Shown here: in pieces, positions 1 through 64,000 of the stretch
Position numbering within the stretch: the stretch's first letter is position 1
Layout of the letters: every line of letters begins with the position of its first letter
Assembly (NCBI GenBank): GCA_945872435.1
Contig: CAMBYP010000001.1
Coordinates: 544 to 64,543, forward strand
Origin: an uncultured Mycoplasmatota bacterium
GTDB taxonomy: Bacteria; Bacillota_I; Bacilli_A; RF39; UBA660
Reading direction: 5' to 3'
Length of the DNA: 64,000 nucleotides
Made by a program: the position numbers and the translations under genes
The notes under the pieces: generated by a model
What the model saw: the letters and a program-made list of their open reading frames with translations, nothing else
The model's database searches: none
Told to the model about the DNA's origin: nothing

Positions 1-189
1 TATGGTGAAATGGTTCAAGAGTTTTTAAGTAAAATTCATGTTTCAATGTATTCTAGTCTCAATTCATCTTGTCCAATATTAGTTGATGACACAAATCATA
101 TTTTTTGGACTTATCACCCAAAATATTTATCTTTAACCAAAAATACACATTATGTGCAACAACTTTGTAAAGAAAAGATTAGAAAATAA
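1..189 (+). CDS. 3' end of an upstream gene (partial, hypothetical)
   Basis: Open frame from position 1 to a TAA at 187-189. No recognisable motif. Confidence 0.35.
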   Translation, partial: YGEMVQEFLSKIHVSMYSSLNSSCPILVDDTNHIFWTYHPKYLSLTKNTHYVQQLCKEKIRK

Positions 190-245
190 ATTGTAAAAAA
201 AAGGCTTTCTAGTTGTCTTGTTAAGTAATTTCTAATATAATAAGA

Positions 246-707
246 ATGGTGATGAAAATGGAATATAAAGTAACTACAAAAAATGAAATGGATACAATTG
301 AAATTGCTCAAAATTTTGAATCAGAAAAATTTCCAAATATGATTATTTGTTTAGATGGAGAGTTAGGTAGTGGGAAAACAGTTTTTACAAAGGGCATAGC
401 TAATGCATTAGGTGTTAAAGAAAGTATTACTTCACCTACTTTTACAATTATAAAAGAGTATGACGGAGAACTTCCTTTATATCATATGGATGTGTATCGT
501 TTAAATGGTTCCGTGGAAGGTACTGGGATTGAGGAATATTTTCATAAAGGTGGCGTTGTAGTAATTGAATGGGCAGATATGATACATGATATTTTGCCAG
601 AGGAAAGACTTGATATTAAATTTAAAGTTGTAGGTGAAAATTCACGTGTTTTAATATTAAAACCACACGGAAAAAAATATGAAGAATTATGTGAGGCGGT
701 ATTATGA
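246..707 (+). CDS. tsaE: tRNA threonylcarbamoyladenosine biosynthesis protein TsaE (P-loop ATPase)
   Basis: Walker A GELGSGKT; about 150 aa; immediately precedes tsaB-rimI-tsaD. The start may instead be the ATG at 264, which has a GGTGA RBS. Confidence 0.8.
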   Translation: MVMKMEYKVTTKNEMDTIEIAQNFESEKFPNMIICLDGELGSGKTVFTKGIANALGVKESITSPTFTIIKEYDGELPLYHMDVYRLNGSVEGTGIEEYFHKGGVVVIEWADMIHDILPEERLDIKFKVVGENSRVLILKPHGKKYEELCEAVL

Positions 708-1336
708 TAAAACTATTGATAGATACAGCATCTAGCCGTATTATATTAGGTTTATTTCAAAATGAAAAAATATTATCAGAAATTAATGAAGAAAATGATA
801 ATCAATTGTCAGTTAGAATATTTCCTTTAATTGATAAATTATTTGGTTTGTCAGAAATAAAACCAGAAATGGTTGATGAAATTATTGTTGTAAATGGACC
901 AGGTTCTTTTACAGGAGTTCGTATTGGTGTTACGATTGCAAAAACATATGCATGGGCATTACACAAAAAAATTACAATTATTTCGGAATTACAAATGATG
1001 GCTTCTACAAAAACTAGTGCGAAGTATCGTATTGCGATGATTGATGCTAGACGAAATGCGGTTTATGCTGGAATATATGATGAAAATTTAAATTCAGTAC
1101 TTCCTGATCAATACATTACTTTAAATCAACTACAAAGTGAAGTCAAAAAACTAGATGGAAGTTATGCATATGTTAGTTATCAAAAATTTCCGGATATTGA
1201 TGTAATCTGTCCAGATGTTAATTTAACAATGATAATAGAAAAGCATCAAGAAGATGAAGGTTTAAATCCACATGAAGTAAAACCAAATTATTTAAAGAAA
1301 ACTGAAGCGGAAGAAAAATTAGGAAAATCATGTTAA
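704..1336 (+). CDS. tsaB: tRNA t6A biosynthesis protein TsaB (YeaZ)
   Basis: GPGSFTGVRIG motif. Overlapping stop/start with tsaE in a conserved operon context. Confidence 0.8.
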   Translation: MIKLLIDTASSRIILGLFQNEKILSEINEENDNQLSVRIFPLIDKLFGLSEIKPEMVDEIIVVNGPGSFTGVRIGVTIAKTYAWALHKKITIISELQMMASTKTSAKYRIAMIDARRNAVYAGIYDENLNSVLPDQYITLNQLQSEVKKLDGSYAYVSYQKFPDIDVICPDVNLTMIIEKHQEDEGLNPHEVKPNYLKKTEAEEKLGKSC

Positions 1337-1752
1337 GTATTGAAAGAGTAAATCAAAATAATTTTATTGAATTTCAAAAAATTGTAGATTTATGTAATCA
1401 TTCAAAAGAAAGTTGGGAATTGTTTCAAAATAATTCATTTCGTTATTGTTATCTATTATTAATAGATAATATAAATTGTGCATATATCGATTTTTCATTG
1501 ATGTATGAACGCGCTGAGTTAAATCAAATTTTTGTAAAAGAGGAATATAGAAACAATCATTATTCAAATTTTTTAATGGAATTTTTTATAGAAAAATGTC
1601 TAGAAATGGGATGTATGAATATTACATTAGAGGTAAATGAAAATAATGTTATCGCATACCATTTATATGAAAAATATGGTTTTTTGTCGGTGGGAATCAG
1701 AGAAAAATATTATAAAGATGGGAATGCAATTTTAATGGAAAGGAAGTTATAA
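1330..1752 (+). CDS. rimI: ribosomal-protein-alanine N-acetyltransferase (GNAT)
   Basis: GNAT-like C-terminal core ([10 protein letters not shown]). Canonical position between tsaB and tsaD. Confidence 0.7.
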
Positions 1753-1753
1753 A

Positions 1754-2758
1754 ATGGATTCAGTAAATATATTAGCATTTGAATCAAGTTGTGATGAAAC
1801 AAGTGTTTCAATTATTAGAGATGGTAAAGAAGAAATTGCAACAGTTGTTTTAACGCAAATTGATATCCATAAATTATTTGGAGGTGTTGTACCAGAAGTA
1901 GCTAGTAGGCATCATATTGAAAATATTACAATTGTAATTGAGGAATGTTTAAACAAAGCGCATATGACAATGAATGATATTGATGCTATAGCAGTTACAT
2001 ATGGTCCTGGACTTATTGGGTCTCTTTTAATTGGTGTGCAAGCTGCTAAAACTTTGTCTTATTTATTTCATAAACCACTTATTCCTGTACATCATATTGC
2101 TGGCCATATTTATGCCAATAATTTAGTGGAAGAAATGAAATTTCCATTAATTGCACTTGTTGTTAGTGGAGGACATACAGAGCTTGTTTATATGAAAGAC
2201 AATTATTCATTTGAAAAAATTGGTGGTACTTTAGATGATGCAGTTGGTGAAGCATATGATAAAGTAGCAAGGGTAATTGGTCTTCCATATCCTGGTGGCC
2301 CTGCTGTTGATAAATTAGCTCATGTTGGAAAAGATACTTATTCATTACCAGTCCCACTTGATGATGATACATATCATTTTAGTTTTAGTGGTTTAAAAAG
2401 CGCAGTAATTAATTTATCTCATAATGAAACACAGCGTGGTAATGAAATTCGTAAAGAAGATTTAGCATGTTCATTTCAAAATCGTGTTGTTGAAATTTTA
2501 TCCAAGAAAACAATGAAAGCATTAAAAGAATATCATGTAGATCGTTTAATCGTAGCAGGTGGAGTAGCTGCTAATCAAGGACTTCGTGAAAATTTACAAA
2601 AATTATGTCATGAAAATAATATACATTTAATTATTCCACCTATGAAGTATTGTACAGATAATGCTGCAATGATAGGAGCAGCAGCTTATTTTGCTTATAA
2701 AAAAGGCAGAATCGCAACTCTTGATTTAAATGCAAAAGCAACAGAAGAATTAAAATAA
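1754..2758 (+). CDS. tsaD: tRNA N6-adenosine threonylcarbamoyltransferase TsaD (Kae1/Gcp)
   Basis: HHIAGH metal-binding motif, SGGHTEL and GVAAN motifs. Confidence 0.9.
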
Positions 2759-2787
2759 GTAGATGATATCATCTACTTTTATTTTTT
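2759..2787. terminator. bidirectional intrinsic terminator between tsaD and the convergent ORF
   Basis: Perfect palindrome agtagatgatatcatctact followed by a T-run. Confidence 0.5.
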
Positions 2788-3242
2788 GTCATTTTAAAAT
2801 ATAACTCTAATGTTTCACGGGGCGTGGTTTGTTCTAATTGATATATTTCTTGACCATTTACGATTCCATATTCTAAAGATAAATTATATAAGATTCTAAT
2901 TTTATATTTTTTAATAGAATCAGAAAAGTGATATAAAATTTCTTTTTGTTTATCATCTATTGTTTTTGGCAATATCAGTAAACCAGTATATCCATGCCTT
3001 TTAATATCTTTAGTAGTATTGATAAATATAATATCACCAATTAATGTATAGAAATAACTAATTGTTTCTGGGGTATGTTTATAATTTAATTTTTGAAATA
3101 TGGGAATGTGTTTATATTTTTTTGTAGCATATTCTAATAATTGAATAGAATGTGTTTCGTCATCCTCAATCTTTCCCAAATAAATGATGGGCTCATTTTT
3201 ATCAGTTTGTGGATGAATGATAGCAATTTTATAATAATCCAT
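2769..3242 (-). CDS. hypothetical protein (157 aa)
   Basis: Long ORF with coding-like composition. No recognisable motif. Confidence 0.45.
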   Translation of the reverse strand: MDYYKIAIIHPQTDKNEPIIYLGKIEDDETHSIQLLEYATKKYKHIPIFQKLNYKHTPETISYFYTLIGDIIFINTTKDIKRHGYTGLLILPKTIDDKQKEILYHFSDSIKKYKIRILYNLSLEYGIVNGQEIYQLEQTTPRETLELYFKMTKNKSR

Positions 3243-3314
3243 AATATTCTCCTTTTTTATTTATTTTAGCAAAAAAAAAGTAAAATAAAAAGATGAAGTT
3301 TGAACTTCACCTTT

Positions 3315-4001
3315 TTATTTAAAAATTACAGGTAAGATGAAAATAGTGATTACTAAAACGATAAAGTATACAATTGCATAAACGTAACCTAATTTATTCT
3401 TATCAATATTTGAAGTATATGATAAACCTTGAACCATATATACAGTAGACAAAAGCATACCAGTTAATAAGAATAAAATCATCAATTGCATAGATACATA
3501 CATTAGTACAATTGTACCCAGTAAAGTAATAGAAGATATAATAGAAGTAATTCCTAAATAAGCAATCATCTTTTTATAATTTGTATCTGTATGAAATAAT
3601 TTATTTACTACAAGATAGAATAATCCAGCGATAATTGCATAAGTAATTAGACCACTTAATAATGAAGTAAAGAAAATTCGTGCATAAGGAATCTCAATCG
3701 TACGAACCATGAAACTGTTGAATCCAGTAGTAAATGCACCAATTAACTCTTTTGCTCCTAAACAACAAAATAAAGCAATAATAATACAGTTCATTACAAG
3801 TAGGATGATTCCTAAAGTTATGTTTTCTGTTTGAATTGTTTCTTTCATAGTATCAATTGGATGTGTAAACATTCCTTTTATAGAAGTAATTAATTCATCC
3901 ATATCAAATGTTTTTGTTATTGTATTTGTTTGTTCGTTATTACAATTAGGGCATTTTCCATCTACTAACTTAGCCCCACATTTTGTACAAAATTTTGCCA
4001 T
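3315..4001 (-). CDS. zinc-ribbon domain membrane protein (Yip1/DUF-like polytopic)
   Basis: N-terminal CxxC-x10-CxxC (CTKCGAKLVDGKCPNCN) followed by about 5 TM helices. An intrinsic terminator lies downstream at about 3290-3318. Confidence 0.55.
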   Translation of the reverse strand: MAKFCTKCGAKLVDGKCPNCNNEQTNTITKTFDMDELITSIKGMFTHPIDTMKETIQTENITLGIILLVMNCIIIALFCCLGAKELIGAFTTGFNSFMVRTIEIPYARIFFTSLLSGLITYAIIAGLFYLVVNKLFHTDTNYKKMIAYLGITSIISSITLLGTIVLMYVSMQLMILFLLTGMLLSTVYMVQGLSYTSNIDKNKLGYVYAIVYFIVLVITIFILPVIFK

Positions 4002-4013
4002 ATCATTTCCTCC

Positions 4014-5264
4014 TTAAAAATATTTTGAAAAATAAGATGGTAGACTACTCATATCTACTAAGTGATATGAATCATCTGTATAACTATATGAAACATATAT
4101 TCCATCTGATGAAGATTTTGTTTTTTGTTTTGTTTCTCCATCTTCTTCATAAGCAATGGTGTAATCATATTTTGTATATAGATACATTGTTAAATAACCA
4201 TCATCATCTAATTCTAAATTTCTTAATTCCATGTCTTTAAATTCAATATTTTTTAATGATGTGGTAGTGTATGAAGACATACTATCTTTTAAATCTTCAT
4301 ATTCATCTTTTAAATCATCTAATTCAATATTTTTGCCTTCAAAATTGTTTTTGATATCATCAAAGTTTTTATTTTCAATAATACCTTTATAAATAATTTC
4401 TAAATCTTTTTTTGCTTGTTCTGTCATTTTTTCTTTTTCTTTACTAGGAATGTTGTCTTCATCAAAGTGAATTGTTTGAGAATTAGAATATGTATTTACA
4501 TTTAATTCATCCTCTAATGAAAATCCAAAAGGTAATTCAATTTTCATTTCATATGTAAGAGGTAACATTGCTGGTAATTGATAAACATCTGTAGATGATG
4601 TGCTTTCTTCTTTATCAATATATTTTTTATCTAATTCGATTCCTTCTAAAGTAACTTTTGAATTTTTTAATACAGAAAGTTCAAAATCATCAACAGTTTT
4701 TAGAGAGTTATCTGAGACTTTCCAATTTTCAAAGAATAAGAATTTATTATTTTTTTGCTTTGTTAATGTTATTTGTTCTGTTTCATCATTTGTTTTTCCT
4801 TCAATGGTATAACTGATAGTTACATACATAGAAAGACCACTGTTACTTTTTTCAGTTTTGGTTACTTTATAATTTGTAATTTTTTTAGGATTGTTTTCTT
4901 TTTTCATTCTTTCAACAATTTTTTTGAAAACTTTTTTGCTGGTAAATTCGCTATTTTTAATATCTAAATAAGAATATAATTTATCAGCATCATATGAAGT
5001 AGCTGCATTAAAATATGCAGTTGCAACCTTTTTAGGGTCTGTTAGATTTTTCCCGATGATAAAACCAATACTTAGTAATATAATAACTATAATACTAATG
5101 ATCATGATTATTTTAGATTGTTTACTCATTGGCTTTCTTTCTTTTTGTTTTTTGAGAGTAGTTTTTATTTCACTTTTTTCTTCTGCTTTTAATGGTTTTC
5201 CACATTCTTCGCAAAATTTGGCATCTAGTTTATTTTTATAACCACATTCACCACAAAACATCAT
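4014..5264 (-). CDS. zinc-ribbon membrane-anchored protein with a large extracytoplasmic domain
   Basis: N-terminal CGECG..CEECG zinc ribbon, a single TM, then a 330 aa Lys/Glu-rich ectodomain. Paired with the preceding zinc-ribbon protein. Confidence 0.55.
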   Translation of the reverse strand: MMFCGECGYKNKLDAKFCEECGKPLKAEEKSEIKTTLKKQKERKPMSKQSKIIMIISIIVIILLSIGFIIGKNLTDPKKVATAYFNAATSYDADKLYSYLDIKNSEFTSKKVFKKIVERMKKENNPKKITNYKVTKTEKSNSGLSMYVTISYTIEGKTNDETEQITLTKQKNNKFLFFENWKVSDNSLKTVDDFELSVLKNSKVTLEGIELDKKYIDKEESTSSTDVYQLPAMLPLTYEMKIELPFGFSLEDELNVNTYSNSQTIHFDEDNIPSKEKEKMTEQAKKDLEIIYKGIIENKNFDDIKNNFEGKNIELDDLKDEYEDLKDSMSSYTTTSLKNIEFKDMELRNLELDDDGYLTMYLYTKYDYTIAYEEDGETKQKTKSSSDGIYVSYSYTDDSYHLVDMSSLPSYFSKYF

Positions 5265-5342
5265 ATATCATCCTCCTTCGTACTCCTAGTTATAATGTAA
5301 CTTATTTTATATCTGCTGTCAATTTAATATTTATTTAATTTT

Positions 5343-5386
5343 AAAAAAAATATACAAAAAATAATTTATTTCTTGTATATTTTTTG
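5343..5386. terminator. bidirectional intrinsic terminator downstream of the ABC permease
   Basis: Hairpin atatacaaaaaataatttatttcttgtatat flanked by an A-run and a T-run. Confidence 0.5.
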
Positions 5387-5387
5387 A

Positions 5388-6260
5388 TTATTTTATTGTT
5401 TTTTTCTCTATATAGTTAATCATATAATACATAATAGTAGCAACAATTGCTAAAATGATAATTCCAGTCATTACTAAATCTAGATTGAACACTTGAGAAC
5501 CATACATAATTAAATATCCGATTCCTTCTTTCGAAACTAAAAATTCTCCAGTAATGACTCCGATTAAGGACATACTAATATTAATTTTTAATGCATTTAA
5601 GATGGTTTGTAAACTACTAGGCATGATTACCTTTTGATAAATCTGCCATTTTGTTGCTTTCCATGATTGTAATAATCTTATTTTATATGTATCTGTCTCT
5701 ATAAAACTTTGATAAACATTCATGATAGTAATAATTACTGAGATAAATAAGGCCATTAAGATAATAGAATTTTTACCGGCACCAGCCCAAATGATAATGA
5801 TAGGACCTAGTGCAACTTTTGGAAGACTATTTAAAATAGTTAAATATGGATCAAGTACTTTTGCTAAAAATGGGAACCACCATAATACGGTAGCAATTAA
5901 AAAGCCTAAACCTGTTCCTAAGGAAAAGCTAATCATTGTTTCATAACATGTAACCCATATGTGATACCATAGCTTTCCATCTTTTATTAGTTCTAATATG
6001 GTTTCTAATACATTTTTAGGACTAGATGATATAAATGTATTAATGATTTCTAAATCAGCAAATAACTGCCAAGCAAATATAAATAAGAATAAAATCATTA
6101 CTTGTGTGATATGAACATATCTTTTATTCTTTTTTATTTTTTTTAAAAATAGGAGATGTTCATGACTATACATGGAAATCAATCTCCTTCCATATTTGAT
6201 CATAATATTTAGAAAATTCTTTACATTTTCTATTTTCAATTGGTGTACTACGATTTTCAA
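5388..6260 (-). CDS. ABC transporter permease, NitT/TauT family (SsuC/ThiX-like)
   Basis: Six TM helices. A permease EAA-like region. Overlaps the ATPase gene, which is typical of ssu-type operons. Confidence 0.8.
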   Translation of the reverse strand: MKIVVHQLKIENVKNFLNIMIKYGRRLISMYSHEHLLFLKKIKKNKRYVHITQVMILFLFIFAWQLFADLEIINTFISSSPKNVLETILELIKDGKLWYHIWVTCYETMISFSLGTGLGFLIATVLWWFPFLAKVLDPYLTILNSLPKVALGPIIIIWAGAGKNSIILMALFISVIITIMNVYQSFIETDTYKIRLLQSWKATKWQIYQKVIMPSSLQTILNALKINISMSLIGVITGEFLVSKEGIGYLIMYGSQVFNLDLVMTGIIILAIVATIMYYMINYIEKKTIK

Positions 6261-6912
6261 ATTGAATTGTATGTATATTTTTTATTTGACAAGGTCTTTC
6301 TGTTAAAACAATAATACGGTCTGCCATGCTAATAGCTTCAGCTAAATCATGGGTTACCATAATTGCACTTTTCTTTTCTTTTTTGATAATTTGATAAACA
6401 TCATCAGATACGGCTAATCTGGATTGGTAATCTAATGCTGAAAATGGTTCATCTAAAAGTAAAATATCGGGTTTTGTTGCTAATGTTCTAATTAGAGCAA
6501 CTCTTTGTCTCATACCTCCAGATAAATTAGCTGGATAACTATGGATAAAGTCTTTTAAGCCATATGTTTTTAAAAGAGATAGTACATAATCTTTATTTTC
6601 ATTAGTTAATTGATTTGTAATCTCTAACCCCAATAGACAATTGTCTAAAATTGTTCTCCAAGGAAATAAACTATCTTGTTGTAACATATATCCAAAAGTT
6701 ATATTTTTATTTTTTTCAATGGTACCATTTGATTTTTCTAGTAAATCACAAAGAATTGATAAAATAGTTGATTTACCACATCCACTAGGTCCTACAATGG
6801 CAATGAATTCTCCTGGTTTTAAATCAAATGTAATATCTTTAATAGCAGGCGTTTCTCCTTGTTTTGTATGATACGTCTTTTTGAGATGATGAACTTTTAA
6901 TAATGATTTCAT
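6166..6912 (-). CDS. ABC transporter ATP-binding protein, NitT/TauT family (SsuB/ThiZ-like)
   Basis: Walker A GPSGCGKST, signature LSGGMRQRV, Walker B LLLDEPFSALD. Confidence 0.85.
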   Translation of the reverse strand: MKSLLKVHHLKKTYHTKQGETPAIKDITFDLKPGEFIAIVGPSGCGKSTILSILCDLLEKSNGTIEKNKNITFGYMLQQDSLFPWRTILDNCLLGLEITNQLTNENKDYVLSLLKTYGLKDFIHSYPANLSGGMRQRVALIRTLATKPDILLLDEPFSALDYQSRLAVSDDVYQIIKKEKKSAIMVTHDLAEAISMADRIIVLTERPCQIKNIHTIQFENRSTPIENRKCKEFSKYYDQIWKEIDFHV

Positions 6913-6913
6913 A

Positions 6914-7474
6914 TTATTTTTTCAAAAATTTAGTTGTTACTAATTGATTGTAAGGAGCTTGTTTTTCTAATTCACCTGCATTTTTTATAATATCTTGGAT
7001 ATGATTAAAATCTTTTTCTTGAATTTCAGTAGTACGAAACCAAGAGTCTATATTACGATAACGTTTTACAATTTCCTCTAAATCATTTAAAGAAGTGTCA
7101 GGAAATTCATCTTGAATTATTTTTGCTACTTCTTGATCAGAATGATTATGTACATAATCCAGTCCTTTTTGAATGGCATTAGAGAAGCTTTGAATGATAT
7201 CTTGGTGATTTTCAATATAACTTTTTCTAGCATGATATGTGGTATAAGGAACAATTCCACCAAGTTCTCCTAAAGAAGCAACGACATATCCATATCCTTC
7301 TTTTTCTAATTGTAAAGCATTTGGTTCAAATAAATTGACAAAATCTCCATTTCCACCAATAAAAGATCCACTCATTGCGGCAAATTCAACACTGGTATCA
7401 ATGTTGACATCTTGTTTTGGATCAATGCCATTTTGTTTTAAAGCCCATTCAAAGGTCATCACGGGCATACCACC
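6914..7474 (-). pseudogene. C-terminal half of a NitT/TauT-family substrate-binding protein gene (SsuA/ThiY/NMT1-like), separated from its N-terminal half by the island
   Basis: 184 aa resembling only the C-terminal lobe of NMT1/SsuA substrate-binding proteins. It has no signal peptide or N-lobe. The frame is open upstream only to a TGA at 7481-7483. The N-lobe with its signal peptide is at 16110..16534 on the same strand. Confidence 0.7.
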
Positions 7475-7575
7475 AGTACGTCATTGTAGTGATAACCTAA
7501 ATAATTTATATTTAATATCTTTACCTCTTTCTAAGAATGTGTTATACTTTAGTTAAAATAGGGATGGTAAATTGT

Positions 7576-8301
7576 ATGAAGATGTTGAAGAGTTTAATCA
7601 TTTTTGTAGGTGTTATTTTTTTGTTATGTGGATGTGGTAAATCACAAGATGAATTAGTTATGGTGACAGAAGCTGGGTTTGCCCCATATGAATATTATAA
7701 AAACGGAGAAATTATTGGTGTTGATATTGAAATTGCGAAAGAAATTGCAAAAGAAATGAACAAACAGTTAGTTGTTAAAGATGTTGCTTTTGATTCTATT
7801 GTAAATGAATTACAAAGTGGGAAAGCAGATTTTGCAGCTGCAGGGATGAGTATTACAGAAGAAAGAAAAAAACAAGTAGATTTTACAATAGAATATACAA
7901 CTTCAAATCAAGTAGTTGTAGTAAAAAAAGATAGTAATATTACTAATTTAAATGATATTAAAGATAAAAGAATTTCAGTTCAATTAGGTACTGTTGCTGA
8001 TCAATATGTAACAAAGAATTATAAAAATGCGAAAGTAAATCGTTTAAAGAAATTTTTGATTGCAGCAGAAGATGTAAAAAATAATAAAAGTGATTGTATT
8101 GTTATGGATGCATTACCTGCTAAAGAGCTAGTAAAAAGTAATCCTGAATTAAAAATATTAGACGGTGTTTTATTTCAAGATAAGTATGGTATGGCAGTAA
8201 AAAAGGGTAATCAAGAATTATTGAATACAATCAATCAAGTTTTAGAACGTTTAATTAGTGAAGGAAAAATTGAAGAATATATGATTCAATTTAGTGAATA
8301 G
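7576..8301 (+). CDS. amino-acid ABC transporter substrate-binding lipoprotein (polar amino acid family; candidate arginine-binding)
   Basis: Signal peptide with lipobox LLCGCG. Type-3 periplasmic binding-protein fold. RBS AGGGA 10 nt upstream. First gene of the island. Confidence 0.8.
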   Translation: MKMLKSLIIFVGVIFLLCGCGKSQDELVMVTEAGFAPYEYYKNGEIIGVDIEIAKEIAKEMNKQLVVKDVAFDSIVNELQSGKADFAAAGMSITEERKKQVDFTIEYTTSNQVVVVKKDSNITNLNDIKDKRISVQLGTVADQYVTKNYKNAKVNRLKKFLIAAEDVKNNKSDCIVMDALPAKELVKSNPELKILDGVLFQDKYGMAVKKGNQELLNTINQVLERLISEGKIEEYMIQFSE

Positions 8302-8312
8302 GGGTTGTAATC

Positions 8313-9011
8313 ATGAGTATCGTAGATTCATTTTATCAGTCAATCATTGTAGATCAGCGTTATCAATATATTTTAGAAGGTTTAAAAAATACATTGTTAA
8401 TCGCTTTTTTTGCTTTGTTCTTAGGACTTAGTTTAGGTATATTAATTGCTTTGATTAGAAATAGTTATAAAGAAACGAAAAAACATAAGATTTTAAATAT
8501 TTTGTGCACATTTTATGTCACCATCATTAGAGGAACACCGACTGTATTACAATTGATGATTATTTATTATGTGATTTTTAAACAAGTAAATATTAGTGTA
8601 ATTTTTGTAGGTGTTCTTTCTTTTGGATTGAATTCTGCAGCTTATGTTTCAGAAATTATAAGAGCTGGAATTGAATCTATTGATAAAGGGCAAAAAGAAG
8701 CAGCTCATTCTTTAGGACTTAATTATTTACAATTAATGCGTTATATTATCTTGCCACAAGCAATTAAAAATGTTTTACCCGCATTAGGAAATGAATTTAT
8801 CACTTTATTAAAAGAAACTTCAGTTGCAGGATATATTGGAATTATTGAATTAGTAAAAGCGAGTGATATTATTGCTTCTAATACATATGATTATTTTTTC
8901 CCACTCATTATTGTAGCAATTATTTATTTAATTTTGACATTAGGTCTTTCTAAATTGTTAAAATTATTAGAAAGGAAAATGAATCTTCATGCAGACGTTG
9001 TTGAAAGTTGA
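8313..9011 (+). CDS. amino-acid ABC transporter permease (HisM/GlnP family)
   Basis: Multi-TM with EAA-like loop (SLGLNYLQLMRYIILPQAIKNVLPALGNE). Confidence 0.85.
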   Translation: MSIVDSFYQSIIVDQRYQYILEGLKNTLLIAFFALFLGLSLGILIALIRNSYKETKKHKILNILCTFYVTIIRGTPTVLQLMIIYYVIFKQVNISVIFVGVLSFGLNSAAYVSEIIRAGIESIDKGQKEAAHSLGLNYLQLMRYIILPQAIKNVLPALGNEFITLLKETSVAGYIGIIELVKASDIIASNTYDYFFPLIIVAIIYLILTLGLSKLLKLLERKMNLHADVVES

Positions 9012-9708
9012 AAATTTATATAAATCATTTGGTGATATAGAGGTATTACATAATATTAATTTTGAAATTAATAAAGGTGATATTGTAGTTATCATTGGCC
9101 CTAGTGGAAGTGGAAAAAGTACATTTTTAAGATGTTTAAATTTTTTAGAAAAGCCTACAAATGGGAAAATTTTATTAAATGAAAAAGAAATGAAAGATAA
9201 TTTAGAATTACATAAAAAAATAGGAATGGTATTTCAAAGTTTTAATTTATTTTCAAATTTAACTGTATTAGAAAATATTACTTTGGCACCAATTAAAACA
9301 AAACAATTGTCTGAAAAAGAAGCACAAAATGAAGCAATGAAATTACTTCGAATGATTGGATTAGAAGATAAAAAAGATGTATACCCAGATAATTTATCGG
9401 GAGGACAAAAGCAAAGAGTTGCTATTATTAGAAGTTTAATTATGAACCCTGAAATTATGTTATTTGATGAACCAACAAGCGCTTTAGATCCTGAAATGAT
9501 TGAAGAAGTATTAACTTTAATGAAAGAAGTAGCACAAAAAGGAATGACTATGGTGATTGTTACTCATGAACTTGATTTTGCAAATGATATAGCAAATAAA
9601 GTTGTTTTTATGGATGAAGGTAAAATTGTAGAAACTGGAACGCCAACTGAAATTTTTAAAAATCCAAAAACAGAACGTTTAAAAGAATTTTTATCAAAAA
9701 TTAAATAA
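8989..9708 (+). CDS. amino-acid ABC transporter ATP-binding protein (GlnQ/ArtP-like)
   Basis: Walker A GPSGSGKST, LSGGQKQRVAI, Walker B MLFDEPTSALD. Confidence 0.85.
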   Translation: MQTLLKVENLYKSFGDIEVLHNINFEINKGDIVVIIGPSGSGKSTFLRCLNFLEKPTNGKILLNEKEMKDNLELHKKIGMVFQSFNLFSNLTVLENITLAPIKTKQLSEKEAQNEAMKLLRMIGLEDKKDVYPDNLSGGQKQRVAIIRSLIMNPEIMLFDEPTSALDPEMIEEVLTLMKEVAQKGMTMVIVTHELDFANDIANKVVFMDEGKIVETGTPTEIFKNPKTERLKEFLSKIK

Positions 9709-9764
9709 TACGAGTTTAGAGAGACCTCGTTATCAAAAAACTCAAGAAGGAAAGGGAGGAAATT

Positions 9765-11009
9765 ATGGGAAAAATTCATGTAACAAGCGAAATAGCACCT
9801 TTGAAAAAAGTGTTATTACATAGACCTGGAAAAGAATTGTTAAATTTAACACCAGATAGTTTAAGTCGCTTATTATTTGATGATATTCCTTATTTGCCTG
9901 ATGCAATTAAGGAACATGATGAATTTGCCGATTTATTAAGACAAAATGGGGTAGAAGTTGTCTATCTAGAAGATCTTATGGCAGATGTTTTGGATTTAAG
10001 TGAAGAAATCCGTGATAAGTTTATTAAGCAATTTGTTTATGAAGCTGGAATTCGTACTCCAAAGTATAAGTATTTAGTTATTGATTATTTAGACCAAATT
10101 ACCAATAGTAAACAACTTGTATTGAAAACAATGGAAGGTATTCAGATTAGTGATATTTCTAGACGTAAAAGAGATATTGAAAAATCATTGATCGATCAGA
10201 TTGATGAAGAAGATAAATTTATTGCAGATCCAATGCCAAATTTGTATTTTACACGTGATAATTTTGCTAGTATTGGAGAAGGTATTAGTTTAAATAAAAT
10301 GTATTCAGTAACAAGAAATAGAGAAACGATTTATGCTGAATATATATTTAATTATCATCCTGAATATAAAGATCAAGTGGATAAATATTATGATCGTTTT
10401 TATCCATATCATACAGAAGGTGGAGATTTACTAAATTTAAATGAACATATTTTAGCAGTGGGTATCTCACAAAGAACTTGCCCAGAGGCAATTGATCAAT
10501 TGGCTAAAAATTTATTTAAAGATCCAGAGTGTAAAATTGATACTGTTTTAGCATTTAATATTCCAAATAGTCGAGCATTTATGCATTTGGATACTGTATT
10601 TACACAAATTGACTATGATAAATTTACATATCATCCAGGTATTATGGATACTTTGCAAGTATTTGAAATTACAGAGGGTGATGATCCAAACAGTGATGAG
10701 GATTTAACAGTAACTGAAATCAATGATTCATTAGAACATATTTTAGAAAAGTATTTAAAAAGAAAAATTACTTTAATACCATGTGCTGGTGGTGATAAGG
10801 TATCCGCAGAACGTGAACAATGGAATGATGGAAGTAACACGCTTTGTATCGCACCAGGAGTTGTAATTGTATATGACAGAAATAATTTAACAAATCAAAC
10901 TCTAAGAGCTTATGGTATTAAAGTACTAGAAATTCATGGCGCTGAATTATCAAGAGGACGAGGAGGTCCTAGATGCATGAGTATGCCACTAATAAGGGAG
11001 GACTTATAA
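9765..11009 (+). CDS. arcA: arginine deiminase
   Basis: N-terminus [24 protein letters not shown]. Length 414 aa. The C-terminal catalytic cysteine region (GGPRCMSMP). Confidence 0.9.
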
Positions 11010-11995
11010 TGGATTTAAGAGGAAGAGATTTATTAAAATTAATTGATTATACTCCTGAAGAAATTCAATATTTAATCGCTGTGGCAAAAGAATTTAAAAA
11101 AATTAAAAAAAGCAATCAATCACATGAATTTTTAAAAGGAAAAAATATTGCTCTTATTTTTGAAAAAGATTCTACTAGAACAAGATGTGCTTTTGAAGTA
11201 GCTGGCTATGATTTAGGAATGGGAGTTACTTATTTAGGACCTACTGGTTCACAATTAGGAAAAAAAGAAACAATTGCTGATACTGCTAGAGTATTAGCTG
11301 GAATGTATGATGGAATTGAATATCGTGGATTTGGGCAAGATGTAGTTGAAGAGTTAGCAAAATATTCAAAGGTTCCTGTTTGGAATGGATTAACAGATGA
11401 ATTTCATCCTACTCAAATGTTGGCTGATATGATGACTGTAGATGAACATTTTGGTTATTTAAAAGGACTTCATTTTACTTTTTTAGGTGATGCTAGAAAT
11501 AATGTTGGTAATTCGTTGATGGTTGTTTGTGCTAAATTAGGACTTCATTTTACTTGTTGTGCACCAAAATCCTTATTTCCAAAAGAAGAATTAATAAAAC
11601 AATGTGAAGAATATGCAAAAGCAAGTGGGGGAAGTATTACTTTAACAGAAGATGTATTAGAAGGAACGAAGAACGCTGATGTATTATATACTGATGTATG
11701 GGTTTCTATGGGAGAAGCTCCTGAATTATGGCAAGAAAGAATTTCTCTATTACAAAAATATCAAGTAAATAAAGAAGTAATGAATAATGCCTCTCCTAAT
11801 GCGATTTTCTTACACTGTTTACCATCTTTTCATAATATAGATACGAAAATAGGTAAAGAAATATATGAAAAATATGGAATTAAAGAAATGGAAGTAACGG
11901 ATGAAGTGTTTGAATCAGAACAATCTAAAGTAATGGAAGAAGCAGAAAATCGTATGCATACAATTAAAGCTGTTATGTTTGAAACTTTAAAATGA
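11009..11995 (+). CDS. arcB: catabolic ornithine carbamoyltransferase
   Basis: STRTRCAFE carbamoyl-phosphate-binding motif, and HCLP. I placed the start at ATG 11009, which has an AAGGGAGG RBS and overlaps the arcA stop. The context between arcA and arcC implies the catabolic enzyme. Confidence 0.85.
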
Positions 11996-12927
11996 AAAAG
12001 AAAGTAGTAATCGCACTTGGAGGAAATGCCTTAGGAAACACTCCAAGTGAACAATTAAAACTTGTTAAAATAACAGCAAAAACGATTGTAAATTTAGTAC
12101 AAGATGGTTACCGTGTGATTGTAACTCATGGAAATGGACCACAAGTTGGTATGATTAATTTAGCAATGGAAAGTGCTAGTGAAACTATTGATACACCAGA
12201 AATGCCTTTTGCAGAATGTGGGGCAATGAGTCAAGGTTATATTGGTTATCATTTACAACAATCAGTTCAAGAAGAATTATTAAAAAGAAATATGAGAAAG
12301 CATTGTTTAACTGTAATCAGTCAAGTATTAGTTGATAAAAAAGATAAGGCTTTTCAACATCCTACAAAGCCAATTGGGTCATTTTATACAAAAAAGGAAG
12401 CAGATCAAATTGCTAAAGAAAAAGGATATGTGATGGTGGAAGATGCGAAAAGAGGATATCGTCGTGTTGTACCATCTCCACAACCAGTAAAAATATTAGA
12501 ATTATCAATGATTGAAGATTTAATGGATGATGGTAATATTGTCATTGCCTGTGGTGGTGGCGGAGTACCAGTAGTGAAACATTATAAAGGTTATAAAGGA
12601 ATCGACGCAGTTATTGATAAAGATAAAACAAGTGCTCGTTTAGCCGTTGATTTAAAAGCAGATATTTTACTAATATTAACAGCTGTTGATAAAGTTTATC
12701 TTCATTATAAAGAAGAAAATGAAGAAGCAATTGATATTATGAATGTAAAAGAAGCAAAAGAGTATATTGAAGAAAAACAATTTGCCGAAGGAAGCATGCT
12801 ACCTAAAGTAGAAGCATGTATTGATTTTGTAACACACCATAGAGGTGGACAAGCCATTATTACATCTTTGAAAAAAGCAGAAGAGGCTTTATTAGGAAAA
12901 ACAGGTACCATTATAGTAAGGAGGTAG
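11992..12927 (+). CDS. arcC: carbamate kinase
   Basis: [11 protein letters not shown]-terminus; 311 aa; amino-acid kinase fold. Follows arcB with an overlapping stop/start. Confidence 0.9.
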
Positions 12928-12932
12928 TAAAA

Positions 12933-14384
12933 GTGACAAAAGTCGTTAAGAAGAAAAGAAAAGGTTTTTTAACAGCGTTTTCTATTATATTTATTTTAAT
13001 TTTTATGCTTGGTATTTTATCTCACTTTTTACCAAAAGCAGAATTTGTTGGTGAAGAAATTGTAAATGGAAGTGGTGTAGTTGGAGCTTCTCTTTCACAA
13101 ATTTTATTATCACCAATTTTAGGATTTGAAAATGCCATTGATGTTTGTATTTTCGTACTTATTTTAGGTGGATTTTTAGCAATTGTTGCTAGAACAGAAG
13201 CATTAGAAACAGGAATTAAAGTTTTAGTGAGAAAATTAAAAGGTAGAGAGTTAATTTTAATTCCAATTTTAATGTTTATTTTCTCAATTGGAGGAACTAC
13301 TTACGGGATGCTTGAAGAAACTGTAGGTTTTTATGCATTATTATCAGCAACAATGGTAATGGCTGGCATGGACACTTTAGTTGCTTCTGCTGTTGTATTA
13401 TTAGGAGCAGGTTCAGGTGTTTTAGGCTCAACAATCAATCCATTTGCTGTAGGTGCAGCAGTTAGTTCATTACCAAAAGGAATTGCTGTAAATCAAGGAA
13501 TTATTATTGGATTAGGTATTGTATTATGGCTTACTTCATTACTTATTTCTATTATTTTTGTAATGAGTTATGCAAAAAAAGTTATGAAGAAAAAAGGTTC
13601 TACTTTCTTATCTTTAAGAGAAAGAAGAAATATGGAAGAAGAATATGGAGAACATGCAACAACATCAGTTGATGATGTTCATTTAACAAAGAAACAAAAA
13701 ATTACTTTAGGTTTATTTGCACTTACATTTATAGTAATGATTGTTGGATTTATTCCATGGGAATCATTTGGTATTGATATTTTTACTAAATTTACAGGTT
13801 GGTTAACTGGTATGCCATTAGGACAATGGTATTTCTATGAAGCAGCTTTATGGTTCTTAATTATGTCAGTAATTATTGGATTTGTAAATCGTACAGGGGA
13901 AAAGAAATTTGTTGATACCTTTATCGATGGTGCTGATGATATGGTAGGAGTTATTTTAATTATTGCTATTGCACGTGGAGCTTCAGTTTTAATGCAAAGT
14001 ACATATTTAGATAATTATATTATTTATAATGCTGCTGAAGCATTAAGAGTGGTTCCGGTTGTTATTTTTGCTCCATTTAATTACATTATTCATGTGGTAT
14101 TATCTATTTTAGTTCCATCAAGTTCAGGATTGATGACATTATCAACTCCAATTGTTGGACCATTAGCTAATGAATTAAATTATAATGTTGAAACAACAAT
14201 TATGACATTAGTTGCAGCAAATGGACTTGTTAATTTAATTACTCCAACATGTGGAGCAATTATGGGAGGATTAGCAGTTGCTAAAGTAGAATATTCAACT
14301 TGGGCTAGATGGGCAGCAAAAGTTGTACTTACGATTGCTATTGTTAATATTGTAATTCTTACAGTTGCATCATTAGTTTTATAA
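12933..14384 (+). CDS. YfcC/DcuC-like family membrane transporter, candidate arginine/ornithine antiporter (ArcD-like)
   Basis: 483 aa, about 12 TM segments, GTG start with a GGAGG RBS. Last gene of the arc cluster. The family assignment is inferred from topology and context. Confidence 0.65.
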   Translation: MTKVVKKKRKGFLTAFSIIFILIFMLGILSHFLPKAEFVGEEIVNGSGVVGASLSQILLSPILGFENAIDVCIFVLILGGFLAIVARTEALETGIKVLVRKLKGRELILIPILMFIFSIGGTTYGMLEETVGFYALLSATMVMAGMDTLVASAVVLLGAGSGVLGSTINPFAVGAAVSSLPKGIAVNQGIIIGLGIVLWLTSLLISIIFVMSYAKKVMKKKGSTFLSLRERRNMEEEYGEHATTSVDDVHLTKKQKITLGLFALTFIVMIVGFIPWESFGIDIFTKFTGWLTGMPLGQWYFYEAALWFLIMSVIIGFVNRTGEKKFVDTFIDGADDMVGVILIIAIARGASVLMQSTYLDNYIIYNAAEALRVVPVVIFAPFNYIIHVVLSILVPSSSGLMTLSTPIVGPLANELNYNVETTIMTLVAANGLVNLITPTCGAIMGGLAVAKVEYSTWARWAAKVVLTIAIVNIVILTVASLVL

Positions 14385-14386
14385 TT

Positions 14387-14416
14387 AAAATCTATGCTAA
14401 GCATAGATTTTTTTTT
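14387..14416 (+). terminator. intrinsic terminator closing the arc operon
   Basis: aaaatctatgcttagcatagatttt hairpin followed by T9. Confidence 0.65.
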
Positions 14417-14545
14417 ATGGAATATATTAAAGTGGTGATGTGTATGAATATAAAACTTCATTATCAACAAAATGGGCAAACATTACAAGAATTAATGGAA
14501 AAATTGATGGAATTATATGATTATCATAATGAATGAGGTGATTAT

Positions 14546-16066
14546 TTGAATCAAAAATATCGTGCAGGTATTTATATTAGACTTTCTAGAGAAGATGAAA
14601 AAGAAGAAAAAAATGTCGATAGTGAAAGTGTTAAAAATCAACGTAATTTACTTATGAATTATATAAAAGAACATGATTATTTTTTTTATAAGGAATATGT
14701 TGATGATGGATATAGTGGTTCTAATTTTGATCGCCCAGCGTTTCAAGCATTAATTACGGATATTGAAAATAAAAAAATTAATATGGTAATTGTAAAAGAT
14801 TTATCGCGATTAGGAAGAAATAATATAGAAACAAATGAATATATAGAAAGATATTTTCCCAAACACAGCATTCGTTTTATTGCTATTTTAGATGATGTAG
14901 ATACTGAAATTGATACTTATGGAAACGAGATGGCACCGTTTAAAGTTTTTGTAAATTCATATTATAACAAAGAAACATCTAAAAAAATTAAAACAACTTT
15001 AAAGAATAAAAAAAAGGGCGGGTTATTTACAGGATGGAAAGCACCATATGGTTATCAAAAAGATCCTAGTAACCCTTATCATTTAATTATTGATAAAAAA
15101 GTAGAACCAGTCGTAAAAAAAATATTTGAACTTGCTAAAAATGGAAATAGTTCTACCAAAATTGCATCTATTTTATCTAAACGAAAAATTCCTAATCCTA
15201 GTAATTATGCTAATTTAAATCAAACATCTGTAAATTCATGGTGTCCTAGAACCATTGATGATATGTTAACAAATCAAACTTATATCGGTAATTTAACCCA
15301 AGGAAGAAGAAAAAAAATATATGGAATGAAATTAGAAATTAGAACGAAACAAGAAGATTGGATTATTGTACACAATACACATGAAGCAATCATAGATTTA
15401 AAAACGTTTGAAGCAGTTCAAAAAGTAAAACAGCATATTACTAAAAAATCGACAAACAATTATTTATTTTCTGGTTTTTTAATATGTAAAGAATGCGGCC
15501 ATTCATTGAGTATTATAAAAAATAAAAATAGAAAACAAGTATATACGTCTTGTAATTATTATCGAAAACATAGTAAATTACATGTTTGTACACCACATAC
15601 TATGAATTATAAACAGTTAGAATCAAAAATACTTACTACTTTAAATAATCTCTTGATAACTAACATTGATAAAAATAAATTAATTCATAAACTGCAATAT
15701 TTAGATCACAAACATAATTCATGTTGTAACTTATGTAAAAATTTAAATCAAGAAAAAAATAAGTTAATTGTTTTAGAAAATCAACAAGATCAATTATACT
15801 TAGATTTTAAACAAAACTTGATTTCATTACAACAATATATAAGATTGAAAAAAGAGATAGAAGAAAAAAATATGATACAACAAAAAATTATACAACAATT
15901 AAAAGACAAAATAAAAAAGAATAAAACTACTTTAGAATATGAAAAAATCATTGATCAATATTTATCATTAAAAAAAATGAATAAAGTATTTTTTTCTAAT
16001 TTGATTGATAGAATTGAAATTGATAAAAATAAAAATGTTGATATTTATTTTCGATTTCATATATAG
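14546..16066 (+). CDS. large serine recombinase (resolvase/invertase N-domain + recombinase domain + zinc ribbon + coiled coil)
   Basis: N-terminal YIRLSREDE with the catalytic Ser in the RLSR context. 506 aa. C-terminal Cys cluster (CKECGH...C..C) and coiled coil. TTG start with a GAGGTG RBS. The gene ends 44 bp inside the right island boundary. Confidence 0.85.
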   Translation: MNQKYRAGIYIRLSREDEKEEKNVDSESVKNQRNLLMNYIKEHDYFFYKEYVDDGYSGSNFDRPAFQALITDIENKKINMVIVKDLSRLGRNNIETNEYIERYFPKHSIRFIAILDDVDTEIDTYGNEMAPFKVFVNSYYNKETSKKIKTTLKNKKKGGLFTGWKAPYGYQKDPSNPYHLIIDKKVEPVVKKIFELAKNGNSSTKIASILSKRKIPNPSNYANLNQTSVNSWCPRTIDDMLTNQTYIGNLTQGRRKKIYGMKLEIRTKQEDWIIVHNTHEAIIDLKTFEAVQKVKQHITKKSTNNYLFSGFLICKECGHSLSIIKNKNRKQVYTSCNYYRKHSKLHVCTPHTMNYKQLESKILTTLNNLLITNIDKNKLIHKLQYLDHKHNSCCNLCKNLNQEKNKLIVLENQQDQLYLDFKQNLISLQQYIRLKKEIEEKNMIQQKIIQQLKDKIKKNKTTLEYEKIIDQYLSLKKMNKVFFSNLIDRIEIDKNKNVDIYFRFHI

Positions 16067-16109
16067 ATTTTTTATTTTGTTATCTTTATTGTGACGAACA
16101 CCTTTTCGG

Positions 16110-16534
16110 CCACCGATAACAGTTTTTCCTTTCATATCTTCTAATGTAAAATTATCTATTTTTTTCCTAGATACAATAAAACTACCATCTTTTTTGGTTA
16201 AAGCAGCAAAATTAATTAAATAATCCTTTTCTCCTTGATTATAAACATAAATTGTAGCTTCACTACCAGCTAATCCAATTTGTACATCGTTTGATAGTAC
16301 ACTGGCTGTTACTTTATCCGCACCTGGAGTTAAAATAAATTCTACATCTAACCCCTCTTCTTGAAAATAACCTAAATGTTTTGCAACATATTGTGGTGCA
16401 TAAAAAATACTGTGTGTTACTTCGGCAACTTTAATATGTTTTAAATTAGATTTAGGTTTTCCAGTATAAATATAAATAATAGATAAAACCAATATTATAA
16501 AGATTGTAATGATTAAAAATATTATTTTCTTCAA
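16110..16534 (-). pseudogene. N-terminal half (signal peptide + N-lobe) of the same SsuA/ThiY/NMT1-like substrate-binding protein, truncated by the island
   Basis: Signal peptide, then a region strongly resembling the NMT1/SsuA N-lobe up to ...GKTVIGG. After that the ORF reads into island sequence (RKGVRHNKD...). Joining at the shared GGTGG gives a contiguous ...KTVIGG|MPVMTFEWAL... protein of about 327 aa. Confidence 0.7.
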
Positions 16535-16705
16535 AATAATCCCTCGCTTTCAGTGATAGTATATTCTAATCAAGATAAACTGTATAGATAAAATACCTAT
16601 CATGATAATAATATCAAACATGAAAAATACAAATGAAAACAAGATAAATATGATTGATAAAGTTGGAAGAATATAAGTGGTATGATATAATAAAAGTGGA
16701 AAGAT

Positions 16706-17893
16706 GTGATAAATATGAAATATGGATTAATTTTATATAAAGAAACGGATAACTTAGGAGATGATATTCAAAGTTATGCGGCTATGCAATTTTTACCTCA
16801 AGTAGATTATGTAATTGATAGAGAAGCAATGGATGAATTTGTACCAAATGAGAAAGAATATGTTACAACTATTATGAATGGTTGGTATTTACATAAAAAA
16901 CATCATTTTCCATTTTCTCCATATATTCATCCATTATTAGTTTCTATGCATTTTACAGAAAATGATTTGATTACAAAGAGAGGTTACGAATTCTTGGATG
17001 GTTATACAAAAGAATTTTTAACAAAATATGGAAAAATTGGATGTCGTGATCTCGTTACAGAACAAGTATTAAAAGAAAAAGGTTATGATACATATTTTTC
17101 TGGTTGTATGACATTAACAATTGATCAAATAGGAAAGAAAAAAGTTGAAAATTATATTTGTGTTATTGATATGAAACAAGAAATTGTAGAAAAAGTTCAT
17201 ACATTATTTCCAGATTATGAGATTAAAGAAATGAGTCATTGGTTAAAACCAGAGGAAAGTAAAAATATGTCATTTGATGACCGTATGAAACGAGTAAAAG
17301 AATATTTAAAAATTTATCAAAATGCAAAAATGATTATTACTGATAGACTTCATTGTGCACTACCTGCATTAGCACTAGAAACACCGGTGGCATTAATTTA
17401 TTATGATTATAATGCTGATCGTTTGTCTACTTTTAAAGATTATGTAACATATTTTTCTGAAGGAGAATTTATGGAACTTTCCAGAGAAAAATTGTTAAAA
17501 TTAAAAAATCCTAATTATTATAAAAAAATTAGAACAAATTTAAAAGAAACAGCGAAGAAATTTATAGAAGAGTCTAAAACAATTAAGTTAAATACGGATG
17601 AATTGCCAAATGTTTCATTATACCATGAATTTGTAAAACGAGAACAACATACTACTAATTTATTTGTAGAACAAATTCATCATTTAAAAAATGAAATTCA
17701 AACGTTAAAAGAACAAGCACAAGAACGTGAAAAAGAGTTATATGATACAATTGTTTCTATGGATAAAGAAATTGCTCGATTATATGTATATGAACAAGAG
17801 ATGAATGAATTAAATTATCAAAGGACATTCAGATGGTATAAAAAGTATTATGAATGGCGAAAGAAAAAACGTAAGAATAAAAAACATGAATAA
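16706..17893 (+). CDS. polysaccharide pyruvyl transferase family protein with a C-terminal coiled coil (tentative)
   Basis: N-terminal ETDNLGDD and internal TDRLHCALPALAL resemble PS_pyruv_trans motifs. The C-terminus is coiled-coil. The family call is by motif only. Confidence 0.45.
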   Translation: MINMKYGLILYKETDNLGDDIQSYAAMQFLPQVDYVIDREAMDEFVPNEKEYVTTIMNGWYLHKKHHFPFSPYIHPLLVSMHFTENDLITKRGYEFLDGYTKEFLTKYGKIGCRDLVTEQVLKEKGYDTYFSGCMTLTIDQIGKKKVENYICVIDMKQEIVEKVHTLFPDYEIKEMSHWLKPEESKNMSFDDRMKRVKEYLKIYQNAKMIITDRLHCALPALALETPVALIYYDYNADRLSTFKDYVTYFSEGEFMELSREKLLKLKNPNYYKKIRTNLKETAKKFIEESKTIKLNTDELPNVSLYHEFVKREQHTTNLFVEQIHHLKNEIQTLKEQAQEREKELYDTIVSMDKEIARLYVYEQEMNELNYQRTFRWYKKYYEWRKKKRKNKKHE

Positions 17894-17968
17894 AAAGAGT
17901 TTCATACTCTTTTTTTTTCGACTGTTCTTTTTCATATTTATTGTTATGATGATAGTGAGGTGGAGAAA

Positions 17969-18295
17969 ATGAAAAAAATAAAAGCGCTATTATTGTTATT
18001 GTTGTTGTTGGTAGGTTGTTTATATTTAGGAAATTATTTATTTACCATTGCAGAAATTTTATTAGGAATTGTATTATTTTATATATTTTTCAAAAAAATA
18101 TTGAAAACTTTAGAAGATGATCAAACTGAATCAGAAAATCAACTTTATTATGAATTAAAACATAATAAGGAAAAATTATTTGAACAAATTAGAAATTTGG
18201 TAAAGTGGAAGGAAATGGCAAATCAAGATTTTGAAGATACTTTAGATTTAATAAATGGATATTCAGAAGAAGAAATTATGAAAAAATATCGTTAA
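17969..18295 (+). CDS. small membrane or lipoprotein-like protein, hypothetical
   Basis: GAGGTGGAG RBS before the ATG at 17969. Leu-rich signal-like N-terminus (LLLLLLLVGC) plus a second TM. Confidence 0.4.
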   Translation: MKKIKALLLLLLLLVGCLYLGNYLFTIAEILLGIVLFYIFFKKILKTLEDDQTESENQLYYELKHNKEKLFEQIRNLVKWKEMANQDFEDTLDLINGYSEEEIMKKYR

Positions 18296-18375
18296 ATGTA
18301 TCAAGCAAGTGTATATGCTCTTATCAAAATGCTAAATTTATGATATGATTAATTTGGATATGATAGAGGTGGGAT

Positions 18376-20475
18376 ATGAATTTAGATACATTAAATGAAC
18401 AACAAAAAGAGGCTGTAACTACAGTTAATGGACCACTTCTTGTGTTAGCAGGTGCTGGTAGTGGAAAAACAAGAGTATTAACAACACGTGTTGCTTATTT
18501 ATTAGAAGAAGTAGGAATTGCTCCTGAACAAATATTAGCAATTACTTTTACAAACAAAGCAGCGAAAGAAATGAAAGAAAGAATTATTCAAATGTTAGGT
18601 CCAATTGGATATCAAATTCAAATTTCAACATTTCATTCATTCGGTCTACTTATATTAAGGGAAAACTATGAAAAATTAAATTATGCAAAAAACTTTACAA
18701 TTTTAGATAGTGATGATACATTAACAGTTATCAAAAAAATTATGAAAGATATGGGATTGGATCCTAAAGAGTATAATCCTAGAGCAATAAAAAATAGAAT
18801 TAGTGGAGCGAAGAACGAATTATTATCACCTATGGAATATGAACGATTCGCACAGACTGATTTTGAAGAAAAAGTAGTAAAAATATATGAGAAGTATGAA
18901 CAGAAATTAAAACAGAATGATTCTGTAGATTTTGATGATTTATTGATGTTACCAATTCAATTATTTCAAAAATTTCCAGAAATTTTAAAATCATATCAAG
19001 AAAGATTTCAATATATATTAGTTGATGAGTATCAAGATACAAATGAGGCACAATATATTTTAATTAAAATGATTAGTGCAAAATATCGAAATATTTGTGT
19101 AGTAGGAGATAATGATCAAAGTATTTATTCATTTCGTGGAGCAAATTATCGTAATATATTAAATTTTGAAAAAGATTATAAAAATCCTAAAGTTATTATG
19201 CTAGAAGAAAATTATCGTTCTACAAAAACAATTTTAAATGCCGCTAATGATGTAATTCAAAATAATAAGCAAAGAAAAGATAAAAATTTATGGACCAATA
19301 ACGAAGATGGAGTAAAAATTCGCTATCATCGTGCATTAGATGAAAAAGATGAAGCCAATTATGTAATGAAAGAAATTGTACATCTGATTGAAAATCATAT
19401 TAAACCAGAAGATATTGCAATTTTATATCGAACGAATGCTCAATCTAGAAATATGGAAGATGTATTGCTAAGAGAAAATATTCCATATAAAGTAGTAGGA
19501 AGCTTTTACTTCTATAATAGAAAAGAAATTAAAGATTTAATTTCATATATGAAATTAATTTATAATCAACATGATGATGTTAGCTTACTTCGTATTATTA
19601 ATTCTCCAAAAAGAGGAATTGGTGCAAAAACAATTGAAAATTTAACAGAAAAAGCAAATGAACAAGGAAAATCTATTTTTGAGGTGATTGATTCTGGAAA
19701 GGAATTAGCTTTCAAACATATGATTGAGGATTTGATTATTCGTGAACAAAATTTATCATTAACAGAGTTGGTAGAAGAAATATTGATTAAATCTGGCATG
19801 AAGCAAGAATTAGTGAACGAAAAGTCAATGGAAGCAGATATTCGATTAGAAAACCTCGAAGAATTTAAAACAATTACAAAGAGTTTTGAAGAAAATAATG
19901 GGATTGTTTCGTTAGAAGAATTCTTAATGGAAATCAGTTTAGTTTCAGATGTTGAAGAACATAAAAATAATAATCATGTTGTAACTTTGATGACCGTTCA
20001 TTCAGCTAAAGGACTAGAGTTTGATTATGTATTTTTAATCGGTATGGAGGAAGGAATATTTCCACATAATAATTCATTTATGAACCCGGAAGATTTAGAA
20101 GAAGAAAGAAGACTTTGTTATGTGGCCATTACCAGAGCTAAAAAAAGTTTATGGTTGGTGAATGCAAGACGTCGAACAATATATGGTATGGAAAGTCAAA
20201 ATCCACCAAGTCGATTTATTGATGAAATAGATGCTAGTTATCTTGATAAAGACATAGAAGAAAAGAAAGAATTATTCCGTTTCTTCCCAAAAAAAGAAAC
20301 TCTAGTGGATAAAAATGCTGAATATCAAATTGGTGATCACATTATTCATAATCAATTTGGTGAAGGTGTAGTAGTAGGTGTAGATAAATCAATTTTAACC
20401 ATTGCTTTTCCTCATCCACATGGTATTAAAAAATTATTAAAAGGACATAAAAGTATACAAAAGAAGGGAGTATAG
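18376..20475 (+). CDS. pcrA: ATP-dependent DNA helicase PcrA (UvrD family)
   Basis: Motif I AGAGSGKT, motif II VDEYQDTN, and the C-terminal domain. 699 aa. Confidence 0.9.
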   Translation: MNLDTLNEQQKEAVTTVNGPLLVLAGAGSGKTRVLTTRVAYLLEEVGIAPEQILAITFTNKAAKEMKERIIQMLGPIGYQIQISTFHSFGLLILRENYEKLNYAKNFTILDSDDTLTVIKKIMKDMGLDPKEYNPRAIKNRISGAKNELLSPMEYERFAQTDFEEKVVKIYEKYEQKLKQNDSVDFDDLLMLPIQLFQKFPEILKSYQERFQYILVDEYQDTNEAQYILIKMISAKYRNICVVGDNDQSIYSFRGANYRNILNFEKDYKNPKVIMLEENYRSTKTILNAANDVIQNNKQRKDKNLWTNNEDGVKIRYHRALDEKDEANYVMKEIVHLIENHIKPEDIAILYRTNAQSRNMEDVLLRENIPYKVVGSFYFYNRKEIKDLISYMKLIYNQHDDVSLLRIINSPKRGIGAKTIENLTEKANEQGKSIFEVIDSGKELAFKHMIEDLIIREQNLSLTELVEEILIKSGMKQELVNEKSMEADIRLENLEEFKTITKSFEENNGIVSLEEFLMEISLVSDVEEHKNNNHVVTLMTVHSAKGLEFDYVFLIGMEEGIFPHNNSFMNPEDLEEERRLCYVAITRAKKSLWLVNARRRTIYGMESQNPPSRFIDEIDASYLDKDIEEKKELFRFFPKKETLVDKNAEYQIGDHIIHNQFGEGVVVGVDKSILTIAFPHPHGIKKLLKGHKSIQKKGV

Positions 20476-20479
20476 AGAT

Positions 20480-20641
20480 ATGTATATTATAAATATTGAA
20501 GAAGGATTAAATAATTTAATGAAACCAGTACAAAATTTTATGCAAGAGCATGGAGATAATCCTCTTGTTTGGTTTGCAATTTTTGGAATTGGAGCATTAG
20601 TCTTTTTTTGGACTTATTCATCATTACAAAAGGAGAAATAA
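20480..20641 (+). CDS. small membrane protein (53 aa), hypothetical
   Basis: GGAG RBS. One TM (WFAIFGIGALVFFWTY). Packed between pcrA and the next gene with 2-4 bp spacers. Not in the ORF track because of its size. Confidence 0.35.
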   Translation: MYIINIEEGLNNLMKPVQNFMQEHGDNPLVWFAIFGIGALVFFWTYSSLQKEK

Positions 20642-20643
20642 AA

Positions 20644-21549
20644 ATGAAAGATAAAACTTTATTAATTTTAGCGGCAGGAATGGGAAGTCGCTTTGGAGGA
20701 TTAAAACAAATTGAACCTGTTGGACCAAATGGAGAATTTATGATTGATTACTCTATTTATGATGCAATTAAAGCAGGGTTTACTAAAGTAGTATTTGTAA
20801 TTAAAAAAGAAAATTTTGAAATTTTTAAAGAAACAATTGGAAAAAGAGTAGAAGATAAAATTCCTGTTGAATATGTTTTCCAAGACATCAATGATGTTCC
20901 TAATAACATTGTTTTTCCAAGTGAACGTGTAAAACCATTAGGAACTACACATGCAATTTTAGCAGCACGTCATGTTATACATGAACCATTTATTACAATC
21001 AACGCAGATGATTTTTATGGTAGTGACGCATATTTACAGGCATCTAGTTTTATGAATAGACAAAAACCAAATGAATATGCAGTAATTACTTATCATGTTG
21101 CTAATACATTAACAGAAAATGGATCAGTGAAGCGTGGAGTTTGTAAAGTAGAAGATGAAGGTCTTGTACAAATCATTGAAAGTTCTATTGAAAGAAAGAA
21201 TAGTAACATTATTGCAACTCCATTAGATGGAAGTGATGCGATGACATTGCATGAAGATACTCCGGTTTCTATGAATATGTTTGTATTTCAACCTGATGTT
21301 TTTGAATATTTAGAGAATCATTTTTATGATTTTTATCAAAAAAATCAAGAACAATTATTGACTTGTGAATATTTAATTCCTGATTCTGTAATGGATATGA
21401 TTCGTGATAAATATGCTTTTGTAAAAGCAATACCTACTTTTGCAAAATGGTATGGAGTTACTTATAAGGAAGATACAGAAGCAGTGAAACAATCTATTCA
21501 AAAATTAGTTCAAGAAGGAAGTTATCCAAATCATTTATGGGAAAAATAG
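20644..21549 (+). CDS. sugar-phosphate nucleotidyltransferase-like protein (NTP_transferase fold)
   Basis: LILAAGMGSRFGG glycine-rich loop and KPLGTTHA. 301 aa from the ATG at 20644. Confidence 0.55.
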   Translation: MKDKTLLILAAGMGSRFGGLKQIEPVGPNGEFMIDYSIYDAIKAGFTKVVFVIKKENFEIFKETIGKRVEDKIPVEYVFQDINDVPNNIVFPSERVKPLGTTHAILAARHVIHEPFITINADDFYGSDAYLQASSFMNRQKPNEYAVITYHVANTLTENGSVKRGVCKVEDEGLVQIIESSIERKNSNIIATPLDGSDAMTLHEDTPVSMNMFVFQPDVFEYLENHFYDFYQKNQEQLLTCEYLIPDSVMDMIRDKYAFVKAIPTFAKWYGVTYKEDTEAVKQSIQKLVQEGSYPNHLWEK

Positions 21550-21585
21550 TTAAATTTATTTAACTATTTTTTTATAATATAATAG

Positions 21586-23607
<2,022 letters not shown>

Positions 23608-23702
23608 TATGTTGTCAATGAAATGACATAATATTTGAATAAATATGCATGATTTTATATTTTGTGTTATACTATAAAAGGATACTAAAGGAGGTTAGAA
23701 TT

Positions 23703-25931
23703 ATGGAAGCATGGAGAAATTTTAAAGGAGAAAAATGGAAAAATACTATTGATGTACGTGACTTTATTATGAGTAACGTTACTTCATATACTGGTGATGA
23801 ATCATTTTTAGCTAGTAGTACTGAAAAGACAAAAAAAGTATGGAATATACTAGAAGAAAAAATGAAAATAGAACTTGATAAAGGAATATATGATGTTGAT
23901 ACAAAAACAATATCAGGTATTGATGCATATAATCCTGGATATATTTCAAAAGATGATGAAGTGATTGTTGGACTTCAAACAGATGAAGCATTAAAAAGAA
24001 TTTGCAATCCATGGGGTGGAATTCGTATGGTAGAAAGTTCTTTAAATGCTTATGGATATGAAATTGATCCACAAATGAAAGAAATTTTTACAAAATATCG
24101 TAAAACGCATAATCAAGGAGTATTCGACGCTTATACACCTGATATTCGTGCAGCTCGTCATGCTGGATTATTAACAGGTCTTCCAGATGCATATGGAAGA
24201 GGTAGAATTATTGGTGATTATCGACGTATTGCTCTTTATGGAATTGATCGTTTAATAGAGGGCAAAAAATATGATCAAAGTCAACTTGATGATGTAGAAA
24301 AAACTTCTTCTGTAATTCGTATGAGAGAAGAATTAACAGAGCAAATTAATGCCTTAGAAGAAATTAAATCAATGGCAAGTAAATATGGTTTTGATATATC
24401 AAAACCTGCTACTAATGCGAAAGAAGCTGCTCAATGGTTATATTTTGGATATTTAGCTGCTATTAAAGAAAATAATGGTGCGGCTATGAGTTTAGGACGT
24501 ACTTCTACATTCTTAGATATTTATATTGAAAGAGATTTACAAGAAGGAACATTAGATGAAATATCTGCTCAAGAAATTATTGATCAGTTTATTATTAAAC
24601 TTCGTATTGCACGTCACTTAAGAACACCAGAATATAATGACTTATTTGCTGGAGATCCAACATGGGTTACAGAATCATTAGGCGGAATGGCTGAAGATGG
24701 AAGAACACTTGTTACTAAAACATCTTTTAGATATTTACATACACTTACTAATCTAGGACCTGCTCCAGAACCAAATATGACAGTTTTATGGAGTAGAGAA
24801 CTTCCAGAAGCATGGAAAGATTATTGTGCAAAAATGTCAATTGAAACAGATGCATTACAATATGAAAGTGATGATTTAATGAGACCAATTTATGGTGATG
24901 ATTATGCCATTGCTTGTTGTGTATCTGCTATGAAGGTAGGAAAACAAATGCAATATTTTGGAGCACGTTGTAATTTAGCAAAATCACTATTATATGCAAT
25001 TAATGGTGGTGTTGATGAAATGAAAAAAACACTAGTTTTAAAAGATGTTCCAAAAATCACAAGCGAAGTTTTAGACTATGATGAAGTAAAAACTGCATAT
25101 TATAAAGTATTAGAAAAAGTAGCTAAAATTTATGTAGATGCAATGAATACAATTCATTACATGCATGATAAATATGCATATGAAAAATCACAAATGGCTT
25201 TACATGATACAAATGTAGAAAGACTTATGGCTTTTGGTGTTGCTGGACTTAGTGTTGCAGTAGATAGCTTATCAGCAATTAAATATGCTAAAGTAAAACC
25301 AATTCGTGATGAAGATGGAATTACAACAGATTTTGAAATCGAAGGAGATTATCCAAAATATGGAAATGATGATGATAGAGTAGATTGTATTGCTGTTGAC
25401 TTAACTGAAAAATTTATTTCAGAATTAAAGAAACATGAATTATATAGAAATGCTCATCATACATTATCTGTACTTACTATTACTTCTAATGTAGTATATG
25501 GTAAAAAAACAGGTGCTACACCTGATGGAAGAAAAGCTGGAGTTGCCTTTGCACCAGGAGCTAATCCAATGCATGGAAGAGATTCAAGTGGTGCTTTAGC
25601 ATCTTTAAACTCAGTTGCTAAAATAGAATATAGAGATGTATGTCAAGATGGAATTTCTAATACGTTCTCTATTGTTCCAAATGCACTTGGTAAAGATGAA
25701 AAAGAACGTATTAAGAAATTGGTAGCACTTTTAGATGGTTATTTTAAACAAGGTGCTCATCATTTAAACGTAAATGTATTTAATAGAGATACGTTAATTG
25801 ATGCGATGGATCATCCAGATGAATATCCTACTCTTACAATTCGTGTTAGTGGGTATGCAGTTCATTTCAATCGCCTTAGTAAAGAACAACAATTAGAAGT
25901 AATCAATAGAACATTCCATGAGACTATATAA
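23703..25931 (+). CDS. pflB: formate C-acetyltransferase (pyruvate formate-lyase)
   Basis: Active-site Cys-Cys (IACCVSAMK), glycyl radical motif RVSGYAV. GGAGG RBS. Confidence 0.9.
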
Positions 25932-25933
25932 TA

Positions 25934-26647
25934 ATGGTAAAAGGTAGTATTGATTCAGTTGAAACAATGGGCTTAGTAGATGGCCCAGGAATTCGTTATG
26001 TTGTATTTATGCAAGGGTGTAAATTACGTTGTTTATTTTGTCATAATCCAGAGACTTGGAATATGGAAGATAAAAATTTAACAACGCCAGAAGAATTAGT
26101 AGCAAAAATAAAAAAATATAAAAACTATTTTGGAGATGAAGGTGGTATCACTTTTTCAGGAGGTGATCCTCTTTGTCAGCCAGAGTTTTTATTAGAATGT
26201 TTAAAGCTTTGTAAACAAGAAAATATTCATACTTGTCTTGATACATCTGGTGTAGGAATTAAGGAAGATCTTCATCAAGAAATATTAAGATATACAGATT
26301 TAGTGATTTTAGACATTAAAGCATTAAATAATGATTCATATGTCAAAATGGTAGGACAACCAATCAAATCATATTTAAAATTTTTAGATTTATGTCAAAA
26401 AATGAATAAAAAATTATGGTTAAGACAAGTAATTGTACCAGGAATTAATGATACGGAAGATTATATTTTACAGTTAAAAAAATTTATAAAAACAATAAAA
26501 AATGTAGAAAGTGTAGAATTACTTCCATATCATTTATATGGTGTTGAAAAATATAAAAAATTAGGAATTCCATATAGATTGGAAGGAGTTCCTGCTATGA
26601 AAAATGAAGCAATTGAAAAGTTAAATCAAATTTTACAAGAGAATTAG
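25934..26647 (+). CDS. pflA: pyruvate formate-lyase activating enzyme (radical SAM)
   Basis: GLVDGPGIR...FMQGCKLRCLFCHNPE (CxxxCxxC cluster). Immediately downstream of pflB. Confidence 0.85.
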   Translation: MVKGSIDSVETMGLVDGPGIRYVVFMQGCKLRCLFCHNPETWNMEDKNLTTPEELVAKIKKYKNYFGDEGGITFSGGDPLCQPEFLLECLKLCKQENIHTCLDTSGVGIKEDLHQEILRYTDLVILDIKALNNDSYVKMVGQPIKSYLKFLDLCQKMNKKLWLRQVIVPGINDTEDYILQLKKFIKTIKNVESVELLPYHLYGVEKYKKLGIPYRLEGVPAMKNEAIEKLNQILQEN

Positions 26648-26697
26648 GTTACTAGTTCTTTTTTATGTTATACTTAAATAGTAAGGAGTGGATACTT

Positions 26698-27150
26698 GTG
26701 GAAAAGAAATGGGATACAAAAGAAGAAAAAGATTTATATTTTCAAAAAAGAAAAAAATATACAAAATGGATTGTGATTGGTTATGTGTTTTTTATTTTTA
26801 TTTTTGTTGGTGCAATCATTTATTCTATATTTTCAATATTAGAAAATACATCAAAAAAATTTATTGGAACATGGAATTGTAATCAAGGTCAAGCTGTATT
26901 AAGAATCGATTCTAAAACTTTAAAATTTTATGAAAATGATAACAATAATTTATCAAGTAATTATTTTGTAAATCAACATAATTCGCATTTTAATAATCAA
27001 ACTAAACAAGAAATTTGGCATATATCAATGAAAGATGGCAATGATGATATTTCAGCAATCATCACTATGAATGATAATGATATAAGTAAGTTACAATTTC
27101 AATCACAAACCAAATCATATATATGTGTTCAAATGAATGAAAATATATAA
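26698..27150 (+). CDS. hypothetical membrane-anchored protein
   Basis: GTG start with an AAGGAG RBS. One TM, then a Asn-rich soluble domain. Confidence 0.4.
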   Translation: MEKKWDTKEEKDLYFQKRKKYTKWIVIGYVFFIFIFVGAIIYSIFSILENTSKKFIGTWNCNQGQAVLRIDSKTLKFYENDNNNLSSNYFVNQHNSHFNNQTKQEIWHISMKDGNDDISAIITMNDNDISKLQFQSQTKSYICVQMNENI

Positions 27151-27159
27151 GGAGGTATT

Positions 27160-27633
27160 ATGAAAGAAATTATTGATATTTTAATAAATAAAAAACAGAC
27201 TATTTCTGTAATGGAATCATGTACAGGTGGAATGGTTGCGAACGAAATTACGAATATTCCAGGTGCAAGTGAAGTATTTCAGTTAGGAATCGTTAGTTAC
27301 TCTAATCATATGAAAGAAAAATATGGAATTGATTCAAAATTGATTGAAACGTATACTGTATATAGTATGGAAGTTGCCAAAGAAATGGCTAGGCTTGCTA
27401 CTGTCAATGGCGAAAGTGATTATGGAGTTGGAATTACTGGAACGTTAAATAGACAAGATCCTAATAATCCTACTGACAAAATGAATATGGTTTATTTTGC
27501 AATTTATGATAAAAATAAAAATATTTATGTAGAACAAACATTGAGTGTATCATCTTTAGATAGAGAAGAGAATAAAAAATTAATATTACGTTTATTGACT
27601 ATGAAATTAAGTAGTTATTTAAAGGAAAAATAA
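27160..27633 (+). CDS. CinA C-terminal domain protein (nicotinamide-nucleotide amidohydrolase PncC-like)
   Basis: SVMESCTGGMVA motif. 157 aa. Adjacent to nadK. Confidence 0.75.
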   Translation: MKEIIDILINKKQTISVMESCTGGMVANEITNIPGASEVFQLGIVSYSNHMKEKYGIDSKLIETYTVYSMEVAKEMARLATVNGESDYGVGITGTLNRQDPNNPTDKMNMVYFAIYDKNKNIYVEQTLSVSSLDREENKKLILRLLTMKLSSYLKEK

Positions 27634-27642
27634 GGTGGTATT

Positions 27643-28464
27643 ATGAATCAAAAAATAAGAAAAGTAAATATATATTCTAATTATAAAGGAGAAAGTCAAA
27701 AAGTTGTATCAATATTAAAGAAAAAGCTACATGAACATGGCTTTCAAATTGATAAAAAACATTTTGATTTAGGCATTGCAGTAGGCGGAGATGGAACTTT
27801 TTTAAAAATGGTTCATGATACAAAATTTAATCCTAATATTTATTATGCAGGAATTCATACTGGAACTTTAGGATTTCTTCAAGAAATTAATCCAAAAGAA
27901 ATAGATTTATTCTTAAATAAATTAGAGAAAAACGAATTATTAGAAGAAAAGATAAGTATTCAGAAAACGGTAGTTGAAGGAGTTAGAACGATTGAATTAT
28001 ATTCTTTAAATGAAATTGTAATTAGACAAATGGATTTAAAAACATCTCGATTAAATATTTATATTAATCGTCAGTTTTTAGAACAATTTGTAGGGGATGG
28101 TGTCCTGATTTCTACAACAGTAGGTTCTACTGCATATAATTTAAGTGTAAATGGTGCAATTGTTGATGCTTCTATTCATACATTACAGTTGACTCCATTA
28201 TCACCATTAAATAATCGTGCTTATCGTAATTTATTAAATTCATTAATATTACCAGAACATAAAACCATTACAATTATTCCGAGTGGTGATATTCAAGATA
28301 AAAATTCTAATTTAATGATTGTAGTAGATGGTATTGTAAAAAAGTATCATCATGTAAAACAGTTAAAAACTACTGTTTCTTCTAAGAGAATTACAAGGCT
28401 GAAATTACCGAATCATCATTTTTATACAAAAGTACATGAAAAATTTTTAGAACAAAGTATATAA
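27643..28464 (+). CDS. nadK: NAD kinase
   Basis: GGDGT motif (GIAVGGDGTFL), the NE/D motif. 273 aa. Confidence 0.8.
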   Translation: MNQKIRKVNIYSNYKGESQKVVSILKKKLHEHGFQIDKKHFDLGIAVGGDGTFLKMVHDTKFNPNIYYAGIHTGTLGFLQEINPKEIDLFLNKLEKNELLEEKISIQKTVVEGVRTIELYSLNEIVIRQMDLKTSRLNIYINRQFLEQFVGDGVLISTTVGSTAYNLSVNGAIVDASIHTLQLTPLSPLNNRAYRNLLNSLILPEHKTITIIPSGDIQDKNSNLMIVVDGIVKKYHHVKQLKTTVSSKRITRLKLPNHHFYTKVHEKFLEQSI

Positions 28465-28466
28465 AA

Positions 28467-28494
28467 ATAACGGCGCAAAAGCGTCGTTATTTTG
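28467..28494. terminator. bidirectional intrinsic terminator (convergent genes)
   Basis: ataacggcgc aaaa gcgtcgttat hairpin plus a T-run. It overlaps the 3' end of the minus-strand phosphoesterase ORF. Confidence 0.55.
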
Positions 28495-29455
28495 TAAGTC
28501 GATATAAATTGATAGATGGCTTATTTAAAAAACGATATGGAATATTAGAGGTTCCTAAACCATTTGAAATCATGAGTTTTGTACCCTCTAAGTCGTATGA
28601 AGGCTCTGTATATTTAGTAGCACCTTTTTTCTTCATAATACCACCAATACCAGGAAGTTGAATTTGTCCGTTCATAGAGTGCCCAGCTAAGATGAGTTGA
28701 AATTTGTGATAATTGATCTCATCAATATAATCTGGTTCATGTATTAATAAAACTTGATAGATAGGATTATTAATACCGTATAAACGATTACCATTTTGAT
28801 CTACAGTAGGTAGTGTTGCATCAATTTTATCTTCAATTGGTTTAATTTTAGTTGTAATCATGTCTTTTTCTTTTATATTACTACTCAATCCACTAATCAT
28901 GATAGGACTGCCATAACCGTTATATATGAAATCAGAAGAGTTATTTAAATTAATAAAATTACTGTTTTTAATCACAGTTTCCCATTCCGTTTTTTTATCA
29001 TCTTCGTCTCCAGAAATTGCATATTTATTGGTTGTTACTTCTATTTTAGATAATTCTGTTTCTAAAATTTCTAATTCTTGATTATCATATTCAATATCTT
29101 CATCTAACAAATCACCCGTTAATACAACTACATCAGGTTTTAATTGATTGATTTTTTTTACTAAATTTTTTAAATCATTTTGATCTACAGTGGTTAGATA
29201 ATGAATATCAGTTACATGAATGATCTTAAAACCATGAAAATTTTTTTCAAACAATTTGTTTTGTATTTTATATTCATGAATCTGTAATCCCTTTGTTGCA
29301 ATAAAACGACTATATAAAACAGTTCCAACTCCTAAAAGAATTAGAACTAGAAAAAAAATAATGAAATTTTTAATCATGGATTTTTTCTTTTTATGGCTAG
29401 AACGCATAATTATCACCATATTTATTTTATCATATTTTATAAAGATTGAAATCAA
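28487..29455 (-). CDS. membrane-anchored metallophosphoesterase (calcineurin-like)
   Basis: VTDIHY, GDLLD and GH motifs. N-terminal TM. Confidence 0.7.
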   Translation of the reverse strand: MISIFIKYDKINMVIIMRSSHKKKKSMIKNFIIFFLVLILLGVGTVLYSRFIATKGLQIHEYKIQNKLFEKNFHGFKIIHVTDIHYLTTVDQNDLKNLVKKINQLKPDVVVLTGDLLDEDIEYDNQELEILETELSKIEVTTNKYAISGDEDDKKTEWETVIKNSNFINLNNSSDFIYNGYGSPIMISGLSSNIKEKDMITTKIKPIEDKIDATLPTVDQNGNRLYGINNPIYQVLLIHEPDYIDEINYHKFQLILAGHSMNGQIQLPGIGGIMKKKGATKYTEPSYDLEGTKLMISNGLGTSNIPYRFLNKPSINLYRLTK

Positions 29456-29485
29456 AAAAGAAAAGGTACTTTACACTTTTCTTTT

Positions 29486-30208
29486 TTACATAAAAATCAT
29501 TGTTAAAAATTGAATACTCATTAAAATACCATTATGGAAGGTATGAATACCGGCAGTTACTAAAACATTATCAGTTTTTGTTAAGATATTTGCGAAAATA
29601 AGACCAGGAATACTATATGGAATAATATATAATAATTCTAAAGGTGATTGCATTGGGTTTAAAAAAACATGTAATCCGCCAAATACAAAACCAGAAACAA
29701 TAATAAATAAGACATCATTTTTAATGATATTTCTAATTCCTCTTCGGAATACAAGTTCTTCCATAATTGGTGCAATAATTACAGAAGAAAAATAAATATA
29801 AAATGGTGCTGTTTGAAATGTAGAACGTATTAGTTGCTCATTTTCTGGTAAAGAGGTACTATTACCAAATAGTTGCATAATTCCTAGTATCATAGAATTT
29901 GAAAACATCATGAGTCCTAACATTAAAAACCAGTAAGGAAAATATTTTTTGAAATAAATTTGATGATTCTTTTTTATATCTTCGATATCTTTTTTAAAAC
30001 TAGTTTTTAAAATATAAATAATCAATGCTAATAAAAGTGTTTGATATAAAATTAAATATATTGTTTTTATGGTAATAGATAACTTATCAATATCAATTCC
30101 AAGAAGTAGGAATGGTAAGGTTTCTATATAAGAAAAAAAGAAATAGCAAAATATGGTAAGTAGTCCTAATCCTGCTTGTTTTAAGTAAGTTTTATTTATT
30201 CTTTTCAT
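29486..30208 (-). CDS. CPBP family intramembrane metalloprotease (CAAX protease-like)
   Basis: EELVFRRG and FGGLH motifs. Multi-TM. Confidence 0.7.
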   Translation of the reverse strand: MKRINKTYLKQAGLGLLTIFCYFFFSYIETLPFLLLGIDIDKLSITIKTIYLILYQTLLLALIIYILKTSFKKDIEDIKKNHQIYFKKYFPYWFLMLGLMMFSNSMILGIMQLFGNSTSLPENEQLIRSTFQTAPFYIYFSSVIIAPIMEELVFRRGIRNIIKNDVLFIIVSGFVFGGLHVFLNPMQSPLELLYIIPYSIPGLIFANILTKTDNVLVTAGIHTFHNGILMSIQFLTMIFM

Positions 30209-30316
30209 GAAAATACCTGCTTTCTATTACTATTATAACAAAATATTATTTATAAAATCATAAAAAATTATGAAATTTCATAAATTTATGATATAATGTT
30301 TTCAGTGATTACAGCG

Positions 30317-30345
30317 AAGAGTGGGCATTTCCCACTCTTTCGATT
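30317..30345 (+). promoter_or_regulatory. leader hairpin upstream of rimP-nusA (candidate attenuator)
   Basis: aagagtggg-cattt-cccactctt stem-loop followed by a tcgattt U-rich tract. It lies between a TATAAT-like -10 (about 30288) and the rimP start. Confidence 0.35.
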
Positions 30346-30358
30346 TAATGGAGGTATT

Positions 30359-30610
30359 ATGGAAATAGGAGAAATTCGCAAATTATTTGAAAATATTATT
30401 GAAGAAAACGGTTATATTTTAGATGAGGTATTATATGTAAAAGAAGATGGTATGAATTTTTTAAGAGTAGTCATTGATAAAGAAGGAATCATTGATGTAG
30501 ATGATTGTGTAAAAGTAAGTAAATTAATTAATCCCATTTTAGATGAAGAAGATCCAATTGAAGAAAATTATATTTTAGACGTATGTTCTAAAGAGAAAGG
30601 TTGTGAATAA
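30359..30610 (+). CDS. rimP: ribosome maturation factor RimP (short form; N-terminal domain only)
   Basis: Resembles the RimP N-domain (FLRVVIDKEGIIDVDDCVKVSKLINPILDEEDPI). The stop overlaps the nusA start region. Confidence 0.6.
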   Translation: MEIGEIRKLFENIIEENGYILDEVLYVKEDGMNFLRVVIDKEGIIDVDDCVKVSKLINPILDEEDPIEENYILDVCSKEKGCE

Positions 30611-30611
30611 C

Positions 30612-31787
30612 ATGGATGTAAAAGAATTTAAAAAAGCACTAGATGTATTAGAAAAAGAAAAAGGAATTAAAGAAGACGTTATTTATGATGCATTGGAATT
30701 AGCACTTACTTCTGCATATAAAAAAAATTATCACTCTCTTTCTAATGTACGTGTAGATATTAACCGTGAAACTGGAGATATTAAAGTATTTTCTTTTAAA
30801 ACAGTAGTACATGATCCAGATGAATTTGGTTGTATTAATGCTGATGAAGTGGATGCATATTATCAAGCTCATATGGATGATGAGGAAGAAGATGAATCTT
30901 TAGAAGAAGAAGTAAAACCAATTAAATATGATCCTCGTATTCATTTAACAGTAGAAGAAGCTAGAAAATTAGTACCAGGAATAGAAATTGGTGAAACAAT
31001 AGAAGAAGAAGTTACGCCAAAGGATTTTGGCCGTGTTGCAGCTGCAACAGCAAAACAAGTAGTTGTTCAAAAGATTAGAGAAGCAGAAAGAAATAATATT
31101 ATTGAAGAATTTGCTGATAAAGAAGGCGAAATGGTATCAGGAATTGTAGAAATGGAAGATATTAGAAATTATTATATTAGTCTTGGTAGAACACAAGGAA
31201 TTCTTCCTAAATCAGAAATTATTCCTGGAGAAACAATTAAAATGGGGTCTAGTTTAAAAGTTTATATTAGTAGAGTAGAAAATAATTCTAAAGGACCTTT
31301 AATTTTACTTTCTCGTAGTCATTATGGATTTGTAAAACGTTTATTTGAATTAGAAATTCCTGAAATAAATGATGGAACAATTTTAATTTATAGTGTTGCT
31401 CGTGAAGCAGGTGTTAGAAGCAAAGTAGCGGTAATGTCACAAGTTATGAATGTAGATCCTGTTGGAGCTTGTATTGGAGAACATGGTAGTCGTATTGGGC
31501 GTATTATTGATGAGTTAAATGGAGAAAAAATAGATATTATCCCATATGATAATGATGATATGAAATTTATTGAAAATGCTTTAAGTCCAGCTCGTAATTT
31601 ACATGTTTGTATTACTGATGAAAAGAAAAAGATGGCAATGGTAATTGTAGATAATGAAAATCTTTCATTGGCAATTGGTAAAAAGGGACTAAATGTTCGT
31701 TTAGCATCTCGTTTAACACATTATAAGATAGATGTAAAAACATATGAACAAGCTAGAGAAGAAGGTATCAATATAATAGAAGGGTAG
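30612..31787 (+). CDS. nusA: transcription termination/antitermination protein NusA
   Basis: N-terminal LDVLEKEKGI, S1 and KH domains. The ORF-track start at 30603 is GTG. The ATG at 30612 matches the conserved NusA N-terminus. Confidence 0.9.
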   Translation: MDVKEFKKALDVLEKEKGIKEDVIYDALELALTSAYKKNYHSLSNVRVDINRETGDIKVFSFKTVVHDPDEFGCINADEVDAYYQAHMDDEEEDESLEEEVKPIKYDPRIHLTVEEARKLVPGIEIGETIEEEVTPKDFGRVAAATAKQVVVQKIREAERNNIIEEFADKEGEMVSGIVEMEDIRNYYISLGRTQGILPKSEIIPGETIKMGSSLKVYISRVENNSKGPLILLSRSHYGFVKRLFELEIPEINDGTILIYSVAREAGVRSKVAVMSQVMNVDPVGACIGEHGSRIGRIIDELNGEKIDIIPYDNDDMKFIENALSPARNLHVCITDEKKKMAMVIVDNENLSLAIGKKGLNVRLASRLTHYKIDVKTYEQAREEGINIIEG

Positions 31788-31795
31788 TGATATTT

Positions 31796-32062
31796 ATGAA
31801 ACAAAAGAAAATACCAATGCGTACTTGTGTTATCACAAAAGAAAAATACCCCAAAAAAGAATTAATCAGAATTGTTAGAACACCAGATGGAACTGTTGAA
31901 GTTGATACTAATGGTCGTGTGAATGGACATGGAGCTTATTTAAAATTAGAACGTGAAGTTATTTTGAAAGCTCAAAAGACAAAAGCGTTAAATCGTTATT
32001 TAGAAACAGTTGTACCAGATAAAATTTATGAAGAATTATTAAATATGATAAGTGAATCGTAA
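31796..32062 (+). CDS. ylxR: YlxR (RnpM, DUF448) RNA-binding protein
   Basis: MRTCVITKEKYPKKELIRIV motif. Between nusA and infB. Confidence 0.75.
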   Translation: MKQKKIPMRTCVITKEKYPKKELIRIVRTPDGTVEVDTNGRVNGHGAYLKLEREVILKAQKTKALNRYLETVVPDKIYEELLNMISES

Positions 32063-32084
32063 AATTTAGAAAGAGGTGATACTT

Positions 32085-34196
32085 ATGATGAGTGTGTTAG
32101 AATATGCTCAAGATGTGAATAAATCAGTAGAAGAAATTATGGCAGCGTGTAAAAGATTAGGAATTGTAGTAAGTTCAGAGGATGACATGCTAGATGATGA
32201 AGCAATTACTTTATTAGATAATGATACGATTTCAGAAGATGAAAAAGCATTAGAAGAAGCGATAGAAGATCGCGTAGAGGAAATGCTAGATGAATCTAAT
32301 ATTGAAGTAGATAATACAGTTAAAAAAGAAAAGTTAAATAAAAAGAAAAAAGTTCAATCAAAACAACAAAAGAAAGATAATTTTAAAGCTAAGAAAAAAG
32401 AAATGTATAAAAATAAAGAAAAATTAGTTTCTAATACGCCAGTTACAGATGAGAAAACAGTTGTATATAAAGAAGGGATGACTGTTGCTGAATTAGCGAA
32501 TGCATTAGGAGTAAAAAGTGCCGATTTAGTAAAAAAATTATTTACTTTCGGAATTATGTGTACTGTAAATCAAAGTTTGAGTTTTGATAATGCTTCTATT
32601 TTAGCGCTTGAATATGGTAAGGAATTAAAGAATGAAGAAGCTGTTGATGTAACTAATTTTGAAAATTTTGAAATTCATGATAGTGAAGAAGATTTAGTGT
32701 CACGTGCACCTGTTGTGACAATTATGGGACATGTTGATCATGGAAAAACAACATTATTAGATACAATTCGTAAAACTAGTGTAGCTGAAGGAGAAGCTGG
32801 TGGTATTACACAAGCAATTAATGCTTATCAAGTAAAATTTCACAATAAACAAATTACATTTATTGATACCCCAGGTCATGCGGCTTTTACAGAGATGCGT
32901 GCAAGAGGAGCTAGTATTACTGATATTATTATCATTATTGTAGCTGCTGATGATGGAGTGATGCCTCAAACCGAAGAAGCAATTGATCATGCAAAAGCAG
33001 CAGGGGTTCCAATTATTGTAGCAATTAATAAGATGGATAAGCCTGGAGCTAACCCAGATCGTATTATGCAACAATTAACGGAATATGGTTTAACTCCTGA
33101 AGAATGGGGTGGAGATACTTTATACAATCGAATTATTGCAACAACTGGCGATGGAATTGATGATTTATTAGAAAATATTTTATTAATTGCCGATATGGAA
33201 AATTATAAAGCAAATCCAAATCGTTATGCGAGTGGTACTGTTGTTGAATCCAAATTAGATCCACATGTTGGAGCAAGTGTTACATTATTAATTCAAAATG
33301 GAACACTTCGTTTAGGAGATCCAATTGTTGTAGGAACTGCTTATGGAAAAGTACGTACTATGAAAAACGATCGTGATGAAGAAATTACAGAAGCACTTCC
33401 ATCAACTCCTGTATCTATTACAGGATTAAATGAAACTCCAGTAGCTGGAGATAAATTTATGGCTTTTGAAACAGAAAAACAAGCTAGAAGTATTGGAGAA
33501 GACAGAAAAGAACAAGCAAAAACAAAAGAAAGAGCTAGTCATAAAGCTGCTTCTTTAGATGATTTATTTGCTCGTATTCAAAGTGGAACAAAAGAAATTA
33601 ATGTAATTATTAAAGCTGATGTAAATGGTAGTAGCGAAGCAGTAAAAAATTCTTTAGAAAAATTGGTTGTTGAAGATGTACGTGTTCATGTTATTAGATC
33701 TAGTGTAGGAGCAATTACAGAAAGTGATGTTGTTTTAGCAAAAGCATCAGATGCGATTATTATTGGATTTAATGTAAGACCAAATAATATGATTAAAGAT
33801 AGAGCAAAAGAAGCAGGCGTTGAAATTAGACTTTATGATATTATTTATAAAGTTGTTGAAGAAATGGAAGCTGCTATGAAGGGTATGCTAGAACCAGTTT
33901 ATGAAGAAAAAACATTAGGTACTGCAGAAGTTAGACAATTATTTAAATTTTCTAAAGTGGGAACTATTGCTGGTAGTTATGTTACTGATGGTATGATAAA
34001 ACGTTCAAGTAAAGCTCGTGTAATTCGTGATGGTATTGTAATTTATGATGGCAATATCAATTCTGTACAACGTGGTAAAGATACAGTCAAAGAAGTTAAA
34101 AAAGGATTAGAATGTGGAATTACTGTTGAAAACTTTAATGATATTAAAGTAGGAGATACAATTGAATCATACGAAATGGTAGAAATTGCAAGATAA
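32085..34196 (+). CDS. infB: translation initiation factor IF-2
   Basis: G-domain GHVDHGKTTLLD, DTPGH, NKMD. 700 aa. Confidence 0.9.
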   Translation: MMSVLEYAQDVNKSVEEIMAACKRLGIVVSSEDDMLDDEAITLLDNDTISEDEKALEEAIEDRVEEMLDESNIEVDNTVKKEKLNKKKKVQSKQQKKDNFKAKKKEMYKNKEKLVSNTPVTDEKTVVYKEGMTVAELANALGVKSADLVKKLFTFGIMCTVNQSLSFDNASILALEYGKELKNEEAVDVTNFENFEIHDSEEDLVSRAPVVTIMGHVDHGKTTLLDTIRKTSVAEGEAGGITQAINAYQVKFHNKQITFIDTPGHAAFTEMRARGASITDIIIIIVAADDGVMPQTEEAIDHAKAAGVPIIVAINKMDKPGANPDRIMQQLTEYGLTPEEWGGDTLYNRIIATTGDGIDDLLENILLIADMENYKANPNRYASGTVVESKLDPHVGASVTLLIQNGTLRLGDPIVVGTAYGKVRTMKNDRDEEITEALPSTPVSITGLNETPVAGDKFMAFETEKQARSIGEDRKEQAKTKERASHKAASLDDLFARIQSGTKEINVIIKADVNGSSEAVKNSLEKLVVEDVRVHVIRSSVGAITESDVVLAKASDAIIIGFNVRPNNMIKDRAKEAGVEIRLYDIIYKVVEEMEAAMKGMLEPVYEEKTLGTAEVRQLFKFSKVGTIAGSYVTDGMIKRSSKARVIRDGIVIYDGNINSVQRGKDTVKEVKKGLECGITVENFNDIKVGDTIESYEMVEIAR

Positions 34197-34265
34197 GAGG
34201 AAATATCCTCTTTTTTTTTGTTTAAATTAAAATTATTTTCTTATACTATGGATAGGAGGTCTTTT

Positions 34266-35612
34266 ATGAACATAAAAGAAGAAATTTATAATCATGAACA
34301 AGAAATTATATCTCATTTATCAAAATTAATATCTTATCCAAGTATTTATCAAAAAGATGATACTCCCTTTGGTATACAAAATAAGAAATGCTTAGAAGAA
34401 GCACTTAAAATTGCTGATAGTTATGGATTAAAAACAGTCAATTTAGATGATTACTGTGGATATGTAGAGATTGGAGAAGGTAGTGAGATAATTGGTGTTT
34501 TAGCACATTTAGATGTAGTACCAGCAGGGAATGGATGGAATACAGAACCTTTTCAGTTAACAATAAAAGATAACAAAATGTATGGAAGAGGAGTTAGTGA
34601 TGATAAAGGTGCAGTAGTAGCAATGTTATTTGTAATGAATCTATTAAAAAAATTTCAACATAAATTGAACAAAAGAGTGAGATTGATATTAGGATGTAAT
34701 GAAGAATGTGGTTCTCATGATATAGAATATTATATAAAAAAAGAAGGAAATATTTCTATGGGGTTTACACCTGATGGTTCTTTTCCGGTAATTCATGGTG
34801 AAAAAGGTAGAATTTTATTATCCTTTTCAACTTCAAATACCAAAATAATTGATATGATTGGAGGGCAAAGTGATAATGCTGTTCCCGATTATGTTAAATT
34901 TAAAATAAATAATAATTCTTATCAAAAAAAACAATTAGAAAACGATTTAAAAATAAACAATTTACATTATAAAATTACTCAAAACAGTCATAATCATGTG
35001 ATTGAAGTATATGGAAAAGCATCGCATGCTTCAACGCCAGAAAAAGGAAAAAATGCAATTTCTTATGCAATTATGGCATTATATCATGCTGGATATGAAG
35101 ATGAATTTATTAAAAATTATGTAAAATATATCGGAACTTCTTTCGATGGGAAAAATTTAAATATAAAATGTTCTGATGAATATGGAAGCTTAACTTGTAA
35201 TCAAGGAATGTTAAAAAAAGAAAATGATAAAATGATAGGAACAATAGATATTCGTGTTCCTGTTACTTATCCCGTAGAACAAATATTAAAACAGTTACAA
35301 ACTTTGAAAATACCAAATTGGACTTTTCAAATTTTAGATGTTAGTCCTTCTCTTTTTTATCCTATTGATCATCCTCTTGTTCATTCTTTACAACAAGCAT
35401 ATATAAAAGTGACAGGCGATGAAAATACACTTCCTATTACAACAGGTGGAGGAACATATGCGAAAAGTATAGATCATTGTGTTGCTTTTGGTTGTGCTTT
35501 TCCTGATACCTTCAATCATATCCATCAAGCCAATGAAGTATTATTAAAGGAAGAATTGTGGAAGCAAATAGAAATTTATTATATTGCAATTTGTAATCTT
35601 TTAAAAATATAA
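34266..35612 (+). CDS. M20 family dipeptidase (PepV/Sapep-like)
   Basis: HLDVVPAG and SDDKG metal-binding motifs. AGGAGG RBS before the ATG at 34266. Confidence 0.7.
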   Translation: MNIKEEIYNHEQEIISHLSKLISYPSIYQKDDTPFGIQNKKCLEEALKIADSYGLKTVNLDDYCGYVEIGEGSEIIGVLAHLDVVPAGNGWNTEPFQLTIKDNKMYGRGVSDDKGAVVAMLFVMNLLKKFQHKLNKRVRLILGCNEECGSHDIEYYIKKEGNISMGFTPDGSFPVIHGEKGRILLSFSTSNTKIIDMIGGQSDNAVPDYVKFKINNNSYQKKQLENDLKINNLHYKITQNSHNHVIEVYGKASHASTPEKGKNAISYAIMALYHAGYEDEFIKNYVKYIGTSFDGKNLNIKCSDEYGSLTCNQGMLKKENDKMIGTIDIRVPVTYPVEQILKQLQTLKIPNWTFQILDVSPSLFYPIDHPLVHSLQQAYIKVTGDENTLPITTGGGTYAKSIDHCVAFGCAFPDTFNHIHQANEVLLKEELWKQIEIYYIAICNLLKI

Positions 35613-35632
35613 AAAAAAGAGATTTCTCTCTT

Positions 35633-36028
35633 TTAGTCAATAAAGATAGATGTCGTTTGTTTTCTTTCTTCATTTTCTTTTGGAAAGGTAATTTTTAAAC
35701 TTCCATCTTTAAATTTTGCTTTGATTTCTTTTTCATCAATATCACCAACATAGAAGGAACGAGATACTTCTCCATAGTGACGTTCACGACGAATATATTT
35801 GTTATTTTCTTCAAAATTATCTTCTTTAGAAGCTTGAATTGTTAAATAACCATCTTTATAATCGACATGAATATTATTTTTATCGAATCCTGGTAAATCA
35901 GCTTCTAGGTGGTATTTACCATCTTTTTCATAAATATCTGTTTTCATCACATTTGTATCTTTCCATCCTTTTGTGTCAAATAAATCAAATGCATCATCAA
36001 AAAAATGATTTCTAGGAATTAAATCCAT
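35633..36028 (-). CDS. Hsp20/alpha-crystallin family small heat shock protein
   Basis: Alpha-crystallin domain (DIYEKDGKYHLEADLPGFDK). I chose the ATG at 36028 because a GGAGGTGG RBS sits immediately upstream; the track start at 36043 is TTG. Confidence 0.8.
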   Translation of the reverse strand: MDLIPRNHFFDDAFDLFDTKGWKDTNVMKTDIYEKDGKYHLEADLPGFDKNNIHVDYKDGYLTIQASKEDNFEENNKYIRRERHYGEVSRSFYVGDIDEKEIKAKFKDGSLKITFPKENEERKQTTSIFID

Positions 36029-36154
36029 ATCTTCCACCTCCAATTTTAATATAGCACCAAATTGTGGGAGAAATATGTCAAAACAAAATATATTGAAAAT
36101 TTTTTTTCTTTATGTATGAATAGATACATGATATAATATTGATGAGGTGAAATT

Positions 36155-36508
36155 ATGAACCAAGTAAAAATAGAACGTGTAAATAGTTTATTAGAAAAAG
36201 AAATCAGTACTATTTTAATGATGGAAGTAAAAGATCCAGATATTCGTTTTGTAACTGTTACAAAAGTAAACACTACTAATGATTTAAGTTATGCTAAAGT
36301 ATATGTAACAGTATTAAAAGATGATAAAAAAGAGGAAACATTAAAAGCTTTAAAAGAAGCAAAAGGCTTTATTCGAAAAGAGTTAATGAATCGTGTTGAA
36401 CTGAGATATGTTCCAGAATTACAATTTGTATATGATGATTCTATTGCTTACGGTCAAAAAATAGAATCAATTATTGATGAATTACATGAAGAAGAAAAGG
36501 ACAATTAG
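36155..36508 (+). CDS. rbfA: ribosome-binding factor A
   Basis: RVNSLLEKEIS...DPDIRFVTVTKV motif. 117 aa. Confidence 0.85.
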   Translation: MNQVKIERVNSLLEKEISTILMMEVKDPDIRFVTVTKVNTTNDLSYAKVYVTVLKDDKKEETLKALKEAKGFIRKELMNRVELRYVPELQFVYDDSIAYGQKIESIIDELHEEEKDN

Positions 36509-36575
36509 TCCTTTTTATTTGACAAATTTACTCTCTTTTGTTAGAATATGACACACTACAAAAGGGGATGAAAAA

Positions 36576-38120
36576 ATGAATATTTTTGGTTTATTAGAGT
36601 CTTGGATAAATGATCATACAACTACAGATCATTTTGTTTTTTCTAGTAATATGAGTAGTGAAAAAATAGAAAAAACAATCTATGAATATTTGGAAGATCA
36701 TTTGAATCGTTATCAGCAATTAAGTGAAGAAATACAAGAAAATAAACGTAAGATGCAATTTATTCAACAAATATTAAAAAAACCATCTTCTATTTTACTA
36801 CGTTTATCAAAAATGAATGAAAAACAAAGAATGTGGGTTAGTGGTGCGATTTCAGCGAGTGATTTAAATATTATTCAACATGTGATATGTCCTACAACTT
36901 CATTAAGATGTAACTCTAGTCAGTCTGAAGTACAGTTTGCAATTGACATGGCAAAACAGTTAAATATTTTACTTCAAAAAATTAATATTAAACAAGATGC
37001 TTTACAACAGATTGTGAGAAGTGATTATTGTAATATTTCACAAATAACTGCGATTTCTCAACATTTAAAAAATAATGAGTTATATCGTTTTTCTAAAAAA
37101 CAACAAGAAATGATACGACAAGTATTAAATACTTATGAAGATGGGGAAGAATTATTAAAAGCAAGTGATCATTTATTTTATTTAGCAGAACAAAAATATC
37201 AAAAAAAACAACAAGAAAAAGAATATTTAAATGTACAATCTAAAATTGTAACTTTAAAAAAGAAAAAAGAAGTAAATATAAAAAAAGAAAACGATAAAAA
37301 TGATCAGTTGTTAGAAAAATTAGAAATAGAAACACCAGTAGAAATAAAGCCAAAAGATTATAAATGCCATTTAGAAGAAGAAAATTATTGGAATTCAATT
37401 AAAACGATTGAACATTTATCACAATTAGAACAATATTTACCAAAATATGATTATTCTAATTATCGTGATATAATGAAATACTTGTTAAAAAAAGTCAAAG
37501 AAGAAATGGATGACTATCTTTTGTTGGTTGATTCAGAATTAGAGGAAGAAAAAGAAGTAATTGATAATCAAATTTCTTTCTTGTCTAATATGTTTGAAAT
37601 ATTAAAAAATCATTTTGTTCAATATTATCATCAATATGATGATTTAGAGCAGGTAAATCATGAATTATCATTTGAAAAAAATCAATTATTTTTTGTTGAA
37701 AAAAAATCTGGAACACCGTATTTACTTTCGGATTTAGAAAGTAATGCTTTTAACAAAGAAAGATTAACTGCAGTAAAAAAACTTTTACTTCAATTACAAC
37801 AAGATACATTTCCTAGAGATGAGAAACATTTTAGAAAATTTAGCAATAATCAAAGAATTACAAAATATTTTAATGTGTATGAATTAAAAGATTATCAAAC
37901 AAGACTGTTGTTTACTTACGTTGGCCCTCATAAAATAGCAGTGATTATGGCATTTTGTAAAAAAACAGATAATTCTGTTTCTATTTTGAATACAGTGTCT
38001 AATCGTATGATTGAGTGTTCTAACAAAATTATGGAATTAAAAGAATGGATTTTAAATGATGAAATGCCTGAAAATTATTTAAAAAAACAAGAAGCATTGG
38101 GAAGACAATTGACGAAATAA
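36576..38120 (+). CDS. hypothetical protein (514 aa), coiled-coil rich, with a C-terminal RelE/ParE-like motif
   Basis: Strong RBS AAAGGGGA. No recognisable family domain. The C-terminal ~90 aa resemble a RelE/ParE beta-core. Confidence 0.45.
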   Translation: MNIFGLLESWINDHTTTDHFVFSSNMSSEKIEKTIYEYLEDHLNRYQQLSEEIQENKRKMQFIQQILKKPSSILLRLSKMNEKQRMWVSGAISASDLNIIQHVICPTTSLRCNSSQSEVQFAIDMAKQLNILLQKINIKQDALQQIVRSDYCNISQITAISQHLKNNELYRFSKKQQEMIRQVLNTYEDGEELLKASDHLFYLAEQKYQKKQQEKEYLNVQSKIVTLKKKKEVNIKKENDKNDQLLEKLEIETPVEIKPKDYKCHLEEENYWNSIKTIEHLSQLEQYLPKYDYSNYRDIMKYLLKKVKEEMDDYLLLVDSELEEEKEVIDNQISFLSNMFEILKNHFVQYYHQYDDLEQVNHELSFEKNQLFFVEKKSGTPYLLSDLESNAFNKERLTAVKKLLLQLQQDTFPRDEKHFRKFSNNQRITKYFNVYELKDYQTRLLFTYVGPHKIAVIMAFCKKTDNSVSILNTVSNRMIECSNKIMELKEWILNDEMPENYLKKQEALGRQLTK

Positions 38121-38149
38121 AATACATATGATATGATGAAAACGTATTT

Positions 38150-38362
38150 ATTTTGCAGTGAATGATTCATAGTAAAAAAAATATTAGTAAAAAGAGAACT
38201 TATGGTTGGTGAAAATAAGTCAAGATATTTTTTTGAAATACAAATCAGGAGTAAAATCGTATCTCGCGTTAAGAGAAGAGTGCATAAAGTATTTTATGAA
38301 TTAAGGTGGTACCGCGGTAATTCCGTCCTTAAAACATAGAATACTTTTTTGTTTTAGGAGGG
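38150..38362 (+). promoter_or_regulatory. T-box riboswitch leader (tyrosine specifier) of tyrS
   Basis: T-box consensus aattaaGGTGGTACCGCGg at 38301-38319. Candidate UAC specifier at 38239-38241 in a gaaaUACAaa loop. Terminator hairpin (gtattttatgaattaagg...ccttaaaacatagaatac) with a T6 tail at 38345-38350. Confidence 0.75.
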
Positions 38363-38367
38363 ATAAT

Positions 38368-39603
38368 ATGACTTTATATGAAGATTTAATGTGGCGAGGA
38401 TTAATTAAGGACGCTGCTGGAGAAGATTTACAAAAAAAATTGGATGAAGAGAAAGTAACTTTTTATTGGGGAACTGATCCAACAGCAGATAGTTTGCATT
38501 TAGGTCACTATTCATCACTTGTGACTGCAAAACGTTTAGCAAAAGCAGGACATCATCCGATTTTGTTAGTAGGGGGAGCAACTGGATTAATTGGAGATCC
38601 TAGACCAACTGCTGAAAGAGAATTAATTTCTAAAGAAACAGTAGAAAAAAATTTGGATGGTATTAGAAATCAAGTACAAAGAATTTTTGAAGGAAAAGCA
38701 GAAGTCGTAAATAATTATGAATGGACAAAAGATATTAGCTTCTTAGATTTTTTAAGAGATGTTGGTAAATATATTAATGTCAATTATATGTTAAATAAAG
38801 ATATTATTAATCGTCGTTTAGATACAGGAATTACATATGCAGAATTTTCTTATACTTTAATTCAAGGAAATGATTTTTTACACTTATTTCAAGAAAAAAA
38901 TTGTATTATGCAAGTAGAAGGTTCTGATCAATGGGGAAATATCACAACAGGTATTGATTTAATTAAAAAGAAATTAAATAAAACTGCTTATGGATTTACT
39001 ATGCCATTAATCTTAGATAAATATGGTAATAAATTTGGTAAAAGCGAAGGAAATGCTTTGTGGTTAGATAAAAATAAAACTTCTTCATATGAATTGTATC
39101 AATATTTAATTAATACTGACGATGAAATGGTAATTCACTATTTAAAAGTATTTACATTCTTATCTAAAGAGGAAATAGAAGCAATTGAAAAAGAACAATT
39201 AGCACATCCTGAAACTCGTATTGCTCAAAAAACTTTGGCTCGTGAAATGATTACAGATTTACATGGTAAAGAAGAATTTGAAAAGGCTGAAGAAATGAGC
39301 CAATTATTGTTTAAAGGAAATATTAAAGGATTAGCAGTTTGTGATTTACAAATAGGTTTAAAAGATGTTCCACATTTTTCTATTACAGAAAAAATGAATT
39401 TAGTAGATTTTTTAGTAACAAATAAAATTGCAAGTAGTAAAAGAGAAGCTCGTGAATGGATTCAAGCAGGTAGTATTACAGTAAATGGTGATAAAATAAC
39501 AGATTTAGAATTTATTGTAACGAAAGAAGATGCACTAGAACAAACATTAACGATTGTTCGTCGCGGAAAGAAAAAGTATTATGTAGGCACATGGCATGAA
39601 TGA
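38368..39603 (+). CDS. tyrS: tyrosine--tRNA ligase
   Basis: HIGH-type motif LHLGHY, KMSKS-type KFGKS, and the C-terminal S4 domain. Confidence 0.9.
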   Translation: MTLYEDLMWRGLIKDAAGEDLQKKLDEEKVTFYWGTDPTADSLHLGHYSSLVTAKRLAKAGHHPILLVGGATGLIGDPRPTAERELISKETVEKNLDGIRNQVQRIFEGKAEVVNNYEWTKDISFLDFLRDVGKYINVNYMLNKDIINRRLDTGITYAEFSYTLIQGNDFLHLFQEKNCIMQVEGSDQWGNITTGIDLIKKKLNKTAYGFTMPLILDKYGNKFGKSEGNALWLDKNKTSSYELYQYLINTDDEMVIHYLKVFTFLSKEEIEAIEKEQLAHPETRIAQKTLAREMITDLHGKEEFEKAEEMSQLLFKGNIKGLAVCDLQIGLKDVPHFSITEKMNLVDFLVTNKIASSKREAREWIQAGSITVNGDKITDLEFIVTKEDALEQTLTIVRRGKKKYYVGTWHE

Positions 39604-40279
39604 AAAAATAAAATGGATTGATAATTTAGATTTTCATTTTCCTATTTTTCATGAAAATATGGATAATATCATTTATCAAATAGATTCTGAACGACTAGTT
39701 AAAATATACAAGAGTCATATTTCAGAAAGTAAGAAATCACAAATTACTATGATGGTACAATATTTTTTAAATCATCCTAATGATAAAGATATTGTACCTG
39801 AAAAAGTATGGTTATCTAATGAAGGATTCTTAGGTTATGAAATGAGATATGAAAAAAATTATCAACCACTTTCAACACAATTGAAACTTTTGAATTATCA
39901 TCAAATAGTTGAATTATTATATTGTGTGGAACAAGAACTTTTATCACACAATCATGCATATATTTATACTGATATTGATGTTGATAATATTTTATATAAC
40001 AATGGAGAAATGAAATGGATAGACTTTGATGATTGCCTTATAACTAATACATTAACATTAGAACAAAAAAAGATGTCATTACAACATCAACGTAGTATTT
40101 TTAATATATTTGCGATATCACTTTTATATCAAGTTTCATTAGAAGATATTTATTATATAGATAAAACAAAAAAATTATCAGATGAGCAAAAAGAACAAAT
40201 TAGAGAGTTATTATTAAATCATTATCATTCCATTGATTCATTGTTAAAACATTATGATTCATTTATGAAACAAAAATAA
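39596..40279 (+). CDS. small protein kinase-like fold protein (atypical), translationally coupled to tyrS
   Basis: VKIYK (beta3 Lys-like), catalytic-loop-like YTDIDVDNILY, and IDFD (DFG-like). 8-bp overlap with tyrS. Confidence 0.45.
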   Translation: MNEKIKWIDNLDFHFPIFHENMDNIIYQIDSERLVKIYKSHISESKKSQITMMVQYFLNHPNDKDIVPEKVWLSNEGFLGYEMRYEKNYQPLSTQLKLLNYHQIVELLYCVEQELLSHNHAYIYTDIDVDNILYNNGEMKWIDFDDCLITNTLTLEQKKMSLQHQRSIFNIFAISLLYQVSLEDIYYIDKTKKLSDEQKEQIRELLLNHYHSIDSLLKHYDSFMKQK

Positions 40280-40304
40280 AAGGAAGCGTTGCTTCCTTTT
40301 TTAT
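40279..40304. terminator. bidirectional intrinsic terminator between the kinase-like gene and rpsD
   Basis: aggaagcgttgcttcct hairpin plus T6. Confidence 0.6.
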
Positions 40305-40906
40305 TAACGGTTGTAGAATTCAACGATTAATGCTTCATTAATTTCTGGGTTTAATTCGCTTCTTTCAGGATATCTTACATATGTAGCACTCATATTTTTT
40401 TCATCATATGTAATAAATTCAACACGTTTATTGATAGCTTCTAAACTAGCTTTAATTACTGGATGTTCTTTTGAGTTTTCTTTTACTGCAATTACATCAC
40501 CAGGTTTTACTTGGTATGATGGAATATCTACTTTTTTTCCATTTACAGTAATGTGTCCGTGGTTTACTAATTGTCTTGCTCCTCTTCTTGTAGTAGCAAA
40601 TCCAATACGATAAACTAAGTTATCTAAACGACTTTCTAATAATTTTAATAAATCTTCACCATGAACTCCTTTTAATTTTCCAGCCATGTCGAATGTTTTT
40701 CTGAATTGTTTTTCAGTTAACCCATACATATATCTAACTTTTTGTTTTTCTTGAAGTTGTTCACCATAGTTAGATAATTTTTTTCTACGATTTTGTCCGT
40801 GAGCACCAGGTCCATATGGTTTCTTTGCTAATTCTTTACCAGTTTCAGTTGTAGAGAAACCAACACGACGAGCTCTTCTGTACTCAGATCCTGTGTATCT
40901 TGCCAT
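40304..40906 (-). CDS. rpsD: 30S ribosomal protein S4
   Basis: [15 protein letters not shown]-terminus and the S4 domain. An untranslated leader of about 280 bp lies upstream (40907-41190). Confidence 0.9.
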
Positions 40907-41199
40907 AAATTTTCCTCCTTCTACGCATTTTAAAAGAGGTGATAATTTATAAAATAGGGTGTTTATTTAAATTATTTCGCTTAGCAGCAAAGTTACTATA
41001 ACCCATTTGGTAATAAACACATTAAATGATAAATTATCAAAGCTGCTCTTTTTGTTCATACGCATACATAATTATATGATAAAAGCCTTGAAAAGTCAAC
41101 ATAAAGTTATTCTAGGTTTACAATATTTATAAAAATTAGACAAAATATTGCAAAAAAAGACATGAGTGTGATATAGTTATACTAGCAGAGGTGGTACAA

Positions 41200-42918
41200 G
41201 TGAATAGTCTTACTTTATTAATTTTAACAATTTATGTAATCACTATTATACTTGTTGTCTTCGTACTGAATTTGATTCAAGGTAAAAAAAATAAAAAGTT
41301 AAAACATCATTTAGATGAATTAGAAATAGAAAAAAATGAAATTGATTCTACTCCTATCGCACCTGAATTATCTAAAGTAAAAACTTTTTTAAAAAATGAA
41401 AGTGTCGAAGCAATGTATGAAAAATGGAAAGAAAGATTAGATGACATTAAAAATCATCAAATTCCTAAAGTGACAGATATGTTATTAGAAGCGGAATATT
41501 CTCTTTCTAAGATGGATTACAAAAGTACTTTATATAAAATTGCTAAATTGGAAATGGAATTGTATAAAGTAAAAGCTAATTCTCAATTTTTATTAAGTGA
41601 AATTCGTTCTATTACAACGAGTGATGAAAAAAATCGTGGAATTATTACTAAGTTAAAAACGAAATATCGTGAATTATATGAAAAATTTGTTGCAACACGT
41701 ACTGAATTTGGTGAAGCTGAAAATGCTGTTCAAAATCAATTTGCAACAATTGCTAAAATGTTTGAAAAATTTGAATTAGTGATGGATAAAAATCAATATA
41801 CAGAAGTAACACAAATTATGAAAGTAATTGATGATTCTTTAAAACACATGGAAATTGTAATTGAAGAAGTACCAAGTATTGAACTTTTAGCAACAAGTAT
41901 TCTTCCTAAGAAAATGACAGAATCTATGGAAATCTATAAACAAATGGTCAGTGTTGGATATCCATTAGATTATTTAAATGTTGAATATAATATTGAAGAA
42001 GCAAATAAAAAAATAACTGATATTCGTAAACGAGTACAACAATTAAACTTAGAAGATAGTTTGTTTGAATTAAAAATTTTATTAGAATATTTTGAACAAT
42101 TATATCAAGATTTTGAAAAAGAAAAACAAGAACGTAGTATTTACGAAAATGCAAGTAGAACATTCCAAACAAAGTTAAATAGTATGAATCGTTTAGTAGA
42201 AGATATCTTTTTGAAATTTGATAATATAAAGAATACTTATCACTTATCTGATGAAGATATTGTCATATTGAATGAAGTGAAAGAAAAATTAGGTGTATTA
42301 AACCATGATTTTGAAGTATTTCAAGAGCATACTGGAAATCATACATTTGCTTATTCTAAATTAACTCATGAAATTGAATTACTTACTAGTCGTTTGGTAT
42401 CTTTACAAGAACGATTGGATGAAACCTTAGAAGTAATTGGTGGAATGAAAGCAGATGAAATTAGAGCACGTGAACAATTAGATGAAGTAAAACATATTTT
42501 GAAGGAATCAAAACTAAAAATTCGTGATTATAATTTACCTGTTATTCCAAACACATATTTTGTGGAATTAAAAGAAGCAGGAGCAGCTATTCGCGAAATT
42601 GTAAAAGAATTAGATAAAAAACCAATTACAATTACAACATTAAATACCAGAGTTGATACAGCACGTGATTTAGTATTAAAGCTATATATGACAACTAAGG
42701 AAATGCTGAAAACAGCAATGTTTGCTGAAATGGCCATTGTTTATGGTAATCGCTATCGTAGTTCAGTAGAAGGTTTAGATAAAAAACTAACATATTCTGA
42801 AGTATTATTTTATAAAGGGGAATATCATAAGTCATTAGAACTGACTATTAATTGTCTAAATCGTATTGAACCAGGTATATATGATAAATTATTGAAATTG
42901 TATGGTAATGAAAAGTAG
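41200..42918 (+). CDS. ezrA: septation ring formation regulator EzrA
   Basis: N-terminal TM, then about 540 aa of coiled-coil spectrin-like repeats. GTG start with a GAGGTGG RBS. Adjacent to rpsD, as in Bacillus. Confidence 0.8.
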   Translation: MNSLTLLILTIYVITIILVVFVLNLIQGKKNKKLKHHLDELEIEKNEIDSTPIAPELSKVKTFLKNESVEAMYEKWKERLDDIKNHQIPKVTDMLLEAEYSLSKMDYKSTLYKIAKLEMELYKVKANSQFLLSEIRSITTSDEKNRGIITKLKTKYRELYEKFVATRTEFGEAENAVQNQFATIAKMFEKFELVMDKNQYTEVTQIMKVIDDSLKHMEIVIEEVPSIELLATSILPKKMTESMEIYKQMVSVGYPLDYLNVEYNIEEANKKITDIRKRVQQLNLEDSLFELKILLEYFEQLYQDFEKEKQERSIYENASRTFQTKLNSMNRLVEDIFLKFDNIKNTYHLSDEDIVILNEVKEKLGVLNHDFEVFQEHTGNHTFAYSKLTHEIELLTSRLVSLQERLDETLEVIGGMKADEIRAREQLDEVKHILKESKLKIRDYNLPVIPNTYFVELKEAGAAIREIVKELDKKPITITTLNTRVDTARDLVLKLYMTTKEMLKTAMFAEMAIVYGNRYRSSVEGLDKKLTYSEVLFYKGEYHKSLELTINCLNRIEPGIYDKLLKLYGNEK

Positions 42919-42958
42919 TAACTTACTACTTTTTTTAAAAGAATAGAGAGGGTAACAT

Positions 42959-43159
42959 ATGAATGAATATCAAGATATGATTGATCAAGCAGAGGATAGA
43001 GATATATTAAATGATATTGAAACACCTGAATATAAATTATTGGAAGAAACATTAGAAAATTTGGAAAGTAAAGATTATTTAGGTCGTTTTATTGATGAGA
43101 CTGATTATGATAATTTTCAGAATAAGTGTAGTCTATATGAGGAAGAGAACTCAAAATAA
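42959..43159 (+). CDS. small acidic protein (66 aa), hypothetical
   Basis: GAGAGGG RBS. Followed by a clean intrinsic terminator. Confidence 0.4.
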   Translation: MNEYQDMIDQAEDRDILNDIETPEYKLLEETLENLESKDYLGRFIDETDYDNFQNKCSLYEEENSK

Positions 43160-43183
43160 ACAAGGTAAAACCTTGTTTTTTTA
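43157..43183 (+). terminator. intrinsic terminator
   Basis: aaacaaggtaaaaccttgttt hairpin plus T-run. Confidence 0.55.
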
Positions 43184-43221
43184 TTGTTTAATTTGCTATA
43201 ATATAGCACGGAGGAAGACGT

Positions 43222-44403
43222 ATGGAAAAAATGATATTAATTAAATATGGAGAACTTACTACCAAAAAAGGAAATCGTAACATGTTTATAAAAATTTTAA
43301 CAAAAAATATAGAAGAAATGTTGCGTGAATATAATGTACATATTGTAAAAAATCGAGTACGTATGTTTATTGAAGTATTAGACGGAAAATTTGATGAAGT
43401 AGTTTTAAAATTACAAAAGGTTTTTGGATTACATAGTATAGTTATATGTGAAAAAGTAAATACTAAAGAAATAGAAGAAATAAAAAAAATATCTTTAGAA
43501 TTATTAAAAAAAGAAGTATTCCATACTTTTAAAGTTGTAACTGATAGAGCAGATAAAACTTATCCAATTAATAGTATGGAAGTAAGTCGTCAAGTAGGTG
43601 GCTACTTATTAAAATATTTAGAAAATAAAAAAGTTGATATTCATCATCCTGAAATGACTCTTCATATAGAAATCAGACCAGATGGAACTTATTTTTATAC
43701 GAAAGAAATAGAAGGTATTGGTGGTTATCCGGTAGGAATTCAAGGCAAAGGTATGTTGATGTTAAGTGGAGGAATTGATAGCCCTGTTGCTTTATATTTA
43801 GCGTTAAAACGTGGTGTACAAATTGAATGTATTTATTTTGATTCACCACCACATACAAGTTTAGAGGCGAAAAATAAAGTATTAAAATTAGCTTCTATTT
43901 TAAATGAATATTCAGGACATATTAAGGTTCATATTGTTCCTTTTACAAAATTACAAGAGGCAATTTTTAAAAATTGTGATCCTACTTATATGATAACCAT
44001 TATGCGTCGTATGATGTATCGTATTAGTGAGAGATTAGCAAAAAAAAGAAATTGTAAAATTATTATTAATGGAGAAAGTATTGGACAAGTTGCTAGTCAA
44101 ACACTAAGCAGTATGAGTGTCATTAATGAAGTAACAAATATGCCAGTAATTCGTCCTGTAGCTTGTATGGATAAATTAGAAATTATTCGTTTAAGTGAAA
44201 AAATAGGAACATATGAAACAAGTATTTTACCATATGAAGATTGTTGTACAATTTTTGTTCCAAAACATCCTGTCATTCATCCAGATTTGAAAAAAGCAAA
44301 AGAAATGGAACAGACTTTTGATTATGAAAGTCTTATTTATGAATGTATTAAAAATGTAGAAACAATTTCTAATTTTGAAGAAGAAACTAACGATTTATTA
44401 TAA
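43222..44403 (+). CDS. thiI: tRNA 4-thiouridine(8) synthase / tRNA sulfurtransferase ThiI
   Basis: THUMP-like N-terminus and the PP-loop SGGIDSPVA. Confidence 0.85.
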   Translation: MEKMILIKYGELTTKKGNRNMFIKILTKNIEEMLREYNVHIVKNRVRMFIEVLDGKFDEVVLKLQKVFGLHSIVICEKVNTKEIEEIKKISLELLKKEVFHTFKVVTDRADKTYPINSMEVSRQVGGYLLKYLENKKVDIHHPEMTLHIEIRPDGTYFYTKEIEGIGGYPVGIQGKGMLMLSGGIDSPVALYLALKRGVQIECIYFDSPPHTSLEAKNKVLKLASILNEYSGHIKVHIVPFTKLQEAIFKNCDPTYMITIMRRMMYRISERLAKKRNCKIIINGESIGQVASQTLSSMSVINEVTNMPVIRPVACMDKLEIIRLSEKIGTYETSILPYEDCCTIFVPKHPVIHPDLKKAKEMEQTFDYESLIYECIKNVETISNFEEETNDLL

Positions 44404-44481
44404 CCAAAAATTACCATACTGTTTTTTGTATGAAAGCTAAAAATGTACACATTCTATTAGTGTACAGGAGGTGAAACTGAT

Positions 44482-44694
44482 ATGAAAAACAGTACAACAA
44501 ATAAATTAGTTGTTCCTGGAGCTAAACAAGCAATTGAACAAATGAAATACGAAATTGCTAATGAATTTGGTGTTAATTTAGGTCCAGATGCTACTTCACG
44601 TGCTAATGGTACAGTTGGTGGAGAAATCACTAAGAGATTAGTACAAATGGGTGAACAACACCTAGGAAGTACATCTACTTACCAAGGAAAATAA
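44482..44694 (+). CDS. alpha/beta-type small acid-soluble spore protein
   Basis: [19 protein letters not shown] and GGEITKRLV conserved SASP motifs. 70 aa. Confidence 0.85.
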
Positions 44695-44700
44695 TGAAAT

Positions 44701-44728
44701 AAAAAGTACACCTTCTGGTGTACTTTTT
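44701..44728 (+). terminator. intrinsic terminator after the SASP gene
   Basis: aaaagtacaccttctggtgtactttttt. Confidence 0.6.
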
Positions 44729-44831
44729 TAAGGAGTAAGAATATGAAAGAAACAATAGAAAAAGAATATCAACAAGGAAATTTTTATTATAATCAAATAG
44801 AACAAAATAAAAAGAAGAGGTAACTCTTCTT

Positions 44832-45125
44832 TTAGTTTGTAAGATCAATTGGATTTGGATCAACGCTACATTTTACAAATTTTAAATATTCTTCTTTTGT
44901 ACATAGATAATATGTACAAGTATTATCAGGACAATTTGGTGCAGGTTCTAATTTATATCTTCCTCCACCTAAATCTTTTACTTTTGATAATAGTGCTTCT
45001 TTTGGATGAGAGAATAATATTTTTCTTCTAACAGCACCTTTTGGAAACCAAACTGCGTAAATAAACAATATCACAATGATAGTTACAAACAAAACAGGTA
45101 CTTTAGCTGAAACTTTTCTTGGCAT
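44832..45125 (-). CDS. hypothetical membrane-anchored small protein (97 aa)
   Basis: N-terminal TM. Cys-rich C-terminus (CPDNTC..C..C). Confidence 0.4.
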   Translation of the reverse strand: MPRKVSAKVPVLFVTIIVILFIYAVWFPKGAVRRKILFSHPKEALLSKVKDLGGGRYKLEPAPNCPDNTCTYYLCTKEEYLKFVKCSVDPNPIDLTN

Positions 45126-45169
45126 ATTTTATCACTCCTATAGGATAAATATAACACAGAAATGAAAAA

Positions 45170-45736
45170 TTACAAAATTTTATCGACAATTCCATAATCC
45201 AATGCTTCTTTGGCACTTAAAAAATGATCGCGTTCTGTATCTTTTTCTATTTTTTCTATTTTTTGGCCAGTATTTTTTGCTAGAAAGTGATTTAATTTAT
45301 CTTTTAATTTTAATATTCTTTCAGCAACAATTTTTATTTCAGTGGCCTGTCCTTCTGCACCACCTAGTGGTTGATGAATCATGACTTCACTATTTGGTAA
45401 ACAACATCTTTTTCCTTTTGTACCACACGATAATAAGAAAGCACCCATGCTAGCAGCCATTCCAATACATATAGTAGAAACATCACTTTTAATAAAGTTC
45501 ATTGTATCGAAAATCGCCATTCCAGCAGTAATACTACCACCTGGAGAATTAATATATAAACTGATATCGTCATGGTTTAAACTATCTAAATAAAGCAATT
45601 CTCCAACTACTACATTTGCACTTGCATCGGTAATTTCACCACTTAAAATAATAATACGATCTTTTAATAATCTAGAATAAATATCATATGCTCTTTCACC
45701 ATTACTACTTTTTTCAATTACTGTTGGTATTAACAA
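45170..45736 (-). CDS. clpP: ATP-dependent Clp protease proteolytic subunit
   Basis: LIPTVIE...[11 protein letters not shown] and the catalytic Ser region GMAASMGA. I placed the start at a TTG preceded by GGGTG. The longer track ORF adds a non-conserved N-terminus. Confidence 0.85.
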
Positions 45737-45853
45737 ATGTATCACCCTTTCATTTATATATAGTACAAAATAAATAGAGATATACATGAAATGGTGTGAC
45801 AAAATGAATGTTTTTTGATAAAATGATTATGTATAGAATAAGAGGGAAAGATT

Positions 45854-47527
45854 ATGAGAATGATAAAAGTAAATTATAGAGACAAAGAAACCAAAGAATT
45901 TTTAGAAGATACAACGCTTTTAGAAATGAGTGATAGTTTTAAGAAGTACTATAATTATCCTATTTTAGTTGCTAAAGTAGACAATGATATTACACCATTA
46001 GCAGAAAAAGTAACTAAGAAATGTGATATTGACTTTTATGATCGTTCAAGTGATGTTGGCAATGAGATATATGGCCGTAGTATTCAATTCGTGTTAATTT
46101 TAGCTGTAAAAAGAGTTCTTGGAAAAGATGCAGATATTGTAGTTGAACATTCCATTGACAAAGGTGTTTATTGTGAAATACATGGTGTTTCTATTGATAA
46201 ACCAATTGTAAAAAAATTAGCTGATGAAATGAAAAAAATTGTAGAAGAAAATTTAATTTTTACAAAAGTTAGTGTTTCTCGTATTGATGCTATTAAGTAT
46301 TTTAAAATGAAAAAGAAAATGGATAAAGTTCATGTTTTAAAATATATTAGTAATACTTATATTAATTTGTATCGATTAGATGATCTATATGATTATTTTT
46401 ATGGAGATTTAGCTTATAGTACCAAAGTATTAGATGAATTTAAATTAACTTATATTAAAGGAAATGGATTCGTGTTAAGTTATCCAGATGTTTATAATCC
46501 AGAGTGTACATTAGACTATAAACATCATGCTAAATTATTTGATGCTTTTTTGGATTATACAGTGTGGGGTAGAACATTGGGAATTAATAATGCAGCAGAT
46601 TTAAACGAAAGGGTATCGACGGGATTATATGGTGATTTAATTCGTGTAGCTGAAACACATTATGATGGACAGTTATCTAATATAGCTGAAGAAATTTATC
46701 GTCGAAAAAATCAAATACGAATGGTTTTATTAGCAGGCCCTTCTTCTAGTGGAAAAACAACAACAAGTAAAAAATTACAAATTTATTTGCAAAGTAAAGG
46801 AATTAAAACTCATCAAATTTCTATTGATGATTATTATTTAAATAGAGATAAAACACCGTTAGATGCAGAAGGAAATCCGGATTTTGAAAGCATTCGTGCT
46901 ATTGATTTAGAACTTTTTAATAAACATTTATTAAAATTATTAGATGGTGAAAAAGTACTTCTCCCAGAATTTAATTTTGTGACTGGAAAAAGAGAATTTA
47001 AAAAGAAATGGTTACAACTTGGTGAGAATGATATGATTGTTATTGAAGGATTACATGCTTTAAATGATGAACTTACAATGAGTATTGAAAGAAAACAGAA
47101 ATATCGTATTTATATGAGTCCTTTAACACAATTAAATATCGATAATCATAATCGTATTCATACGAGTGATACTAGAAAATTAAGAAGAATTATCCGTGAT
47201 AATAAGTATCGTGGATACAGTGCTGCAGACACACTTGCTATGTGGCCAAAAATTCGCGCAGGGGAAGAAAAAAATATTTTCCCATATCAAGAAGACGTAG
47301 ACAAGATTATTAATTCAGCTCTTTTATATGAACTAGGAGTTTTAAAAACTTATGCAGAGCCACTCTTATTTAGTGTAAAAGAAACAGATCCTATTTATCC
47401 AGAAGCATTACGACTTATTAATTTCTTAAGAAATTTCTTGCCAATTCCTTCAGAAGAGGTACCAAAAGATAGTGTACTTCGAGAATTTATTGGCAATAGT
47501 TGTTTTCAAGGAAATAACGGCTTATAA
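45854..47527 (+). CDS. uridine kinase family protein with an N-terminal ThrRS-like TGS/second-additional domain
   Basis: The first ~250 aa resemble threonyl-tRNA synthetase N-terminal TGS and editing-like domains. The C-terminal half has a P-loop AGPSSSGKTTT and a uridine-kinase/PRK fold. Confidence 0.7.
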   Translation: MRMIKVNYRDKETKEFLEDTTLLEMSDSFKKYYNYPILVAKVDNDITPLAEKVTKKCDIDFYDRSSDVGNEIYGRSIQFVLILAVKRVLGKDADIVVEHSIDKGVYCEIHGVSIDKPIVKKLADEMKKIVEENLIFTKVSVSRIDAIKYFKMKKKMDKVHVLKYISNTYINLYRLDDLYDYFYGDLAYSTKVLDEFKLTYIKGNGFVLSYPDVYNPECTLDYKHHAKLFDAFLDYTVWGRTLGINNAADLNERVSTGLYGDLIRVAETHYDGQLSNIAEEIYRRKNQIRMVLLAGPSSSGKTTTSKKLQIYLQSKGIKTHQISIDDYYLNRDKTPLDAEGNPDFESIRAIDLELFNKHLLKLLDGEKVLLPEFNFVTGKREFKKKWLQLGENDMIVIEGLHALNDELTMSIERKQKYRIYMSPLTQLNIDNHNRIHTSDTRKLRRIIRDNKYRGYSAADTLAMWPKIRAGEEKNIFPYQEDVDKIINSALLYELGVLKTYAEPLLFSVKETDPIYPEALRLINFLRNFLPIPSEEVPKDSVLREFIGNSCFQGNNGL

Positions 47528-47931
47528 TGATTAGAGTTGCACTTCAAGGATTTGGAGAAGAGGGAAGATTTGCTTTAGAGCAATTATCTTTAGCAGAAGG
47601 ATATCAAGTGGTAGCAATTAATTTTTTAGGAGATCAATTTCACTATAAATTATTTCAAGAAAAAGCAAAATTAGATATGTGGATTGGTTATGAAAAAAAT
47701 ATAAAAAAACTACCATGGAAAGAATTAAAAGTTGATGTTGTACTTGATCTTGTCGATGAACAGTTGGGACTGAATTTTAATTTACATCAACAAGCAGGTG
47801 CAAAAAAAGTAATTGTTTCTAGAAATCAACAGTTAATTCCTACAATTTCTAGAGCTTCATTTATTTATAGTCCCAATCAAGAAAAAACCAAACAATACAA
47901 AATAAAATATAATAAGAAAAGAGGAAAATAA
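47527..47931 (+). pseudogene. degenerate duplicate of the GAPDH N-terminal (NAD-binding) domain
   Basis: 134 aa that can be aligned by eye to residues 1 to about 110 of the adjacent gap product (MIRVALQGFGEEGR vs MIKVAINGFGRIGR; LPWKELKVD vs LPWKELEID; AGAKKVIVS vs AGAKKVIIS). The NAD-binding glycine motif is degenerate and the catalytic domain is absent. Confidence 0.55.
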
Positions 47932-47932
47932 A

Positions 47933-48940
47933 ATGATTAAAGTAGCAATTAATGGATTTGGAAGAATTGGAAGATTAGTATTTCGTTTAATGGAAAATGA
48001 TCCACAATTTGAAGTAGTAGCAATTAATGATATTACAGAACCAGAACAATTAGCATATTTACTAAAATATGATACTTCTCATAAAAATTATCGTGTAAAT
48101 GAAATTAGTTATGGAGAAGATTATATTCAAGTAGGTAATCACAAAGTAAAAATTTGTAAAGAATTAGATCCTGCAAATTTGCCATGGAAAGAATTAGAAA
48201 TTGATGAAGTATTTGAATGTACTGGAAAATTTGTAAAATATGAAGATGCTCATAAACATATTGAAGCGGGAGCAAAAAAAGTAATTATTTCAGCACCTGG
48301 TAAAGGTGATATGAAAACAATCGTATATAATGTTAATAGTGATACGTTAGATGGTAGTGAGGAAATAATTAGTGCTGCTAGTTGTACAACGAACTGTTTA
48401 GCACCAGTTGCTAAAGTATTAGATGAAGTATATGGAATTGAAAAAGGTTTTATGACTACTGTTCATGCTTATACAAATGATCAAACAATTTTAGATGTTG
48501 CTCATAAAAAAGGAATTAAAGCTCGTCGTGGTCGCGCAGGAGCAGCTAATATTATTCCTGCTAGTACGGGAGCAGCTGTTGCTGTTGGAAAAGTACTTCC
48601 TAATTTACTTGGAAAATTAGATGGAATGGCTTTCCGTGTTCCAGTAACAGATGGATCAGTTGTAGATCTTACTGTAGAATTAAAAAGAAACGTAACCGTT
48701 GAAGAAGTAAATGCAGCTTTAAAAAATGCAAGTAATGAAACTTTAGGATTTACTATGGATCCAATTGTATCAAGTGATATTATTGGTTCACATTATGGAA
48801 GTTTAGTAGATGGACTTTGTACTACATTAATTGAAGTTGATGGAAAACAAATGGTAAAAGTAGTTGCTTGGTATGATAATGAAATGAGTTATTCTACACA
48901 AATGGTTAGAACAGCAAAACTATTGGGAACAATGTTATAA
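47933..48940 (+). CDS. gap: glyceraldehyde-3-phosphate dehydrogenase
   Basis: NGFGRIGR NAD motif and the active site SCTTNCLAP. Confidence 0.9.
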   Translation: MIKVAINGFGRIGRLVFRLMENDPQFEVVAINDITEPEQLAYLLKYDTSHKNYRVNEISYGEDYIQVGNHKVKICKELDPANLPWKELEIDEVFECTGKFVKYEDAHKHIEAGAKKVIISAPGKGDMKTIVYNVNSDTLDGSEEIISAASCTTNCLAPVAKVLDEVYGIEKGFMTTVHAYTNDQTILDVAHKKGIKARRGRAGAANIIPASTGAAVAVGKVLPNLLGKLDGMAFRVPVTDGSVVDLTVELKRNVTVEEVNAALKNASNETLGFTMDPIVSSDIIGSHYGSLVDGLCTTLIEVDGKQMVKVVAWYDNEMSYSTQMVRTAKLLGTML

Positions 48941-48956
48941 ACATTGTTCTTTTTTG
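48927..48956 (+). terminator. intrinsic terminator after gap
   Basis: gaacaatgttataaacattgttc hairpin plus T6. Confidence 0.6.
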
Positions 48957-49017
48957 TTTGACAACAATATATACGTGTGTTATATTAAAAGCAGTTTGAA
49001 GAGAAAGGAGTGGGAAT

Positions 49018-49140
49018 ATGTTTTTGAAAAATAAACTAGTATATCAAAAAAGTGATAATGACAGTGAGAAAGTATATTCTCACATCTTTTCATAGTCTTA
49101 AAGATTTTTTGAAAGTCATTATCATAATAATGACTTTTTT
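49018..49140 (+). promoter_or_regulatory. leader peptide ORF (25 aa) with tandem terminator-like hairpins upstream of the ABC exporter
   Basis: Strong RBS AAAGGAG 7 nt before the ATG at 49018 (MFLKNKLVYQKSDNDSEKVYSHIFS, stop at 49093-95). Hairpin gtgagaaagtatattctcac overlaps the ORF end. Two more stem-loops follow, each with a T-run (atcttt..aaagat+T6; aagtcattat-cat-aataatgactt+T6). Confidence 0.4.
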
Positions 49141-49164
49141 GATAGAAAAGAAAGGGGGAACGAC

Positions 49165-50913
49165 ATGGAAGAACAAAAAAGTAAATATCATTTAAATGAT
49201 TTTAAAATAATACTAAAATATTTAAAAAATAAGAAATGGCAATGTATTGTATATATTATATTAGTGATTTTAACTATGTTACCACAAATTATATGCCCTA
49301 TGCTTTGGGGATTTGCATTAGAAACATTATTGACAAAACAATTTCAAAAATTTGTAATCATTGTTGCTATATATGAAGGTATGTATATATTATTTCAAAG
49401 TATTATTTATAATTTACGAGGCAGAGTATATAAAAGTTTAGAAGTTGAATTTATAACAAATGTTACAAAAGATTTATATCAAAAAATTGATAAATTACCG
49501 GCCAAAGCTTTTGAAGAAATAGGAGTGGGAGAATTTATCAATCGAGTTTATCATGATCCTGAACAAATAATTAGTTTATTAGATAAATTAATTCATTTGG
49601 TAGTGCAAAGTGTTGTTGCAATTATGGTTGTAATTTTAGCATTTTATATTTCTATTTTATTAGGTATTGAAGTCGTTATTTTCGCATTTTGTATGGGATT
49701 ATTATCATATCGTATATTTCCAAAAATTAAGAAAATCCAAAAAGAAATTAAAGAAGAATCTGATCAATATGTGAAATCAGCAACAGAAAATATTACAGGT
49801 ATTAGAGAAATTAAAGCATTAGGTATTAAAGAAATTGTAGAAAAAAATTTATTTCATTCGATTGATTATATTTTTGATAAAACAAAAAAAAGTGCCATAT
49901 ATGAAGTAAATTATTATGCATGTAATAATGGGTTATATTTTATATTACAATTTATTATTTTTGTGACTTGTGGTTATTATGTAATCCAGGGATATATTGC
50001 TTATGCTATGTTTGTTATGATGGAGATTTATTTATGGCGTGTAGATTATGTTGTTGAGAGTTTAAGTGATTTTGGTGTCAATTTTAATAAAGTTTCTGTA
50101 TCCATCAGTCGTATAGTTGATATTTTGGAAAATCGTTTATATCCAGATGAACATTTCGGTACAGAAGTAATAAAAGAAGGAAAAGGGAACATTGAATTTA
50201 AAAATGTCAAATTTCGTTATTCTAATGATGAAGAAGATGTATTAAAAGGAATTAGTATGAAGTTATTACCTCATCGTAAAATTGCTATAGTAGGTAAAAG
50301 TGGAAATGGAAAAAGTACTATTTTTAACTTACTTTTACGTTATTTTGATGCCACAGAAGGAAGTATTACAATAGATGGAATAGATATTCAAAAATTAAGT
50401 GAAAAATCACTTCGTGAAAATATTTCTGTTATTAGACAAACTCCACATTTATTTAATATGAGTTTAATGGATAATTTTAAATTAGTAAAACCCAATGTTA
50501 CCTTAGAAGAAATTAGAACAGTTTGTAAAAAATCATATATTGATGATTACATCATGAGTTTACCCAATCAATATGAAACGGTAATTGGTGAAGGTGGAGT
50601 AAATTTAAGTGGTGGTCAAAAACAAAGAATTGCCATTGCTAGAACATTACTTTTAAATACAAAAATAATTTTATTTGACGAAGCAACTAGCGCCCTTGAT
50701 AATGAATCACAGGAGTATATTAAAAGAACAATTGACGAACTTGTAAAAGAACACACAGTGATTATCATTGCTCATCGTCTTTCAACAATTGTTGATGCTT
50801 CCGAAATTCATGTTATTCATAAAGGATTGGAAGTTGCTTGTGGAAAACATCAAGAATTGTTAGAAACTAGTGAAGTTTATCAAAAACTATATACAAATGA
50901 ATCTTCAAACTAA
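49165..50913 (+). CDS. ABC transporter ATP-binding/permease fusion (exporter, MsbA/bacteriocin-exporter-like)
   Basis: Six TM N-domain. Walker A GKSGNGKST, LSGGQKQRIAIAR, Walker B ILFDEATSALD. Confidence 0.8.
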   Translation: MEEQKSKYHLNDFKIILKYLKNKKWQCIVYIILVILTMLPQIICPMLWGFALETLLTKQFQKFVIIVAIYEGMYILFQSIIYNLRGRVYKSLEVEFITNVTKDLYQKIDKLPAKAFEEIGVGEFINRVYHDPEQIISLLDKLIHLVVQSVVAIMVVILAFYISILLGIEVVIFAFCMGLLSYRIFPKIKKIQKEIKEESDQYVKSATENITGIREIKALGIKEIVEKNLFHSIDYIFDKTKKSAIYEVNYYACNNGLYFILQFIIFVTCGYYVIQGYIAYAMFVMMEIYLWRVDYVVESLSDFGVNFNKVSVSISRIVDILENRLYPDEHFGTEVIKEGKGNIEFKNVKFRYSNDEEDVLKGISMKLLPHRKIAIVGKSGNGKSTIFNLLLRYFDATEGSITIDGIDIQKLSEKSLRENISVIRQTPHLFNMSLMDNFKLVKPNVTLEEIRTVCKKSYIDDYIMSLPNQYETVIGEGGVNLSGGQKQRIAIARTLLLNTKIILFDEATSALDNESQEYIKRTIDELVKEHTVIIIAHRLSTIVDASEIHVIHKGLEVACGKHQELLETSEVYQKLYTNESSN

Positions 50914-50938
50914 GAAAAGGAAACTTTTCTTTTTTTAT
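50913..50938 (+). terminator. intrinsic terminator after the ABC exporter
   Basis: agaaaaggaaacttttct hairpin plus T7. Confidence 0.5.
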
Positions 50939-51026
50939 TACAAATTTGTCATATAAATTGTTTTACTTTGTAAAAATTTAGAAACATGGTAAAATAGAAA
51001 TGTATGGATATATGAGGTTATATAAA

Positions 51027-51365
51027 ATGAAAGATAAAAATAGAAGATATATCATATTGGGATTTATATTATTTCTTTTTCTAACTGGTAGTTTAGTAAC
51101 TATTTTTCTTTTTCAAATTCAAAAAGAAAAACAATATATGAATATTTATCATGCAGCATCATTATATGTGATACCATATCGTTCTGATTATTATGCTGGT
51201 CAAGAAATAATGATTTCTATTTATCAATTACAACAAAGTGGTTATTTAAAAAAAGATATGAAAAATCCTAAAACAGGAAAGTTATTTTCTCAAGATGATT
51301 ATGTGAAGTTAAGTATTCTTTCTGATTATACAGTAAATTATGAATTGATAGGAGAGTCAAAATGA
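51027..51365 (+). CDS. small membrane protein, hypothetical
   Basis: GAGG RBS. One TM. Stop overlaps the pgk start (ATGA). Confidence 0.4.
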   Translation: MKDKNRRYIILGFILFLFLTGSLVTIFLFQIQKEKQYMNIYHAASLYVIPYRSDYYAGQEIMISIYQLQQSGYLKKDMKNPKTGKLFSQDDYVKLSILSDYTVNYELIGESK

Positions 51366-52540
51366 AAAAAACAATTAGAGATTATGATTTAAATGGAAAA
51401 AGAGTATTAATTCGTTGTGATTTTAATGTGCCAATGAAAGATGGTGTTATTACAGACGATTATCGAATTGTTTCAAGTTTAAAAACAATTCAGTATGCAA
51501 TTGATCATCATGCAAAAGTCATATTATTATCACATTTAGGAAGAATAAAAGAAGAAAGTGATAAAGTAAAAAATGATTTAGAACCAGTTGCACTTCGTCT
51601 TAGTGAATTATTAAAAAAGAATGTTTTATTTGTGAAAGAAACAAGAGGAGAAATATTAAATACTGTTGTTTCTAAAATGAAAAATGAAGATGTTATTTTA
51701 ATACAAAATACAAGATATGAAGACTTAGATGGAAAAAAAGAAAGTAAAAATGATCCTTCGTTAGGTGCTTATTGGGCGTCATTAGGAGATATTTATATTA
51801 ATGATGCTTTTGGTACAAGTCATCGTGAACATGCGTCTAATGTGGGAATTGCTAGTCATATCCCAAGTGGTATTGGATTTTTAGTAGAAAAAGAACTTGA
51901 AAATATTGAACAAGTAATTGCAAATCCTGAGAGACCATTTACTGTAATTTTAGGAGGAGCTAAAGTAAGTGATAAGATTAAAGTGATTGAAAATTTGGTT
52001 ACAAAAGCTGATTATATTTTAATTGGTGGGGGTATGGCTTATACTTTTTTAAAATCTAAAAACTATGAAATAGGAAAATCATTATTAGATGAAGAATCTA
52101 TTGAATTTTGTAAAAAAATGTTAAGTCAGTATCCTGATAAATTAATATTACCAGTTGATCATTATGTATCCGATTCTATAGAAGGAACAGGTACATTAAA
52201 AAGTTTAGAAGAAACAAGTAACAATGATATGGGATTGGATATTGGTGATAAAACAATTCATTTATTTACAGACTTAATAGAAAAAAGTCATACTGTTATT
52301 TGGAATGGTCCAGTTGGTCTTTTTGAAAATCCATCTTTTCAAAAAGGAACAAAGGCTCTTTGCAAAGCTATGAAAAAAGTAGATGGAAAAACAGTAGTAG
52401 GTGGAGGAGATACAGCTAGTGCTGTTAAAAAATTAGGATATCAAGAAGTATTTACTCATATTTCTACAGGTGGAGGAGCTTCTTTAGAACTTTTAGAAGG
52501 AAAACAATTACCAGGAATTAATTGTATTTCTGATAAATAG
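51362..52540 (+). CDS. pgk: phosphoglycerate kinase
   Basis: RCDFNVP N-terminus and the GGGASLE motif. 392 aa. Confidence 0.9.
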   Translation: MKKTIRDYDLNGKRVLIRCDFNVPMKDGVITDDYRIVSSLKTIQYAIDHHAKVILLSHLGRIKEESDKVKNDLEPVALRLSELLKKNVLFVKETRGEILNTVVSKMKNEDVILIQNTRYEDLDGKKESKNDPSLGAYWASLGDIYINDAFGTSHREHASNVGIASHIPSGIGFLVEKELENIEQVIANPERPFTVILGGAKVSDKIKVIENLVTKADYILIGGGMAYTFLKSKNYEIGKSLLDEESIEFCKKMLSQYPDKLILPVDHYVSDSIEGTGTLKSLEETSNNDMGLDIGDKTIHLFTDLIEKSHTVIWNGPVGLFENPSFQKGTKALCKAMKKVDGKTVVGGGDTASAVKKLGYQEVFTHISTGGGASLELLEGKQLPGINCISDK

Positions 52541-52547
52541 AAAGTAG

Positions 52548-53582
52548 GTGTCACAGAACTTGGATATTAAAAAGAAAAATAAGAATCAGGTTATTAACAT
52601 TATGATATTAGTTGCTGTGACTGGTATTGTATTATATTTTTCATTAAAAGATAATTATCAAATGATTTTGCATGAAATATTTACATTAAATATTTGGTGG
52701 TTACTTTGTGGTATTTTTTTGGTACTGGGATGTTACTATCTTAGAAGTATTTCTCTTTATCATCTAATTCGAAAATTTCATAAACAATATAGTATGAAGA
52801 AAGCTTTTAAACTAACTCTTACTACACAATTTTTAAATGGTGTTACTCCTTTTTCTACAGGTGGACAACCATTTCAAATTTATATTTTGAAAAAAGATGG
52901 TATTCGCTTAGGTGATGGCGCAAATATCATTATGCAAAATTTTATTGTTTATCAAATTGCTTTGGTTCTTTTAGGAATTATTGCGATTACATATAATTTT
53001 ATTTTTCATGTATTTCAAGAATCAGGTCTTTTACGTGATTTAACGACAATTGGTTTTTTAATTAATACATTGGTTACAGTGGGGTTGTTTGTTATTGCAT
53101 TTGCTAAAAAATTTAATCAATTTATTATCAAAAAATTAGTATCTTTGCTATATAAATTGCATATTGTAAAAAATAAAGAAACAACCATGGATAAAATGAG
53201 TGATTCTATTGAAAATTTTCATGATGGTGCAAAACTATTAATGAGTGACCAAAAAAGTTTTGTATATAATATTTTTTTGAATTTTTTATCATTAATTTGT
53301 TTATACTTAGTACCTCTTACTATTGCATATAGTATGGGAGTATTTGATTCTTTTACAGGAATAGAATCCATTGTTTCTAGCGCTTATGTTATGTTAATTG
53401 GAGCATTTGTCCCGATTCCAGGGGGAACAGGTGGTTTAGAATATAGTTATATGGCTTTTTATGGTAATTTCTTAAAAGGCAGTATATTAAATGCAAGTAT
53501 GATTATGTGGAGATTTTTAACTTATTATCTAGGAATGATAATAGGAGCTATTACTTTAAATTTGAAAGAAAGGAAGAAATAA
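52548..53582 (+). CDS. UPF0104/flippase-like (lysylphosphatidylglycerol-synthase TM-region-like) membrane protein
   Basis: GTG start. About 8 TM. This family is usually paired with glycosyltransferases in glycolipid synthesis. Confidence 0.55.
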   Translation: MSQNLDIKKKNKNQVINIMILVAVTGIVLYFSLKDNYQMILHEIFTLNIWWLLCGIFLVLGCYYLRSISLYHLIRKFHKQYSMKKAFKLTLTTQFLNGVTPFSTGGQPFQIYILKKDGIRLGDGANIIMQNFIVYQIALVLLGIIAITYNFIFHVFQESGLLRDLTTIGFLINTLVTVGLFVIAFAKKFNQFIIKKLVSLLYKLHIVKNKETTMDKMSDSIENFHDGAKLLMSDQKSFVYNIFLNFLSLICLYLVPLTIAYSMGVFDSFTGIESIVSSAYVMLIGAFVPIPGGTGGLEYSYMAFYGNFLKGSILNASMIMWRFLTYYLGMIIGAITLNLKERKK

Positions 53583-53583
53583 T

Positions 53584-54825
53584 ATGAGGATTGGAATATT
53601 TACCGATACATATCCACCATATATTAATGGAGTATCTACTAGTATTGTTATGTTACAACATGCGTTAGAAAAATTAGGACATGAAGTATTTGTTGTAACA
53701 GTAAATCCAGAAAATTTAAAATATCAATTTGAAGATGATCATAAAATTATTCGTATTCCTGGTGTTCCCATTGGTATTTATGATTATCGTTTGACTGGAA
53801 TATATCCAATTCGTGCGATAGAAACAATAAAAAAATGGAATTTAGATATTATTCATTCTCATACTGAATTTGGTATTGGTACATTTGCTCGTATTATGGC
53901 AAAACAATTAGATATCCCATTAGTTCATACTTATCATACGATGTATGAAGATTATGTTCATTATATTACGAAAGGATATTTCAAACGTTCTAGTAAAAAA
54001 ATTGTAGAATATTTAACAAAGTTTTACTGTGATAAAACTGCAACAGAATTAATTGTACCAACGAGAAAAACTTATGATTTATTTAAACAAAAGTATAAAT
54101 ATGATAGAAATGTACATATTGTACCAACTGGGATTGAAGTAGAACGTTTTTATGCAGAAAAATTTAAAGAAAAAGATATTCGTTCATTAAGAAAGAAATT
54201 AGGAATTCGAGATAATGAAGATGTAATATTATTTGTAGGAAGACTTGGAGAAGAAAAAAATGTAAATACATTAATTGAAGCACATGTTAGTATTACGAGA
54301 ACGAATCCTAATACCAAGTTATTGATTGTAGGAACAGGACCTGATTTAGATAAATTTAAAGAATTAGCTCGTAAATACGGAGTTAGTAAAGATGTTATAT
54401 TTGCAGGACGAGTTCCATGGGATGAAGTCCCAAAATATTATCAAATTGCTCAAGTATTTGCAACAGCATCAAAAACAGAAACTCAAGGGTTAACAGTTAT
54501 TGAAGCAATGGCAGCTAGTTTACCTGTTGTTGCATATGATGATGATGCATTTAGAGAAGTTGTTGTGGATGGTTTAAATGGACATTTATTTAAAACGAAA
54601 AAAGAATATAAAGATGCCGTAAGAGATATTTTAAATCATCCTGAACTTTATGAGAAAATGTGTAGACAAGCTAGAATTACTGCTGATCAACATTCTTCTA
54701 AATATTTTGCTGAACAAGTATTGAATGTATATAAAACTGCTTTAGGAGGAGATATTCTTCCTAAAAATAGAACATTTCTATCTAAAATGAAAGATGTTGC
54801 TAGAAAGGGATTTTATGGGAAATAA
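53584..54825 (+). CDS. glycosyltransferase family 4 (candidate diacylglycerol glycosyltransferase for glycolipid synthesis)
   Basis: GT-B fold with an EX7E-type motif (ETQGLTVIEAMAASLPVV). RBS AAAGGAAG. Confidence 0.75.
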   Translation: MRIGIFTDTYPPYINGVSTSIVMLQHALEKLGHEVFVVTVNPENLKYQFEDDHKIIRIPGVPIGIYDYRLTGIYPIRAIETIKKWNLDIIHSHTEFGIGTFARIMAKQLDIPLVHTYHTMYEDYVHYITKGYFKRSSKKIVEYLTKFYCDKTATELIVPTRKTYDLFKQKYKYDRNVHIVPTGIEVERFYAEKFKEKDIRSLRKKLGIRDNEDVILFVGRLGEEKNVNTLIEAHVSITRTNPNTKLLIVGTGPDLDKFKELARKYGVSKDVIFAGRVPWDEVPKYYQIAQVFATASKTETQGLTVIEAMAASLPVVAYDDDAFREVVVDGLNGHLFKTKKEYKDAVRDILNHPELYEKMCRQARITADQHSSKYFAEQVLNVYKTALGGDILPKNRTFLSKMKDVARKGFYGK

Positions 54826-55537
54826 AAGAATTTTTGCAAATCAAAAAATGTATATGACAAAAAAAGAAGTGGATGAATTTATCAAAATATTAGGTTCTAT
54901 CCATTCGGAACAACTTGTTATTTGCCCAACGGCTATTTATGTAGAAAAATTTTCACAAAGCAAACTAATACTGGGTATGCAAAATATATTTTATGAAGAT
55001 AGTGGCGCATATACTGGGGAAATTTCTCCTCTTCAAGCAAAAGATTATCATATTCAATATGCGATTGTTGGTCATTCAGAGAGAAGAAATATTTTAAATG
55101 AAAGTAATGACATGTTAAAGAAAAAAATTCAAGCTTGTATTGCTCATAACATTACTCCAATTTTTTGTATTGGTGAAACAAAAGAGCAATATGAAATGCA
55201 TAAAACCAATGAAATATTAAAAAGACAAATAATTGATGTATTTCAAGGTTTAAAAATTCATGATATTTCTAAAATTATGATTGCCTATGAACCAATTTGG
55301 GCAATAGGAACAGGATTCATTCCAACTGAAAAAGAAATTAAAGATACTACTCAATATATTAAAAATATAGTTTGGCAATTGTTTGATGTGTCAATTTCTG
55401 TATTATATGGAGGAAGTGTAAATGAAAAAAATGTTCAGAGTTTGAATCAAATTGATGTAGTTGATGGCTTTTTAGTTGGAGGGGCATCTACAAAACCTAA
55501 AGAGCTATTAAAGATGTATGAAGTCGTTGTATCCTAA
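54815..55537 (+). CDS. tpiA: triosephosphate isomerase
   Basis: Catalytic motifs AIVGHSERR and IAYEPIWAIGTG. Start chosen at the ATG matching the TpiA N-terminus. Confidence 0.85.
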   Translation: MGNKRIFANQKMYMTKKEVDEFIKILGSIHSEQLVICPTAIYVEKFSQSKLILGMQNIFYEDSGAYTGEISPLQAKDYHIQYAIVGHSERRNILNESNDMLKKKIQACIAHNITPIFCIGETKEQYEMHKTNEILKRQIIDVFQGLKIHDISKIMIAYEPIWAIGTGFIPTEKEIKDTTQYIKNIVWQLFDVSISVLYGGSVNEKNVQSLNQIDVVDGFLVGGASTKPKELLKMYEVVVS

Positions 55538-55546
55538 CGACTTTTT
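55520..55546 (+). terminator. intrinsic terminator after tpiA
   Basis: aagtcgttgtatcctaacgactt plus T6. Confidence 0.55.
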
Positions 55547-55554
55547 TCGTTCTT

Positions 55555-55561
55555 TTTCGAC
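55555..55561 (-). promoter_or_regulatory. 0A-box-like heptamer (TGTCGAA on the minus strand) in the spo0A upstream region
   Basis: ttcgaca is the reverse complement of the Spo0A consensus TGTCGAA, about 105 bp upstream of the spo0A start. It is a single heptamer match only. Confidence 0.3.
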
Positions 55562-55667
55562 ATAATGTGACAAAACTAGAATATTCTCGCTCTAGCGTAT
55601 AAAATGTAGTCAGGTGTATAATAAAAACATAAGATAAGCAGTACTAAGAGTAGAAAGAGGGATTATA

Positions 55668-56441
55668 ATGAAAGAAATAAAAATATTAATGATTGATGAT
55701 AATAAAAATTTAGTAAATATGATTGGAGAATATTTTAAAGATCACCAAACAATTCATTTAGTAGATGTTGCATATGATGGAAAAGAAGGATTTGACAAAA
55801 TTAAAGAAAATAAAGATGCATATGATGTGATATTACTTGATTTAATTATGCCAAATAAAGATGGAATGTATGTATTAGAAGAAATGAAAAAGAATGATAT
55901 TCATAAAAATGTGATTGTAGAAACAAGTTACAATGCAAGTGAAACCATTCGTCAAGTATCAGAGTATGGAGTGAATTATTTTTTGTTAAAACCATTTGAT
56001 TTAAAAGATTTAGAAAAAAGAATTATGAACTTTTGTACTGATAAAACATTAGAAAGTAAAAATATTGATTTTTACCATAATAACTTGCAAATATCGATTA
56101 CTAAAATTTTACATGAATTAGGAATTCCATCACATATTAAAGGATATCAATATATTCGTGAAGCAATTGGAATCATTTATGAACATCCTGAAGTAATAGG
56201 TGGTATTACAAAAGAATTATACCCAGAATTAGCTACTAAATTTGATACTACTGTTTCTCGTGTAGAAAGAGCAATTCGTCATGCAATAGAAGTTAGTTGG
56301 AACCGCGCTAATTGGTCATTGATGGAAGAAATTTTTGGTAATAGTGTAGATATTGATAAAGCAAAACCAACCAATAGTGAATTTATTGTAACTGTAGCTG
56401 ATAAACTTAGATTAGAATCAAAAAAGATAGGAATTGCATAA
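55668..56441 (+). CDS. spo0A: sporulation master regulator Spo0A (response regulator)
   Basis: Receiver domain with LLDLIMP. The Spo0A-specific C-terminal DNA-binding domain ([32 protein letters not shown]). RBS AGAGGGA. Confidence 0.9.
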
Positions 56442-56455
56442 TTCCTATCTTTTTA
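56424..56455 (+). terminator. intrinsic terminator after spo0A
   Basis: gataggaattgcataattcctatc plus T5. Confidence 0.6.
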
Positions 56456-56498
56456 TTCATTCGCATTTATTTAAAAATTATTTATATTTTTTTTCTTT

Positions 56499-56505
56499 TG
56501 TCGAA
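56499..56505 (+). promoter_or_regulatory. 0A box (TGTCGAA) in the promoter region of the downstream membrane-protein gene
   Basis: Exact TGTCGAA about 20 bp upstream of a TATAAT-like -10 (56524-56529) and about 60 bp from the ATG at 56563. Confidence 0.35.
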
Positions 56506-56562
56506 AAATTGGGGTAATGTATGATATAATGAGTTAGATTATAAAGTATTAGGATGTGAAGT

Positions 56563-57942
56563 ATGAAGAATAAAAGGGTTAGAAATAAAAAAATCTTTTA
56601 TAATGTAGTTATTATTTTTAATATATTATTAATTGTTGGTTTGATTTTATATTATGGTTATCGTCTTGTTTATTTTTATCAATTAGAACATCAAAAACCT
56701 AAAGCAATTAAATACGTACATGAAAAGATAAAGGCTTCAAATGAATTAGTTAGTGAAGGTGATGGCCTTTATTTGGACGATAAAAATCAAGTATTTTATT
56801 TTAAAGGAAAAGTATTAAATAATTATCTATACTATTCTGGAAAAATGTGGAGAGTTATAAAAATAAATCAAGATGGTAGTATGGTTTTAATTTTAAATGA
56901 TGTGATTAGTGCTCTTACTTATGGAAGTAGTAGCAAGTATCAAGATTCGTCATTGCGAGGTTATTTAAATACTATTACAAATCAACCATTCACAGGAATT
57001 TTTGAGCAAACATTGAATGATAAAAATCAATATTTAAAAAAGACAAGTATTTGTATTGATCAAATTTCAAATATTGAAGATATTACTTGTGATAAAAAAG
57101 TAACACTTGATTTTGTAGGTTTATTAAATTTAAGTGATTATCAATTATCAGGAGGAAAGAATGGTTATTTAAATCATCATATTTCTTATTATACAGCAAC
57201 TACTGATAATCATGATCGTTTATATTATGTGCATTCTAAAGGTGGTGTAACACTTACCGATGATTATAAAGAACATAATTATGGAGTAAGACCTACAATT
57301 ACATTAAAGAAAAATATTTCTTATATATCTGGCGATGGTACTGAAACAAATCCATATATTATAGAGCCAAAAGAAGAAAAAACTATGATTTATATTGGAA
57401 ATTATGTATCATATAGCGGATATACTTGGAAAGTAATTTCTAAAGATGATCAAACTTACAAACTAGCAACATCGTCTTTATTAACTGATAAAACAGGACA
57501 GGTCTATATGAGAAATTATGCGACAAAAAATAATTTGTATCAAGTAAAAACTTATGGAAGCTTGGCTTATTATTTAAATACAAATTGGTATCGAACATTG
57601 ATAGATAAAAGTTTAATTGTTGATGGAACTTGGTATACTGGTAATTACCAAATAAATGGTGTTACTGATTATAAAAATATCTATACAGATTCTATTTCTG
57701 CAAAAGTAGGATTATTACATGTTGGAGAATTATATTCTTTAGAACTTCCAAATACTTGGTTAATGACAACAGTAAATGAAGATGATGATATGGTTTATTC
57801 TGTAGATCAAAATGGAAAATATTTTTCTGATATGATTGATAGTGAACATGGAATTAGACCTGCAATTTATATTACAAATCAAATACAAATTGTATCTGGT
57901 ACTGGAGTTTTAAGTGATCCATATGTGATAGGAGGCATGTAA
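56563..57942 (+). CDS. membrane-anchored protein with two tandem ~190 aa repeats, each ending in a G-[VI]-R-P-x-I motif
   Basis: N-terminal TM. The repeats share YSGxxW[RK]VI, YLNT and VGLL..xY motifs, then YGVRPTITLKKN....SGDGTETNPYII and HGIRPAIYITNQ....SGTGVLSDPYVI. Confidence 0.5.
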   Translation: MKNKRVRNKKIFYNVVIIFNILLIVGLILYYGYRLVYFYQLEHQKPKAIKYVHEKIKASNELVSEGDGLYLDDKNQVFYFKGKVLNNYLYYSGKMWRVIKINQDGSMVLILNDVISALTYGSSSKYQDSSLRGYLNTITNQPFTGIFEQTLNDKNQYLKKTSICIDQISNIEDITCDKKVTLDFVGLLNLSDYQLSGGKNGYLNHHISYYTATTDNHDRLYYVHSKGGVTLTDDYKEHNYGVRPTITLKKNISYISGDGTETNPYIIEPKEEKTMIYIGNYVSYSGYTWKVISKDDQTYKLATSSLLTDKTGQVYMRNYATKNNLYQVKTYGSLAYYLNTNWYRTLIDKSLIVDGTWYTGNYQINGVTDYKNIYTDSISAKVGLLHVGELYSLELPNTWLMTTVNEDDDMVYSVDQNGKYFSDMIDSEHGIRPAIYITNQIQIVSGTGVLSDPYVIGGM

Positions 57943-58962
57943 ATGAAAATAAAAAAGAAAAAAAAGACAGCGATTGTGCTTTTGATTTTAGATGTTTGTA
58001 TCATTATTTGTTTCTTTTTAGCATATGGACCTTTTAGTTATTTAAGAGAGTTATATATTACAACTGCTGTGACAACGATGACACATAAATATTTAGCTCG
58101 TACTATTTATACAGAAGATATGATTCAAGATGTATTAGATGGAAATTATGTAAAAGAGTCAGGGGAAAGTACGGATACAAGTGATATTGTCATTGGTGAT
58201 ATTGATGATAGTGGAGAATATGACTCTGTTTATGATGAACAAATTTTAACTAGAGATTCTGAACATCCAGAATACAAATTAATTCCTTTAAAAGGAAGTA
58301 ATTATAAAGGTTATATGGTAGCTATATATGATCCTAGTCGTGTTGAATTAGTTATGACTAATAAGTTAGGAAAAATTGGACAATTTTTACGTGAATTAGT
58401 AGTACAAAATAATGGAATATTAGGTATGAATGCAAGTGGTTTTGTCGATACTAATGAAATGGGAAATGGTGGAGAACCAACGGGAATAGTAATTCAAGAT
58501 GGAAAAGTAATTTGGGATGCTACTAAAACTGGATATTCTGGTGGAATCGCCGGTTTTACCAAAGATAATAAATTATTGTTAACAAAAGGAAGTGCCATGG
58601 ATGCAATTAAAGCAGGAATAGAAGATGCAGTTGAATTTGGTCCATTTTTAATTGTTAATGGAAATGCTGCTGAAATAAAAGGTAATGGTGGATGGGGAAT
58701 AGCCCCTAGAACTGTTTTAGCACAGCGTAAAGATGGAATCGTATTATTTGTAGTAATTGATGGTAGACAGCCAGGATATAGTGTAGGAATTAGTATGGTT
58801 GAACTTACTAAATTATTACAAAGATACAAAGTGCATAATGCAGTAAATCTAGATGGAGGAGCTTCTAGTAGTATTGCAATTGGAAATAAAACAATTACAA
58901 AACCATGTGGATATAGTGCAACAGGTGAAAGAAGAATACCAAATGCTTGGATATTAAAATAA
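57943..58962 (+). CDS. phosphodiester glycosidase family protein (DUF2233-like), membrane-anchored
   Basis: N-terminal TM. The C-terminal domain has GMNASGF and VNLDGGASSS motifs typical of the NAGPA-like phosphodiester glycosidase family. GGAGG RBS. Start overlaps the previous stop. Confidence 0.6.
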   Translation: MKIKKKKKTAIVLLILDVCIIICFFLAYGPFSYLRELYITTAVTTMTHKYLARTIYTEDMIQDVLDGNYVKESGESTDTSDIVIGDIDDSGEYDSVYDEQILTRDSEHPEYKLIPLKGSNYKGYMVAIYDPSRVELVMTNKLGKIGQFLRELVVQNNGILGMNASGFVDTNEMGNGGEPTGIVIQDGKVIWDATKTGYSGGIAGFTKDNKLLLTKGSAMDAIKAGIEDAVEFGPFLIVNGNAAEIKGNGGWGIAPRTVLAQRKDGIVLFVVIDGRQPGYSVGISMVELTKLLQRYKVHNAVNLDGGASSSIAIGNKTITKPCGYSATGERRIPNAWILK

Positions 58963-59118
58963 TAACAACATAATGAAATAAAAAGACTATATTATCTAGT
59001 TTGAAGTTGTAATCAAAAAGAAGCAAAAAAGTATATAACAATATCATGTAAAGAAAAAAATCAACTTTTTAAACGATTGAAATTTGATAAAATGAATCAG
59101 AATAGAAGAGATTTAAAT

Positions 59119-60197
59119 ATGAAAAGTAAAGGATTTACACTAATCGAATTATTAGCTGTTATCGTAATACTAGCCGTAATTGCATTAATTGCAACTCCAC
59201 TGATTATGGGGACAATTACAAAGCCAAAAGAAACGCAATGAAAGATACGGCATATGGAATATTAAAAGCAGGAGAACAATATGCAGGGGAAAAGTTATTG
59301 CTAGCAGAAAATAATTATGCAGGAGAAACAATTGCATTACCAAACCAAGATAAAATTCAATATAAAGGTGGTAACGGGGTAACAGGTGAATTACAAATAT
59401 CAAAAGAAGGAAATCTCGCAATTCAAATTCATAATAATCAATTTTGTGCAATGAAAAATTTTGGAGAAGACGAGGTAACAGTAACAAACTATGATGCAGA
59501 AACATGTAAATTAAATGGATCAAGTGGTGGAGAAAGTAATTTTGGAGGAACAATTGTACCATCCACAGGTGAAGAAAAATACAAAGGAATCGTATACTTA
59601 GATCCAAAAGATTTAACGAAAGAATGTAATGAAGGAAATGCAGTAAGTACAACAGGAACAAAAACAGGATGTATGAAATGGTATATCTATGATGATGAAG
59701 GGGATACATATAAAATGATATTAGATCATAATACAACAGCAAAAGTCGCATGGAATTCATCAAATATAAATACAGAAATGAAAGAAGTAAAAGTGGCATT
59801 AGATACAGATACAGAAGGATGGGTAGGAAGTCCAAGATTAATCACCGCAGATGAGATAGCAAAAATAACAGGAAATACAAGTTTTAATTCAGCATATGCA
59901 ATAATGGCAGGATGGTTCTATTTGGATAGTAATAGTACTGCACAAACAGCTAATTTCAGTAATAAGTCAAAATATGCATGGTTATTTGATAGAACAATTA
60001 ATTGTACAAATTATGGATGTAATATAAATGAAGATAGTACTGTTTATGGGTATTGGACAACTTCATCTGTTTTTAATTCTTCTTCTAGATTATGGTGTGT
60101 CAATTTTAGTGGTGATTTATCAACAATGGATGCTGCTTCTGTACAACCTCGTGGTGTTCGACCAGTGATAACTGTCTTAAAATCTAATTTATCATAA
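59119..60197 (+). pseudogene. type IV pilin-like protein (prepilin-type N-terminal cleavage/methylation domain), frameshifted in a poly-A tract
   Basis: Frame 1 (59119..59241) encodes MKSKG|FTLIELLAVIVILAVIALIA, a class III prepilin signal with G-1, F+1 and E+5. It stops after 40 aa. The globular domain continues in another frame from 59238 (319 aa), ending ...GVRPVITVL. The frame changes at ccaaaag (59224-59230); adding one A would fuse the two. Confidence 0.6.
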
Positions 60198-60229
60198 CAG
60201 ATAGAATTATAAGGCAAAAATAAATAAGA

Positions 60230-60253
60230 AAAAAGACCAATAGGTCTTTTTTT
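60230..60253. terminator. bidirectional intrinsic terminator
   Basis: aaaaagacc aat aggtcttttttt, between the pilin gene and the convergent P-loop gene. Confidence 0.55.
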
Positions 60254-60302
60254 GTAATATCGTGATTGACATACCAATATTTGTCCGTATAAGGAGATAT
60301 TA

Positions 60303-61076
60303 TTATCTAGTCTTTATTTTTGGTTTTTGATATTTTTCAATCAGTTGCTCGATAATAAGTCTTAAGTGTTGATTTCTTTTATTATTCCATTGAAAGTCAT
60401 TGTGCATAATTTTTAATTTCCCATCTAATAATCCAGCTTTGTTGAGTGATATATAAGCATCTTGATAAGCCTTTCTATAAATTTCATGATCTTTCGTATT
60501 GTTTTCATCCGCTCTTCTTTTCAATGCTTCATTCATTTGTTGGACAGTTCTCATGATTAATAAGAAGTATTCATCTTCGTTTTGGTGAATTCTTTGATAA
60601 ACTTGTTTTGTTCTATTTTCTTTTGATAATGAAAGTATTTTTGGATTAGAAAATACTTGTGGATCTCTATCTTGAGCAACAATTCCTTTTCTTATAAAAT
60701 AACGAACAATAGATGATTTTCCAGTTCCTTTCGCACCTTCTACAACTATACGAAATGGTTGAACATTTTTTAAAATTGATTCATGCGATTGATAATATAC
60801 AAGGTTTGTTACATCAACAAGGCCTTTTTTATTGGTATTTCTAGTTTGCTCTGGAATAAAGTTTTTTAAATCATTTGTTTGACTTGTTACTGTTAAAAGA
60901 ATCAAATGATGTGGTAATTTATAATAATCAACTGTTATATTTTTATCTTCATCTAAAAAGAAATAACGATTAAAATCAGTTTCTTCTTGTTTGCCAATAT
61001 ATTCAAGTGTCTTTAAGTAACTGTCTATACCTCCTGAACATCCGATTCTAGTTGCAACATATTTTTTTTGATACAT
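60303..61076 (-). CDS. P-loop NTPase, hypothetical (nucleotide kinase-like)
   Basis: Walker A VVEGAKGTGKSS in mid-protein. 257 aa. No further family assignment. Confidence 0.45.
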   Translation of the reverse strand: MYQKKYVATRIGCSGGIDSYLKTLEYIGKQEETDFNRYFFLDEDKNITVDYYKLPHHLILLTVTSQTNDLKNFIPEQTRNTNKKGLVDVTNLVYYQSHESILKNVQPFRIVVEGAKGTGKSSIVRYFIRKGIVAQDRDPQVFSNPKILSLSKENRTKQVYQRIHQNEDEYFLLIMRTVQQMNEALKRRADENNTKDHEIYRKAYQDAYISLNKAGLLDGKLKIMHNDFQWNNKRNQHLRLIIEQLIEKYQKPKIKTR

Positions 61077-61161
61077 GTCAAAGCCCCCTTTTTGTACAAC
61101 GTATTTTAATAAAAACTTTATTTTTTGTCAAATTGAGATATAATGAGTTTGAGGTGATAGT

Positions 61162-61722
61162 ATGAACAAAATCATATATGCAACTACGAATCAATTAAAG
61201 TTAGATATGGCGAGATATGTATTAGAACCTATGGGGTTTGAAGTAATTGGAAAAAAGATAAATGATTTAGAAGAATTACAATTAAATTCTATAGAGGAAG
61301 TAGCAATTGATTCATCAAGACGTGCCTATCAAATATTAAATTGTCCGGTATTAAAAAATGATTCAGGTTTAGTGATACCTAGTTTAAATGGTTTTCCTGG
61401 ACCTTATAGTAAATATGTAGAAGAAACGATAACAGAAGAGGGAATTTTAAAATTGATGGAAGGAAAAGAAGATAGAAAAGCTTATTTTTTAGATGCTTTA
61501 GCTTATACAGAAAATGGAAAAACGACTGTTTTTATTTCAAAATCATGGGGAATTATTGCAAAACAAAAAGAAGGTACTTATGGTTATGGTTATGATAATA
61601 TTTTTATTCCTGATGGACAAAATCATACATTAGCAACCATGCCAACTTCTTCAAGACTGCCTTTTTTTAGTAATGAAGCATATTTAAAATTAGGGGAGTA
61701 TTTAAAACAAAAAGAAAACTAA
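61162..61722 (+). CDS. rdgB: non-canonical purine NTP pyrophosphatase (RdgB/Ham1 family)
   Basis: IYATTNQLKL N-terminus. NDSGLVIPSLNGFPGPYS motif. Confidence 0.75.
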   Translation: MNKIIYATTNQLKLDMARYVLEPMGFEVIGKKINDLEELQLNSIEEVAIDSSRRAYQILNCPVLKNDSGLVIPSLNGFPGPYSKYVEETITEEGILKLMEGKEDRKAYFLDALAYTENGKTTVFISKSWGIIAKQKEGTYGYGYDNIFIPDGQNHTLATMPTSSRLPFFSNEAYLKLGEYLKQKEN

Positions 61723-62072
61723 TTATTGTTTTCTTTTTGTTTTTGAATCCATGTCATAATGATATTGACAATATATTGTTGTTCATTTTTAGAAAGTTCA
61801 TGCCCTTTTTTGATATGATGCCATTTTTCGAGACATCCTCTGCAACAGGTTGCAGTTGCATGTTGAGCAATAAATACTGGATGTCCTTTCATAGGAGTTT
61901 GTCTTCCATCATTTTTAATATCTGCTTTTGAAAGACGTTTTTGAACAAAATCTTTTGCATGTTCTTGGATTGTATCTAAACCTTTTTGATGGATATAATT
62001 CCAATCTTTTTGTGTAAGTTTCCATTTACTTCTAAATGGTGATTTAGAAAGTCTATACCAAATATCGTTCAT
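61719..62072 (-). CDS. DUF4186-like protein, hypothetical
   Basis: Conserved-looking Cys/His cluster (ATATCCRGCLEKWHHI). 117 aa. Confidence 0.45.
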   Translation of the reverse strand: MNDIWYRLSKSPFRSKWKLTQKDWNYIHQKGLDTIQEHAKDFVQKRLSKADIKNDGRQTPMKGHPVFIAQHATATCCRGCLEKWHHIKKGHELSKNEQQYIVNIIMTWIQKQKENNN

Positions 62073-62195
62073 ATGATTCCTTCTTTCTTATATATTATAA
62101 CATTTTCTTGGTAATTATTTTTATTTGTGGTATCATATAACGTACGTTTATTGCTATCAACAAAAATTTATATTATAATGAAAAGAGGTGGTTTT

Positions 62196-63182
62196 ATGTG
62201 GCAAATCGGTGATGTTAAGATTCAAAATCGTGTAGTACTTGCTCCTATGGCAGGAGTTTGTAACAGCGCCTACCGAAAGATTGTAAAAGAGATGGGGTGT
62301 GGTCTTATTTATGCTGAAATGGTAAGTGATAAAGCAATTTATTATGGAAGTAAAAAAACATTAGAAATGCTTTTCATGGAAGAAGTAGAAAGGCCAATTA
62401 CCCAACAAATTTTTGGAAGTGATAAAGAGTCATTTGTTGCTGCTGCAAAATACATTTATGAAACGATGAAGCCAGATATTATTGATATTAATATGGGGTG
62501 CCCTGTTCCTAAAGTAGCATTAAAATCACAGGCTGGAAGTGCTCTTTTAAAAGATCCTGATAAAGTAAAAGAGATTGTATCAGCCGTTGTGGCTAGTGTT
62601 CCAATCCCTATTACGGTCAAAATTCGAAGTGGATGGGATAGTGAACATATTAACGCGGTAGAAATTGCTAAGATCTGTGAAGAAGCAGGCGCTAAAGCGA
62701 TTGCTGTGCATGGACGAACAAGAAGTCAAGGATATAGTGGTCTTGCCGATTGGTCTATTATTAAAAAAGTAAAAGAAGCTGTATCAATTCCTGTGATTGG
62801 AAATGGCGATATAAAAAGTTGTTATGATGCTTCGAAGATGTTAAAAGAAACTGGCTGTGATGCTGTTATGATAGGACGTGGTTGTCTTGGCAATCCATGG
62901 TTAATAAGAGATTGTGTAGAATATTTAGAATACGGAATAAAACCTCGTGAGGTAACGATAATAGAACGTTTTCAAATGATAGAAAAACATTTAGAATATT
63001 TATTAAAAATAAAGCCGGAGAAAGTAGCCATTTTGGAACTTCGTACACATGCTGCATGGTATTTAAAATATGTACCACATAGTAATTCATTAAAACAAGA
63101 TTTATTTCAGGCTACTACAAAGGAAGAAGTATTGAAATTATTAAAAGAATTTAAAAGGGAGAATGGATATGAAAATGATTAG
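62196..63182 (+). CDS. dusB: tRNA-dihydrouridine synthase
   Basis: VLAPMAGV and GCP(V)PKV motifs of the Dus family. GAGGTGG RBS. Conserved position upstream of lysS. Confidence 0.85.
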
Positions 63183-63756
63183 AACAAAGCGAGTTATCGC
63201 ATATTTGATTGATATATTTATTTTATTTGTATTTATTGGTATTGGTGCTATGTTGACAACAGTTTCTGAAAATGAAAAAGCACTTCGTTTAGAATTAAGT
63301 GAGATGAATGAAAAAGCAGTTCAAAGGAACATAAGTGTAACAAGCTACTTATTTCATCTTAGTGAGATAGAACAAGATATTGATAAAGAACATGTAGCGA
63401 TTGGTTTTATTAATTTAGTATTTGTATTTATTTATTTTGTATTTATTCCATATTTTATGGAAGGAAAAACATTTGGTAAAACGATTATGAAAATTCGTGT
63501 TGTTGATGAAAGTGGAGAAGAAGCTAGTATTCATAGTTTAGTGATACGTAATGTTATTTTAAATGGATTACTTTATTTATTTTTATCGATATTATTTATT
63601 TATCTAGTTCCAGGAATTTTATATTTATTTATGATTAGTATTTTAGGAATGATTCAATTAACACTAGTTATTTTAAGTGTTTTTATGGTATTATATAGAA
63701 AAGATGGAATTGGTTTACATGAAAAATTATCACATACAAAGGTGATAGAAGTATAG
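63163..63756 (+). CDS. RDD-family-like membrane protein, hypothetical
   Basis: Three to four TM with an RxxAYLIDxxI N-terminal motif. Confidence 0.45.
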
Positions 63757-63767
63757 GAGGAGAAAAC

Positions 63768-64000
63768 ATGGAAGAAAGAAAGTTTACAGAACAAGAATTA
63801 GTTCGTAGAGAAAAAGTAAAAGAATTAGAAAGCTTAGGAATAGATCCATTTGGTCATCGTTTTGAGGTAACTACGAATTCTAAAGAAATTAAAGAAAAAT
63901 ATGCAAAGTATTCAAAAGAAGAATTACATGAAATGAATTTGGAAGAAGTTGTTGTTGCAGGTCGTATTATGACACGTCGCCGTAAAGGAAAAGTTGGATT
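63768..64000 (+). CDS. lysS: lysine--tRNA ligase (5' part; continues beyond the window)
   Basis: N-terminal anticodon-binding region ([16 protein letters not shown]). GGAGG RBS. Confidence 0.85.

Follow-up and report, generated by a model that had tools for sequence, protein, structure and literature searches.

An 8.6-kb island with an arginine deiminase operon and a large serine recombinase gene splits a substrate-binding-protein gene in an uncultured Mycoplasmatota bacterium

The window analyzed here, a 64,000-nucleotide stretch from an uncultured Mycoplasmatota bacterium, contains an 8,624-bp insertion (7475..16098) within a gene encoding an NMT1/SsuA-type substrate-binding protein (SBP). 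This insertion is very probably a small integrative island, neither phage nor conjugative, that encodes its own site-specific large serine recombinase (LSR) and carries arginine deiminase (ADI) cargo. The first-pass annotation of the window had proposed as much at its core, and this is supported by an empty site, the LSR domains, and the structure of the attachment (att) sites. The island and the split gene are both genuine: a public empty-site contig (L001/L002) has an intact SBP gene with the same neighbors at 99.7% identity. Two L001 alignments (56-1854 to window positions 17897-16099, and 1851-3917 to 7474-5408; identities in Table 1) overlap by exactly 4 bp. Since this core, CACC, lies at both ends of the interruption, the inserted DNA must be 7475..16098, and not 7475..16109 as originally drawn. 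The CCACC at 16110-16114 that had been taken for the right junction is 12 bp off; there, host sequence repeats the motif by coincidence.

Table 1. Features of the island and its flanks (window coordinates)
Feature	Position	Strand	Basis
Host ABC importer genes downstream of split SBP gene: ATPase 6166..6912, permease 5388..6260	5388..6912	-	ORFs; NCBIfam; same genes beside intact SBP gene in L001
C-terminal half of host NMT1/SsuA-type SBP gene, residues ~147-330, no signal peptide	6914..7474	-	Pfam NMT1 profile positions 111-215; 99.76% to L001 1851-3917
Left core copy CACC (GGTG on coding strand)	7471..7474		4-bp overlap of empty-site alignments
Left arm, element-specific, attP-derived half-site AGTACGTCATTGTAGTGATAAC...	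7475..7537		L115 homology begins at 7538; inverted-repeat partner of 16058-16098
Promoter-like site before cargo operon: TTTACC, 17-nt spacer, TATACT with upstream TG	7520..7548	+	Consensus match only; such matches not enriched in region
Polar amino-acid ABC importer: SBP_bac_3 lipoprotein 7576..8301, permease 8313..9011, ATPase 8989..9708	7576..9708	+	Pfam (SBP_bac_3, BPD_transp_1, ABC_tran), NCBIfam
arcA, arginine deiminase	9765..11009	+	TIGR01078 525.6 vs cutoff 489.1; Pfam ADI 4e-120
arcB, ornithine carbamoyltransferase	11006..11995	+	TIGR00658 420.8 vs cutoff 280.85
arcC, carbamate kinase	11992..12927	+	TIGR00746 384 vs cutoff 358.25
DcuC/YfcC-family membrane carrier, putative arginine/ornithine exchanger	12933..14384	+	PF03606 4e-80; NF008611 (YfcC) 172.8, under cutoff 500
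Intrinsic terminator closing cargo operon, 11-bp stem then T run	14387..14411	+	Sequence
Conserved small ORF, 30 aa, MNIKLHYQQNGQTLQELMEKLMELYDYHNE, directly upstream of LSR	14444..14536	+	Homologous peptides at same position in L023, L026, L062, L096
LSR, 506 aa, catalytic serine in YIRLSRED, reads outward to right junction	14546..16066	+	Pfam Resolvase, Recombinase, Zn_ribbon_recom
Right arm, attP-derived half-site ...TTATCTTTATTGTGACGAA	16067..16098		Reconstructed attP
Right core copy CACC	16099..16102		Empty-site alignments
N-terminal half of host SBP gene: signal peptide and N-lobe, residues 1 to ~146	16099..16534	-	Pfam NMT1 profile positions 5-96; 99.72% to L001 56-1854

As first proposed, both SBP halves are on the minus strand (ORFs 15968..16534 for the N-half and 6914..7468 for the C-half), and they cover contiguous, nonoverlapping parts of full-length homologs, as judged from their Pfam NMT1 positions. 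The restored protein, which reads ...TVIGGRKGGMPVMT..., has 330 aa and is one residue away from the public protein P0001. The 327-aa protein that had been called seamless loses RKGG from the conserved GGRKGGMP; RKGG is kept in the SBP homologs inspected (GR.GGMP). Relatives with an intact gene, a GGTGG-containing site, and no island had been predicted, and we found them in a near-identical strain and in the closest related species. The host importer ATPase and permease are probably left without a binding protein. Several unrelated elements disrupt other genes of the SBP transporter operon.

attB (coding strand ...CGAAAAGGTGGTATGCC...) encodes the GRKGGMP hinge motif of NMT1/SsuA-type SBPs, and both att half-sites are intact in the window island. 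The reconstructed attP is an inverted repeat centered on a CC/GG crossover, with GACG-N4-GG-N4-CGTC at its center. With 15/24 matches, the window's own repeat is not significant alone (shuffle p ~0.12), and its weight comes from family comparison: attP of the sister island on contig L062, read from sequence, forms a perfect 17-bp repeat with an 8-bp spacer at its center. From the symmetry center of the reconstructed attP, the predicted crossover dinucleotide is the CC at 7473-7474. The LSR would pair the inverted-repeat attP on a circular element with attB in the SBP gene, cut both at the central GG/CC dinucleotide, rotate, and religate; strand exchange would leave the 4-bp CACC identity at both ends and the gene cleanly split.

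The LSR has the invariant residues R12, S14, and D17 as well as DLSRxGR, and its stop codon lies 32 bp from the right junction, rather than the 44 bp first given. The nearest solved structure to its catalytic domain is that of TnpX (5e-23). Its best NCBIfam model, XisF, scores 96.8 against a cutoff of 375, and CcrB scores 80 against 900. A Pfam search detected no DUF4368, a marker of multitargeting LSRs (PMC10083194). Compared to strain L109, the LSR gene has 10 synonymous and 3 nonsynonymous changes (dN/dS of about 0.07), with dS equal to that of the host flanks, and is thus under purifying selection. Peptides like the 30-aa ORF also occupy this position in many LSR loci whose recombinases are 35-48% identical; it shows sub-threshold similarity to DUF6870 only, and could be an accessory or leader peptide. 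No recombination directionality factor was identified for the island.

The island comprises three modules: the 63-bp left arm, a 6.85-kb seven-gene operon, and a 1.7-kb module of terminator, ~30-aa ORF, LSR, and right arm. Pfam and NCBIfam confirmed the genes as originally listed (amino-acid ABC importer, arcA-arcB-arcC, YfcC-type carrier, and LSR), and the sequence confirmed the terminator. As first proposed, phage and conjugation genes are absent; Pfam and NCBIfam found no relaxase or Mob domain. The importer best matches Lys/Arg/Orn, Gln, and Art types, all under the curated NCBIfam cutoffs; the operon context suggests arginine/ornithine for the carrier, and transporter substrates generally are to be read as putative. 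Relatives have this operon elsewhere, with no recombinase, and homology to it covers only window positions 7538..14384 (for example, in L115), and island GC content equals that of the host. The cargo is a captured clade-typical operon, ordinary chromosomal content in related Bacilli, and not an exotic gene set. The recombinase module, with the left arm on one side and the terminator, ~30-aa ORF, LSR, and right arm on the other, brackets this captured arginine uptake/fermentation operon.

In other species, LSRs 48-54% identical split the orthologous SBP gene at the same codon. A database search for the same island, proposed in the first-pass annotation, yielded a diverged sister with the same cargo in L062. 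The LSR 90% cluster is confined to the source species, the next relative being 59% identical. The L062 island is collinear with ours (72% nucleotide identity over 7.9 kb) and lies at the same codon; flanking proteins of its host are just 55-66% identical to those of the window host. The L023 and L026 elements, with LSRs 53-54% identical, share core and codon and have different cargo. The different cargo seen at this codon is an LPXTG surface protein or a DUF4116 protein. Closer relatives (SBP 72-81% identical) have intact SBP genes and conserved attB. Because closer hosts are empty and distant hosts occupied at the same codon, integration or precise excision must have happened more than once. 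ABC ATPase identity to L062 is similar for host (66%) and island (67%), so old vertical inheritance with later precise losses is inseparable from horizontal transfer.

A search for the exact LSR found it in 81 contigs and 184 index blocks, in every case at the SBP site; the YfcC carrier is in 106 contigs, versus an intact SBP gene in 2 contigs from one sample. Since the LSR 90% cluster is limited to one species, there is no sign of recent interspecies spread. Flank SNPs number 8-13 for the empty-site strain versus 2-11 among occupied strains, which puts the empty strain at the outer edge of diversity. The island is old, nearly fixed, and vertically inherited, having codiverged with its flanks in the source gut species. 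Neither an excised circle nor an attP junction was found, a weak test in collections that contain one contig of this species. All of these observations would also suit an immobilized relic, in which a single ancestral integration became fixed, the LSR is inactive on the island, and the empty strain never received it. We consider such a history possible but unlikely: most assemblies have an intact LSR ORF, and the selection on it argues against a useless gene; both att half-sites survive; and the occurrence of this design at the identical codon in distant hosts, but not in closer ones, would require repeated integration or precise excision. If the island is, as we favor, an integrative element with its own LSR, present-day excision or transfer may occur.

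Considerably less probable is a regulated switch like sigK 'skin'/SpoIVCA or fdxN/XisF, in which specific conditions would lead the LSR to excise the island and restore the SBP transporter. Like these elements and SPbeta/SprA, the island is LSR bounded and lies in coding sequence that excision would restore exactly in frame; its LSR is selectively maintained in a nearly fixed element and best matches XisF, yet far under cutoff, and some relatives have sporulation genes (spoIVA in L117). Unlike theirs, however, its cargo is a complete, self-contained, self-promoted metabolic operon and not junk intervening DNA, and it has no evident link to a developmental program. An excised nonreplicating circle would be lost, so the switch would be a one-way loss in dividing cells. 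Unrelated cargo in sister elements at this site and the hits by unrelated elements on other genes of the SBP operon argue for a dispensable landing pad over a regulated gene. Finally, an assembly or binning artifact, in which a chimeric join mimics a split gene, is effectively refuted: window and comparators are all metagenome assemblies, and the related contigs include at least one clear binning error (L062, labeled Acidaminococcus fermentans yet 29.6% GC), but identical junctions recur in >20 independent assemblies made in different studies with different assemblers, the empty-site contig was obtained separately in ENA and Logan assemblies of one sample, and a precise 4-bp core with attP symmetry marks the junctions.

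LSR elements delimited by occupied/empty comparison were catalogued at scale by Durrant et al. 2022, with diverse LSR clusters converging on one conserved coding site, such as 33 LSRs in a prolyl isomerase gene (PMC10083194). Our self-encoded integrative island resembles those elements in its occupied/empty delimitation, short attL/attR core allowing attP/attB reconstruction, LSR gene beside the att site, insertion in conserved coding sequence, several diverged LSR clusters on one site, and absence of DUF4368, as in their site-specific class; it differs in its host, an uncultured human-gut Bacillota/Mycoplasmatota-like lineage. In the literature searched, we found no description of an NMT1-type SBP gene as target at its hinge-coding GGRKGGMP site, or of a complete ADI operon with its importer as cargo.

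At 8.6 kb, the island is much smaller than ACME (~31 kb). With the staphylococcal ACME/SCC elements (ccrAB, ccrC), it shares the character of a nonphage, nonconjugative island moved by LSRs, with short flanking repeats. ACME has both a secondary arc (ADI) cluster and one for an ABC transporter, as does our island, but it lacks its own recombinase, depends on SCC-encoded ccrAB acting in trans, and has orfX as its integration site (PMC2768820). The earlier description as a functional analog of ACME holds for cargo only: our island has its own single LSR, distant from CcrB, splits an SBP gene, and lacks arcR and arcD, with a YfcC-type carrier instead. Tn4451/Tn4453, mobilizable transposons of clostridia, are likewise small, with a single LSR (TnpX) at one end. 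TnpX needs no partner either to excise a circle or to insert it, and crosses over at a central dinucleotide; Tn4451 also has a Mob/oriT function (TnpZ/RSA), carries a resistance gene, and inserts at multiple targets, whereas our island has no relaxase or Mob domain and appears strictly site specific.

The island belongs to a known kind of element, of which it is a clear and well-delimited case, and its mechanism is not new. The element is modular: its sister elements retain the recombinase module and target codon with other cargo. The arginine deiminase pathway produces ATP and ammonia, and the island may thereby confer a physiological benefit on its host.

The gene for a host NMT1/SsuA-type substrate-binding protein (SBP) is split by an 8,624-bp insertion that carries its own large serine recombinase (LSR) gene. 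As the first-pass annotation had described, the two halves are ORFs on the same strand; the Pfam NMT1 profile aligned to nonoverlapping segments of them, at profile positions 5-96 in the N-half and 111-215 in the C-half. Joining the halves at CACC yields a 330-aa protein (...TVIGGRKGGMPVMT...), and a database search with it recovered a public protein of 330 aa (P0001) that differs by a single residue, along with thousands of full-length homologues; GR.GGMP was present at the join in all seven of those inspected. The P0001 gene occurs on two contigs, L001 and L002, which are assemblies from one sample, and its neighbors are those seen in the window: a pyruvyl-transferase gene on one side and ABC ATPase and permease genes on the other. 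The intact, island-free gene predicted for a related genome thus exists, at 99.7% identity.

DNA alignment of L001 with the window set the boundaries: L001 56-1854 corresponds to window 17897-16099 (99.72%), L001 1851-3917 corresponds to window 7474-5408 (99.76%), with exactly 4 bp (CACC) common to both alignments. Because the empty-site alignments share exactly these 4 bp, we assign the intervening DNA to the insertion, with one CACC copy at either end. Up to the point of divergence, at the second CACC, the N-half ORF reads ...TVIGGRKG. The first-pass annotation had placed the junction at a CCACC (16110-16114) and derived a rejoined protein of about 327 aa; that join is in frame, but it removes the conserved RKGG, and the CCACC proved to be host sequence 12 bp from the true junction at 16099-16102. 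With an N-half that ends at 188 aa and a C-half that lacks a signal peptide, the host SBP should be inactivated by the insertion. As for its substrate, no riboswitch was found upstream of the gene, and a PDB search returned only distant structural-genomics SBPs and THI5-like proteins, which indicated no substrate. Across the 64-kb window, Rfam gave a single above-threshold family, a T-box leader (RF00230, 102.6 bits; gathering score, 93) that lies outside the island.

Features of the island, its target gene, and related loci
Feature	Contig	Coordinates	Strand	Description
SBP C-half ORF	window	6914..7468	minus	184 aa; C-lobe
SBP N-half ORF	window	15968..16534	minus	188 aa; signal peptide and NMT1-type N-lobe
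Inserted DNA	window	7475..16098		8,624 bp
CACC copies	window	7471-7474; 16099-16102
ABC importer	window		plus	SBP_bac_3 lipoprotein, permease, ABC ATPase; cargo
arcA, arcB, arcC	window		plus	arginine deiminase, ornithine carbamoyltransferase, carbamate kinase; cargo
Carrier	window		plus	DcuC/YfcC family; cargo
Terminator	window	14387-14411		11-bp stem
Small ORF	window	14444-14536		just upstream of LSR
LSR	window	14546..16066	plus	506 aa; Resolvase, Recombinase, Zn_ribbon_recom
T-box leader	window	38149-38333	plus	RF00230
Small ORF	L023	9631-9723		just upstream of LSR
Small ORF	L062	~9913-9999		just upstream of LSR
Small ORF	many of L029-L108			just upstream of LSR
Fused arcC-YfcC-type ORF	L062	7475-9859		794 aa
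Split ORFs	L003	6428-7450
Split ORFs	L013	5747-6466; 11304-12660
Second LSR and agmatine genes	L026	9700-19267		also L027, L028
ADI cassette	L114	6138-7200
Other LSR and truncated permease	L008	1-1628
LSR at SBP	L096	8409-12485
LSR beside SBP C-half	L029	9295-11302
Cut ATPase gene	L110	2902-5415		beside Mob_Pre element
Cut ATPase gene	L111	6998-8216		beside Mob_Pre element

The content listed by the first-pass annotation (ABC importer, arcA/arcB/arcC, YfcC-type carrier, terminator, and LSR) was all recovered. The arginine deiminase (ADI) genes exceeded their family cutoffs: arcA (TIGR01078, 525.6 versus 489.1), arcB (TIGR00658, 420.8 versus 280.85; sequence does not separate catabolic from anabolic ornithine carbamoyltransferases), and arcC (TIGR00746, 384 versus 358.25). 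The carrier matched PF03606 (4e-80) with a YfcC equivalog score of 172.8, below the cutoff of 500; the importer likewise scored below family cutoffs, and no APC-type ArcD is present in the island. Because importer and carrier miss these cutoffs, it is operon context that points to arginine import and arginine/ornithine exchange as their roles. Each arginine degraded through the ADI pathway gives one ATP and two ammonia, and benefits to energy supply and acid tolerance are plausible. The longest arcB ORF starts at 10973 and shares its first 37 nt (10973-11009) with the end of arcA; homology supports an ATG start at 11006 (MDLRGRD...), which gives a 4-nt overlap with the arcA stop codon.

ArcA homologues form a continuum of identity (93, 88, 86 ... 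78%), and the same seven-gene operon occurs in relatives at other loci: between spoIVA and glycosyltransferase genes in L117/L118, with no recombinase within 10 kb, and after a LytR/PASTA gene in L115. Homology to these recombinase-free operons is confined to window 7538..14384 (76% nucleotide identity, L115) or 7654..14352 (69%, L117), which divides the island into three modules: a 63-bp left arm, the 6.85-kb operon, and a 1.7-kb recombinase module. The cargo is thus a captured, clade-typical operon. No compositional signal in GC content or skew marks the island.

The LSR has a catalytic resolvase domain (PF00239, 1.7e-21), for which TnpX is the closest solved structure, followed in the C-terminal region by PF07508 (Recombinase, 8.5e-21) and PF13408 (Zn_ribbon_recom, 1.6e-11). 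Residues R12, S14, and D17 and the motif D85-L-S-R88-x-G-R91 are invariant across 18 relatives. DUF4368, the marker of the multi-targeting LSR clade (PMC10083194), was absent in the Pfam search. Among the matches listed, relatives in species-representative genomes had ≤48% identity. No known recombination directionality factor domain is encoded in the island, where the sole candidate is a conserved ORF of ∼30 aa. ORFs of this kind (28 to 60 aa) lie directly upstream of LSR genes whose products share only 35 to 54% identity, in some loci extending past the LSR start codon (8-nt overlap in L062), and follow the pattern K-Y-K-I-N-x-x-F...G-x-T/S-L-x-E-L/I-L...L-K-x-E-L; the sole Pfam similarity, below threshold, was to the C-terminal end of DUF6870. 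The small ORF may encode an accessory factor of this LSR clade or act as its translational leader.

Delimiting the insertion gave the attachment sites: the junction sequence of the circle site, attP, is ATTGTGACGAACACCAGTACGTCATTGTAG and that of the empty target, attB, is GGGCATACCACCTTTTCGGCCACCGATAAC. With the element ends joined, attP reads ...TTATCACTACAATGACGTACT-GG-TGTTCGTCACAATAAAGATAA... on the coding strand, an imperfect inverted repeat with 15 of 24 positions symmetric about the central GG (CC on the other strand), a symmetry that is not significant alone (shuffle P ∼ 0.12). It gains meaning because a relative shows the same architecture: attP of the sister island on L062, ATCTTTTTTAAAGACGA-AACCCGTA-TCGTCTTTAAAAAAGAT, is a perfect 17-bp inverted repeat with an 8-bp spacer centered on CC, and both elements share the pattern GACG-N4-GG-N4-CGTC. 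Elements on L023 and L026 have arms of their own (TGTACTCAC / GTGAGTACA; 9 bp in L023 attP) and the same CACC core. The attB DNA (...AGAAAAGGTGGTATGCC...) is conserved in intact SBP genes of other species. This layout is the standard LSR arrangement, with crossover most likely at the nonpalindromic GG of the coding strand (CC at 7473-7474 and 16101-16102). A 22-mer spanning the attP junction had no match in JGI metagenome contigs or IMG/VR viral contigs; as a control search found only one contig of the species in those collections, this result says little.

Within the species, the exact LSR protein occurred in 184 collection blocks and 81 contigs, and every contig read had the island at the same SBP site; the intact allele came from one sample only. 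The host's records are labeled "Bacillota/Firmicutes bacterium MAG," and the only relatives with names are classed as Mycoplasmatota incertae sedis. Across 3.86 kb of flanking DNA, 8 to 13 single-nucleotide polymorphisms separate the empty-site strain from occupied strains, and 2 to 11 separate occupied strains from one another; these numbers place the empty-site strain in the same species and do not separate excision from ancestral absence. Compared with L109, the most divergent occupied strain (98.5% identical), the LSR has 10 synonymous and 3 nonsynonymous differences (dN/dS, 0.07), and its dS of 0.037 resembles that of flanking pcrA (0.034); the island has thus been inherited with the chromosome, and the LSR has been kept functional. 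In some occupied assemblies, arcB, the island ATPase gene, or the LSR gene appears as two ORFs; since coverage of one such contig, L013, is 4.5×, the breaks may reflect sequencing errors and not true pseudogenes.

The window LSR forms a single tight cluster whose next relative is 59% identical. LSRs with 53 to 54% identity (P0125 and P0131), from other "Bacilli bacterium" metagenome-assembled genomes (MAGs), lie in the orthologous SBP gene at the same codon. Cargo differs among elements: that of L023 is a 703-aa SpaA-domain surface protein with an LPXTG anchor, that of L026 a DUF4116 protein, and that of L062 the ADI operon also present in the window. The L062 island, which aligns collinearly with the window's over 7.9 kb at 72% nucleotide identity (ArcA, 81%; ArcB, 76 to 77%; ArcC-YfcC region, ∼71%), provides the occurrence elsewhere that a database search had been proposed to find. 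Its LSR is 48% identical over residues 5-370, and its flanking SBP, ATPase, and permease are only 55 to 66% identical to the window's, a host-versus-island divergence that does not separate vertical from horizontal history. Species with an SBP much closer to the window's have intact SBP genes in conserved synteny (P0002, 80 to 81% identical; P0007, 72%), which implies at least two integration or precise-excision events; such repetition is evidence of mobility on an evolutionary timescale. L062 (CAVKYO010000021.1) is labeled Acidaminococcus fermentans (bin H07683-L1_cleanbin_000030) and is almost certainly misbinned, given its 29.6% GC and low-GC-Bacilli-type gene content; its arcC has no stop codon of its own and is fused in frame to the YfcC-type gene.

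Thousands of LSR elements have been defined by the same occupied/empty logic, and most LSR clusters are site specific, and diverse LSRs can share one coding-sequence site (Durrant et al., PMC10083194). The island shares with them attL and attR junctions with a short identical core, an empty attB in a related genome and, as seen through L062 and L023, an attP inverted repeat about a nonpalindromic dinucleotide. The likeness drawn earlier to the staphylococcal arginine catabolic mobile element (ACME) stands for the cargo, as both carry arc genes and an ABC transporter, but not for kinship. ACME lacks a recombinase of its own, depends on ccrAB of SCC, and targets orfX (PMC2768820), integrating at the 3′ end of that gene (rlmH), whereas the island encodes its own single LSR and targets an NMT1-type SBP gene; the LSR scored 80.1 against the CcrB model NF047343 (cutoff, 900). 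Domain searches of the island's eight large ORFs found no relaxase, coupling protein, or type IV secretion domains, and no phage structural, packaging, or replication genes; all island ORFs belong to transport, the ADI pathway, or the LSR, in keeping with the earlier annotation. With the junction corrected, its interpretation was essentially right, and the island is real. The kind of element is already known and involves no new mechanism; a search of the literature turned up no earlier account of an ADI island carried by a serine recombinase. What the analysis adds is the exact att sites, a modular family with swapped cargo, and recurrent targeting of the SBP-ATPase-permease operon.

Other elements have struck this operon. 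On L026 (GCA_017511275.1, JAFWKU010000085.1), a second, unrelated LSR (521 aa, ∼28% identical) adjoins the same SBP gene at residue ∼36 in opposite orientation, beside genes for a Pot-like ABC importer and for the whole agmatine deiminase pathway: aguA (TIGR03380, 610 versus 381.8), putrescine carbamoyltransferase (TIGR04384, 546 versus 500), an amino-acid/polyamine-type permease, and carbamate kinase; its far boundary lies beyond the fetched DNA. LSRs also occur at SBP residue ∼70 in L096 (UMGS841, "Tenericutes"; 37% identical) and, reading inward, directly beside the SBP C-half in L029 (46%). In L008, from a strain of the window's species, another LSR gene (>422 aa) adjoins a truncated permease gene (216 versus 261 aa), and an insertion sequence (rve transposase) separates pcrA from the pyruvyl-transferase gene. 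In L110/L111, the closest relative whose SBP gene is intact, the ATPase gene is cut after residue 139 beside a Mob_Pre relaxase element.

L114 has an ADI cassette with 84% nucleotide identity to that of the window (ArcA, 93%); no more than ∼110 bp beyond it come the 3′ end of a host-type ABC ATPase gene, starting at residue ∼190, and then the permease gene, and this end lacks an LSR. On L083 and L084, the ATPase gene is interrupted close to that residue by unrelated LSR elements (37% identical). Together, these loci suggest that a second site in the operon also receives the cassette. On a broader reading, the NMT1-SBP/ATPase/permease operon of reduced-genome, Mollicutes-like gut Bacilli would be a multisite target, hit by a Mob_Pre element and by three or more unrelated LSR lineages. 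A modular cassette (arms, ∼30-aa ORF, and LSR) would carry interchangeable cargo into it, with a preference for ATP-yielding deiminase operons (ADI for the window, L062, and L114; agmatine for L026), and the small ORF would be a new accessory factor of the LSR clade. We consider it rather unlikely that all of this holds jointly; if it did, energy metabolism would be a horizontally exchangeable accessory trait in these Bacilli.

The island is a natural LSR system fully delimited by its attB, attP, attL, and attR sequences and a probable crossover dinucleotide, with same-site orthologues at 48 to 59% identity; it is directly testable and may serve as an integrase tool. In a human-gut lineage that is abundant but uncultured, recombinase cargo can comprise a complete arginine-fermentation module, and the same module sits at different loci in relatives, which bears on metabolic inference from MAGs and on strain differences in the ammonia and ATP obtained from arginine.

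Follow-up and report, generated by a model that had tools for sequence, protein, structure and literature searches.

Proteins with a DUF6273 domain (PF19789) include phage receptor-binding 'tentaclins', targets of DGRs and the IgA protease of Thomasclavelia ramosa (9qa6), the N-terminal domain of which is annotated as DUF6273 (PMC12402451). The domain is reported to adopt a C-type-lectin-like fold and to play a receptor-binding role (PMC10743442). NAGPA/DUF2233 proteins comprise the human 'uncovering enzyme' and bacterial proteins such as 3ohg, 6ozd, and 5h3k. The catalytic motif of NAGPA is a DGGGS loop with an essential aspartate (Asp286 in the human protein; PMC13474241), and proteins of this family are often fused to carbohydrate- or wall-binding domains (PMC11488536; Lipocone preprint). 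In a third group, the modular type IV pilins, a class III signal and a pilin head are followed by a short linker and a grafted C-terminal module, which is of the vWA type in Streptococcus sanguinis PilB and a ConA-like lectin in PilC; modular pilins that carry lectin modules, including PilC, are established adhesins (PMC9934059).

Relatives of all three groups lie next to one another in the stretch of DNA analysed here (64,000 nucleotides; hereafter, the window), which belongs to a Candidatus Aphodocola-like genome (28% GC) of an uncultured gut Bacilli lineage. Three ORFs are found at window positions 56563..57942 (459 aa), 57943..58962 (339 aa), and 59238..60197. An earlier note, made from the sequence alone, had suggested that they form one Spo0A-controlled cell-surface, pilus-like or adhesion module located directly downstream of spo0A. 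Only the first two of these genes make up the conserved unit, whose features are as follows:

56563..57942, plus strand: gene for a 459-aa bitopic membrane protein with two DUF6273 domains (Pfam, homologues, AF2 model)
56746..57366, plus strand: DUF6273 domain 1, aa ~62-268 (hhalign against domain 2)
57382..57939, plus strand: DUF6273 domain 2, aa ~274-459 (Pfam alignment, hhalign)
57930..57935, plus strand: AGGAGG, Shine-Dalgarno sequence of the NAGPA gene, within the last codons of the 459-aa gene
57943..58962, plus strand: gene for a 339-aa bitopic membrane protein with a NAGPA (phosphodiester glycosidase, DUF2233) domain (Pfam)
58852..58866, plus strand: equivalent of the catalytic loop, D304-G-G-A-S308 (NLDGGASS; alignment to NAGPA and 6ozd)

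Both proteins are anchored in the membrane, as had been proposed, and the anchor is N-terminal. The 459-aa protein is composed of a basic N-terminus, a TM helix, a conserved juxtamembrane segment (YGYRLVYFYQ), and two DUF6273 domains, each of which closes with G-[VI]-R-P-x-I and then a tail of the form SGxGTxxxPYxI. Residues 31-40 are as conserved as the core motifs, and the invariant Cys164 and Cys176 of domain 1 are the only two cysteines of the protein. The two tandem repeats of ~190 aa described in the note are homologous by profile comparison: hhalign of the repeat-1 and repeat-2 family profiles extends over 165 columns with 99.8% probability (E 6.2e-28) and takes in the motifs YSGxxWR[IV]I, YLNT, and VGLL, while BLASTP of one repeat against the other covers the last 57 aa only (E 3e-6). 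The repeat had not been placed in a named family; it can now be named, as the 459-aa protein is a member of DUF6273. In particular, the full-length sequence obtains 27.5 bits (E 3.4e-6), above the gathering threshold of 23.5, single repeats scoring 16.7 and 19.9 bits, under that threshold, and five of eight longer relatives scanned reaching 44-78 bits. Moreover, residues 399-437 of domain 2 match profile positions 132-170 of 172, with GIRPAIYI at the end of the Pfam model, and many of the orthologues are precomputed as PF19789. The protein has 420 homologues, and 760 representative clusters are found at E<=1e-30. The AF2 model (pLDDT 91, pTM 0.84) has 9qa6 as its best PDB fold match, and its BFVD matches include gut-phage 'DUF6273 domain-containing' proteins, with E down to 5e-11; DUF1566 proteins are among its weak fold matches. 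Its matches to C-type lectin folds are weak (E >= 0.036, probability <= 0.14), and the C-type-lectin-like assignment of the DUF6273 domains leans mainly on the literature. One orthologue already bears the name 'DUF6273 domain-containing protein' in public records.

The 459-aa protein thus shares its Pfam family and Foldseek fold with the described DUF6273 proteins, as well as the C-terminal G-[VI]-R-P strand that closes the model, and like them it is extracellular and a presumed ligand binder. In contrast to them, it carries two tandem copies of the domain on a short N-terminal membrane anchor and lacks an Ig/Fn3 stalk, a peptidase, or a DGR; its gene, on the chromosome and within housekeeping synteny, has a NAGPA gene as obligate partner.

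The product of this second gene, earlier called DUF2233/phosphodiester-glycosidase-like, matches PF09992 over profile positions 2-168 of 169 with 135.2 bits (threshold 25; E 3.4e-39), and its sequence matches in the PDB are vertebrate NAGPA and bacterial DUF2233 structures. Homologues number 6345, one of which is named 'exopolysaccharide biosynthesis protein' in public records. The NLDGGASS loop aligns with NLDGGGS of vertebrate NAGPA and 6ozd. D304, G305, G306, and S308 are invariant among six pair partners, whereas position 307, the third Gly of the vertebrate DGGGS, is occupied by Ala or Asn. By these criteria, the 339-aa protein belongs to the NAGPA family and is predicted to be a glycosidase. 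It has the Asp-Gly-Gly-x-Ser loop and the RT and DG motifs in common with NAGPA/DUF2233 proteins, and a conserved juxtamembrane segment is found in this protein as well. Human NAGPA is likewise membrane-tethered, but by a C-terminal anchor, whereas that of the 339-aa protein is N-terminal; furthermore, the bacterial protein has neither the EGF stalk nor the propeptide. In comparison with NAGPA fusions, the binding module of the window pair resides on a separate, coupled polypeptide.

The TAA stop codon of the 459-aa gene abuts the ATG of the NAGPA gene, and in relatives the two genes abut, overlap, or stand no more than 12 nt apart. The junction, together with the embedded Shine-Dalgarno sequence, indicates that the pair is translationally coupled in the window; therefore, both proteins are probably made together. 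At least 420 species genomes contain relatives of the pair. From the 420 genomes with a relative, 80 species-level loci were taken; in 69 of them a TM+2xDUF6273 gene is followed directly by a TM+NAGPA gene, and the two genes adjoin in every neighbourhood type examined. A pilin-type DUF6273 gene no more than 7 kb away accompanies the pair in only one of the 80. The three-gene module envisaged by the earlier note, which had itself named a lack of co-conservation as grounds for rejection, does not survive this comparison. Eleven of the 80 NAGPA loci have no DUF6273 partner; in eight of these, NAGPA belongs to another operon, CotH-VTC-DUF4956-NAGPA, and it is therefore not strictly dependent on the DUF6273 protein. 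No DUF6273-NAGPA fusion was found among eight long relatives or the 120 best NAGPA homologues; thus, Rosetta-stone support for a physical complex is lacking. Upstream of the pair are glycolysis genes, and downstream are dus, RDD, a class II aminoacyl-tRNA synthetase gene, and ackA.

These findings are best accommodated, with moderate confidence, by a housekeeping role in which a membrane-tethered lectin-like protein and a NAGPA protein trim sugar-1-phosphate linkages on a surface glycopolymer. Gene 1 encodes a type-II membrane protein that exposes two DUF6273 ligand-binding domains outside the cell, and gene 2 a type-II membrane protein whose NAGPA domain keeps the catalytic Asp-Gly-Gly-x-Ser loop. 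Acting as a membrane-tethered complex, the two proteins would bind a cell-surface glycopolymer through the lectin-like domains and cut glycosyl-phosphodiester (sugar-1-phosphate) linkages in the bound polymer; candidate substrates are teichoic-acid-like polymers, glycolipid-anchored polymers, or LCP-type GlcNAc-1-P linkages. The pair may be regarded as a split-gene version of the common architecture in which NAGPA is fused to carbohydrate- or wall-binding domains, and might serve routine envelope remodelling in Mollicutes-like gut Bacilli (Candidatus Aphodocola and relatives). A bolder proposal, which we consider unlikely, is that the pair is a dedicated bacterial 'uncovering' machine, core to this genome-reduced Bacilli/Mollicutes-like lineage, in which the lectin subunit selects a glycopolymer or glycolipid, NAGPA removes sugar-1-phosphate caps or linkages, and conversion of the -35 element into a 0A box has brought the pair under Spo0A control in some clades; if true, prokaryotes would possess an equivalent of the mannose-6-phosphate uncovering step. 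To our knowledge, no experiment has established what DUF6273 or bacterial NAGPA/DUF2233 proteins do in the cell, and no biochemical data on bacterial members of either family were found in the literature searched. The coupled pairing offers a testable hypothesis for both, namely lectin-guided glycosyl-phosphodiester cleavage at the cell surface; it spans hundreds of uncultured gut Bacilli species, and the ectodomain pair is tractable for biochemistry. The result is nonetheless a modest one, for specialists, because all parts belong to known families and domain-level names are already in public records. It also corrects the annotation of the locus: the pilin-like gene is a pseudogene, and the adjacency to spo0A is apparently synteny.

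The features at the downstream end of the locus are the following:

59119..60197, plus strand: pseudogene of a modular type IV pilin, frame broken at about 59223
60229..60252, minus strand: terminator-like hairpin between the pilin pseudogene and a convergent P-loop ATPase gene

The third ORF is the body (319 aa) of this pseudogene, which comprises, in order, a prepilin leader, an alpha-1 helix, a small pilin head, a linker, and a C-terminal DUF6273/Lcl_C-like lectin-type module. The leader lies in a different frame (59077..59241), with a class III signal (G|FTLIE) and a hydrophobic alpha-1 helix (N_methyl E 1.7e-9); ATG 59119 was picked as the likely start by analogy to the intact relative P0122 (locus L092; 359 aa, 83% identical). 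Compared with P0122, one nucleotide has been deleted at ~59223 (AAAGGCC to AAAGCC), and the Shine-Dalgarno sequence is GAAGAG instead of GGAGG. The deletion is common to three strains of the window species, and in two strains (L093 and L094) a second deletion and a CAA-to-TAA stop have been added. The 15 cluster members listed do not exceed 319 aa (40 of 42 read), and the matches listed include no close relative (>=90%) that is intact. In the window species, the pilin-like gene is a decaying pseudogene. The suggestion that it shares the terminal motif of the repeats holds for the module, which hhalign aligns with the repeats at E 6e-11 and 5.5e-6 over 47 columns only (BLASTP E 3e-4 over 48 aa), but not for an intact protein, as the frame is broken; that all three products share one terminal module, of a surface ligand-binding domain type, was likewise borne out. 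The AF2 model of the pilin-like protein (pLDDT 90.4) has 9qa6 as its top PDB fold match (E 1.4e-4). The window module itself has no DUF6273 match in Pfam, whereas P0122 and another homologue, P0124, reach 17.8 and 23.2 bits, just below 23.5, and about a third of the listed pilin-type homologues are precomputed as PF19789. Lcl_C/DUF1566 (PF07603) is matched weakly at the end of its model, where the same '...G-V-R-P/C-V' terminal strand occurs; with E 0.03-0.8 (0.23-0.38 for the window module) and scores well short of the gathering value of 34.9, the similarity is one of superfamily rather than of family membership. The DUF6273 and Lcl_C families presumably belong to one Pfam clan. In general layout the pseudogene resembles PilB and PilC, from which it differs in its DUF6273/Lcl_C-like rather than ConA-like or vWA module, in its decay, and in its position outside a pil locus.

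Could the three genes nevertheless form a type IV pilus or adhesion module, in which the pilin displays the lectin module on a filament and the membrane proteins are accessory adhesins or processing factors? The leader and helix are genuine, the family profile matches the PDB pilins MshA, geopilin, and PilE with E between 1e-9 and 1e-7 (TIGR02532 is matched on P0122), the C-terminal module is predicted to be well folded and is of the same superfamily as the repeats, and the lineage has a very large pilin-type family (2835 homologues). However, besides the lesions described above, the sister species, whose NAGPA is 90% identical, has no such gene at the corresponding position, the genes around the intact copy (83% identical) are unrelated to those here, and a motif scan detected no other prepilin-leader gene in the window. 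The model is largely refuted at this locus and, as an explanation of the pair, highly improbable; in the preferred reading the third gene is instead an unrelated, recently inserted, decaying modular pilin with a grafted module of the same fold superfamily. We attach equally little weight to the proposal that the DUF6273 genes are phage-derived (receptor-binding or DGR-diversified) and the locus cargo of a conflict system or the remains of a prophage. In its favour, DUF6273 is a typical domain in receptor-binding proteins of gut phages and in DGR targets, phage proteins are the best BFVD matches, a weak PHROG match to a 'Hoc-like' protein exists, and the DUF6273 protein evolves faster than its NAGPA partner (70% versus 90% identity to the sister species). 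Yet housekeeping synteny around the pair is conserved in at least 69 species, and the pair is not flanked by phage genes; the window contains no template/variable repeat pair and no DNA repeat of any kind, and no single hypervariable hairpin stands out in the DUF6273 family alignment.

A third alternative concerns the control of the pair and involves the upstream features:

55556..55562, minus strand: exact 0A box (TGTCGAA) preceding spo0A; probably serves autoregulation
55668..56441, plus strand: spo0A (Pfam Spo0A_C E 8.6e-40; Response_reg E 7.2e-22)
56421..56455, plus strand: hairpin and U-run across the spo0A stop codon, likely terminator (RNA fold)
56499..56505, plus strand: TGTCGAA, exact 0A-box consensus, over a -35-like hexamer
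56501..56530, plus strand: sigma-A-type promoter TCGAAA-18 nt-TATAAT with extended -10 (TGa), 10/12 matches

In Bacillus subtilis, spoIIG and spoIIE have sigma-A promoters that are activated by Spo0A and carry a 0A box across the -35 region. The window promoter is similarly built, with an exact TGTCGAA over a poor -35 and upstream of a good extended -10; it differs in having a single box with no second site upstream, and most orthologous promoters have no box. Phosphorylated Spo0A might accordingly bind at -35 in spoIIG fashion and turn on the lectin/NAGPA operon as sporulation or stationary phase begins. The box reported earlier upstream of the -10 is indeed present and ends 19 nt from TATAAT. 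It is kept at -64 in the immediate clade (window, L010, and L012-L014), and the ~90% conservation of the box-to-ATG stretch in L010 starts exactly at the box, the DNA further upstream being diverged or deleted. Moreover, in the distant locus L065 (29% protein identity) a box independently occurs 18 nt from the -10, in the same geometry, and exact boxes are denser upstream of orthologues (0.41 per kb) than in the background (0.088 per kb). On the other hand, TGTCGAA occurs in the window at chance level (5 observed, 4.92 expected), and 63 of the 69 orthologous promoters lack it, three of them having the one-mismatch TGNCGAA; two of the six positives (L037 and L039) fall inside the coding end of gpmI, and three more come from one clade. 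In L081, spo0A is directly upstream of the pair and yet there is no box. In L004 the pair starts 7 nt after gpmI, and other loci have plain TTGAAA or TTTACA -35 elements, which implies constitutive expression. Since the box is one base off a plain -35 element, promoter function alone can explain its conservation. We therefore regard Spo0A activation as doubtful, and housekeeping expression of the membrane-tethered pair remains the reading that we prefer. The presence of spo0A directly upstream of the 459-aa gene, correctly noted before, apparently reflects inherited gene order (pgk-GT4-tpiA-spo0A-...-pair-dus) and not an arrangement for regulation. The hairpin at the end of spo0A (-16.4 kcal/mol, z -7.1; none of 200 shuffles as stable), which a consensus terminator scan did not list, likely separates it from the 459-aa gene as a terminator. 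The 0A motif is evidently in use in this lineage: 19 of 23 spo0A genes in related loci have an exact box within 250 nt upstream, and spo0A itself is 96-97% identical in sister species.

Directly downstream of spo0A, the window carries two abutting genes, one for a membrane protein with two DUF6273 (PF19789) domains and one for a phosphodiester glycosidase family protein (NAGPA, PF09992), and they form a pair. The families themselves are already known; what is new is an additional member and the pairing. The earlier note had grouped these genes with a pilin-like gene, as a three-gene Spo0A-controlled surface module sharing a terminal G-[VI]-R-P-x-I motif. The ORFs that it listed were all found in the window (GC content 27.9%) and are given here together with a hairpin detected in the analysis:

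55668..56441, spo0A (Spo0A_C, E 8.6e-40)
56421-56455, strong hairpin overlapping the spo0A stop codon (-16.4 kcal/mol, z -7.1)
56563..57942, first gene of the pair, 459-aa ORF
57943..58962, NAGPA gene, 339-aa ORF
59238..60197, pilin-like 319-aa ORF

The repeat of the 459-aa protein, which the earlier note could not place in a named family, is DUF6273: the entire protein scores 27.5 bits and passes the Pfam threshold of 23.5. Residues 399-437 map onto positions 132-170 of the 172 in the profile; thus, the G-[VI]-R-P-x-I strand ends the Pfam model. BLASTP between the two repeats aligned only the last 57 residues (E 3e-6). When 50 orthologues were aligned, the alignment cut into two halves and the halves compared with hhalign, the repeats matched over 165 columns (probability 99.8%, E 6.2e-28), and the previously noticed motifs YSGxxWR[IV]I, YLNT and VGLL fall within this alignment. 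The C-terminal profile of the pilin-like protein matches repeat 1 (E 6e-11) and repeat 2 (E 5.5e-6), over 47 columns only. AlphaFold2 models of the 459-aa protein (pLDDT 91.0, pTM 0.84) and of the 319-aa pilin-like ORF (pLDDT 90.4) have the same sole significant PDB match, the Thomasclavelia ramosa IgA peptidase 9qa6 (E 2.4e-6 and 1.4e-4, respectively), whose N-terminal domain is given as DUF6273 (PMC12402451). These matches confirm the proposed shared terminal module; in the 459-aa protein it is part of an already known, putatively ligand-binding domain that is functionally uncharacterised. Searched with a profile of the double-DUF6273 family, PDB sequences gave only a chance match (TRAPPC20, E 0.034), no hypervariable ligand-binding hairpin stood out in the family alignment, and NCBIfam contains no model for either protein of the pair. 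A DGR origin was rejected, as the window contains neither a DNA repeat nor a template/variable repeat pair.

The same domain occurs in other contexts. Two giant proteins, P0389 (4905 aa) and P0461 (3528 aa), contain 11-13 stretches matching the double-DUF6273 profile, so DUF6273 is used also in very long repetitive surface proteins. In the sister species (OZ006994.1, locus L012:8265-8417), a 50-aa ORF at the position of the window's pilin pseudogene combines a TM helix with '...KGTGTMQDPYVIE'. Its tail, G-[ST]-G-[ST]-x-x-x-P-Y-x-I, is that found after each DUF6273 domain of the 459-aa protein, which suggests that the tail may be a separable module.

The phosphodiester-glycosidase-like nature of the 339-aa protein was borne out by its match to NAGPA/PF09992 (E 3.4e-39). 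In a profile of six pair partners, NLDGGASS aligns to the NLDGGGS loop found in vertebrate NAGPA and in the bacterial structure 6ozd, and D304, G305, G306 and S308 are invariant. DGGGS, including its Asp, is essential for catalysis (PMC13474241). Each protein of the pair has a basic N-terminus, a single TM helix and, next to the membrane, a conserved stretch; in the 459-aa protein, residues 31-40 equal the core motifs in their degree of conservation. We lean slightly towards reading the pair as a membrane-tethered lectin-plus-glycosidase whose target would be the glycosyl-phosphodiester bonds in a surface glycopolymer. The two proteins would form a physical complex, in which the DUF6273 protein would bind glycan and the NAGPA protein would be enzymatically active on glycosyl-phosphodiester bonds. 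The literature searched contained no experimental work on the substrate of a bacterial NAGPA.

The pairing is widely conserved. By word index, 420 homologues of the 459-aa family were counted, and at E <= 1e-30 it comprises 760 representative clusters, almost all of 430-470 aa; a member of the protein's identical cluster carries the NCBI name 'Candidatus Aphodocola sp.' (Bacilli incertae sedis). In all neighbourhoods inspected, the NAGPA gene lies directly 3' of the double-DUF6273 gene, abutting it, overlapping it or separated by a gap of at most 12 nt. The window's 459-aa gene contains, in its last codons, an AGGAGG Shine-Dalgarno sequence, and its TAA abuts the NAGPA ATG. Related loci were collected from species-representative genomes with a NAGPA alignment as the query; 420 such genomes contain a NAGPA relative, all of them MAGs of uncultured Bacilli, 'Tenericutes' or Mycoplasmatota. 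The double-DUF6273 gene is immediately upstream in 69 of the best 80 loci. Eight of the 11 unpaired loci hold a longer NAGPA paralogue ending a CotH-VTC-DUF4956 operon, and in at least 6 of the 11 the genome (judged by MAG accession prefix) also has the pair. Compared with its counterpart in the sister species, the DUF6273 protein is 70% identical, NAGPA 90% and Spo0A 96%. No DUF6273-NAGPA (Rosetta-stone) fusion was found among 8 long relatives and the 120 best NAGPA matches. A prophage origin was rejected on synteny: the neighbours are housekeeping genes. In the window, genes for a flippase-like protein and MGlcDAG synthase, and tpiA, lie upstream, while dus and an RDD-domain gene lie downstream; beyond these, related loci carry ackA and a gene for a class II aminoacyl-tRNA synthetase.

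The pilin-like gene does not belong to this unit, contrary to the three-gene cluster originally proposed. Its family is large (2835 homologues, typically 345-360 aa, with an N_methyl leader, some flagged DUF6273). In the window, leader and body are in different frames because one nucleotide has been lost near 59223 (AAAGGCC has become AAAGCC) relative to the intact, 83%-identical P0122 at locus L092, which lies in an unrelated neighbourhood. Two other strains share the deletion and carry further lesions: a second nucleotide is lost, and a CAA codon has become a TAA stop. Moreover, the Shine-Dalgarno sequence is GAAGAG in the window versus GGAGG in the intact copy. Listed members of the species' pilin-like cluster (40 of 42 read, 15 listed) are 319, 248, 229 or 91 aa long, and no intact close relative of the window gene was found among the matches listed. 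The sister species lacks the gene at this position, and only 1 of 80 loci has a pilin-type module no more than 7 kb away from the pair. Frameshift, additional lesions, absence from the sister species and rarity near the pair all point to a modular pilin gene that was inserted recently and is now decaying; the pilin's design resembles that of S. sanguinis PilC.

With regard to Spo0A control, the reported box (TGTCGAA, 56499-56505) exists, but the motif occurs in the window at chance level (5 versus 4.92 expected). It overlaps a -35-like hexamer. A sigma-A-type promoter (TCGAAA-18-TGaTATAAT) sits between the spo0A-stop hairpin and the 459-aa gene, and this arrangement predicts a transcription unit separate from spo0A. 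The box is kept at -64 in the related loci L010 and L012-L014, where conservation begins exactly at the box, and the distant L065 has it again at identical spacing. An exact 0A box precedes 19 of 23 spo0A genes, which argues that the motif is clearly functional in this lineage. However, no such box is present in 63 of 69 orthologous promoters, and other lineages have TTGAAA or TTTACA as -35 elements. Apparent boxes upstream of the L037 and L039 orthologues were discounted, since they are located in the gpmI coding end; in L004, the pair starts 7 nt after gpmI. L081 has spo0A adjacent yet lacks the box. About 24-25 of 80 loci have spo0A no more than 7 kb away, in a pgk-GT4-tpiA-spo0A block. Taken together, the promoter sequences make Spo0A control of the pair possible in the window's clade; it is not a general property of the pair.

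Several further features were observed. The glycolytic block around spo0A (window 55556-56441, L012-L090) comprises pgk, a GT4 MGlcDAG-synthase-like gene, tpiA and spo0A, with dagK and gpmI next in some genomes. The single complete genome of the lineage, at just 1.26 Mb, retains spo0A. In L019, L023 and L025, a gene for a lipoprotein of ~150 aa (signal peptide, Cys lipobox) lies between spo0A and the double-DUF6273 gene. Just upstream of tpiA-spo0A (52548-54825), a flippase-like (MprF-type) membrane protein gene and a glycolipid-synthase-like gene form a glycolipid-synthesis pair; the latter best matches the Acholeplasma-type alpha-monoglucosyldiacylglycerol synthase (NF049988, E 1.6e-91, under the model cutoff). 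The longer NAGPA paralogue (525-617 aa; L048:1951-7984, also L033, L045, L051, L060, L063, L073 and L076) closes an operon ordered LTD+Fn3_assoc+CotH kinase, VTC-domain protein, DUF4956, NAGPA. A 514-aa ORF at 36576-38120 matched nothing in Pfam at E <= 1e-5. At 60303-61076 (minus strand), a 257-aa P-loop protein with weak AAA_18 and Sll1717-family ATPase matches is encoded, and its gene is kept convergent to the pair in the close relatives L001, L011, L012 and L015. Finally, a large serine recombinase (Resolvase, Recombinase and Zn_ribbon_recom; 14546-16066) may mark an integrated mobile element.

Follow-up and report, generated by a model that had tools for sequence, protein, structure and literature searches.

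The window analysed here is a 64,000-nucleotide stretch of genomic DNA with a G+C content of 27.9%. It comes from a lineage of uncultured gut Bacilli, and the ribosomal protein S4 of this lineage shows no more than 80% identity to the named hits listed, which are all 'Bacilli bacterium' MAGs. On its forward strand it carries a type IV pilin-like gene that is divided between two reading frames. The first of these, ORF1, starts with an ATG at 59119, encodes MKSKGFTLIELLAVIVILAVIALIATPLIMGTITKPKETQ in 40 codons and ends at a stop codon at 59239–59241. ORF2 follows with 319 codons (59238–60197), and its frame is that of ORF1 after the addition of one base. The start codon of ORF2 and the stop codon of ORF1 overlap as ATGA (59238–59241). 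The features of the locus, in window coordinates, are as follows:

59104–59111, + strand: degraded ribosome-binding site, GAAGAG in the window as opposed to GAGGAG in the syntenic orthologue of a sister species (contig L020) and GAGGAGG in a second intact relative (contig L007)
59119–59241, + strand: ORF1, the prepilin N-terminus, with the leader MKSKG, a predicted cleavage after Gly5 and a TGA stop created by the frameshift
59223–59224, + strand: disabling lesion, the missing G of a GG pair, located by alignments with L020 and L007 and present in 16/16 same-species contigs
59226–59229, + strand: A4 tract, equal in length in intact orthologues and not the lesion
59238–59549, + strand: first part of ORF2, the amphipathic rest of alpha1 and a small beta-sheet, then a low-confidence linker (AlphaFold2)
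59550–60197, + strand: second part of ORF2, a DUF6273/Lcl_C-like module with a conserved Cys, a GVRPVI motif and the stop codon (Foldseek; Pfam on homologues)
60229–60254: bidirectional terminator-like hairpin AAAAAAGACC-AATA-GGTCTTTTTTT, common to the pilin gene and the convergent gene at 60303–61076

A gene divided by one base

With a one-base repair, the two ORFs yield an uninterrupted protein of 359 aa. The first-pass annotation was thus right to describe a split pilin-like gene, in which a 40-codon prepilin ORF is followed by a 319-codon ORF in another frame, and to expect a continuous pilin of roughly 360 aa from a single-base correction. None of the aligned homologues is split at the lesion point, and all 60 of them are single ORFs. 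In the window, the frame that should run from the signal peptide to the globular part is ended at 59241 by a 1-nt deletion at 59223/59224, and the locus is therefore best described as a pilin pseudogene rather than a functional member of the family. An antisense ORF within the pilin gene (59185–59835, minus strand, 216 aa), which is rich in Leu, Tyr and Phe and of low complexity, almost certainly results from the AT-richness of the coding strand rather than being a gene.

The N-terminus has all elements of a class III signal peptide. A short basic leader with Gly at position -1 (MKSKG) precedes the mature sequence FTLIELLAVIVILAVIALIA, in which FTLIE places a Glu at +5 and is followed by the hydrophobic alpha1-N segment of about 20 residues. 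After repair, the protein is recognised by the prepilin N-terminal methylation models PF07963 (N_methyl, E=2e-7) and TIGR02532 (E=1.8e-7), which bears out the textbook prepilin leader and N-terminal helix originally noted in the first 40 codons. Weak matches to GspG, ComGC and PilA models are confined to the N-terminus.

An intact orthologue of 358 aa (P0142) occupies the syntenic site of a sister species, where it is represented on three contigs (L020–L022). Gene order is alike in the window and on these contigs, running from TIM, spo0A, a 458-aa DUF6273-like protein, NAGPA and the pilin to a convergent P-loop ATPase, Ham1, DUF4186, Dus and RDD. Together with the 60 unsplit homologues, P0142 supplies the intact single ORF that a comparison of orthologues had been suggested to look for. 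A scan of genome contigs with the repaired protein returned only two distant relatives (41–44% identity), and the window's own species was absent from it.

Alignment with L020 and L007 identifies the lesion as the absence of one G of an ancestral GG at 59223/59224 (AAG GCC to AAGCC). The window reads AAG-CCAAAAGA, where intact relatives read AAG GCC AAA AGA with an A4 of equal length. Over a longer stretch, the syntenic orthologue on L020 and the intact relative on L007 have ACAAAGGCCAAAAGAAAC, compared with ACAAAG-CCAAAAGAAAC in the window, and L020, L021 and L022 have AAGGCCAAAAGA, compared with AAGCCAAAAGA in the window. Written in codons, the DNA of L020 is ACA AAG GCC AAA AGA AAC GCA ATG and that of the window is ACA AAG -CC AAA AGA, and the relative on L007 (P0002) carries the same letters as L020 at the lesion site. 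Since the intact genes carry the same A4, this tract is unchanged and the lost base is a G of the GG pair. Slippage in the A-tract is ruled out as the cause by the identical A4 of the intact genes. The frame change had initially been mapped to this tract (ccaaaag, 59224–59230), with one extra A expected to restore the ancestral pilin. Neither the position nor the base holds, as the intact genes have the G in place. The ancestral protein reads ...TITKAKRNAMKD... at the junction (in longer form ...TITKAKRNAMKDTAYG...), and not ...TKPKRNAMKD....

Fixation of the deletion and decay of the gene

To place the window copy within its species, we compared 16 contigs from 16 different samples, carrying two contig-naming schemes. 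The missing G is identical in all of them. Further disabling changes occur in the same gene. A second 1-nt deletion (G4 to G3 at 59208–59211) is found in 10/16 contigs, and so is the nonsense mutation Q41* of ORF2 (CAA to TAA at 59358), while L34* of ORF2 (TTA to TGA at 59338) is found in 2/16. The allele P0133 has an additional C-terminal frameshift. The second deletion and Q41* appear in all combinations, including the deletion only (L004) and the stop only (L015), so that either the strains recombine or the lesions are recurrent. ORF2 is still open over its 319 codons in the window and in 6/16 contigs, which indicates that the decay is very recent.

Translation signals have been affected as well. 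The Shine-Dalgarno core has changed from GGAG to GAAG through a G-to-A substitution at 59107, where L020 and L007 keep the G, and a further G-to-A substitution at 59110 is present in 10/16 contigs. Polymorphisms within the gene comprise four nonsynonymous, two nonsense, one indel and one synonymous change among the contigs, a pattern consistent with relaxed constraint, with counts too small for a formal dN/dS and with nonsynonymous differences being numerous in the adjacent NAGPA gene too. Truncated products are encoded on at least 106 contigs among the 15 members listed, with the 319-aa call on 24 and a 248-aa call on 82. The latter starts at Met72 because of Q41*. At 90% identity, the cluster of the 319-aa fragment holds 42 sequences.

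Variation was also observed around the pseudogene. In the NAGPA gene (57943–58962, + strand), the same-species contigs show 8 nonsynonymous versus 2 synonymous differences and a premature stop in one contig (58314 T>G), so that the variation is unusually protein-changing for an intact neighbour. On one contig (L012, 3807–4631), an rve-family integrase of an IS element lies with unrelated genes directly 3' of the pseudogene, at the usual position of the P-loop ATPase gene, which is a local rearrangement in one strain. Finally, two short ORF1-like peptides (P0138 and P0140), encoded on contigs of about 600 bp, have the leaders MFLKKQKG... and MNKKG... and share the frameshifted tail ...TKPKETQ*. 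They may reflect the same lesion in other sequence backgrounds, through recombination or in further strains.

The population data bear directly on the alternatives to gene loss. In the simplest of these, the true genome would be intact and one base would have been dropped from the consensus. Single-base indels are a frequent assembly artefact and a short homopolymer adjoins the split, and a homopolymer sequencing error had been among the options considered in the first-pass annotation. However, the same base is missing in 16 samples with two contig-naming schemes, the affected run is just GG, and independent secondary lesions lie within the same gene. Moreover, the in-frame version is absent from the protein collection: five reconstructions (the G restored on three alleles, and an A5 on two alleles) were compared by exact look-up with about 15 billion public proteins, and none was found. 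These observations contradict a sequencing or assembly error, which we regard as exceedingly improbable.

The in-frame versions would also represent the ON allele of a phase-variable gene, in which a hypermutable tract toggles the pilin between ON and OFF by slipped-strand mispairing and the window shows the OFF state. Phase variation is classically seen in genes for surface adhesins and pilins, and 2 nt separate the A4 tract from the lesion. The locus thereby resembles known contingency loci, in that a surface adhesin-type gene is broken by a 1-nt change near a homopolymer. In contrast to such loci, the change lies in a GG pair (GG to G) and not in a long tract, and the A-tract is constant at A4 in the intact genes too. 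Known contingency tracts are much longer than A4 or G2. Nor do ON and OFF lengths coexist, as 16/16 contigs are OFF and all five in-frame versions are absent, and the OFF alleles that carry nonsense mutations are irreversible by slippage. Since the lesion lies outside any repeat tract, no allele is ON and some stops are irreversible, slipped-strand phase variation is contradicted and appears very unlikely.

Alternatively, the cell could itself restore the full-length pilin by programmed -1 ribosomal frameshifting or transcriptional slippage. The required shift is indeed -1, tRNA-Lys on AAA (59227–59229) could re-pair with an overlapping AAA, and a modest fold is predicted downstream (-12.5 kcal/mol, z=-2.2). 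This fold is long-range and weak, however, with no nearby hairpin or pseudoknot, and there is no X XXY YYZ heptamer. An Rfam scan of 58700–60500 gave no match. The arrangement is also not conserved, as neither the orthologue nor any of the 60 aligned homologues is split, and most strains have stop codons further downstream. Recoding at this site is thus hardly credible.

A pair of real genes, coding for a membrane peptide of 40 aa and, by ATGA-coupled re-initiation, for an independent 319-aa protein, would account for the stop/start overlap, and the 319-aa ORF is called as a gene in public annotations. Yet ORF2 starts partway through the alpha1 helix of the pilin, it has no signal peptide despite its Cys-containing extracellular-type module, and no Shine-Dalgarno sequence precedes 59238. 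ORF2 is furthermore truncated by Q41* in 10/16 strains, and the two parts are always fused in homologues. For these reasons a pair of genuine genes is highly unlikely. The ATGA overlap could permit some re-initiation, and a residual function of the still-open ORF2 is formally possible.

We conclude with high confidence that a gene for a modular type IV pilin has recently been inactivated at this locus, where the deletion has become fixed and the gene is now drifting. It is disrupted relative to intact orthologues, the disruption is fixed, and further disabling mutations have followed. The recent-pseudogene option of the first-pass annotation is supported by the deletion in all 16 contigs, the secondary nonsense and frameshift lesions, and the intact syntenic orthologue in the sister species. 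One G of GG at 59223/59224 was lost in the window species, so that translation from the pilin start ends after 40 codons. The remaining 319 codons are left without a signal peptide and without a good ribosome-binding site, and the deletion went to fixation. Mechanistically, the frameshift is nothing new, and the finding is an ordinary pseudogene. For annotation, the two ORFs are best joined into a single entry marked as a pseudogene. The 319-aa fragment currently stands as a protein of its own on more than 100 contigs.

Architecture of the ancestral pilin and its family

To describe the protein before its inactivation, ORF2 was modelled with AlphaFold2 using an alignment of 61 sequences that includes the window fragment. 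The model has a mean pLDDT of 90.5 and consists of two modules. The first contains the remainder of alpha1 (helix residues 2–22), which is packed on a small sheet of five strands between residues 30 and 84, and the predicted structure thus shows the long alpha1 helix on a beta-sheet that is characteristic of the pilin fold. A linker (residues 95–100, pLDDT below 50) connects it to a C-terminal module of about 215 residues (105–319). A profile of the family matches the solved pilins MshA, PilE1, PilA5 and PilA across alpha1 and beyond (E 1e-9 to 1e-3), over up to about 140 positions. The product had initially been described as a large protein resembling type IV pilins, with Cys in its globular domain, and this was correct.

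In a Foldseek comparison with the PDB, the only significant match of the C-terminal module is 9qa6, an IgA peptidase of Thomasclavelia ramosa (E=4e-4), and weaker matches include mannose-receptor C-type lectin domains and a DGR variable protein. The N-terminal domain of this peptidase is annotated as DUF6273 (PMC12402451), and a C-type-lectin-like character has been ascribed to DUF6273 in the 'tentaclins', which are phage DGR target proteins (PMC10743442). The window protein itself scores below significance against the Pfam model of DUF6273 (PF19789), and 19/61 homologues match it. Lcl_C (PF07603) is matched by 3/61. In the peptidase and the tentaclins, DUF6273 is part of a peptidase or a phage tail protein, whereas in the window gene the module is fused to a pilin module.

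The pilin module, the linker and an additional domain with no specific tie to type IV filaments together define a modular pilin. In such proteins, the pilin acts as a carrier that bears a functional module and lets the filament present it, as in PilB and PilC of Streptococcus sanguinis (Raynaud et al. 2021, PMC8179133), where PilB combines a pilin with vWA and PilC combines a pilin with a concanavalin-A-like lectin (PMC8179133; PMC9934059). The window gene shares with them a class III signal peptide, a small pilin module, a short linker and a bulky ligand-binding module, as well as a monoderm Bacillota host and, probably, an adhesive role at the surface of a type IV filament. It differs in its effector, which is DUF6273/Lcl_C-like (C-type-lectin-like) instead of vWA or ConA-like. 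In addition, the S. sanguinis genes lie in a pil locus, whereas the window family is dispersed among housekeeping genes and is known from sequence and model, and the window copy is a pseudogene. The ancestral 359-aa protein comprised a class III signal peptide, a 'carrier' of alpha1 and the small beta-sheet, a short linker, and a DUF6273/C-type-lectin-like module of about 215 aa. This module was presumably a ligand- or glycan-binding adhesin shown on a type IV filament, and we infer that the ancestral pilin needed a prepilin peptidase and an assembly machinery encoded elsewhere.

The family to which this protein belongs is large. A search with the repaired protein gave more than 6000 matches at E<=1e-3. 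These are typically 330–365 aa long and 40–50% identical over the full length, carry N_methyl and often DUF6273, and derive from 'Bacilli bacterium' MAGs. Within the 61-sequence alignment, N_methyl is found in 60 sequences, the window fragment being the sole exception. The G, F, T, L, I and E of the prepilin motif are at least 90% conserved, and the C-terminal part has an invariant Cys, a Trp and a G-x-R-P motif. The C-terminal module alone retrieves 1129 representative clusters at E<=1e-3 and 265 at E<=1e-30, in carrier proteins of 184–2048 aa with up to six copies. Gly(-1) and Glu(+5) are strongly conserved, which suggests that genes for a prepilin peptidase and for a filament machinery are present in the genomes of family members.

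Genomic setting and possible exchange of modules

Within the window, the pilin gene stands apart from any pilus genes. A Pfam scan of the 59 window ORFs of at least 97 aa found no T2SSE, T2SSF, Peptidase_A24 or ComG, in line with the reported absence of pilB, pilC, pilD and com genes from the window, and no second prepilin motif is present in its six frames. The Pfam functions in the window are housekeeping only, e.g., TsaBDE, the arginine deiminase pathway, PFL, NusA/IF2, EzrA, glycolysis and Spo0A. Seven homologue contexts (L007, L020, L023, L024/25, L026/27, L028 and L029) present the same picture, with the genes placed among housekeeping genes either singly or in runs of 2–4 N_methyl genes, and with no assembly genes, prepilin peptidase or pilus ATPase within 6–10 kb. 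As all seven contexts are dispersed, orphan placement is the norm in this family. The description of the gene as an orphan pilin therefore stands for the window but does not set the window copy apart. The gene spo0A (55668–56441), noted earlier as a neighbour, lies two genes upstream of the pilin, with no link indicated beyond local synteny in the sister species.

Three further observations concern other genes of the window. A second lectin-like surface protein (56563–57942, + strand) adjoins the pseudogene. A 134-aa ORF (47527–47931, + strand) directly upstream of the full-length gap gene (47933–48940) matches just the first ~36 residues of the GAPDH NAD-binding domain, and may be a duplication remnant. 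A large serine recombinase (14546–16066, + strand; Resolvase, Recombinase and Zn ribbon) is flanked by the arginine deiminase operon and a gene for a polysaccharide pyruvyl transferase, and may mark a mobile or excisable element.

Sequence identity between the window and L020 is uneven. Across the locus it amounts to about 82%, but 58840–59741 differs from L020, L021 and L022 at only 6 positions in 902 nt, including the G indel (99.3% identity). This tract takes in the final 120 nt of NAGPA, the spacer between the two genes and the initial 620 nt of the pilin gene. At the 3' end of the pilin gene, in contrast, identity to L020 over 300 nt is only 58–86%, which is below the genome background. 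The difference between the 99.3% tract, the ~82% background and the divergent 3' end suggests that the promoter and pilin module recently recombined, between species or mediated by a paralogue, and that the C-terminus of the lectin-like module turns over rapidly. P0115 (L028, 6001–7140) and P0093 (L029, 4255–5424), which lie at unrelated loci, are 92–95% identical to the first ~135 residues of the window pilin but have another DUF6273 module. The sample that contains P0093 is also the source of P0002. Judged from these alignments, dispersed paralogues appear to shuffle modules.

The most divergent part of the pilin gene is the extreme C-terminus, which is also where variable regions usually lie in DGR targets with a C-type lectin fold. 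Targeting by a DGR is not indicated as the cause of the hypervariable 3' end, as the window contains no repeat of 59850–60197 that could serve as a template and no reverse transcriptase (RVT domain) among its ORFs in the Pfam scan.

One possible, though tentative, reading of these patterns is that in the dispersed modular pilins of gut Bacilli a 'carrier' cassette of promoter and pilin module moves between paralogues and species and joins fast-diverging lectin-like modules, with the pseudogene as one casualty. If this were true, gene loss by frameshift would be part of a turnover of the adhesin repertoire under host or phage pressure. The useful lead is the wider, uncharacterised family, with hundreds to thousands of pilin-plus-lectin-like genes scattered in uncultured gut Bacilli. 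Display of these proteins on type IV filaments, if it occurs, would make them a large unexplored repertoire of adhesins with signs of recombinational module exchange.
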